Shown here: piece after piece, positions 1-5,017 of the stretch
Layout of the letters: every line of letters begins with the position of its first letter
How positions within the stretch are numbered: the stretch's first letter is position 1
Origin: a virus
Lineage: Duplodnaviria > Heunggongvirae > Uroviricota > Caudoviricetes
Length of the DNA: 5,017 nt
Direction: 5' to 3' (one strand)
IMG/VR virus record: IMGVR_UViG_2585427728_000001
Program-made: the position numbers and the translations under genes
Notes under the pieces: generated by a model
The model's input: only the letters and a program-made list of their open reading frames with translations
What the model was told of the DNA's origin: nothing
Databases searched by the model: none

Positions 1-351
1 ACTGTATGTCACGGGCATACAGGAAAAGACATCATGCTCGGTAAAACGTATACCAAAGCAGAATGCAAAGCCCTCCTGAATAAAGACCTTGCCACGGTCG
101 CCAGACAAATTAACCCGTACATCAAAGTCGATATACCGGAAACAATGCGCGGCGCTCTTTACTCATTCGTTTACAACGTGGGTGCTGGCAATTTCAGAAC
201 ATCGACGCTTCTTCGCAAAATAAACCAGGGCGATATCAAAGGCGCATGTGATCAGCTACGTCGCTGGACATATGCTGGCGGTAAGCAATGGAAAGGGCTG
301 ATGACTCGCCGTGAGATTGAGCGTGAAGTCTGTTTGTGGGGGCAGCAATGA
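1..351 (+). CDS. R: Phage endolysin, phage-21/RrrD-type lysozyme (T4-lysozyme-like, GH24); 5' end lies upstream of the window
   Basis: Frame 1 is open from nt 1 and reads [48 protein letters not shown]...[13 protein letters not shown], ending at TGA 349-351. From memory this is collinear with the C-terminal ~115 aa of phage 21 R / E. coli RrrD lysozymes. The N-terminal SAR/catalytic region is outside the window, so only the C-terminal part is seen. Confidence 0.9.
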
Positions 352-815
352 GCAGAGTAACTGCGATTATCTCCGCTCTGGTTATCTGCATCATCGTCTG
401 CCTGTCATGGGCTGTTAATCATTACCGTGATAACGCCATTACCTACAAAGCCCAGCGCGACAAAAATGTCAGAGAACTGAAGCTGGCGAACGCGGCAATT
501 ACTGACATGCAGATGCGTCAGCGTGATGTTGCTGCGCTCGATGCAAAATACACGAAGGAGTTAGCTGATGCGAAAGCTGAAAATGATGCTCTTCTGCGGA
601 AGCTTGATAATGGTGGCAGGGTGCTCGTCAAAGGAAAATGCCCTGTGCCATCCTCTGCCGAAACCTCCAGCGCCTCCGGCATGGGCAATGATGCCACCGT
701 CGAACTCTCTCCAGTTGCTGGACGAAACGTTCTCGATATCCGGGACGGAATTATCCGCGACCAAACAGCACTGAGAACGCTTCAGGAATACATTAGGACG
801 CAATGCCTTCGATGA
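348..815 (+). CDS. Rz: Rz i-spanin (inner-membrane spanin subunit)
   Basis: ATG at 348 overlaps the endolysin stop (ATGA). The product [23 protein letters not shown]... has an N-terminal transmembrane segment followed by charged, coiled-coil-like sequence ([50 protein letters not shown]) and a C-terminal cysteine. It sits directly after the endolysin and carries an embedded +1-frame lipoprotein gene, the defining Rz/Rz1 architecture. The ORF track starts at GTG 336; ATG 348 is preferred. Confidence 0.9.
568..774 (+). CDS. Rz1: Rz1 o-spanin (outer-membrane lipoprotein spanin subunit), embedded in the +1 frame of Rz
   Basis: 68-aa ORF lying entirely inside Rz in a different frame. The N-terminus [21 protein letters not shown] is a signal peptide with a lipobox (VAGC), followed by a proline-rich stretch [11 protein letters not shown] typical of Rz1. 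AGGAG lies about 7 nt upstream of the ATG at 568. The N-terminus resembles lambda Rz1 (MLKLKMML...) from memory. Confidence 0.85.
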
Positions 816-990
816 TAGCGATAATTTTACTCATCATCCTTCACATCTGGCTCTGTAGACAGGGTGGTGATCACTTCTGGAGTAAATCCAGATTAAACAT
901 CTCATTGCTGATGCTTGATATTGAGCATCTGGCGCGCAGTAAGGGGCTGCGTTGAGATAAGAGCCAGTTCATTACAAATACCAGGATTTA

Positions 991-1015
991 GCCTCGCATT
1001 CGCGGGGCTTTTTAT
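991..1015 (+). terminator. Putative rho-independent terminator downstream of the lysis cassette
   Basis: GCCTCGC-ATTC-GCGGGGC forms a 7-bp GC-rich stem (one G-U pair) with a 4-nt loop, immediately followed by TTTTTAT. It lies about 175 nt after the Rz stop and about 140 nt before the Rha start. Confidence 0.45.
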
Positions 1016-1157
1016 ATCTGAATTTCACAGCGCATCTCACGCGCATATTAACGAGAGCCTTTCAGTAAGCGAGCCTGAGAAATGCCGTTATAGGTGGCGA
1101 CCTCTCTCGGGCGGCTTTTCTGTGAGACAGGCTCACTTTCTAAAAGGTAAAGACGCT

Positions 1158-1682
1158 ATGAATAATCATTCAGTTATTCCAGCCTTCGACTTCCGAGAAA
1201 TGGTGCAAGCCAAAAACGGAGAGGTCGTTACCACATCCAGAAAAATTGCCAAGTACTTCGGCAAGCGACACGGTGATGTTCTCAGGAAAATCGAGCAGGT
1301 TAAGGCTGATTGCTCGCGTGAGTTTAGCCAACGCAATTTTGCGTCGGCTGATTATATCGATGAGCAGGGCAAGGTTCGCCCGATGTACAGCCTGACGAAA
1401 GATGGCTGGATCATGGTTGTGATGGGGTTCACCGGGAAAGCTGCTGCGGCAATCAAGGAGAGCTATATCGCAGCATTCAACTGGATGGCAGAACAACTGA
1501 GCCGCCGCATGGCAATTGGCGAAGAAATGCAGCACCGCTACGCCATCAAAGAAACACGCTCAAAGCTGAAAGGTACGATCGGCAGTCGGTTAATGAACGA
1601 ACGGAAGAAAGAGAAGCGTGTCCTGGCTGTCGAGCATGAATACATCTTGCAGGTGACACAGCCTGAACTGCTGATTAATTGA
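1158..1682 (+). CDS. rha: Rha-family phage regulatory protein (Phage_pRha domain)
   Basis: 174-aa product starting MNNHSVIPAFDFREMVQAKNGEVVTTSRKIAKYFGKRHGDVLRKIEQ...MYSLTKDGWIMVVMGFTGKAAAAIKESYIAAFNWM. The TTSRKIAKYFGKRHGDVLRKI and LTKDGW..MGFTGK..A..K..YI.AF motifs are characteristic of the Rha family. ATG 1158 follows AAAGGTAAAG. The longer ORF in the track (from 915) is a TTG-initiated extension that runs through the terminator hairpin and is rejected. Confidence 0.85.
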   Translation: MNNHSVIPAFDFREMVQAKNGEVVTTSRKIAKYFGKRHGDVLRKIEQVKADCSREFSQRNFASADYIDEQGKVRPMYSLTKDGWIMVVMGFTGKAAAAIKESYIAAFNWMAEQLSRRMAIGEEMQHRYAIKETRSKLKGTIGSRLMNERKKEKRVLAVEHEYILQVTQPELLIN

Positions 1683-1984
1683 AGATGTCATTACAAAGCC
1701 TATCTACGGGGGGCTTGATAATGGCTTATACCCTGCACGGGATAACTTAACTGATATCCCTTTTAACGGATAAAGGTATTCAAGCCTGACACATCATGCG
1801 CTGTATCGTCGCCGTATTCCCGCATTAACCATGACCGTAGCCTGACGGGGAATTCCTTCTGCGTGAGTGTGCGGGAATAATCAAAAACGATGCACACCGG
1901 GTTATTAACGCGTCAACTGAACGCGGGGTTGCTCTTCATGTCAGCCAGTCCGGTGCAGGGGTAGAAGAAACCGGACGTTATGGT

Positions 1985-2395
1985 TTAGTGTGGAAACATT
2001 TGTGATGTGCTCTGTATGTTTTCAGTAAAGAGTAATGAATTATCAAAGGTATAGTAATATCTTTTTTGTTCGTGGATATTTGTAACCCACCGAAAAACTC
2101 CTGCTTTAGCAAGGTTTCTTCTGTATTCCTGAAATGTGATCTCTCTGGATTTCAGCTTATTAGAGGTCGTTTCTATAAGATGCCTATCCTTTGAAAATTT
2201 GACAGACACAATGTTTTTTAGGCCCTTTAATAACACTGTATTATCATTTTTTAATACAATATGAACATTCTCTGTGGCTAAATAGTAAATGTAATGTGAG
2301 ACATTGTGACGTTTTAGCTCAGAATAAAACCATTGATAGTTTAAATCGTTTCGAACTTTATCAAATATTTGTTTAAAAATGACTACCTGATCCAT
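1985..2395 (-). CDS. DUF1398-family prophage protein (YdfO/YbcV-like), AT-rich cargo gene
   Basis: Minus-strand ORF. The preferred start is ATG at 2395 ([27 protein letters not shown]...), preceded by GGAAGG about 8 nt upstream, giving 136 aa. The track start at 2410 has no Shine-Dalgarno sequence. GC content is about 32% against about 58% in the terminase region. Assignment to the YdfO/YbcV (DUF1398) family is from memory of E. coli cryptic-prophage proteins and is unverified. Confidence 0.7.
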
Positions 2396-2454
2396 AGATA
2401 AACCTTCCATGTGATATGAGGGGGGGCGTAGTCTGCACGATTATCTAAATTGCT

Positions 2455-2688
2455 TCAATCTGGTCTGATCTGTTTTCTGAGCAATTCAGTAATGTCACTC
2501 TTTTCTTTGTTTGCTTCAGGAGAAACTCTTTTTTCTGAGCACAGTCTCCGGCGGCAGGCTTCAATGACCCAGGCTGAGAAATTCCCGGACCCTTTTTGAT
2601 CAAGAGCGATGTTAATTTGTTCAATCATTTGGTTAGGAAAGCGGATGTTGCGGGTTGTTGTTCTGCGGGTTCTGTTCTTCGTTGACAT
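2455..2688 (-). CDS. DUF3950-family small protein (YnfO/YlcI-like), predicted ribbon-helix-helix-like DNA-binding protein
   Basis: 77-aa minus-strand ORF: MSTKNRTRRTTTRNIRFPNQMIEQINIALDQKGSGNFSAWVIEACRRRL.... A basic N-terminal tail, a short beta-strand (NIRFP), helix (NQMIEQINIALDQ), G-x-S/N turn (KGSGN) and second helix (FSAWVIEACRRRL) fit the ribbon-helix-helix pattern. It resembles E. coli prophage YlcI/YnfO proteins from memory. Confidence 0.8.
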   Translation of the reverse strand: MSTKNRTRRTTTRNIRFPNQMIEQINIALDQKGSGNFSAWVIEACRRRLCSEKRVSPEANKEKSDITELLRKQIRPD

Positions 2689-2857
2689 GAGGTTGTCCCG
2701 TATTCAGTGTCGCTGATTTGTATTGTCTGAAGTTGTTTTTACGTTAAGTTGATGCAGATCAATTAATATGATACCTGCGTCATAATTGATTATTTGACGT
2801 GGTTTGATGGCGTAGATGCACGTTGTGACATGCAGATGATAATTATTATCATTTTGC
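2689..2857 (-). promoter_or_regulatory. AT-rich region expected to hold the promoter of the minus-strand DUF3950/DUF1398 genes; no -35/-10 assigned
   Basis: This is the only non-coding sequence upstream (minus-strand sense) of the 2688 start codon. It is AT-rich (for example TTGATGCAGATCAATTAATATGATACC, GATAATTATTATCATTTT). The same segment corresponds to the lambda right-end sequence just before cosQ. No confident promoter hexamers could be assigned by eye. Confidence 0.3.
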
Positions 2858-3070
2858 GGGTCCTTTCCGGCGATCCGACAGGTTACGGGGCGGCGACCTC
2901 GCGGGTTTTCGCTATTTATGAAAATTTTCCGGTTTAAGGCGTTTCCGTTCTTCTTCGTCGTAACTTAATGTTTTTATTTAAAATACCCTCTGAAAAGAAA
3001 GGAAGCGACAGGTGCTGAAAGCGAGCTTTTTGGCCTCTGTCGTTTCCTTTCTCTGTTTTTGTCCGTGGAA
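2858..3070. other. cos: Lambda-type cohesive end site cos (cosQ 2858-2864, cosN 2888-2899, cosB about 2900-3070)
   Basis: The sequence ...GGGTCCTTTCCGGCGATCCGACAGGTTACG|GGGCGGCGACCTCGCGGGTTTTCGCTATTTATGAAAATTTTCCGGTTTAAGGCG... matches the joined right and left ends of phage lambda as recalled. GGGTCCT is cosQ, GGGCGGCGACCT is the 12-nt cohesive end, and the following ~170 bp up to the Nu1 start correspond to cosB (Nu1 R-sites and IHF site), whose sub-sites were not mapped individually. Confidence 0.9.
2888..2899 (+). other. cosN: cosN 12-nt cohesive-end sequence GGGCGGCGACCT (terminase nicking site)
   Basis: Exact match to the lambda left cohesive end, preceded by the lambda right-end sequence GATCCGACAGGTTACG. 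Confidence 0.9.
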
Positions 3071-3076
3071 TGAACA

Positions 3077-3622
3077 ATGGAAGTCAACAAAAAGCAGCTG
3101 GCTGACATTTTCGGTGCGAGTATCCGTACCATTCAGAACTGGCAGGAACAGGGAATGCCCGTTCTGCGAGGCGGTGGCAAGGGTAATGAGGTGCTTTATG
3201 ACTCTGCCGCCGTCATAAAATGGTATGCCGAAAGGGATGCTGAAATTGAGAACGAAAAGCTGCGCCGGGAAGTTGAAGAACTGCGGCAGGCCAGCGAGAC
3301 AGATCTCCAGCCAGGGACTATTGAGTACGAACGCCATCGACTTACGCGTGCGCAGGCCGACGCACAGGAGCTGAAAAATGCCAGAGACTCCGCTGAAGTG
3401 GTGGAAACCGCATTCTGTACTTTCGTGCTGTCGCGGATCGCAGGTGAAATTGCCAGTATTCTCGACGGGATCCCCCTGTCGGTGCAGCGGCGTTTTCCGG
3501 AACTGGAAAACCGACATGTTGATTTCCTGAAACGGGATATCATCAAAGCCATGAACAAAGCAGCCGCGCTGGATGAACTGATACCGGGGTTGCTGAGTGA
3601 ATATATCGAACAGTCAGGTTAA
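3077..3622 (+). CDS. nu1: Terminase small subunit Nu1 (lambda gpNu1-like, winged-HTH cosB-binding protein)
   Basis: 181-aa product MEVNKKQLADIFGASIRTIQNWQEQGMPVLRGGGKGNEVLYDSAAVIKWYAERDAEIENEKLRREVEELRQ.... This is the same length as lambda gpNu1 and essentially collinear with it as recalled. It has an N-terminal helix-turn-helix, sits immediately downstream of cosB, and its 3' end overlaps the start of gene A by 26 nt as in lambda. Confidence 0.97.
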   Translation: MEVNKKQLADIFGASIRTIQNWQEQGMPVLRGGGKGNEVLYDSAAVIKWYAERDAEIENEKLRREVEELRQASETDLQPGTIEYERHRLTRAQADAQELKNARDSAEVVETAFCTFVLSRIAGEIASILDGIPLSVQRRFPELENRHVDFLKRDIIKAMNKAAALDELIPGLLSEYIEQSG

Positions 3623-4835
3623 CAGGCTGCGGCATTTTGTCCGCGCCGGGCTTCGCTCACTGTTCAGGCCGGAGCCACAGACCGCCGTTGAATGGGCGGA
3701 TGCCAATTACTATCTCCCAAAAGAATCCGCATACCAGGAAGGGCGCTGGGAAACACTGCCCTTTCAGCGGGCCATCATGAATGCGATGGGCAGCGACTAC
3801 ATCCGTGAGGTGAATGTGGTGAAGTCTGCCCGTGTCGGTTATTCCAAAATGCTGCTGGGTGTTTATGCCTACTTTATAGAGCATAAGCAGCGCAACACCC
3901 TTATCTGGTTGCCGACGGATGGTGATGCCGAGAACTTTATGAAAACCCACGTTGAGCCGACCATCCGCGATATTCCGTCGCTGCTGGCGCTGGCTCCGTG
4001 GTATGGCAAAAAGCACCGGGATAACACGCTCACCATGAAGCGTTTTTCCAATGGTCGTGGCTTCTGGTGCCTGGGCGGTAAAGCGGCAAAAAACTACCGT
4101 GAAAAGTCGGTGGATGTGGCGGGTTATGATGAACTTGCTGCCTTTGATGAGGATATTGAACAGGAAGGCTCTCCGACGTTCCTTGGCGACAAACGTATTG
4201 AAGGCTCGGTCTGGCCAAAGTCCATCCGTGGCTCCACGCCCAAAGTGAGAGGCACCTGCCAGATTGAGCGTGCAGCCAGTGAATCCCCGCATTTTATGCG
4301 TTTTCATGTTGCCTGCCCGCACTGCGGGGAGGAGCAGTATCTTAAATTTGGCGACAAAGAGGCGCCGTTTGGCCTCAAATGGACGCCGGATGACCCCTCC
4401 AGCGTGTTTTATCTCTGCGAGCATAATGCCTGCGTCATCCGCCAGCAGGAGCTGGACTTTACTGATGCCCGTTATATCTGCGAAAAGACCGGGATCTGGA
4501 CCCGTGATGGCATTCTCTGGTTTTCGTCATCCGGTGAAGAGATTGAGCCGCCGGACAGTGTGACCTTTCACATCTGGACGGCGTACAGCCCGTTCACCAC
4601 CTGGGTGCAGATTGTCAAAGACTGGATGAAGACGAAAGGGGATACGGGAAAACGTAAAACCTTCGTGAACACCACGCTCGGTGAGACATGGGAAGCGAAA
4701 ATTGGCGAACGTCCGGATGCTGAGGGTAAGCGACTCGTCAGAACCGTATTGATATTTACTGAGAGCTCAGATCAACTTTCCAGGGCAACAGATCGCGTAC
4801 CCGGTTTGCCGGCCAGTCCTGGATATGTTCAATGA
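3597..4835 (+). CDS. A: Terminase large subunit gpA, C-terminally truncated by an IS66-family insertion (probable pseudogene; A-derived part 3597-4724, last 36 codons read into the IS)
   Basis: MNISNSQVNRLRHFVRAGLRSLFRPEPQTAVEWADANYYLPKESAYQEGRWETLPFQRAIMNAMGSDYIREVNVVKSARVGYSKMLLG... follows lambda gpA (641 aa) as recalled, including the Walker-A-like VKSARVGYSK, up to ...GETWEAKIGERPDAE (codon 376). Lambda then continues VMAERKEHYSAP..., whereas here the frame reads GKRLVRTVLIFTESSDQLSRATDRVPGLPASPGYVQ and stops. The nucleotide sequence from 4726 onward is unrelated to lambda. Confidence 0.92.
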   Translation: MNISNSQVNRLRHFVRAGLRSLFRPEPQTAVEWADANYYLPKESAYQEGRWETLPFQRAIMNAMGSDYIREVNVVKSARVGYSKMLLGVYAYFIEHKQRNTLIWLPTDGDAENFMKTHVEPTIRDIPSLLALAPWYGKKHRDNTLTMKRFSNGRGFWCLGGKAAKNYREKSVDVAGYDELAAFDEDIEQEGSPTFLGDKRIEGSVWPKSIRGSTPKVRGTCQIERAASESPHFMRFHVACPHCGEEQYLKFGDKEAPFGLKWTPDDPSSVFYLCEHNACVIRQQELDFTDARYICEKTGIWTRDGILWFSSSGEEIEPPDSVTFHIWTAYSPFTTWVQIVKDWMKTKGDTGKRKTFVNTTLGETWEAKIGERPDAEGKRLVRTVLIFTESSDQLSRATDRVPGLPASPGYVQ

Positions 4836-5017
4836 CGTAACGCAGCCACTTTTCTGGCTCCACATTGTTCAGACGGCATGTGCCGATCAGCGAGTACAAC
4901 ACCGCCGCATGTTCACCACCGCTGTCGGAACCCGCGAACATCCAGTTTTTCCGGCCTACGGCCACTCCCCGTAAGGCGTTCTCTGCGATGTTGTTGTCGA
5001 TTTCCACCCAGCCATTA
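4726..5017 (-). mobile_element. IS66-family insertion sequence, one terminus plus the 3' end of its transposase gene; the element continues beyond the window
   Basis: Homology to lambda A ends at 4724-4725. The new sequence starts GTAAGCGACTCGTCAGAACCG..., and GTAAGCG is recalled as the typical start of IS66-family terminal inverted repeats. The minus-strand ORF 4756-5017 encodes an IS66 TnpC-like C-terminus. The boundary is uncertain by about 2 nt, and the other IS end and any 8-bp target duplication are outside the window. Confidence 0.85.
4756..5017 (-). CDS. IS66-family transposase (TnpC-like), C-terminal fragment; the 5' part of the gene lies beyond the window end
   Basis: The minus-strand frame is open to the window edge (...NGWVEIDNNIAENALRGVAVGRKNWMFAGSDSGGEHAAVLYSLIGTCRLNNVEPEKWLRYVIEHIQDWPANRVRDLLPWKVDLSSQ, stop at 4756-4758). 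The NxAEnALRxxAVGRKNWxFAGSxxGGExAAxxYSLI motif is typical of IS66-family transposase C-termini. The M at 5007 in the track is an artefactual GTG start. Confidence 0.9.
   Translation of the reverse strand, partial: NGWVEIDNNIAENALRGVAVGRKNWMFAGSDSGGEHAAVLYSLIGTCRLNNVEPEKWLRYVIEHIQDWPANRVRDLLPWKVDLSSQ

Follow-up and report, generated by a model that had tools for sequence, protein, structure and literature searches.

A predicted intrinsic terminator and a covarying, pseudoknotted leader RNA precede the phage gene rha

The window, which here means the whole stretch of 5,017 nucleotides that was analysed, comes from a decayed prophage of about 10 kb in E. coli. The rha cassette lies on the late-gene strand between Rz/Rz1 and cos, with cosN at 2888-2899, 1.2 kb downstream of rha. 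The last part of the lysis cassette is the spanin gene Rz (348-815, + strand; PF03245, E=6.6e-31), which is also a RefSeq CDS and in which Rz1 is embedded (568-774; PF06085, E=7.6e-19). The first-pass annotation had placed rha directly after Rz/Rz1, but a 50-codon ORF (803-955, + strand) intervenes before the hairpin that precedes the rha leader. This ORF overlaps the Rz stop, lies upstream of the terminator, has a hydrophobic N-terminus and matches phrog_11822 over its full length (E=2e-37). It is annotated as a hypothetical protein in phage PhiR70_1 and in RefSeq, and no Pfam, NCBIfam or PADLOC match was found for it. When compared to DLP12, positions 593-1796 substitute the C-terminus of Rz and borD, with homologous flanks on either side. 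This agrees with the earlier proposal that rha occupies the position where lambda carries bor, since the same slot, between Rz and the ybcV/cos region, holds borD in DLP12.

The rha gene (1158-1682, + strand; ATG at 1158, TGA at 1682) encodes a protein of 174 aa, and an identical RefSeq CDS is labelled 'Rha family transcriptional regulator'. The assignment to the Rha family was borne out by the profile search that had been proposed for it: the product matched PF09669 with E=2.2e-28 (99.1 bits, cut-off 29.9), and TIGR02681 was also above its threshold (113.8 bits vs 45.95). In addition, we found a match to phrog_518 (E=4e-78). The Rha domain is N-terminal (residues 25-111), and the C-terminal part of the product has its homologue in the ORF11CD3-type tail that other Rha proteins carry. 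That Rha-domain proteins are often labelled antirepressor-like holds here as well, as PHROG 'anti-repressor' families matched the product with E values from 4e-32 to 1e-17, a similarity at the level of annotation. A sequence search of the PDB with the product found no solved structure, and the PADLOC defence-system search gave no match. We infer that Rha is a DNA-binding, antirepressor-like regulator. The one Rha effect that is defined genetically, a block of lytic phage growth in IHF-deficient (himA/hip) hosts, is known only for phi80 and P22 (PMC4936722). Scanning for IHF sites, we found a single 12/13 match, which lies inside rha codons 3-7 and is not kept in phi80.

The gene is a close, syntenic ortholog of phi80 rha (JX871397, 43609-44293), the archetype of the Rha family, and the link to phi80 that had been drawn earlier is thus correct. 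The two proteins are 73% identical over their full length. In both phages, Rz/Rz1 are followed by the hairpin, annotated in phi80 as 'putative rightward transcription terminator', then by about 110-140 nt and by rha, which lies a few kb ahead of cos. From 1031 up to the ATG the two leaders do not differ (100% identity over 1031-1166), whereas the DNA identity of the coding region is only about 79%. Unlike phi80, the window harbours the extra 50-codon ORF before the terminator, has ybcV/ylcI-type genes downstream where phi80 has genes 63-66, and carries its copy in a decayed prophage. A further difference is that in the phi80 record the rha CDS begins 36 nt further upstream, with an in-frame GTG that falls within the leader. 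The corresponding GTG at 1122, which would extend rha through the leader, was rejected as a start because all relatives have kept the ATG at 1158. Also rejected was the TTG at 915, the start of the program-made ORF, an in-frame upstream extension that runs through hairpin and leader. The gene order around rha is as in the window in HK639 and in P22 too, where rha (ORF201) follows gene 15/Rz1 with the same kind of terminator in front. However, P22 Rha is only 37% identical to the product of the window, and P22 packages by pac and not by cos. Positions 990-1682 are the standard rha module of the lambdoid late operon and not a new arrangement.

In front of rha we found a hairpin with the features of an intrinsic terminator (990-1014, + strand). 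It consists of AGCCTCGC-ATTC-GCGGGGCT at 990-1009, with an 8-bp stem (six G-C pairs) and a 4-nt loop, and TTTTT comes directly after it (1010-1014). The minus strand has no T-run behind the hairpin. Its folding energy is -14.1 kcal/mol (z = -4.3), and none of 200 shuffles was as stable. By a simple scan, the window contains seven terminator-like sites vs 5.5 expected, which is not above chance, and we judged the hairpin to be real because it is conserved in relatives. Of 67 related leaders, 60 carry a hairpin with a T-run at this position, in 51 distinct sequences and with at least ten different stems. Stems of the relatives read GCCTGAC/GTCGGGC, GCCAGC/GCTGGC, GCCCGGC/CCGGGC and GGCTACC/GGTGGCC. 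The GenBank records of phi80, HK639, HK106 and epsilon34 mark the same hairpin as a terminator. The terminator-like hairpin noticed at 991-1015 by the first-pass annotation was in this way confirmed, with the stem-loop at 990-1009 and the T-run reaching 1014. All this points to an intrinsic (Rho-independent) terminator that is kept as structure and not as sequence.

The terminator is followed by a structured leader RNA of about 140 nt (1017-1157, + strand), which extends up to the rha start codon. By blastn, the leader has matches in at least 163 phage records, 36 phage-sized 'plasmids' also match, and more than 120 IMG/VR loci match the pattern of the leader core. Scanning IMG/VR with a P22-type pattern gave mostly chance matches, with only about 40 real loci. 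The covariance model R1 scored 158.7 bits at the leader of the window and 53-158 bits over 67 copies. Carriers number in the hundreds and are found among lambdoid, P22-like, Stx, Klebsiella, Hafnia and Edwardsiella phages, with two copies in Stx phages. In every case the leader stops at the ATG of a gene that varies, encoding Rha, KilA-N, ANT, P22_AR_N, AntA, T5orf172, HNH or an unknown protein, and it is usually preceded by a terminator. The covariance models of Rfam 15 gave no match at E<=1 in the whole window. With lax filters, region 960-1200 gave chance miRNA/snoRNA matches only, with at most 19 bits vs the 50-101 required. When leader sequence strings were searched in the full-text literature, the matches listed were primer coincidences only. 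The leader is apparently an undescribed, widely conserved folded RNA. A riboswitch was considered and rejected: the fold is conserved, but the downstream genes encode unrelated DNA-binding proteins, nucleases and unknown proteins.

The comparative analysis showed a predicted fold composed of a P0 hairpin, a long interrupted hairpin (B-C-D-E) and a pseudoknot helix (A-A'). In P0 (1030-1044), GCGC at 1030-1033 pairs with GCGC at 1041-1044. Here, 98% of the alignment cells are paired, a compensatory change from CG to UA occurs in 2-4 sequences, and phage EPP-1 has GCGCC/GGCGT. The 5′ strands of the long hairpin (1058-1087; MFE fold and RNAalifold) are B (CCUUUCAGUAAG, 1058-1069), C (GAGCCUG, 1071-1077) and D/E (AGAAAUGCCG, 1078-1087). 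They pair with the 3′ strands (1112-1147) E'/D' at 1112-1121, C' at 1128-1134 and B' at 1136-1147. A 6-nt bulge (1122-1127) separates E'/D' from C'; by inspection, its sequence mismatches the G-A/A-G consensus of a k-turn, and a k-turn at this site was rejected. The apical hairpin F (1092-1103, AGGU-GGCG-ACCU) is variable and is absent in some copies (mEp237 and the second phi80 copy). Of the 23 pairs that RNAalifold returned, 17 show compensatory changes. Across the alignment, 87.2% of the cells were paired, compared to 38-51% with slid partners. Twelve pairs were changed on both sides vs 5.4 in shuffles, and none of 500 shuffles reached the observed value.

The pseudoknot helix is predicted to form between strand A (CGAGAG, 1052-1057), directly 5′ of helix B, and strand A' (CUCUCG, 1104-1109), and would tie the apical region back to the base of the long hairpin. 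Its cells are paired in 97% of cases, with changes on both sides at three of the six pairs. In a position-constrained test, at least 5 bp were formed in 16 of 17 distinct versions (mean 6.2 bp), whereas A and A' strands drawn from different versions formed a mean of 1.9 bp. This test replaced one with a free 22-nt upstream window, which was too permissive (about 5.4 bp in shuffled sequences vs 6.7 observed). The counts were taken from the MAFFT alignment A2 with a script. The covariance-model alignment was left out because A' is one column out of register in one subtype. Overall, the helix was seen in at least 12 different sequence versions; the P22 types of A/A' are CACCGA/UCGGUG and CGUCGA/UCGACG.

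The base of the long hairpin contains the ribosome-binding site. B' includes the Shine-Dalgarno sequence AAAGG (1143-1147), which pairs with CCUUU of B, the anti-Shine-Dalgarno strand. B-B' covaries and reads CCUUAUAG/CUAUAAGG in EPP-1 and CACAUAG/CUAUGUG in L054. A covarying helix that pairs the Shine-Dalgarno sequence suggests a leader of the translational-operator type. The P22 leader shares the overall architecture (P0, A-A', B, C, D/E), made from different sequence, and scored 65 bits with the covariance model. It differs in that 8 nt separate A from B and in that its basal helix stops just short of the Shine-Dalgarno sequence, which follows 3′ of it; strict occlusion of the Shine-Dalgarno sequence is therefore not universal. 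A two-state switch between A-A' and B-B' via the alternative hairpin CUUUCAG/CUGAGAA was rejected, as by eye this hairpin is not kept in EPP-1, L054 or P22.

In a 2026 paper, the P22 version of the leader was detected as a small RNA of 89 nt and unknown function, "P22F" (PMC13397905). P22F was seen only in infected cells, where it accumulates, as it does in vesicles, and its 3′ end stops 6 nt short of the rha ATG (PMC13397905). It spans helices C, D and E together with the 3′ tail, and represents in vivo evidence for a + strand RNA of the P22 counterpart of the leader. The strand of the leader was assigned from context and from P22F, since base-pair counts and folding energies do not discriminate: G-U pairs are in only slight excess over A-C pairs (96 vs 75 cells), and the long hairpin is just as stable when its reverse complement is folded (-40.2 vs -38.9 kcal/mol).

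In lambdoid phages, late transcription is antiterminated by Q, and the Q-modified polymerase ignores intrinsic terminators. We consider it probable (roughly 0.65) that rha is expressed as part of the late transcript under antitermination by Q, that the terminator blocks unmodified polymerase, and that the leader limits translation. In P22, rha has been described as a gene of the late operon (PMC4936722). In the host prophage of the window the early region is lost, which counts against Q-dependent expression of rha there. A consensus scan for the late promoter upstream of essD gave nothing usable.

Alternatively, the leader might mainly be a small RNA gene like P22F, cut from the late transcript and acting in trans or exported, with its position next to rha being secondary. 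The stable 89-nt RNA in P22-infected cells and vesicles (PMC13397905) would fit this explanation, as would the leader core, whose sequence is conserved beyond what structure alone requires. We nevertheless regard it as unlikely. The distance from the leader end to the ATG, together with the Shine-Dalgarno sequence, is fixed whatever the downstream gene. Moreover, P22F cannot contain the covarying pseudoknot, because its 5′ end lies inside helix B and excludes strand A. Just upstream of this 5′ end we saw by eye no -10-like hexamer, and a scan found no terminator of the leader before the ATG.

The first-pass annotation had instead treated rha as a separate, moron-like transcription unit. The hairpin would then end the late/lysis transcript, rha would have its own promoter in 1016-1157, and the cargo would be expressed from the prophage for lysogenic conversion or modulation of superinfection. 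The terminator is indeed real and strong, and rha sits in a known cargo slot (bor in DLP12) whose content is swapped among phages. However, no + strand sigma-70-like site in 1016-1157 passed the scan. The best lenient candidate, TTCACA-16-TATTAA at 1024-1051, is promoter-like with a 9/12 match, but it lacks the -7 T and is not conserved, its -35 segment being missing in many aligned relatives. This negative result rests on consensus scans, which an atypical promoter could escape. In many relatives the T-run is only 6 nt from helix P0, which leaves no room for a promoter. Furthermore, all of 1030-1147 covaries as a functional RNA, and transcription must therefore start upstream of it. The hairpin alone does not make a separate unit, since Q-modified polymerase passes intrinsic terminators, and both the description of P22 rha as a late-operon gene and the detection of P22F during infection only argue against it as well. 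Downstream of rha, no + strand terminator-like site was found in 1683-1985. The two hallmarks of a moron or autonomous cargo, its own promoter and a downstream terminator, thus both appear to be absent, and with no PADLOC match either, a lysogenic-conversion function found no support. The gene bor, by comparison, is expressed in the lysogen from a promoter of its own. It lies on the opposite strand, whereas rha of the window is on the late strand behind a terminator. Taken together, we consider an autonomous rha very unlikely.

It is highly improbable that the leader is merely a DNA-level 'boundary sequence', a homology patch for cargo swapping by recombination: identical leaders do lie beside unrelated cargo, the leader is identical to that of phi80 although the gene has diverged, and a conserved 64-nt patch is found 3′ of the cargo gene (1711-1774), but homology for recombination does not predict compensatory changes, and A, B, C, D, E and the terminator keep pairing through different sequences. 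Boundary-sequence and RNA roles of the leader can coexist.

In the reading that we favour, with rha on the late transcript, the gene would have no promoter of its own and would be transcribed from the late promoter by the Q-modified, terminator-resistant polymerase passing the hairpin. Unmodified polymerase would be halted at the hairpin, so that rha would be silent in the lysogen. On the late transcript, the folded leader would limit or time the access of ribosomes, and little Rha would therefore be made. Terminator and leader would act as a double lock, and this cassette would front interchangeable, potentially harmful DNA-binding cargo (Rha, KilA-N, ANT, P22_AR_N, AntA, T5orf172, HNH).

Two kinds of known phage systems resemble this proposal. 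In IsrK-orf45-anrP of the Salmonella prophage Gifsy-1, a structured RNA also lies directly upstream of an antirepressor-type gene, RNA structure controls the translation of a long transcript, and a short RNA accumulates (cited in PMC13397905), as P22F does in P22. IsrK, for its part, is expressed from a promoter of its own and has its own long transcript as its target in trans. The Rfam isrK model showed no similarity to the leader. In the immI regions of P1 and P22, the antisense RNAs c4 and sar hold down the translation of an antirepressor near its ribosome-binding site. The restraint proposed for the leader would likewise act at the RNA level, at the ribosome-binding site of a potentially harmful antirepressor, but the leader is a predicted intramolecular fold in the late operon, and no Rfam match to c4 or sar was found in it.

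The position of rha itself is textbook, and the earlier inference of a promoter is probably wrong. What is noteworthy is the leader, with its strong covariation including a pseudoknot, its presence in hundreds of phages and the lack of an Rfam family. We suggest, tentatively and with more doubt than confidence, that terminator and pseudoknotted leader form an undescribed class of phage cis-regulatory RNA, a portable cassette of enterobacterial temperate phages before harmful antirepressor-type genes (Rha, KilA-N, Ant). The cassette might then be a regulated gate, opened by a specific event, and not a static brake. Such a gate might be opened by RNase processing in helix B, by a phage or host protein, or by the passage of Q-modified polymerase; processing within helix B would yield fragments like P22F. 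The gate could also supply the link that is missing between IHF status and the toxicity of Rha. If the leader controls the translation of antirepressor-like genes, this would explain how toxic genes are tolerated in late operons, would offer a direct way into the question, now 30 years old, of what controls the expression of rha, and would mean that the rha start codons in the reference records of phi80 and P22 need correcting. The leader is also relevant to Stx phages, which carry two copies.

Profile searches placed the product of the gene at 1158-1682 in the Rha family (Pfam E=2.2e-28, NCBIfam TIGR02681, PHROG 518), as the first-pass annotation had proposed. The Rha domain lies at the N-terminus of the protein, and its C-terminal tail shares homology with the ORF11CD3-type tail found in other members of the family. 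No solved structure for Rha was found by sequence, nor any defence-system match, and its function beyond phi80 and P22 genetics we can only infer. The arrangement is that of phi80, the best-known Rha locus, in which Rz/Rz1, a 'putative rightward transcription terminator' (43609-43631) and rha (43739-44293) follow each other; the two loci share 79% DNA identity and their Rha proteins 73% identity. This order is shared by HK639 and P22, and the placement is already known. The remark that the gene occupies the slot of bor was also correct: homology to K-12 DLP12 covers 1-592 (lysozyme gene and first half of Rz), breaks at 593-1796 and resumes at ybcV, and the DLP12 segment missing from the window consists of the Rz C-terminus and borD. 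Rha had been described as lying directly after Rz/Rz1; the order holds, whereas the immediate adjacency does not, as an annotated 50-codon ORF (803-955, + strand; full-length match to phrog_11822) lies before the hairpin. Its product, hypothetical according to RefSeq and the PhiR70_1 annotation, is hydrophobic at the N-terminus; the reading frame overlaps the stop codon of Rz and lies after the lysis cassette, ahead of the terminator.

E. coli strains ET881 and SW071610 have the window in their chromosomes at 100% identity, and 80% or more of it is found in 332 complete genomes of this species. The ET881 copy is a prophage remnant of ~10 kb, flanked by ybhC and ybhB-bio, that carries a truncated integrase, rusA, ylcG, quuD for the Q antiterminator, an ompC-like porin encoded on the opposite strand, essD, rrrD, Rz, the small ORF, rha, a DUF1398 gene, a ylcI-like gene, nohD and gpA disrupted by an IS66-family element; it lacks immunity, replication and virion regions. 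In the window, the lysozyme gene (to 351), Rz (348-815) with Rz1 inside it (568-774) and rha are followed by a DUF1398 (YbcV-like) gene (1985-2410) and a DUF3950/YlcI (YlcI-YnfO) gene (2455-2688), both on the minus strand, an exact lambda-type cosN (GGGCGGCGACCT, 2888-2899), Nu1 (3077-3622), gpA (from 3597, interrupted near 4724) and the C-terminal end of an IS66-family transposase (4756-5007, minus strand). Given the position of cosN, the window covers the right end, cos and the left end, which places rha in the right arm of the phage, within 1.7 kb of its end. The IS66-family element that cuts the gpA terminase gene lies at ~4724-5017 of the window (13756-14544 in record L258); in other E. 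coli strains, this part of the prophage has insertions of IS3, IS1 or IS100. Between rha and cos, the DUF1398 and DUF3950/YlcI-YnfO genes are oriented against the late transcript, as they are in DLP12; the PHROGs label 'head protein' for the DUF1398 family looks doubtful. The best sigma-70-like match of the window (GTGACA-16-TATCAT, 10/12, 2825-2852, + strand) is located ~40 nt upstream of cosN and oriented towards Nu1.

A terminator hairpin had been noted ahead of rha, and we found it at 990-1009 (AGCCTCGC-ATTC-GCGGGGCT, then TTTTT), with a folding energy of -14.1 kcal/mol (z -4.3). Alone, a consensus terminator scan was at chance level (7 sites vs 5.5 expected), but comparison with related loci indicates that the hairpin is real: hairpin and T-run occur at the same position in 60/67 loci (51 distinct sequences), and the stem covaries, with at least 10 different stems that maintain pairing. 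The same hairpin was marked as a terminator by the depositors of phi80, HK639, HK106 and epsilon34. From this hairpin it had been concluded that rha is separated from the late transcript and probably uses its own promoter in 1016-1157, a mechanistic inference that, on the sequence evidence, is probably wrong. In lambdoid late transcription, Q-modified polymerase ignores intrinsic terminators, and therefore the hairpin after Rz does not cut rha off the late transcript; it stops unmodified polymerase only. P22 rha has been called a late-operon gene (PMC4936722). On the + strand of 1016-1157 no sigma-70-like site passed our scan. The best lenient candidate (TTCACA-16-TATTAA, 1024-1051) has no T at the crucial -7 position, and many relatives have no sequence corresponding to its -35 segment. 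Spacing between the terminator and P0, a small hairpin of the RNA described below, can be as short as 6 nt. Moreover, the start predicted from this candidate would lie 3' of strand A, a part of that RNA by covariation. An atypical promoter is conceivable, and we regard transcription of rha from its own promoter in this interval as quite improbable. Most likely, judging from synteny, conservation and established Q biology, rha would be transcribed by terminator read-through on the Q-dependent late transcript, and the terminator would silence it in the lysogen.

Between the terminator and the rha start codon lies a conserved RNA element (1017-1157), the leader. The single-sequence fold consists of the terminator, P0 (a small GCGC hairpin, 1030-1044) and a long interrupted hairpin (1057-1148; helices B to E), at the base of which CCUUU is paired with the Shine-Dalgarno AAAGG (1143-1147). 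In a 67-sequence alignment, standard pairs were found in 87.2% of cells, compared to 38-51% with slid partners, and 12 pairs had changes on both sides vs 5.4 in shuffles, the observed value being reached in 0/500 of these. An independent RNAalifold run on the model-based alignment predicted 23 pairs, and compensatory changes occur in 17 of these. Strand A (CGAGAG, 1052-1057), just 5' of the hairpin, is complementary to A' (CUCUCG, 1104-1109) in the apical region, and as this helix crosses the others, it forms a pseudoknot. Besides CGAGAG/CUCUCG, relatives harbour CCCGAG/CUCGGG, AGAGAG/CUCUCU, CACAGAG/CUCUGUG, GAAAG/CUUUC, CCAGAG/CUCUGG, CGCAGAG/CUCUGCG, CCUAGAG/CUCUGGG, CACAGAA/UUCUGUG and CUCAGAA/UUCUGAG, and the P22-type versions are CACCGA/UCGGUG and CGUCGA/UCGACG. 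With positions fixed, A-A' forms at least 5 bp in 16/17 versions (mean 6.2), compared to a mean of 1.9 for A and A' taken across versions. Because A is joined directly to B and A' almost directly to E', we infer that all helices could coexist, provided that the 6-nt bulge (1122-1127) allows both arms to be placed next to each other. A two-state alternative fold of the leader was without covariation support. The apical hairpin (1093-1104, GGTGGCGACCTC) has an 11/12 match to cosN (local-shuffle p about 0.01), which is probably due to chance, since the same hairpin is present in pac-type P22-like phages.

Pairing alone leaves the strand of the leader undecided: the antisense of the long hairpin (1052-1150) folds slightly better (-40.2 vs -38.9 kcal/mol for the sense strand), and the alignment holds 96 G-U vs 75 A-C cells. 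We assign the leader to the + strand because every copy is tied to a Shine-Dalgarno and ATG on its downstream side, and because the leader follows a + strand terminator and has a P22 version that was detected as + strand RNA. This RNA, P22F, is 89 nt long and was found in infected cells and vesicles and absent from uninfected cells in a 2026 P22 small-RNA study, which listed it with 'no known function' and with a 3' end 6 nt ahead of the rha start codon (PMC13397905). Placed on the P22 sequence, it spans helices C, D, E and the 3' tail. With a 5' end within helix B and nothing promoter-like upstream of it on P22, the RNA has the appearance of a fragment processed from a longer transcript. Sense-strand C-A positions, always mismatched, correspond to G-U pairs on the antisense strand, and an antisense RNA may be made from 1052-1150 (minus strand).

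The leader is followed by the rha start codon ATG 1158, which is invariant across all relatives and equals the RefSeq start; a longer mechanical ORF from 915 passes through the terminator. In reference records the rha CDS begins inside the conserved leader, at an in-frame codon 36 nt upstream in phi80 (L001 3132-3686), 70 nt upstream in P22 (L137 876-1481, ORF201) and likewise at an in-frame codon in CUS-3 (L006 1609-2220). The invariant ATG and the Shine-Dalgarno suggest that these N-terminal extensions are annotation artefacts. The single IHF-consensus-like site near rha (1164-1176, + strand, AATCATTCAGTTA, 12/13) lies in codons 3-7, and its phi80 equivalent has two mismatches.

From about 1031 to 1166 the leader is identical to that of phi80, whereas the coding sequences have diverged. 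With 985-1160 as query, 163 phage records were matched, from lambdoid, P22-like, Stx1/Stx2, Klebsiella, Enterobacter, Hafnia and Edwardsiella phages; a core-pattern search found the leader in more than 120 IMG/VR contigs, and it also occurs in 36 phage-sized 'plasmids' (33/36 non-mobilizable). In every case the match stops at the initiation codon of the following gene, the identity of which varies: Rha, KilA-N (HK620 hkbK, SPN3UB), T5orf172/MUG113 (HK106), AntA (EPP-1), ANT/KilAC, P22_AR_N, HNH_3 endonucleases, small membrane proteins and unknown proteins. A covariance model made from 67 distinct leaders scored 158.7 bits on the window and 53-66 bits on the sequence-divergent P22-type leader. 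It also recovered second copies within single phages, ahead of phi80 gene 66 (N15 gp59-like; L001 4621-4747), ahead of ant (P22_AR_N) between R and Rz of Stx phage Lyz12581Vzw (L009 147-293), and at L016:8502-8625, L030:3245-3370, L123:560-703, L096:341-472, L054:11112-11255 and L152:1100-1240, some of these others being followed by HNH_3 genes. The upstream terminator is absent in 5/8 second copies, including those of phi80 gene 66 and Stx ant. On the 3' side of rha, a 64-nt patch (1711-1774) has 92-94% identity to HK620, CUS-3 and HK106, where it is found downstream of differing cargo genes and just ahead of the next gene; in P22 the homologous spot overlaps orf25. This patch could mark where the exchangeable cassette ends on its 3' side, or it could be a further regulatory element.

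No Rfam family matched the leader, lax filters included. It appears to be an undescribed family of structured 5' leaders that occlude the ribosome-binding site, its particulars within this known kind being the pseudoknot and the coupled terminator; the 1995 rha paper may mention the region. The Rha finding as first stated was already known. From its paired Shine-Dalgarno, the folded leader would limit ribosome access, so that little protein would be made, or protein only after some opening event. Terminator and leader would together act as one cassette for interchangeable, potentially harmful cargo genes.

Follow-up and report, generated by a model that had tools for sequence, protein, structure and literature searches.

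Evidence for a conserved, probably structured RNA element between the lysis genes and cos in lambdoid late operons

The stretch of DNA analysed here, which we call the window (5,017 nt, IMG/VR record IMGVR_UViG_2585427728_000001), is the late region of a lambdoid prophage. The gene names are those of the RefSeq annotation of the E. coli HS30-1 prophage, which is 99.96% identical over window positions 1-4725. The genes and landmarks are listed below, where "the element" denotes a whole non-coding module.

34-351: C-terminus of the endolysin
336-815: Rz
1158-1682, + strand: Rha-family gene; exchangeable accessory gene lying 5' of the element and not belonging to it; elsewhere this slot is empty or holds the opposite-strand bor
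1797-1976, + strand: the element; homology starts sharply at TGCG (1797) and stops at the foot of helix P6 (1976)
1985-2410, - strand: DUF1398 gene, homologous to lambdap78 and ybcV; exchangeable accessory gene lying 3' of the element and not belonging to it
2688-2455, - strand: YlcI-family gene
2888-2899, + strand: cosN overhang GGGCGGCGACCT, 912 nt downstream of the element, a landmark only
3077-3622: Nu1/nohD
Near 4726: large terminase gene, interrupted there by an IS66-type element

The original prediction concerned a perfect inverted repeat in the intergenic region between the convergent Rha and DUF1398 genes. The 10-nt arms, TATTCCCGCA at 1815-1824 and TGCGGGAATA at 1870-1879, are indeed exact reverse complements that lie 45 nt apart; the palindrome GGAATTCC is at 1849-1856, all as had been given, and CCGT and ACGG are at 1835-1838 and 1845-1848. 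The repeat also lies, as described, between the Rha gene (+ strand, ending at 1682) and the convergent DUF1398 gene (- strand, stop codon 1985-1987). When judged from this single sequence, the repeat is not beyond chance. Among perfect inverted repeats with arms of 10 bp or more and a loop no longer than 60 nt it is the only one in the window, and at least one equally good repeat is present in 22% of 500 dinucleotide-preserving shuffles (mean 0.34 per shuffle). Folding of 1795-1980, which had been named as a check, gave on both strands a stability no better than that of shuffles (z -0.40 and -0.12), and the Rfam search of the region, another such check, gave only noise-level matches. The significance of the repeat arises only via comparison with relatives. 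There the lack of conservation in related prophages that would have spoken against the prediction was not seen, the repeat being kept with compensation in hundreds of phages. By contrast, the GGAATTCC palindrome and the CCGT/ACGG mini-repeat that the original prediction had stressed are not conserved and are incidental: both are confined to the subtype of the window and DLP12, with the other subtypes having GGAACTCC or GGAGACTCC and CCGC...ACAG. Note also that the extent of 1815-1879 given originally is a part of the true unit, while the real unit, 1797-1976, is about three times larger.

The element is 80-93% identical in lambda, DLP12 (K-12), the 933W/Sp5-type and other Stx phages and mEp460, and the flanks are unrelated. 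With a covariance model the copy in the window scores 200 bits, that in K-12 DLP12 140 bits and that in Sakai Sp5 160 bits. The element is carried by 432 phage records, nearly all of them Escherichia, Stx-converting or Shigella and six of them Salmonella. It is present in 4,583 of the 5,426 complete E. coli genomes (84%), at 11,735 places, 695 of which are on plasmids, with a median of 2 and a maximum of 11 copies per genome, and an annotated feature is almost never present under these copies. This taxonomic range is drawn from the phage and E. coli collections only. A scan of species-representative genomes with a 15-base pattern returned mostly chance matches, the true ones resembling lambda DNA contamination. 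The lambda copy, which we take to lie at about 46,875-47,040, fills the gap from the bor promoter region to the stop codon of lambdap78, its DUF1398 gene. The K-12 copy is the unannotated borD-ybcV spacer (NC_000913.3 579,004-579,182), the old cryptic prophage DLP12 having retained the element, and the Sakai Sp5 copy is at 1,275,436-1,275,628, beneath the hypothetical ORF ECs_1218. The element is absent from HK022 and HK97-type phages, which indicates that it is not needed by every lambdoid late operon. A candidate HK022 homologue, a 4.9-bit model match on a stable hairpin after Rz, is at noise level and was rejected, since the same sequence is annotated elsewhere as the start of a KilA-N gene.

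The surroundings of the element were mapped at about 125 loci with a panel of neighbour proteins, using IMG/VR contigs fetched by a flanking anchor together with phage records. The order of the genes is invariant: R (+) and Rz (+), then nothing, Bor (-) or Rha (+), then the element (+), then nothing, DUF1398 (-), p79 (+) or YlcI (-), and then TerS (+) and TerL (+). In all of the about 125 loci the element has the orientation of the late operon. Two unrelated terminase types are found downstream, at distances from 270 nt to more than 1 kb, and in the most compact arrangement about 18 nt separate the Rz stop codon from the start of the element. The slot is fixed: the lysis cassette (S-R-Rz) immediately precedes it, and cos and the terminase genes follow. 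Since the accessory genes on either side of this fixed element are interchangeable, the convergence of Rha and DUF1398, which the original prediction had taken as the setting of the repeat, is present in the window but is an accidental context. The suggestion that the repeat might be an insertion scar or a MITE is contradicted by the finding that every copy has the same syntenic position and the same orientation.

An alignment of 80 distinct copies (A2) was folded with RNAalifold on the + strand. The predicted structure is as follows, with the pairs numbered by alignment column and the pair types counted over the copies.

1802-1894 (93 nt), + strand: long imperfect hairpin P1-P4, the core of the element, predicted at -32.8 kcal/mol
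1803-1809 : 1887-1893, + strand: predicted helix P1, 8 bp with 1802/1894; pair 22/110 is UG 38, UA 36, CG 2 and pair 25/107 is CG 66, UG 14
1815-1829 : 1867-1879, + strand: predicted helix P2, consisting of the arms of the inverted repeat plus U1825:G1869, A1828:U1868 and C1829:G1867
1835-1840 (CCGUAG) : 1859-1865 (CUGCG.G), + strand: predicted helix P3; pair 56/79 is CG 41, UG 37 and pair 54/81 is CG 78, UA 1, UG 1
1841-1843 : 1848-1850, + strand: predicted apical helix P4 (CCU/GGG), with a variable loop and no covariation; GGAATTCC overlaps its 3' side
1909-1913 (CGCGU) : 1921-1925 (ACGCG), + strand: predicted helix P5; pair 127/146 is CG 60, UA 6, UG 3
1948-1954 (GUCCGGU) : 1970-1976 (ACCGGAC), + strand: predicted helix P6; its 15-nt loop is conserved and has GGAAGAA at the end

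The predicted hairpin stacks P1 of 8 bp, P2 of 11-13 bp and P3 of 6 bp on one another, with internal loops of 5+7 nt and 5+1 nt between them. In P2, 98.2% of the alignment cells are paired, and the double changes are UA to CG at 36/94 (3 sequences), CG to UA at 37/93 (2 sequences) and CG to GC at 41/89 (3 sequences, lambda type). The 9-nt apex (P4) is missing in the variants L060 and L071, where P3 is kept. P5 is the least conserved part and has a deletion in the lambda type. In P6, whose foot lies 8 nt before the opposite-strand DUF1398 stop codon, pair 174/196 is GC 43, UA 19, GU 10 and pair 170/200 is GC 45, GU 18, UA 9. Highly conserved unpaired stretches are AUUAAC, AAUAAUCAAAAAC and the GGAAGAA loop of P6. 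Conservation begins and ends abruptly, at the outermost helices. In addition, an alternative local hairpin can be formed by columns 75-81 and 88-94 (pair 75/94 is CG 37, UA 32), which competes with P2 and P3; in a search for extra helices and pseudoknots by pair statistics only this one was convincing, the rest being short G+C-rich alternatives.

Across the 80 copies 97.5% of the predicted-pair cells hold, and double changes are present in eight pairs. None of 500 column shuffles matches the observed paired fraction or covariation score, and when the partners are slid by 1-3 columns the pairing falls to 33-60%. Over all pairs of the model there are 3,352 Watson-Crick cells, 333 G:T, 26 A:C and 70 other mismatches; in P2, with the pair that has a G:U consensus left out, about 79 G:T cells stand against 3 A:C cells. 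Because transitions are a priori equally likely on both strands, the large excess of G:T over A:C argues that the RNA is selected on the + strand, i.e., in the sense of the late transcript. In a set of 30 distinct homologues the P1-P4 hairpin exceeds its shuffles in stability, with a mean z of -2.4 and a median z of -2.6, and the element as a whole does not (z -0.7). The element has the general features of a conserved structured RNA motif, as found among copies that share about 78% identity or more and have recombined with one another, with statistics that ignore phylogeny. Since the copies are mosaics of one another at this level of identity, the covariation cells are not independent events. 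Based on this comparison of sequences, the element is very probably a conserved + strand structured RNA of the lambdoid late operon, in which the inverted repeat is helix P2. Thus, among the possibilities raised originally, that of a structured RNA is borne out by the conservation, the compensatory changes and the strand-specific G:U excess, while that of a protein-binding palindrome finds no support. The arms vary in a compensatory way with strand-asymmetric deviations, which is not the behaviour of a DNA operator, and GGAATTCC is not conserved.

In Rfam 15 the whole window, searched with E up to 10, gives no match in 1797-1976, and a 216-nt sub-window gives noise only, at 11-13 bits (microRNA, snoRNA and twister-P5 models); no ligand-binding RNA family of Rfam is matched. 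ARAGORN finds no tRNA or tmRNA. The scan for intrinsic terminators over 1797-1976 is empty on both strands. The + strand reads AUCAAAAACG after P2 and GUUAUGG after P6, and the sequences after P6 differ among copies and are not U-rich. This agrees with the original statement that no U-tract follows the stem on either strand, so that the repeat is not a classical terminator. A - strand terminator for DUF1398/ybcV was considered and rejected, with a lenient match in K-12 only (L128 3128-3103, lambda type) that is absent in the window and in the Stx type. With no terminator, unrelated upstream flanks and no upstream promoter-like site, the element does not look like a terminator-ended small RNA gene, promoter scans upstream of the copies in the window, in K-12 and of the Stx type having given nothing. 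Nor does it look like a riboswitch or leader, the next gene being variable and often on the opposite strand, or like a MITE or IS, there being no direct repeat or target-site duplication at the arms (left GTCGCCG, right ATCAAAA).

A coding function was considered in all frames. No synonymous or third-position excess was found, the synonymous fraction being 0.29-0.35 observed versus 0.24-0.28 expected. A frame is open across the whole element in at most 35 of the 80 copies, and the indels inside the element are not multiples of three, one-base indels among them. The start codons vary too, with the Stx type having no ATG at the ECs_1218 start and the lambda mini-ORF stopping after 2 codons. The small-protein candidates, namely ECs_1218, a 44-codon - strand ORF at 1763-1897, an mEp460 ORF and a 10-codon ORF at 1796-1828, were rejected with negative coding tests, and the ORFs annotated over the element, ECs_1218 and others, are probably spurious on this sequence evidence. 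The RNAs annotated in K-12 do not include the element. A search of open-access full text with the exact sequence returned no paper, and the open-access literature around ybcV/borD and lambdap78 has nothing on such an RNA. On the comparative evidence the element is a widespread, unannotated and, as its covariation indicates, structurally conserved RNA module, which is a new motif of a general kind that is already known.

Concerning expression, a Rho termination region on the + strand of K-12 has been mapped at 579,345 (Adams et al. 2021, PMC7815308, supplementary file 2), 163 nt past the end of the DLP12 copy. In the absence of bicyclomycin there are 218 reads in the 800 nt upstream and 34 in the 800 nt downstream of it; in its presence these numbers are 311 and 113, with a score of 2.33 and p = 4.8e-5 (PMC7815308). 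These reads imply that untranslated + strand RNA is present in the neighbourhood of the element in uninduced K-12. A promoter-like sequence, CTGACA-17-TATGAT, lies at the 3' edge of the lambda-type copy (L128 3156-3184), inside the upstream read window, and the K-12 + strand reads could start at this site rather than cross the element. Among the curated + strand 3' ends none is listed in 578.8-579.3 kb (Adams et al., PMC7815308). The Hfq CLASH supplement has nothing on the K-12 copy, and the supplements of the EHEC Hfq study (Tree 2014) mention neither the Sp5 locus nor its coordinates. A CRISPRi screen of lambda found bor and lambdap78 to be non-essential (PMC10695390), which says nothing on the RNA.

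The best explanation as a whole, in which we place somewhat less than even confidence, is that the element is a conserved late-mRNA structure that acts as a cis processing/stability element, with the DNA repeat, the EcoRI-like palindrome and the gene convergence having no role of their own. For the mechanism we propose, more tentatively, a cis processing site combined with an exonuclease barrier at the 3' side of the lysis genes. The element would be read from the + strand within the Q-dependent late (PR') transcript, and the P1-P4 hairpin and P6 would be cis-acting parts of this long polycistronic mRNA. The processing site and the 3'-exonuclease barrier would set and stabilise the 3' end of the lysis-gene segment, the decay of which would be uncoupled from the untranslated or antisense stretch downstream, and a stable structured RNA fragment would be left over. 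Because the position is fixed and independent of the terminase and of the accessory genes, because the strand is that of the late mRNA and because there is no terminator, promoter or regulated downstream gene, the cis-element reading is the most economical one.

The proposed cis element can be compared with known systems. The RNase III hairpins of T7 (R0.3-R18.5) and of lambda (sib, N-leader) are likewise long imperfect hairpins with internal loops between gene blocks. They are cis-acting, and the 3' stem that they leave behind stabilises the message upstream of it; 3' stem-loops can in general block exonucleases. Unlike them, the element has two more hairpins and long conserved single-stranded stretches, and it shares no sequence or Rfam similarity with them; its longest unbroken predicted helix has 11-13 bp. 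RNase III substrates typically have about two turns of nearly continuous double-stranded RNA, often with an internal loop where they are cut, and the predicted P1, P2 and P3 are stacked with internal loops between them. Stabilisers of the REP/BIME, malE-malF type are likewise untranslated hairpins 3' of a gene block and candidates for a block to 3'-to-5' exonucleases, but REP sequences are short and dispersed over many contexts, whereas the element is single-site, far larger and sequence-conserved with covariation. The put RNAs of HK022 are likewise multi-stem structured RNAs in a lambdoid operon, put acting in cis on its own transcript; the put sites, however, are found a short way past the early promoters and render RNA polymerase terminator-resistant, for which the late operon has Q. 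Finally, AgvB, AsxR, PasA-D and STnc100 are likewise non-coding, belong to the lambdoid late operon and lie beside interchangeable accessory genes. These RNAs end in intrinsic terminators. They have 50-90 nt and are located between Q/PR' and the holin gene, whereas the element is located downstream of Rz, has about 180 nt and has no terminator, and it matches no Rfam model of any of them.

It should be noted that the size of 180 nt, the three domains and the conserved unpaired stretches exceed the needs of a simple stabiliser, which suggests a specific partner; indeed the size, the layout and the conserved single strands fit a specific partner at least as well as a cis element. This leads to a rival explanation, which we regard as possible but rather unlikely, that the element is a non-coding RNA that is processed from the late transcript or made from its own promoter and acts in trans via base-pairing or protein sequestration. 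Such an RNA could have a part to play both in the prophage and during lytic growth. The conservation boundaries at the outermost helices, the strong conservation of the unpaired stretches and of the P6 loop, the retention in the cryptic DLP12, the up to 11 copies per genome and the same-strand RNA near the K-12 copy without induction would all be natural for it, and AgvB, AsxR and the Pas RNAs, which are widespread in pathogenic and commensal strains, are known examples by accessory slots of lambdoid late operons (PMC4104026; bioRxiv 10.64898/2026.05.13.724894). Against it, neither an intrinsic terminator nor a U-tract is present after P6; as the flanks differ by context there is no shared promoter, the upstream promoter scans being empty, and neither the K-12 RNA annotation nor, for the Sp5 locus, the EHEC Hfq supplements contain it. 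The stronger form, an overlooked phage non-coding RNA with a specific molecular partner that is present in lambda and in most E. coli genomes and acts in trans after release from the late transcript or low-level synthesis in lysogens, we consider unlikely. If it is true, the roles to be expected would be to sequester a host or phage RNA-binding protein, to counter host defence or to regulate RNAs of the host or of competing prophages, and a functional RNA gene would have been missed in the best-studied phage genome.

The other rival explanations are less probable still. If the element were a conformational switch that gates transcription or translation into cos and the packaging genes via Rho access or a pause, with P2/P3 alternating with the local hairpin, then the mutually exclusive pairing of columns 75-81 with 88-94, the co-variation at 75/94, the possible alternative pairing of the left arm with the apical GGGGA stretch and the Rho termination region just downstream in K-12 would fit. 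We think this improbable: the 75/94 co-variation divides two major lineages and may reflect linkage rather than selection, and elsewhere in that hairpin the pairs are invariant or G:U; what gene comes next is variable, its strand often being the opposite one, and no ligand-binding family is matched. Q-modified RNA polymerase, moreover, resists Rho and hairpin terminators, which also counts against a switch. Equally improbable in our view is a role at the DNA level, as a homology linker or recombination anchor for the swaps of accessory genes or as a protein-binding palindrome or cruciform. The element does coincide exactly with mosaic boundaries, the sequence on either side of it being unrelated, contig L016 has two copies that bracket an inserted gene, and the 933W and Sp5-type copies look recombinant within the element; yet the compensatory changes would be left unexplained, the 333 G:T versus 26 A:C cells are meaningless for duplex DNA, and the orientation is invariant. 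A role as recombination anchor may, as a by-product, coexist with the RNA function. That a small protein is encoded (ECs_1218, the 44-codon or the 10-codon ORF) is very improbable, since in spite of the hypothetical proteins annotated over the element in some records and of the frames that stay open across the 98-nt hairpin (one + frame in 60 and one - frame in 70 of the 80 copies), there is no conserved start codon and no synonymous excess, one-base indels occur and frames spanning the whole element are limited to the minority of copies given above. Least credible of all is a chance repeat or a MITE scar. The frequency of equal repeats in shuffled windows would allow for chance, but the compensated conservation in hundreds of phages, the single site and orientation and the lack of a target-site duplication speak against both.

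The interest of the element lies in the place where it occurs. Lambda is the reference temperate phage, and the interval from Rz to cos is usually seen as a dispensable holder of accessory genes such as bor. A selected 180-nt RNA in this interval would mean that the late operon has a functional part missing from its annotation, one common to Shiga-toxin phages, would explain the doubtful "hypothetical proteins" annotated at the element in several genomes, and would give a fixed landmark for the two slots into which accessory genes, bor/iss and others linked to virulence among them, are inserted. Moreover, the post-transcriptional organisation of a 25-kb phage mRNA could be tested directly on it. 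If the element is a stabiliser hairpin only, the interest is moderate; with a specific partner it would be considerably higher.

Finally, we note that the intergenic region of the window splits by BLAST into two modules, one at positions of about 1711-1774, which is common to HK022-like and Salmonella phages, and the other being the element at 1797-1976.

We note that the element, the conserved non-coding module predicted to form a structured RNA, can be present more than once in the same phage DNA. One IMG/VR contig (L016) has two full copies, at 5052-5242 and 6002-6192, which are 950 bp apart, and because these two copies bracket a + strand ORF, it is suggested that the element serves as a homology anchor during the insertion of accessory genes. 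Moreover, in the copies of the 933W/Sp5 type (L005, and L250 of Sakai Sp5 at 9437-9629) the lambda-type 5' arm (CCCGGA) is joined with the Stx-type 3' arm (UGCGGGG), with the mixed arms giving a G:G mismatch in helix P2; judging from this combination, a recombination breakpoint seems to lie within the element. Note also that a lambda-type copy scoring 118-135 bits is present in three contigs (L165, L173 and L179) that are assigned to Pseudomonas sp. 30_B (48,442 bp), a Chromatiales MAG and [Kitasatospora] papulosa, where it most likely comes from lambda DNA contaminating those assemblies.

In several records, hypothetical proteins are annotated over the element:

L250 9476-9679: hypothetical protein, Sakai ECs_1218
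L002 2488-2601: hypothetical protein
L007 2710-2958: hypothetical protein

Since their frames and strands differ among the records and no conservation is seen, these are probably spurious gene calls.

Within the element, a G-run in the P6 loop (columns 179-190 of the alignment of 80 distinct copies) and near P5 varies from 5 to 10 G among the copies (e.g., L065, L079 and L123), which could arise either from sequencing error or from real homopolymer instability. In lambda-type copies only, a promoter-like + strand site, CTGACA-17-TATGAT, with 10/12 matches, extends across the P6 loop and over the stop codon of ybcV; it lies at 3156-3184 of the K-12 locus (L128) and at the same place in lambda. 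This putative promoter could give rise to the RNA antisense to ybcV for which termination by Rho is reported at 579,345. At Stx-type loci such as that of L006 (about 2690-2720), where the phage has the second type of terminase, P6 is directly followed by the 7-bp inverted repeat ATGATAAccaTTATCAT, which may be a protein-binding site near the packaging genes.

Besides the element, the following features are present in the window:

1711-1774: second, separate conserved non-coding module, just 3' of rha
2888-2899: cosN overhang sequence, GGGCGGCGACCT
2991-3062: strong hairpin
4756-5007, - strand: ORF

The second module is present with 88-97% identity in HK022, HK446, mEp043, JEP4 and some Salmonella phages, all having no main element. 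The hairpin, with Rfam matches that are weak and only at the noise level (patAB leader, mir-9201), is presumably the segment that separates cos from Nu1 in the lambda-type arrangement. The - strand ORF we take, by sequence alone, to be the C-terminus of an IS66-family transposase. This ORF, together with the end at 4725 of the identity between the window and the HS30-1 prophage, indicates that the large terminase gene is interrupted in the window prophage, which is thus probably defective.

Follow-up and report, generated by a model that had tools for sequence, protein, structure and literature searches.

The right end of the bacteriophage lambda genome carries a ylcI open reading frame (ORF) followed by lambdap79, lambdap78, and bor, and prophage DLP12 carries the series ylcI-ybcW-ybcV-borD. 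In the Qin prophage of Escherichia coli K-12, a gene of the DUF3950 family, ynfO (b4533), and one of the DUF1398 family, ydfO (b1549), lie beside nohA, a homologue of Nu1. Nearly all E. coli genomes contain at least one of these genes, and lambda, the best-studied phage, has both; yet they were still uncharacterized in a 2024 survey of the y-ome (PMC11551758), in keeping with the original prediction for the locus described here, according to which neither family has a defined function.

The DUF1398 gene of lambda, lambdap78, is non-essential by CRISPRi (PMC10695390), and acquisition of the Qin-type module left lambda escape mutants viable (bioRxiv 10.64898/2026.09.04.749371). Ionic liquid raises the level of ydfO mRNA 12-fold as measured with arrays and 117-fold as measured by qPCR (PMC4077768). 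The sole phenotype published for YdfO, an increased resistance to oxidative stress, stems from a gene-name mix-up with YfdO of CPS-53. As for the listing of ydfO as "essential only by TraDIS," repeat mapping or AT-rich DNA could be its cause.

Location and conservation of the two genes

We analyzed a stretch of 5,017 nucleotides of viral DNA (IMG/VR record IMGVR_UViG_2585427728_000001), referred to here as the window. Both ORFs were found where the original prediction had placed them, on the minus strand between the lysis cassette (Rz/Rha) and cosN and antisense to R, Rz, Rha, Nu1, and gpA (Table 1). The family assignments also held. The 77-aa protein matched Pfam DUF3950 (PF13132) with 74.8 bits (cut-off, 25) and NCBIfam YlcI_YnfO_N (NF041551) with 35.7 bits (cut-off, 30), and was 96% identical to K-12 YnfO. 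The second protein matched Pfam DUF1398 (PF07166) with 157.6 bits (cut-off, 22) over profile positions 1 to 119 of 119 and shared ~97% identity with the YdfO sequence in PDB 2HH8, a solution NMR structure; it belongs to the fold solved there. Judged by these similarities, the pair is not new but corresponds to ynfO and ydfO, which have long been annotated in E. coli prophages.

Table 1. Features of the ynfO-ydfO locus (window coordinates)
Feature	Position	Strand	Description
Conserved non-coding block	1797..1984	-	Directly 3' of the DUF1398 stop codon; probably non-coding
ydfO-type gene	1985..2395	-	136-aa DUF1398 protein; 31.4% GC
Gap between the two genes	2396..2454	-	59 bp
ynfO-type gene	2455..2688	-	77-aa basic DUF3950 (YlcI/YnfO family) protein
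PdhR-type box position (AACAGATCAGACCAGAT)	2458..2474	-	Overlaps the last ynfO codons
Mosaic junction	2472..2525		54 bp; codes for part of the YnfO C-terminal tail
cosN-to-ynfO-start region	2689..2887	-	199 bp; 37% GC
cosN 12-nt cohesive-end sequence	2888..2899	+	Exact GGGCGGCGACCT match

The DUF1398 ORF runs from 2410 to 1985 (141 aa), or encodes 136 aa from the ATG at 2395, the start chosen by RefSeq, which has a GGAAGG Shine-Dalgarno sequence 7 to 8 nt upstream. With the 136-aa start, the spacing between the two genes is that originally predicted. The 1.4-kb region had 100% identity to four E. coli chromosomes, and 4,969 of the 5,426 complete E. coli genomes (~90%) matched it; thus, both genes are genuine and conserved, and chance ORFs are excluded. 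The DUF3950 gene has a GC content of 44.0%, and the values for Nu1 and gpA are 52.7% and 53.9%, respectively. The predicted low GC content of the DUF1398 gene was accordingly borne out, whereas the terminase value of about 58% given with it was too high. The match of cosN to GGGCGGCGACCT was exact, with 0 expected by chance, which makes ynfO the gene closest to the right end of the mature phage DNA.

Comparison with Qin, lambda, DLP12, and other phages

The Qin module of K-12 has the same gene order (nohA, ynfO, ydfO), orientation, and spacing as the window, the DNA being 97.4% identical over 1,660 bp and the encoded proteins 96% and ~97% identical. The differences are a few substitutions, one of which breaks the GGT core of a PdhR-type box in the window, and the genes lying downstream, namely, the Rha gene and the lysis cassette in the window and gnsB, ynfN, and cspI in Qin. 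The complete phage PhiR70_1 carries the same Qin-type module.

The likeness to lambda and DLP12 is interrupted. The N-terminal 54 residues of the DUF3950 protein and the upstream region as far as cos were 95 to 98% identical, and the DUF1398 cassette was ~80% identical, including 76 bp upstream and ~190 bp downstream of the gene. However, in both relatives a 613-bp insert with an opposite-strand gene (lambdap79 in lambda, ybcW in DLP12) separates the two genes, which are 600 to 650 bp apart; the DUF3950 protein has 64 aa and ends in a different tail; and bor lies downstream. According to the blastn breakpoints and the lambda ORFs, the 54-bp mosaic junction of the window stands in place of this 613-bp segment. 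The ylcI ORF of lambda is intact (64 aa; 48109 to 48303, complement) but is missing from the reference annotation. The two genes had originally been taken for additions at the place where lambda carries bor, a view that has to be abandoned, since lambda itself has homologues of both.

In the Stx phage BP-4795, the DUF3950 gene lies in mid-genome between Rz and an HNH/terminase module; unrelated sequence replaces window positions 1976 to 2547, including the DUF1398 gene, and homology is kept on both flanks. In phage ev207, ylcI is followed by bor, and there is no DUF1398 gene. P4-like satellites contain DUF3950 ORFs that score above the Pfam cut-off and adjoin icd-primase. Thus, the DUF1398 gene combines a deviant GC content (31.4%, versus 44 to 54% in its flanks) with presence or absence between discrete boundaries among related phages, as shown by BP-4795 and ev207. 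These are features expected of a moron, and they uphold the prediction of an AT-rich, horizontally mobile gene.

Separability of the two genes

By tblastn, 155 phage records had DUF3950 and 43 had DUF1398. Co-occurrence across genomes, the lack of which had been named in advance as evidence against a functional pair, was therefore largely wanting: at least 112 phage records had DUF3950 but no DUF1398, and DUF3950 stands on its own in Stx phages, ev207, and P4-like satellites. Conversely, DUF1398 was found without DUF3950 in about 30 chromosomal loci, and homologues with 25 to 50% identity (ycgX and those of Citrobacter, Kluyvera, Pseudocitrobacter, and Salmonella) had no DUF3950 gene within 4 kb. 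Among Qin-type loci, the two genes were adjacent in 79 of 80 cases (viral contigs, DUF3950-seeded scan), but this is not independent evidence because the scan returned near-identical loci only. Within the Qin-type module, ynfO and ydfO may be co-transcribed, given the 59-bp gap and the absence of a terminator, and a functional link between YnfO and YdfO may exist there.

The pair had been likened to toxin-antitoxin or phage-exclusion cassettes, and the resemblance did not withstand these comparisons. The co-inheritance typical of type II toxin-antitoxin systems was not seen (155 versus 43 records, each gene being found alone), nor was the arrangement that of a tightly coupled bicistronic operon, with 59 bp between the genes here and ~650 bp plus an opposite-strand gene in lambda and DLP12. 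A scan of PADLOC-DB 2.0 gave no match for YnfO, only a chance-level match to Csx23 for YdfO (E = 0.013, 13.5 bits), and nothing usable for Rha. The pair thus behaves like two separable accessory genes and not like a toxin-antitoxin or defence pair.

In particular, a type II system with YnfO as a ribbon-helix-helix (RHH) antitoxin and YdfO as the toxin is highly improbable. It would agree with a small RHH-like protein being encoded upstream of a larger one and with weak profile matches of YnfO to the DNA-binding domain of HicB-like antitoxins. It is contradicted, however, by the occurrence of each widespread gene without the other, by the separation of the lambda and DLP12 copies, and by a lambdoid locus that keeps ybcV together with a truncated ylcI. 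Furthermore, YdfO resembles no toxin family, and its production alone for NMR (2HH8) suggests that it is tolerated in E. coli.

The DUF3950 protein

In agreement with the prediction of a small, basic first protein, the ynfO product has a pI of 10.6 and a net charge of +8. Residues ~12 to 54 constitute a predicted CopG-like RHH core, which is moderately supported by profile comparisons. When the YnfO profile was aligned by hhalign with 120 CopG-family (PF01402) proteins, a target chosen post hoc as the best PDB match, the probability was 61.6% (P = 7.8e-5) and the score was 25.9, compared with 9.2 ± 2.1 (maximum, 16.2) for 100 column shuffles. The sole PDB profile match was a CopG-family RHH protein (E = 0.38), and the PHROG profile matches were weak and of the HicB-like (best, 1.4e-4) and Arc-like types. 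A TNF ligand match obtained with a first, narrow profile against PDB was at chance level and was discarded.

No Pfam RHH model matched YnfO, and PDB sequence searches with the single sequences of YnfO and a satellite homologue returned nothing. The AlphaFold2 monomer, of low confidence (pLDDT 66.7), has helices at residues 19 to 32 and 34 to 53, an unstructured segment at residues 1 to 18, and no strand; the N-terminal strand of an RHH fold would form only in the dimer. The best Foldseek matches of this model, a TCP domain and ParD2, both of which we take to be of the RHH type, were non-significant (E of at least 4.9). Hence, the RHH-like character attributed to the protein finds backing in its CopG/HicB-like profile similarity, which stays below the level of a family assignment, and in the two helices of the model, whose lack of a predicted strand counts against it. 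For its part, the C-terminal tail (residues ~55 to 77) differs from phage to phage. Taken as a whole, these data make YnfO a good candidate for a DNA-binding regulator.

The DUF1398 protein

YdfO is an alpha/beta protein with two helix-helix-strand-strand-strand repeats. Its fold is isolated. None of its relatives has a known function, and neither a catalytic or known effector fold nor a resemblance to a toxin family was found. The protein is hydrophilic (GRAVY, -0.56) and soluble, without a signal peptide or membrane segment, and it is cytoplasmic. Its length and the motifs YIYYLATxN and AGVF(R/K)W are kept in ycgX, the neighbour of bluR in E. coli, and in the orphan DUF1398 genes that occur in Kluyvera, Pseudocitrobacter, Citrobacter, and Salmonella diarizonae. 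These members of the family are 25 to 50% identical and solitary, with neither a DUF3950 neighbour nor a lambdoid context. Such diverged homologues adjoin housekeeping genes and not defence islands.

These properties bear on two other interpretations. One is a regulator-effector pair for exclusion or defence, in which YnfO would repress or sense and YdfO would block superinfecting phages. The site is indeed a known hotspot of lysogen-expressed prophage genes, beside bor; the genes are adjacent on the same strand in Qin-type modules; the DUF1398 gene is AT-rich and mobile; and a defence system is triggered by the neighbouring lambdap79. Nevertheless, this interpretation is improbable in view of the non-conserved pairing, the lack of any PADLOC match beyond the chance-level one, the absence of a catalytic or known effector fold from DUF1398, and the chromosomal setting of the diverged homologues; no such phenotype was found in the literature searched.

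The other is a role in the virion or envelope, which comes from annotation strings: lambdap78 is labeled "head protein" in RefSeq lambda and in PHROG 413 and also "putative envelope protein." We found no basis for these labels. Besides lying antisense to the late operon, the gene is non-essential in lambda, and many lambda-like phages that share these heads lack it; the protein is soluble and has no export or membrane features. A structural role is effectively refuted on these grounds and is hardly credible.

Putative control elements

Alignment of the 59-bp gap with the Qin and DLP12 upstream regions revealed, besides the GGAAGG ribosome-binding site, a C-tract of variable length and a conserved GATAAT hexamer (2445 to 2440), a candidate -10 element. 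A consensus scan of positions 1650 to 3100 detected no sigma-70 promoter on the minus strand, including the region upstream of ynfO and the gap, and the terminator scan of the same interval gave weak terminator-like hairpins only. Rfam yielded no match over the whole window.

The core of the PdhR-type box is GGTCAGACC in Qin, DLP12, and lambda, where it lies 62 to 78 nt upstream of the DUF1398 start codon, and is mutated to GATCAGACC in the window. PdhR genomic-SELEX peaks have been reported at ybcV/ybcW and at ydfO, and ybcV mRNA is 10-fold lower in a pdhR mutant (PMC7660256). The conserved position of the box and its link with PdhR speak for a control element belonging to the cassette itself; the mutated box of the window counts against it.

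The region between cosN and ynfO is strongly conserved in lambda, Qin, and DLP12 and has a cosQ-like GGGTCCT at about 2859 to 2866. It contains two perfect 8-nt inverted repeats (2 versus 0.076 expected; P ~0.012), one formed by 2758 to 2765 and 2783 to 2790 and the other, a palindrome, by 2836 to 2843 and 2845 to 2852; both are candidate promoter or operator sequences. On the other side of the pair, the block at 1797 to 1984 is common to lambda, DLP12, and BP-4795, in which it directly follows the DUF3950 gene, and is probably non-coding because lambda and DLP12 differ in it by a 1-nt indel. A long hairpin with one or two compensatory pairs was predicted for this ~190-nt block, and its folding energy was no better than that of shuffled sequences on either strand.

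The right cohesive end of lambda enters the cell first, and leading-end anti-defence genes exist in T7, T5, and conjugative plasmids. The two genes read inward from that end and might therefore be transcribed first upon infection, for example, for anti-defence or host takeover. Both lie within about 0.2 to 0.9 kb of the right cohesive end, the ynfO start codon being 199 bp from cosN with transcription running away from it, and this genome-end position is kept in lambda, Qin, and DLP12. Yet the promoter scan found none, the BP-4795 copy is in mid-genome beside a different packaging module, lambdap78 is non-essential, no anti-defence family was matched, and chromosomal copies of DUF1398 such as ycgX clash with an infection-only role. 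Such early genes are, in consequence, very unlikely.

Discussion

The explanation we favor, although we give it only an even chance of being right, is that the locus is the Qin-type version of a right-end accessory (moron) array of the lambda family, made up of two separable units. The genes of the window are orthologues of K-12 ynfO-ydfO and paralogues of ylcI and ybcV (lambdap78) of lambda and DLP12. In such an array ynfO is the constant element: it always comes first on the strand opposite the late operon, and the first packaging gene diverges from it. The first ~54 residues of its product would form a CopG/HicB-like RHH, and YnfO most likely dimerizes and binds DNA as a transcription regulator.

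The cargo that follows ynfO varies: in the window it is YdfO; in lambda, ybcW, ybcV, and bor; in ev207, only bor; and in BP-4795 there is none. The YdfO gene is an AT-rich, independently mobile cassette that brings along 76 bp of upstream DNA containing a PdhR-type box. Lytic growth does not require the cassette, and it is probably expressed by the prophage, where it may alter host physiology.

A broader interpretation, which we consider unlikely, is that DUF3950 is a widely conserved but so far unrecognised RHH regulator, shared by temperate coliphages and P4-like satellites, that controls transcription across the adjoining junction or of the cargo, and that DUF1398 is a new nucleic-acid-binding or host-modulating effector. 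DUF3950 would then always diverge from a key operon, either the packaging genes of two unrelated terminase modules or the icd-primase of satellites, and DUF1398 would be a basic protein with its own fold used by the prophage.

The two genes should be studied as separable units and not as a toxin-antitoxin or defence pair. The general view of prophage biology is unchanged unless a function is found.

With respect to known systems, YnfO resembles the CopG/Arc/MetJ RHH proteins, including the C-terminal domain of HicB, in the succession of strand, helix, G-x-S/N turn, and helix predicted from the profile alignment, with 44 columns in register, as well as in its small size and basic character. It differs from them in that the similarity is visible at the profile level only and in its tails, the N-terminal one being additional and rich in Arg/Thr and the C-terminal one variable. 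The ydfO cassette, for its part, resembles the bor and lom morons of lambda in lying between functional modules, antisense to late transcription, with deviant composition and variable presence. The difference lies in the product: Bor is a lipoprotein with a serum-resistance phenotype, whereas YdfO is cytoplasmic.

Prophage setting and gene order

The window is part of an Escherichia coli lambdoid prophage. Positions 1-4725 showed 99.96% identity to a prophage of strain HS30-1, and the segment 1700-3100 was 100% identical in four chromosomes and was matched in 4969 of 5426 complete E. coli genomes. The two minus-strand genes originally predicted, encoding DUF3950 (YnfO) and DUF1398 (YdfO) proteins, were confirmed as open reading frames (ORFs). 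Homology to the intact HS30-1 prophage ended exactly at 4725, where gpA (the terminase large subunit gene) is broken by an IS66-family element; thus, this prophage copy is unable to package DNA. On the late strand, a Rha gene and a 50-aa ORF lie between Rz and the accessory genes, where lambda has bor, which again points to a cargo hotspot at this junction.

Features of the window and counterparts in related loci (window coordinates unless a handle is named: L002, K-12 Qin; L003, DLP12; L149, lambda right end; L150, Stx phage BP-4795)
Feature	Position	Strand	Remarks
Lysozyme R	34-351	+
Rz	336-815	+
Small 50-aa ORF	803-955	+	RefSeq "hypothetical protein"
Rha-family regulator or antirepressor	1158-1682	+
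Non-coding block, ~190 nt	1797-1984; L149 1469-1650; L003 5010-5192; L150 3902-4081		~80% conserved
DUF1398 ORF, 136 aa	2395-1985	-	Between Rha and cos
PdhR-type box	2458-2474; L002 5971-5987; L003 5657-5673; L149 2115-2131		Intact in Qin, DLP12 and lambda; mutated in window
DUF3950 (YlcI/YnfO) ORF, 77 aa	2688-2455	-	Family match; between Rha and cos
cosN	2888-2899	+	GGGCGGCGACCT
Nu1	3077-3622	+
gpA	From 3597, cut at 4726	+	Cut by IS66-family element
IS66-family element	4726-5017		End begins GTAAGCG; interrupts gpA
IS66-family transposase C-terminus	4756-5007	-

The DUF1398 ORF has an alternative in-frame ATG at 2410, which would give 141 aa. The 136-aa start is favored by RefSeq and by a GGAAGG ribosome-binding site, and with it the intergenic gap is 59 bp, as had been claimed. 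The claimed contrast in base composition was also real, the GC content being 31.4% in the DUF1398 gene and 44.0% in the DUF3950 gene versus 52.7% in Nu1 and 53.9% in gpA, but the terminase figure of about 58% was too high. A 233-aa DUF3950-DUF1398 "fusion" (P0121) represents a large protein cluster. The site concerned is window 2420-2455: the fused frame results from the ynfO stop codon (TGA) having been translated as Trp and from a difference of one base in the intergenic C-tract, whose length is 7 C here versus 5 in K-12 Qin. It is most likely a gene-calling artefact.

The small protein YnfO

The conserved core of YnfO comprises residues 1-54, the tail beyond differing between the Qin-type module (adjacent genes) and the lambda/DLP12-type module (a gene inserted between them). 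The core reads IRFPNQMIEQINIALxQKGSGNFSAWVIEACRRRL, which is the classical ribbon-helix-helix (RHH) succession of strand, helix, G-x-S/N turn and helix; the tests of this fold were moderately supportive. The RHH part of a HicB-like PHROG was matched by four of five DUF3950 family members (best E=1.4e-4), and an Arc-like PHROG by two (E=0.2-0.4). The sole match of the family profile among all PDB sequences was a CopG-family RHH protein, at E=0.38, with the alignment in register across the whole motif. When the family was compared by hhalign with 120 relatives of that protein, most of them with PF01402, a probability of 62% (P=7.8e-5) and a score of 25.9 were obtained, versus a mean of 9.2+/-2.1 and a maximum of 16.2 for 100 column-shuffled controls. 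The AlphaFold2 monomer, of low confidence (pLDDT 67), showed helices at 19-32 and 34-53 and an unstructured N-terminus, which would fit a strand that forms only in the dimer. Its best Foldseek matches, below significance, were a TCP domain and ParD2, both RHH-type. An RHH fold is thus probable for YnfO, and the protein may bind DNA; it would dimerize as an RHH protein and regulate the transcription of its own unit or of neighboring operons.

The larger protein YdfO

YdfO is soluble, hydrophilic and basic (pI 9.6), and its sequence is ∼97% identical to the one in the YdfO solution NMR structure (PDB 2HH8). The AlphaFold2 model, of high confidence (pLDDT 88.7), consisted of two helix-helix-strand-strand-strand repeats and had no match at E<=0.001 in the viral structure library. 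When 1.84 billion cluster representatives were scanned exhaustively with HMMER, only 196 clusters matched, many of them fragments, and the true hosts in the genome scan were Enterobacteriaceae only. The lambda right end also appeared in dozens of assemblies of unrelated taxa, on contigs of ∼3.5 kb or ∼48.5 kb (e.g., Kitasatospora, Brevibacillus, Flavobacterium, Cohnella, Bradyrhizobium and Arcanobacterium "plasmids"), which looks like contamination with lambda control or spike-in DNA and not the actual distribution. A record named "Campylobacter phage" is lambda-like too.

Many phage records and PHROGs label the DUF1398 gene "head protein" or "putative envelope protein" (lambdap78, PHROG 413). 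These labels are unsupported: the gene lies antisense to the late operon, encodes a soluble protein and is missing from many lambda-like phages, and lambdap78 is non-essential in lambda by CRISPRi (PMC10695390).

Functional pair or separable genes

The original prediction likened the two genes to a toxin-antitoxin or phage-exclusion cassette. They were adjacent in 79 of 80 viral-contig loci, but these loci are near-identical and hence not independent evidence. Lambdoid-type DUF1398 copies with enough flank all had DUF3950 upstream, bar one with a truncated ylcI. Co-occurrence did not hold more widely: by tblastn, DUF3950 was found in 155 phage records versus 43 for DUF1398, and DUF3950 was absent from the 4 kb around all diverged DUF1398 homologues (among them ycgX-type genes, 44-50% identity, and Kluyvera, Pseudocitrobacter and Salmonella genes, 25-39%). 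In BP-4795 a solitary DUF3950 gene is flanked by Rz and an HNH/terminase module that is unrelated, and in ev207 bor comes after the gene. P4-like satellites of Klebsiella and Pasteurella carry DUF3950 ORFs above the Pfam cut-off, adjoining icd-primase genes (PMC13612085). Neither protein had a defense-system match in a PADLOC scan or a toxin-like fold. This separability, together with the upstream element that the DUF1398 cassette has of its own (see below), the lack of a PADLOC match and the lack of a toxin-like fold, argues against a toxin-antitoxin or dedicated defense pair. What stands of the earlier reading is an RHH-like fold and mobile, AT-rich cargo of unknown function. The minus-strand array at the lysis/packaging junction has a constant head, the DUF3950 gene, and otherwise varies; the AT-rich DUF1398 cassette is one of its optional parts.

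Two P4-like/PICI-type satellites have a DUF3950 ORF that lacks annotation (L152 2501-2704, plus strand; L151 2426-2680, plus strand). The satellite ORFs lie antisense within long annotated ORFs (324 and 224 aa), one named "transcriptional repressor"; since conservation of the long ORFs is confined to their C-terminal ends, a short icd-like gene was probably called too long in these cases.

In the window, lambda, DLP12 and BP-4795, the minus-strand genes are followed at their 3' end by the ∼190-nt block; the stretch after ydfO in the window (1796-1975) comes directly after the DUF3950 gene in BP-4795. The long hairpin predicted by RNAalifold, UUAUUCCCGC...GCGGGAAUA, contains one or two compensatory pairs; the block folded no more stably than shuffled sequences, and an Rfam match was absent. 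A coding role is disfavored by a 1-nt indel that distinguishes lambda from DLP12.

Upstream element and expression

Qin, DLP12 and lambda have a palindromic core, GGTCAGACC, 62-78 nt before the DUF1398 start codon, at the very limit of the shared 76-bp block. It coincides with PdhR sites from genomic SELEX, and ybcV mRNA is 10-fold lower in a pdhR mutant (PMC7660256). The core is mutated to GATCAGACC in the window, where a G-to-A change, which also results in V74I in YnfO, breaks the box, so that this copy may have escaped PdhR control. The 199-bp stretch that separates cosN from ynfO contains two perfect 8-nt inverted repeats (expected, 0.076; P ∼0.012), which are candidate operators; as the whole region is conserved, their conservation adds nothing. 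A consensus promoter scan yielded none for the proposed lysogenic transcript. Prophage expression of YdfO would be tied to certain conditions: ydfO mRNA rises strongly with imidazolium ionic liquid (PMC4077768); it also changes on DicC overexpression.

No function for DUF3950 or DUF1398 was reported in the literature searched, and ynfO and ydfO are on a 2024 uncharacterized list (PMC11551758). YdfO overexpression has been said to raise oxidative-stress resistance (PMC4077768, citing Wang et al. 2010). The cited work (PMC3105296) never mentions ydfO, its subject being YfdO of prophage CPS-53, and the claim was rejected as a ydfO/yfdO name mix-up. The SrsR paper (PMC9181523) likewise prints ydfO at a point where the text itself concerns the yfdO-yfdP spacer.

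Relation to Qin, DLP12 and lambda

The two window genes are ynfO and ydfO of the Qin prophage (E. coli K-12), with 74 of the 77 YnfO residues identical and the same order nohA, ynfO, ydfO. Both genes were already known and are nearly universal in E. coli. DLP12 contains the paralogous set ylcI, ybcW (opposite strand), ybcV and borD, and lambda has the same arrangement, with lambdap79 as the ybcW homologue and lambdap78 as the DUF1398 gene. Lambda also has an intact 64-aa YlcI/DUF3950 ORF (NC_001416 48109-48303, complement; L149 2710-2904), identical to DLP12 YlcI in the alignment. This ORF has no annotated feature in the reference record, and several other lambda-like records likewise have none. 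The interest left is that two phage lambda genes are still without an assigned function.

The relations between modules were drawn from blastn breakpoints of the window versus lambda and DLP12. Window 2526-2887, from the first 54 DUF3950 codons through to cos, was 95-98% identical to both, and 1797-2471, with the DUF1398 gene, 76 bp upstream and ∼190 bp downstream, was ∼80% identical. Where the window has 54 bp, lambda has a 613-bp segment holding lambdap79 (L149 2339-2545), which is absent from the window and activates the Vulcan NADase defense. Lambda mutants that escape Vulcan lost lambdap79 via recombination with Qin, thus swapping to the Qin-type module, the arrangement of the window (2026 preprint, bioRxiv 10.64898/2026.09.04.749371). 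The Qin-type module is thus functional in a viable phage, and the complete phage PhiR70_1 also has it.

Follow-up and report, generated by a model that had tools for sequence, protein, structure and literature searches.

The results of our analysis suggest that the window, by which we mean the whole 5,017-nt stretch of DNA examined here, probably contains the cos-Nu1 end of a very recently decayed, 12.5-kb DLP12-like prophage remnant, for which the expected outcome is cutting in trans and recombination. The locus thereby belongs to an ordinary and already known kind, that of recently decayed DLP12-like prophage remnants. The chromosomes of E. coli ET881 and SW071610 both match the window at 100% identity. 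In ET881, two exact lambda att cores (GCTTTTTTATACTAA), 12,516 bp apart, delimit the remnant, which is situated between ybhC and ybhB-bioA. This is the classical lambda attachment site. From left to right it comprises an integrase pseudogene, a DUF1364 fragment, rusA, ylcG, quuD and a porin gene, followed by essD, rrrD, Rz, Rha, DUF1398, ylcI, cos, nohD and A', and finally an 818-bp IS66 fragment, a scrap of gene A (23-28 bp, beginning at lambda 2168), a tail-fibre 3' end, tfa and a diguanylate cyclase gene. The integrase pseudogene lacks its N-terminus, xis is deleted, and genes for head, tail, replication and immunity are all lacking, none of the 19 features annotated in the remnant being a replication gene. 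The earlier note had described the locus as a prophage with a broken large terminase; gene A is indeed broken, but this description understates the decay, given that all morphogenesis, replication and immunity genes are absent too.

Upstream of cos, the window covers the lysis and moron genes of the remnant. The 3' part of a phage lysozyme gene of the rrrD type (1-351, plus strand; Pfam Phage_lysozyme, E = 1.4e-33; rrrD in the ET881 annotation) is followed by an Rz-type lysis (spanin) gene (348-815, plus strand; Pfam Phage_lysis, E = 6e-31; lysis protein in the ET881 annotation) and by a gene for a Rha-family regulator, a moron in the bor position (1158-1682, plus strand; Pfam Phage_pRha, E = 2e-28; likewise named in the ET881 annotation). 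Two genes on the minus strand, a ybcV-type DUF1398 gene (1985-2395; Pfam DUF1398, E = 1.7e-46; again named in the ET881 annotation) and a YlcI/YnfO (DUF3950) gene (2455-2688; Pfam DUF3950, E = 5e-21), are placed like ybcV and ylcI, respectively, in DLP12 of K-12. No Rfam families were detected in the window, and a promoter/terminator scan of it returned nothing over the shuffled expectation except a hairpin after Rz. Classification of the element as a PICI or phage satellite was considered and rejected, as it has neither a functional int nor a replication module and carries lysis genes. The remnant contains the essD-rrrD-Rz lysis genes and tail-fibre remnants, its sole packaging gene is an ordinary phage Nu1, and packaging-redirection functions (Rpp or capsid-size genes) are absent from it, with the TerS being plain phage Nu1.

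An apparently complete lambda-like prophage of 46,844 bp occupies the same attachment site in HS30-1, and the ET881 element corresponds to this prophage minus 13.9 kb and 21.25 kb and plus an IS fragment. Relative to HS30-1, the 13.9-kb deletion takes in everything from the 5' part of int up to and including ninX, and the 21.25-kb deletion extends from A codon 377 through most of stf; among the DNA lost is the O/P region. The 8193-bp middle block common to the two differs by merely 3 mismatches and 1 gap, and positions 1-4725 of the window show no differences at all from the HS30-1 prophage. These comparisons indicate that the remnant is derived from a full prophage resembling the one in HS30-1, independently of DLP12 in K-12, making the resemblance of the two a convergent one. 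As reconstructed from them, a lambda-like prophage at the lambda attachment site of ET881 would have received an IS66-family element in gene A, after which IS-associated and other deletions would have taken out 21 kb with the head and tail genes and another 14 kb with the early genes. Given zero substitutions over 4.7 kb, the null expectation for the 765-bp cos-Nu1 segment is simply that it be unmutated, and, as the window does not differ here from an intact prophage, no functional explanation has to be invoked for the persistence of cos and Nu1: they are unmutated because the decay is recent, and not because they have been maintained. A selection-based account of this persistence was considered and set aside in light of the zero differences from an intact prophage. 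The much older DLP12 of K-12, which also has a near-intact cos and nohD, leaves room for some maintaining force, and gene conversion from incoming phages or selection may be seen as candidates for it.

DLP12 presents the same arrangement, namely rusA-ylcG-quuD-porin-essD-rrrD-Rz ... ybcV-ylcI-cos-nohD-truncated A-tail fibre assembly, with the order ending in ybcV-ylcI-cos-nohD-aaaD'-tfaD, where aaaD' is 309 nt of A. The cos-Nu1-A' DNA of DLP12 is 98.3% identical to that of the window, the respective NohD proteins are 1 aa apart, and the DLP12 cos is near-intact, having cosQ, cosN, I2, R2 and R1 as in lambda and one change in R3. The two elements differ in that DLP12 retains only the 309 nt of A and has borD listed, whereas 1129 nt of A followed by the IS66 end are present here. 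Furthermore, the ET881 remnant lies at lambda att (ybhC/ybhB), and neither its insertion site nor its descent is that of DLP12.

Alignment to the lambda genome (NC_001416) places a lambda-type cos at positions 2858-3076 of the window, with position 2888 corresponding to lambda nt 1, which bears out the location that had been proposed for it. Over the 241 nt of the cos segment, identity to lambda is 97.5% (E = 2e-113), and hence a chance origin of this match is not an issue. The minimal functional cosmid insert, which extends from lambda 48442 to 178 (Sippy et al. 2016, PMC4856287), falls wholly inside window 2827-3064. Initiation of packaging depends on cosB and cosN, and its termination on cosQ and cosN (Feiss et al. 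2015, PMC4669245). The termination sub-site cosQ (GGGTCCT; 2858-2864, plus strand) is the same as lambda 48473-48479. The cosN site (CGGGGCGGCGACCTCG; 2886-2901, plus strand), taken as defined by Murialdo and Feiss (2022, PMC9026076), is also the same as in lambda and contains the 12-nt cohesive-end sequence GGGCGGCGACCT with symmetric flanks of 2 bp on each side; the lambda alignment predicts nicks at 2887/2888 in the top strand and at 2899/2900 in the bottom strand. The intrinsically bent I2 segment (bp 18-50 of lambda; PMC4856287), which spans 2905-2937 on the plus strand, is identical to its lambda counterpart. So is the critical TerS binding site R3 of cosB (AGGCGTTTCCGTTCTT; 2937-2952, plus strand), which corresponds to lambda bp 50-65 and in which the contacted base pairs 55-63 (PMC9026076) are all as in lambda. 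The stretch from lambda 48487 to 72 shows zero differences in the window, and the spacing between cosN and R3 is that of lambda. The I1 region with the IHF site between R3 and R2 (2953-2995, plus strand) has a single change, while R2 (2996-3011, minus strand; lambda bp 109-124), which is inverted with respect to R3 and R1, shows one transition at 3005 (CTGTCGCTTCCTTTCT in the window against CTGTCGTTTCCTTTCT in lambda). R1 (3037-3052, plus strand; lambda bp 151-166) is again identical.

In all, cos of the window deviates from reference lambda by 48486 T>C (window 2871), 73 A>G (window 2960, in the I1 region), 118 A>G (window 3005, in R2) and the lack of G138, which shortens the R2-R1 spacing by 1 bp. 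Eight deposited lambda-like phages were aligned over cos for comparison. G138 is absent from all eight, C at lambda 48486 is found in seven of them, and G73 is shared by three, namely Kati, PhiR63_1 and PhiR29_1. The R2 variant of the window also recurs in PhiR63_1, where it is combined with G73 and an identical Nu1; that the variant is tolerated is suggested by this deposited genome, provided that the phage is viable. Each of these deviations is, on this comparison, natural variation in phage genomes, and the cis-acting site as a whole appears fit for use by a terminase with lambda specificity. The transition in R2 could weaken initiation or raise the dependence on IHF, since it is equivalent to bp 56 of R3, a position known to matter in R3; mutations in R3 are severe, and the same change is milder in R2 or R1 (PMC9026076).

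The small terminase subunit Nu1, or nohD (3077-3622, plus strand), is undamaged, as had been supposed, with 181 aa and a full-length match to Pfam Phage_Nu1 (1-164/164, E = 4e-101). Apart from the single residue that separates it from K-12 NohD, it differs by 2 aa from lambda Nu1 and by none from that of PhiR63_1, and its residues 1-74 are identical to lambda, in keeping with a lambda-type wHTH. The disruption of gene A is equally clear: the coding match ends after codon 376, identity to the intact A of HS30-1 stopping at 4725, and the truncated gene (3597-4725, plus strand) encodes codons 1-376 of the 641 in gpA. The resulting fragment keeps the ATPase domain (Pfam GpA_ATPase, 3-237/247) and just 2-59/294 of GpA_nuclease; it thus retains the Nu1-binding N-terminus and is devoid of the nuclease and the portal-binding C-terminus. 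The ET881 annotation labels gene A a pseudogene, and a functional lambda terminase (Nu1 + gpA) is, by its predicted products, not encoded here, as the large subunit is incomplete. Directly at the gene A breakpoint, an IS66-family terminal sequence (GTAAGCG...) begins at 4726 and opens an ISCro1-like end (GTAAGCGACTCG... together with the C-terminus of the transposase; 4726-5017, minus strand; Pfam DDE_Tnp_IS66 and IS66_C). It is 99.8% identical to an ISCro1-family copy in strain TB354, starting from the end of that copy; of the IS, 818 bp are all that ET881 retains.

The behaviour of such a locus during infection by a lambda-like phage is best considered in the light of DLP12. Recombination between lambda and DLP12 is frequent, and 10 of the 19 sequenced junctions lie beside cos, which De Paepe et al. 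(2014, PMC3945230) credited to breaks made by terminase; moreover, nu1, R and Rz of DLP12 are functional as replacements in lambda (PMC3945230). The homology of the window to lambda amounts to about 2.1 kb at roughly 98% identity (lambda 48216-48502 + 1-1839). Terminase of a superinfecting phage of lambda specificity would be predicted to assemble with IHF on R3-I1-R2-R1 and then to nick the chromosomal cosN of the remnant, a step that is expected from the sequence identity and the DLP12 precedent. The consequent double-strand break, in conjunction with the ~2 kb of ~98% homology, might then promote recombination with the infecting phage, so that alleles of the remnant (the lysis genes, the moron block, cos and Nu1) would exit the cell in viable recombinant phage genomes. 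This combination of cutting in trans and recombination appears likelier than packaging of the remnant by a helper. Translocation from the same cos would proceed rightward through A', the IS, tfa and the diguanylate cyclase gene and then into ybhB-bio-uvrB-moa, where it is predicted to stall for want of a terminating cos and thus to be a dead end.

The latter consideration bears on the alternative that the orphan cos seeds one-directional, in-place packaging of ybhB-bio-uvrB-moa, giving rise to rare transducing particles. The cos is oriented toward bio, as in a lambda lysogen, and initiation requires cosN and cosB alone (PMC4669245). However, a terminating cos is absent: a search of 61.6 kb downstream recovered no second cosQ-cosN, with only the 12-mer by itself being matched, with 1-2 mismatches. 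Furthermore, uncut DNA blocks the joining of tails (PMC6687093), lateral transduction is, according to the current literature, not performed by cos phages (PMC12829572), and there is a single chromosomal copy of cos with no in-place replication. This process is accordingly an improbable one, to which we would assign a small chance. It can be likened to the classical 'doc' particles of lambda or to a cos version of lateral transduction. Heads filled from the cos of an unexcised prophage were reportedly described by Sternberg and Weisberg in the 1970s. In a more general form, it is conceivable, though a little less probable still, that orphan competent cos sites act as fixed entry points for terminase, leading to one-directional packaging or strong break-stimulated recombination of adjacent host genes; if true, such entry points would be the cos-phage counterpart of lateral transduction, which is said not to exist.

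The interpretation offered in the earlier note was that the remnant and flanking host DNA constitute a helper-dependent mobilisable element, packaged into infectious particles by a lambda-like helper. The part of this proposal that concerns the action of lambda terminase in trans stands well enough, in that the cos sub-sites look competent for a lambda-type terminase and precedents are known, namely Sp4/Sp14 of O157 (PMC2669165) and the cos-bearing island EcCICFT073, which is moved by lambda and phi80 (PMC6092414). Also in its favour, both lambda att cores are intact, and Int/Xis of a helper might excise the remnant. The packaging of the remnant itself is another matter. Cos terminases require a second cos to finish packaging, and protruding uncut DNA blocks tail attachment (PMC6687093, PMC4669245); the remnant has one cos only, with none following within the above 61.6 kb. 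Islands packaged from cos depend on replication of their own for concatemers (PMC6092414), whereas the 12.5-kb remnant has no replication module and an int pseudogene only and hence would not form the concatemers needed for cos packaging. With neither a terminating cos nor concatemers, there is no support for helper packaging of the remnant. A helper integrated next to the remnant offers little remedy, as the computed cos-to-cos spacings for integration at the attL or attR of the remnant would be about 33-35 kb or about 26 kb, with the lambda att position being assumed in this estimate. Feiss and colleagues reportedly established in 1977-79 that stable lambda virions need roughly 37-38 kb as a minimum. 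There is, in addition, no resident helper in ET881: megablast and distant blastn searches (reaching roughly 65-70% identity) found no other Nu1/A-like locus in ET881 or SW071610.

The precedents themselves point in the same direction when examined more closely. In Sp4 of O157:H7 Sakai, nu1 is broken by ISEc8, and the terminase that packages the prophage is most likely the one encoded by Sp14 (Asadulghani et al. 2009, PMC2669165), the cos of which is identical to that of Sp4; packaging in trans by a co-resident terminase was proposed (PMC2669165). The idea of trans packaging of a terminase-defective prophage is thus already published and not new. Sp4 resembles the present locus in being a lambdoid prophage with an intact cos and with an IS66-family element disrupting one of its terminase genes, but it is nu1 and not A that is broken, and the prophage is near full-length, having kept the lambda-type organisation of morphogenesis genes. 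Its DNA is amplified by regional replication from a neighbouring prophage, whereas the 12.5-kb remnant has neither replication genes nor such a partner. Islands of the EcCICFT073 type are likewise small chromosomal elements with a lambda-like cosN that depend on a lambda or phi80 helper (PMC6092414, PMC6739421, PMC9026076). Unlike the remnant, however, they possess an integrase, an inducible regulator and a primase/replication module and form concatemers, so that, like Sp4, EcCICFT073 is amplified before packaging; their cosB is also unlike that of phages and is read via Rpp, as opposed to the true phage cosB, lysis cassette and dead integrase seen here. The tandem-prophage assay and cosmids are comparable in that a resident cos is recognised in trans by a helper terminase (PMC4669245, PMC4856287), but their substrates have two co-oriented cos sites at a packageable distance or are multimeric plasmids, in contrast to the single cos of the remnant.

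Phyletic distribution also provides no sign of spread of the remnant. Of the 5426 complete E. coli genomes, 4606 (~85%) carry lambda-type cos-Nu1-A DNA, at a median of 2 places per genome. The exact A'/IS66 junction that is diagnostic of the broken allele is found in just two of these 5426, ET881 and SW071610, and is missing from the GTDB representative genomes and the metagenome contigs; the int'/DUF1364' deletion junction is found in no viral contigs. One IMG/VR contig, L019, contains the A'/IS66 junction. The left 8.3 kb of L019 match a Rac-like remnant of SW071610 at 100% identity and the corresponding locus of ET881 at 99.9%, and its 29 differences from the ET881 att-lambda locus are all clustered at the shared essD/rrrD repeat. 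The possibility that the broken allele had turned up here in a second prophage was rejected, as the contig consists of Rac-like sequence joined across this repeat; L019 is probably an assembly chimera or a local recombinant, and not independent evidence. Taken together, a single cos, a length of 12,516 bp, the absence of replication genes, an integrase pseudogene, and the lack of a resident helper and of any sign of spread argue against a helper-dependent mobilisable element. The remnant is not a packageable unit, and its mobilisation in this manner is very unlikely.

Selection of cos, Nu1 and an ATPase-only gpA for interference with incoming lambda-like phages, which could draw on the intact Nu1, on the Nu1-binding N-terminus and whole ATPase domain of the nuclease-less gpA' and on the similar retention of cos and nohD by DLP12 of K-12, can hardly be entertained, given that the zero differences from an intact prophage make selection unnecessary for intactness, that the ATPase fragment is not conserved in DLP12 with its A of only 309 nt, that lambda grows on K-12 despite nohD and even acquires it (PMC3945230), and that one chromosomal cos would presumably be far too little to titrate terminase when phage copies number in the hundreds. 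The mechanisms that might be envisaged for interference of this kind are a dominant-negative subunit poisoning terminase or a decoy cos.

With respect to the reading favoured here, that of a young remnant open to cutting in trans and recombination, an intact cos and Nu1 beside a broken A are the default condition of such a remnant and are also seen in DLP12 of K-12. A cos by itself is insufficient for mobilisation, which also calls for a second cos at a packageable distance or for replication to concatemers. Transducing particles, if they were to arise by initiation at orphan cos sites, would be relevant to gene flow, as these sites are near-universal in E. coli; nothing in the present data points there. 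The realistic exit for the DNA of the remnant is, instead, recombination into a viable phage. Thus, the locus represents a further example of lambdoid prophage decay, in which the remnants stay recombinationally 'live' for incoming phages.

The remnant as a whole spans 12.5 kb (15807-28337 of L001, the ET881-type locus, in which the window occupies 20001-25017), is bounded at both ends by exact lambda att cores and occupies the classical attB between ybhC and ybhB. As cargo it carries a porin gene 3' of quuD and, immediately internal to attR, a gene for a sensor diguanylate cyclase, both of which are also found in the apparently complete prophage of strain HS30-1. Just beyond the window lies a scrap of gene A of 23-28 bp (L001 25544-25566), which begins at lambda position 2168 and separates the IS66 fragment from the 3' end of the tail-fibre gene. 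Its presence there demonstrates that, after the IS had inserted, no fewer than two distinct deletions took place. A close relative of this prophage in a different strain, TB354, carries a complete ISCro1-family IS66 element inserted in the Rha gene (7158-10700 of L014, the TB354 locus), which points to the late-region block as a recurrent target of the ISCro1-type IS66 family.

The truncated gene A continues into the IS end as a fusion ORF of 412 aa (window 3597-4835), which retains the entire gpA ATPase domain followed by a 36-aa tail contributed by the IS. As this ORF overlaps Nu1 in the same manner as A does in lambda, late transcription extending that far would result in its translation. 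Upstream, directly 3' of the Rz gene and 5' of the Rha gene, a G+C-rich stem-loop with a T run behind it (window 990-1009) resembles, by its sequence, an intrinsic terminator; it could insulate the lysis cassette from Nu1 and the moron block, except where Q-modified polymerase transcribes past it.

The viral contig IMGVR_UViG_3300029458_000131 (8306-13496) presents the cos-Nu1-A'-IS66 block fused to a Rac-like remnant, the latter being that of ET881 and SW071610 (LysR-ChaC-MFS-hokD-DUF1367 and onwards). All its mismatches are grouped at the essD/rrrD repeat common to both remnants. Most probably the contig is a chimera that arose during assembly; recombination between the Rac-like and cos-Nu1-A' remnants is a possible alternative.

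Comparison of window 2790-3904 with the K-12 cryptic prophage DLP12 (L016, 8547-9663) reveals that DLP12 and the remnant at the lambda attachment site, which formed independently, both terminate in cos-nohD-truncated A joined to tail-fibre-assembly DNA. In both, the morphogenesis block appears to have been deleted convergently, with the lysis-cos-Nu1 segment spared.

Follow-up and report, generated by a model that had tools for sequence, protein, structure and literature searches.

How did the terminase large-subunit gene A of a lambdoid prophage come to run, in mid-frame, into an insertion sequence (IS) of the IS66 family, and what stands beyond the join? The question is raised by a 5,017-nucleotide (nt) stretch of DNA, here called the window, of which the last 292 bp belong to the IS. 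All 5,017 nt are 100% identical in two complete Escherichia coli chromosomes, those of ET881 (frog faeces, China) and SW071610 (wastewater, Galapagos), and it is from these two that we read the rest of the IS and the deletions around it. We conclude, with a probability of roughly 0.88, that the locus is a scar of ordinary prophage decay, in which ISCro1 inserted into gpA and was followed by deletions that included most of the IS.

By its gene content, the window is the late region of a lambdoid prophage. It begins in a lysozyme gene, of which it contains the 3′ part (positions 1–351), and continues with Rz (336–815, with Rz1 embedded at 568–774), a gene for a Rha-family regulator (1158–1682) and, on the minus strand, DUF1398 (1985–2410) and YlcI-like (2455–2688) genes. 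The Rz1 lipoprotein open reading frame (ORF; 568–774, plus strand) inside Rz matches the Pfam Rz1 model (E = 7.6e-19) and contains the lipobox VAGC; RefSeq leaves it unannotated in both ET881 and SW071610, naming just a 'lysis protein' there. Farther along the plus strand lies cosN, GGGCGGCGACCT (2888–2899), the 12-nt lambda cohesive-end sequence and an exact match to lambda nt 1–12. A cosB-like region follows and reaches nu1 (to 3076), the ~190 nt after cosN being near-identical to the left end of lambda. The terminase small-subunit gene nu1, a Nu1/nohD homologue (3077–3622, plus strand, 181 aa), is intact: the Pfam model Phage_Nu1 is covered from position 1 to 164 of 164 (E = 3.9e-101), and the gene carries the nohD annotation in both ET881 and SW071610.

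The 5′ part of gene A occupies 1,129 nt on the plus strand (3597–4725; codons 1–376 and the first base of codon 377), within an A-frame ORF of 412 aa that begins with GTG and extends to 4835. Residues 1–376 align without gaps to lambda gpA, with 373 of 376 identical (the differences being T151S, D185E and T256A), and they equal the product of the intact HS30-1 gene at 376 of 376 positions. From residue 377 onward the ORF reads GKRLVRTVLIFTESSDQLSRATDRVPGLPASPGYVQ and stops, which is unrelated to the VMAERKEHY... of lambda. Where the intact HS30-1 gene reads on TGATGGCGGAG, the window has GTAAGCGACTC; because the window and this 100%-identical intact gene diverge at that point, the breakpoint falls exactly at 4725|4726. 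The uninterrupted terminase genes of hundreds of E. coli genomes also match up to window position 4725 and no further (megablast against 5,426 complete E. coli genomes).

The domain content of the fragment reflects the position of the break. The Pfam domain GpA_ATPase is complete (aa 47–285; model positions 3–237 of 247; E = 4.6e-51), and GpA_nuclease is present over model positions 2–59 of 294, equivalent to some 55 residues at the start of the nuclease domain. Thus, among the hallmarks of a lambda-type gpA, the ATPase domain is retained, with nu1 and cosN upstream, whereas the endonuclease domain and the prohead-binding C terminus are missing, lambda residues 377–641 (265 aa) being gone. The gpA remnant is, on this domain content, a pseudogene of the lambda-type terminase large-subunit family, and RefSeq (PGAP) labels it 'terminase gpA endonuclease subunit, incomplete, missing C-terminus'. 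The read-through tail of the ORF (4725–4835, plus strand; 36 codons and a stop) is antisense IS sequence; its 36 residues have no similarity to lambda gpA 377–412 and include the unique peptide LVRTVLIFTESSDQLSR. A PDB sequence search returned no solved relative of the gpA fragment.

The sequence that takes over at 4726 is, judging by its terminal repeat, a genuine IS terminus, beyond mere transposase-like sequence. Positions 4726–4747, GTAAGCGACTCGTCAGAACCGT, constitute the tnpC-proximal terminal inverted repeat of ISCro1, identical to the ends of the five full copies that we inspected (L002, L004, L005, L009 and L010) and matching the opposite ISCro1 end at 16 of 22 positions. The 5′-GTAA(G/C)CG start of IS66 terminal repeats is found at this one end, and the second repeat is absent from the locus. 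Each of the five full copies measures 2,699 bp, starts on the tnpC side with GTAAGCGACTCGTCAGAACCG and ends on the tnpA side with ...AATGAGCCGGTTAC, and all five, which lie at other loci, have an 8-bp direct repeat on both flanks. Window positions 4726–5017 (minus strand) are 100% identical to the end of these full-length copies, whose RefSeq name is 'IS66-like element ISCro1 family transposase'. The 3′ end of tnpC, the DDE transposase gene, lies on the minus strand at 4756–5017 (the last 86 codons and the stop) and runs off the window; it matches DDE_Tnp_IS66 over model positions 250–283 of 284 (E = 4e-11) as well as DDE_Tnp_IS66_C (E = 4e-17; both Pfam), so that the IS66 transposase domain is represented by a fragment only. 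Chance is excluded by the match statistics for both the gpA and the IS66 matches. The octamer TGCTGAGG at 4718–4725 is where the 8-bp target duplication is expected, and one copy of it survives. ISCro1 was first named in Citrobacter rodentium ICC168, in which it has 24 copies (PMC3072379).

These results bear out much of what the sequence-only reading of the window had claimed. An IS66-family end does adjoin gpA after codon 376, with the ISCro1 terminal repeat starting at 4726. The alignment of 3597–4835 to lambda gpA stops at that codon and is not full length, and the surviving ORF is the ATPase region joined to a 36-aa, IS-derived tail. The loss that it had put at 265 aa, including the nuclease region and the C terminus, is likewise found, and the match of 4726–5017 to the IS66 family, with the transposase C terminus on the opposite strand and leaving the window, holds both in Pfam and in the ISCro1 copies.

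Beyond the edge of the window the picture changes. The reading had supposed a whole IS66 element; in ET881 and SW071610 there is instead a stump with no other IS end. In ET881 it comprises 818 bp (L001 12327–13144), the window showing the first 292, and its match would end at window position 5543. It is identical at 818 of 818 positions to the ISCro1 of strain 120899 (L002 6504–7321), and it shares with ISCro1 the terminal repeat GTAAGCGACTCG... and the TnpC C terminus, but it amounts to 30% of the element, with one inverted repeat and half of tnpC. Of the 523 codons of tnpC, 262 are left in ET881, covering DDE model positions 78–283 of 284. At both loci tnpA and tnpB are gone, tnpC has lost its N-terminal half and the opposite inverted repeat is missing, so that in place of the three genes (tnpA–tnpB–tnpC, ~2.5–2.7 kb) of an IS66 element there are 818 bp with the 3′ half of tnpC. 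From this gene content, the IS piece is a non-functional remnant of an IS66-family member, labelled by RefSeq (PGAP) 'IS66 family transposase, incomplete, missing N-terminus'; it is immobile because tnpA, tnpB and the second inverted repeat are gone and tnpC is halved.

The far flank of the stump is not the 3′ part of A, whose resumption there the note had named as a point to check. A BLAST comparison of ET881 with HS30-1 and ISCro1 revealed the order gpA (to L001 12326), IS (12327–13144), a gap of 23 bp and the tail-fibre gene (from 13168). The 23 bp, TCCCCATTAAAGGGGCATCCGTC (L001 13145–13167, equivalent to window 5544–5566), are an exact copy of gpA nt 1460–1482 (codons 487–494), and we therefore dropped the idea that they are filler or a remnant of another IS. 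This sliver, all that resumes of A in ET881 and SW071610, has 2 bp of microhomology on each side, shared with the IS (GA) and with the tail-fibre gene (TA). After it come, in both genomes, the terminal 127 bp of the tail-fibre gene and an intact tail-fibre-assembly gene. A second copy of TGCTGAGG, which the earlier reading had proposed to look for as a duplication of about 4718–4725, cannot be found because the far side of the IS has been deleted.

The exact gpA|IS junction is confined to ET881 and SW071610 among 5,426 complete E. coli genomes (618-nt junction query), and the loci of these two differ at 2 of 21,618 positions. A complete IS at this junction occurs in 0 of the 5,426 genomes. A synthetic query for the right junction (IS end, TGCTGAGG and gpA nt 1130–1199) had no exact place in them, its matches being insertions at other sites only, and exact 32-mer scans for the left junction gave no match in metagenome contigs or GTDB genomes. 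Strain Z1322HEC0009 has an 84%-identical match over the junction, for which we considered an old event common to both; the IS there inserted independently, ~20 nt upstream and with its own duplication, GGCCGTGG.

The extent of the deletions became clear from HS30-1, in which a complete lambdoid prophage lies at the same place, between ybhC and ybhB–bioA, a site that we take from K-12 to be the lambda attachment site. Its early and regulatory genes comprise int, xis, exo/bet/gam, a cI-like repressor gene, cro, cII, O, P, nin genes and Q, and its late genes comprise lysis genes, nu1, the gene for a 641-aa gpA, all head and tail genes, a tail-fibre gene and tfa. HS30-1 is 100% identical over window 1–4725, and its identity to ET881 in the 8.2 kb that the two share is 99.95%. 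Missing from ET881 are HS30-1 record positions 2949226–2970475 (21,250 bp), containing the rest of gpA and all the head and tail genes, and the 818-bp stump and the 23-bp sliver stand in their place. A second deletion, of 13,911 bp, spans the 5′ part of int up to the nin region; it took xis and the recombination, immunity and replication genes and joins int to nin at L001 4134–4142 with a short overlap. What is left in ET881 is ~10.4 kb from an int fragment to tfa (L001 3496–13878), a cryptic lambdoid prophage between ybhC and ybhB–bioA in which int is without its 5′ part and xis, cI, cro, O, P and the head and tail genes are missing. The remnant retains a gene for an OmpC/NmpC-like porin (L001 5568–6650). 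Between tfa and ybhB (L001 13952–15283) there is a gene for a sensor diguanylate cyclase, which has the same position in HS30-1 and is presumably absent from this position in K-12. The porin and cyclase genes may be cargo that has outlived the phage functions.

Reading back from this anatomy, we infer an insertion step, an order of events and a mechanism, either illegitimate recombination or template switching. The starting point would have been an HS30-1-like lambdoid prophage at ybhC/ybhB of an E. coli lineage, in which the 2,699-bp ISCro1 (tnpA–tnpB–tnpC) would have transposed into A between nt 1129 and 1130 (codons 376/377), antisense to A. The far-side sliver implies that gpA once stood on both sides of the IS, and hence a simple insertion followed by deletion. 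The sliver and its 2-bp microhomologies suggest that what came next was either two successive short-homology deletions or one complex event, a template switch with two junctions. The IS would thereby have lost 1,881 bp (tnpA, tnpB, the 5′ half of tnpC and the other inverted repeat), and gpA would have lost nt 1130 to ~1457, a second stretch of loss beginning at nt ~1485 and stopping 127 bp short of where the tail-fibre gene ends. Left over from such a course would be cos, the intact nu1, the 412-aa gpA remnant and an immobile, one-ended IS stump. The order given is the probable one, no whole-IS progenitor being present in complete E. coli genomes, metagenome contigs or GTDB representatives.

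Other histories would produce parts of this picture. In one of them, a whole IS66-family element would interrupt gene A, the prophage would be intact in all other respects, and the rest of A would follow outside the window together with the TGCTGAGG duplication. The window, which ends 292 bp into the IS, is by itself compatible with this, and other strains have precisely such an arrangement at four further positions in gpA. We nevertheless regard it as very improbable: the only genomes with the junction, both 100% identical over the 5,017 nt, show the stump and the deletions, the predicted right junction is absent from the 5,426 genomes, and the metagenome and GTDB scans gave no left junction. 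Slightly less credible again is that an ISCro1 elsewhere in the prophage attacked gpA at nt 1129/1130 and that intramolecular transposition deleted the DNA in between. IS elements can cause adjacent deletions, and the large deletion begins at this IS. Such an event, however, leaves the IS whole, whereas the IS here is truncated internally; the deletion junctions lie inside the IS with 2-bp microhomology, not at an IS end; and gpA nt 1460–1482 stands beyond the stump, where it should be had gpA once lain to both sides of the IS.

We give even less credence to the idea that cos, nu1 and gpA(1–376) have been kept as something useful, for example a nuclease-less gpA that together with Nu1 poisons the terminase of a superinfecting lambda-type phage. 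Nu1, cos and the complete ATPase domain are indeed intact, and in lambda the N terminus of gpA binds Nu1. But with two near-identical genomes only, there is no evidence of selection; the gpA stub of K-12 DLP12 is no more than 309 bp long, so an ATPase-only form is not something that cryptic remnants conserve; deletion has taken the promoter and early region that feed Q; and the 36-aa tail is accidental antisense IS sequence. The least probable account, to which we attach almost no weight, is a chimeric assembly join at a repeated IS. IS copies are classic points of mis-assembly and ET881 contains further IS66-type copies (the junction query finds 5 places there, against 1 for gpA alone), yet both junctions agree base for base in two independent complete assemblies from different continents, and the stump terminates in unique sequence instead of at an IS boundary. 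Insertion of ISCro1 followed by deletion thus remains our preferred reading.

ISCro1 has entered lambda-type gpA more than once. Among complete genomes, strains 120899, 98232, 2013C-3181 and Z1322HEC0009 have four other independent ISCro1-type insertions in this gene, at gpA nt 771–778, 975–982, ~1100–1108 and 1299–1306, compared with 1129 here. They differ from the present locus in having the whole 2,699-bp IS with its own 8-bp duplication, beyond which gpA and the head genes resume. The five insertions, including that in the window, fall within ~530 nt in unrelated E. coli strains, with the IS genes antisense to gpA in every case. The five target octamers, GTTTGGCC, CATCTGGA, GGCCGTGG, TGCTGAGG and CGATGAAC, have no obvious consensus; TGCTGAGG is that of window 4718–4725, and the other four sites are L002 6496–6503, L004 8134–8141, L009 2364–2371 and L010 2364–2371. 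As our first queries were able to find the antisense orientation alone, two mirror-image control searches were added, and these found no ISCro1 in the opposite orientation in the same stretch of gpA. The 5:0 orientation count is suggestive and not significant (two-sided binomial p = 0.0625). An orientation-specific preference of ISCro1 for the middle of lambda-type gpA is, in our estimation, improbable, and it is still less likely that the leftover Nu1 and ATPase-only gpA act as a dominant-negative terminase. Separately, strain TB354 has a complete ISCro1 in rha of a 99.1%-identical prophage (L005 4669–7367, at about window 1667–1674), with the duplication GCCTGAAC; this copy, found by an orientation-biased query, is likewise antisense to the late operon.

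A structural counterpart is found in DLP12 of K-12 (nohD, the aaaD pseudogene and tfaD), which has the same late-region set (essD, rrrD, Rz, ybcV/DUF1398, ylcI and nohD). There too, the Nu1 homologue is intact, gpA is reduced to a 5′ stub that runs into the tail-fibre-assembly end, and all the head and tail genes have been lost. By contrast, the DLP12 stub (aaaD) is 309 bp, meets the tail-fibre-assembly end without an IS and occupies another place in the chromosome, whereas the stub here is 1,129 bp, its join is marked by an IS66 fragment and the 23-bp sliver, and its site is ybhC/ybhB. Prophages of E. coli decay as a rule through IS hits and large deletions, and prophage Sp4 of O157 Sakai, which is largely intact except for an IS in nu1, is packaged in trans by the terminase of Sp14, with a near-identical cos (PMC2669165). 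Sp4 resembles the present prophage in that a packaging gene of a lambdoid prophage was inactivated by an IS; it differs in that the remnant studied here is without replication and excision genes, and in that ET881 and SW071610 are without a second lambda-type gpA. Literature searches on IS66 together with terminase returned nothing specific.

The consequences for the prophage can be stated with varying firmness. In lambda, the C terminus of gpA binds the prohead. The 412-aa product, if made, would consist of the N terminus and the ATPase domain, with ~80% of the nuclease domain and the C terminus gone, and from this domain content the truncated gpA cannot cut cos or dock on proheads. Nothing is packageable, because gpA is truncated and there are no head, tail, replication or excision genes. 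With pR and the early region upstream of Q lost to deletion, the late genes are probably transcribed only weakly. Since neither ET881 nor SW071610 has a second lambda-type gpA, cos has no resident enzyme; as far as its sequence indicates, it is an orphan that only a superinfecting phage could cut. The expectation of the sequence-only reading that the prophage is defective in packaging therefore stands, but as one defect of many in a ~10-kb remnant that is also without the 5′ part of int, xis and the immunity, replication, head and tail genes.

Both pieces at the junction were already annotated as pseudogenes, and the pattern is that of known prophage decay; the importance of the finding is slight outside annotation, for which it means that a junction at the edge of a window is unsafe to read as a complete insertion. 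To our knowledge, IS66 target choice is poorly understood, and the gpA insertions, if a preference were confirmed on a full census, would inform it; were the preference true, IS66 elements would recurrently disarm lambdoid prophages at the packaging step. Collectively, our findings provide a step-by-step record of a prophage at the lambda site decaying to a ~10-kb remnant, in the course of which the IS itself would have been destroyed by microhomology deletions.
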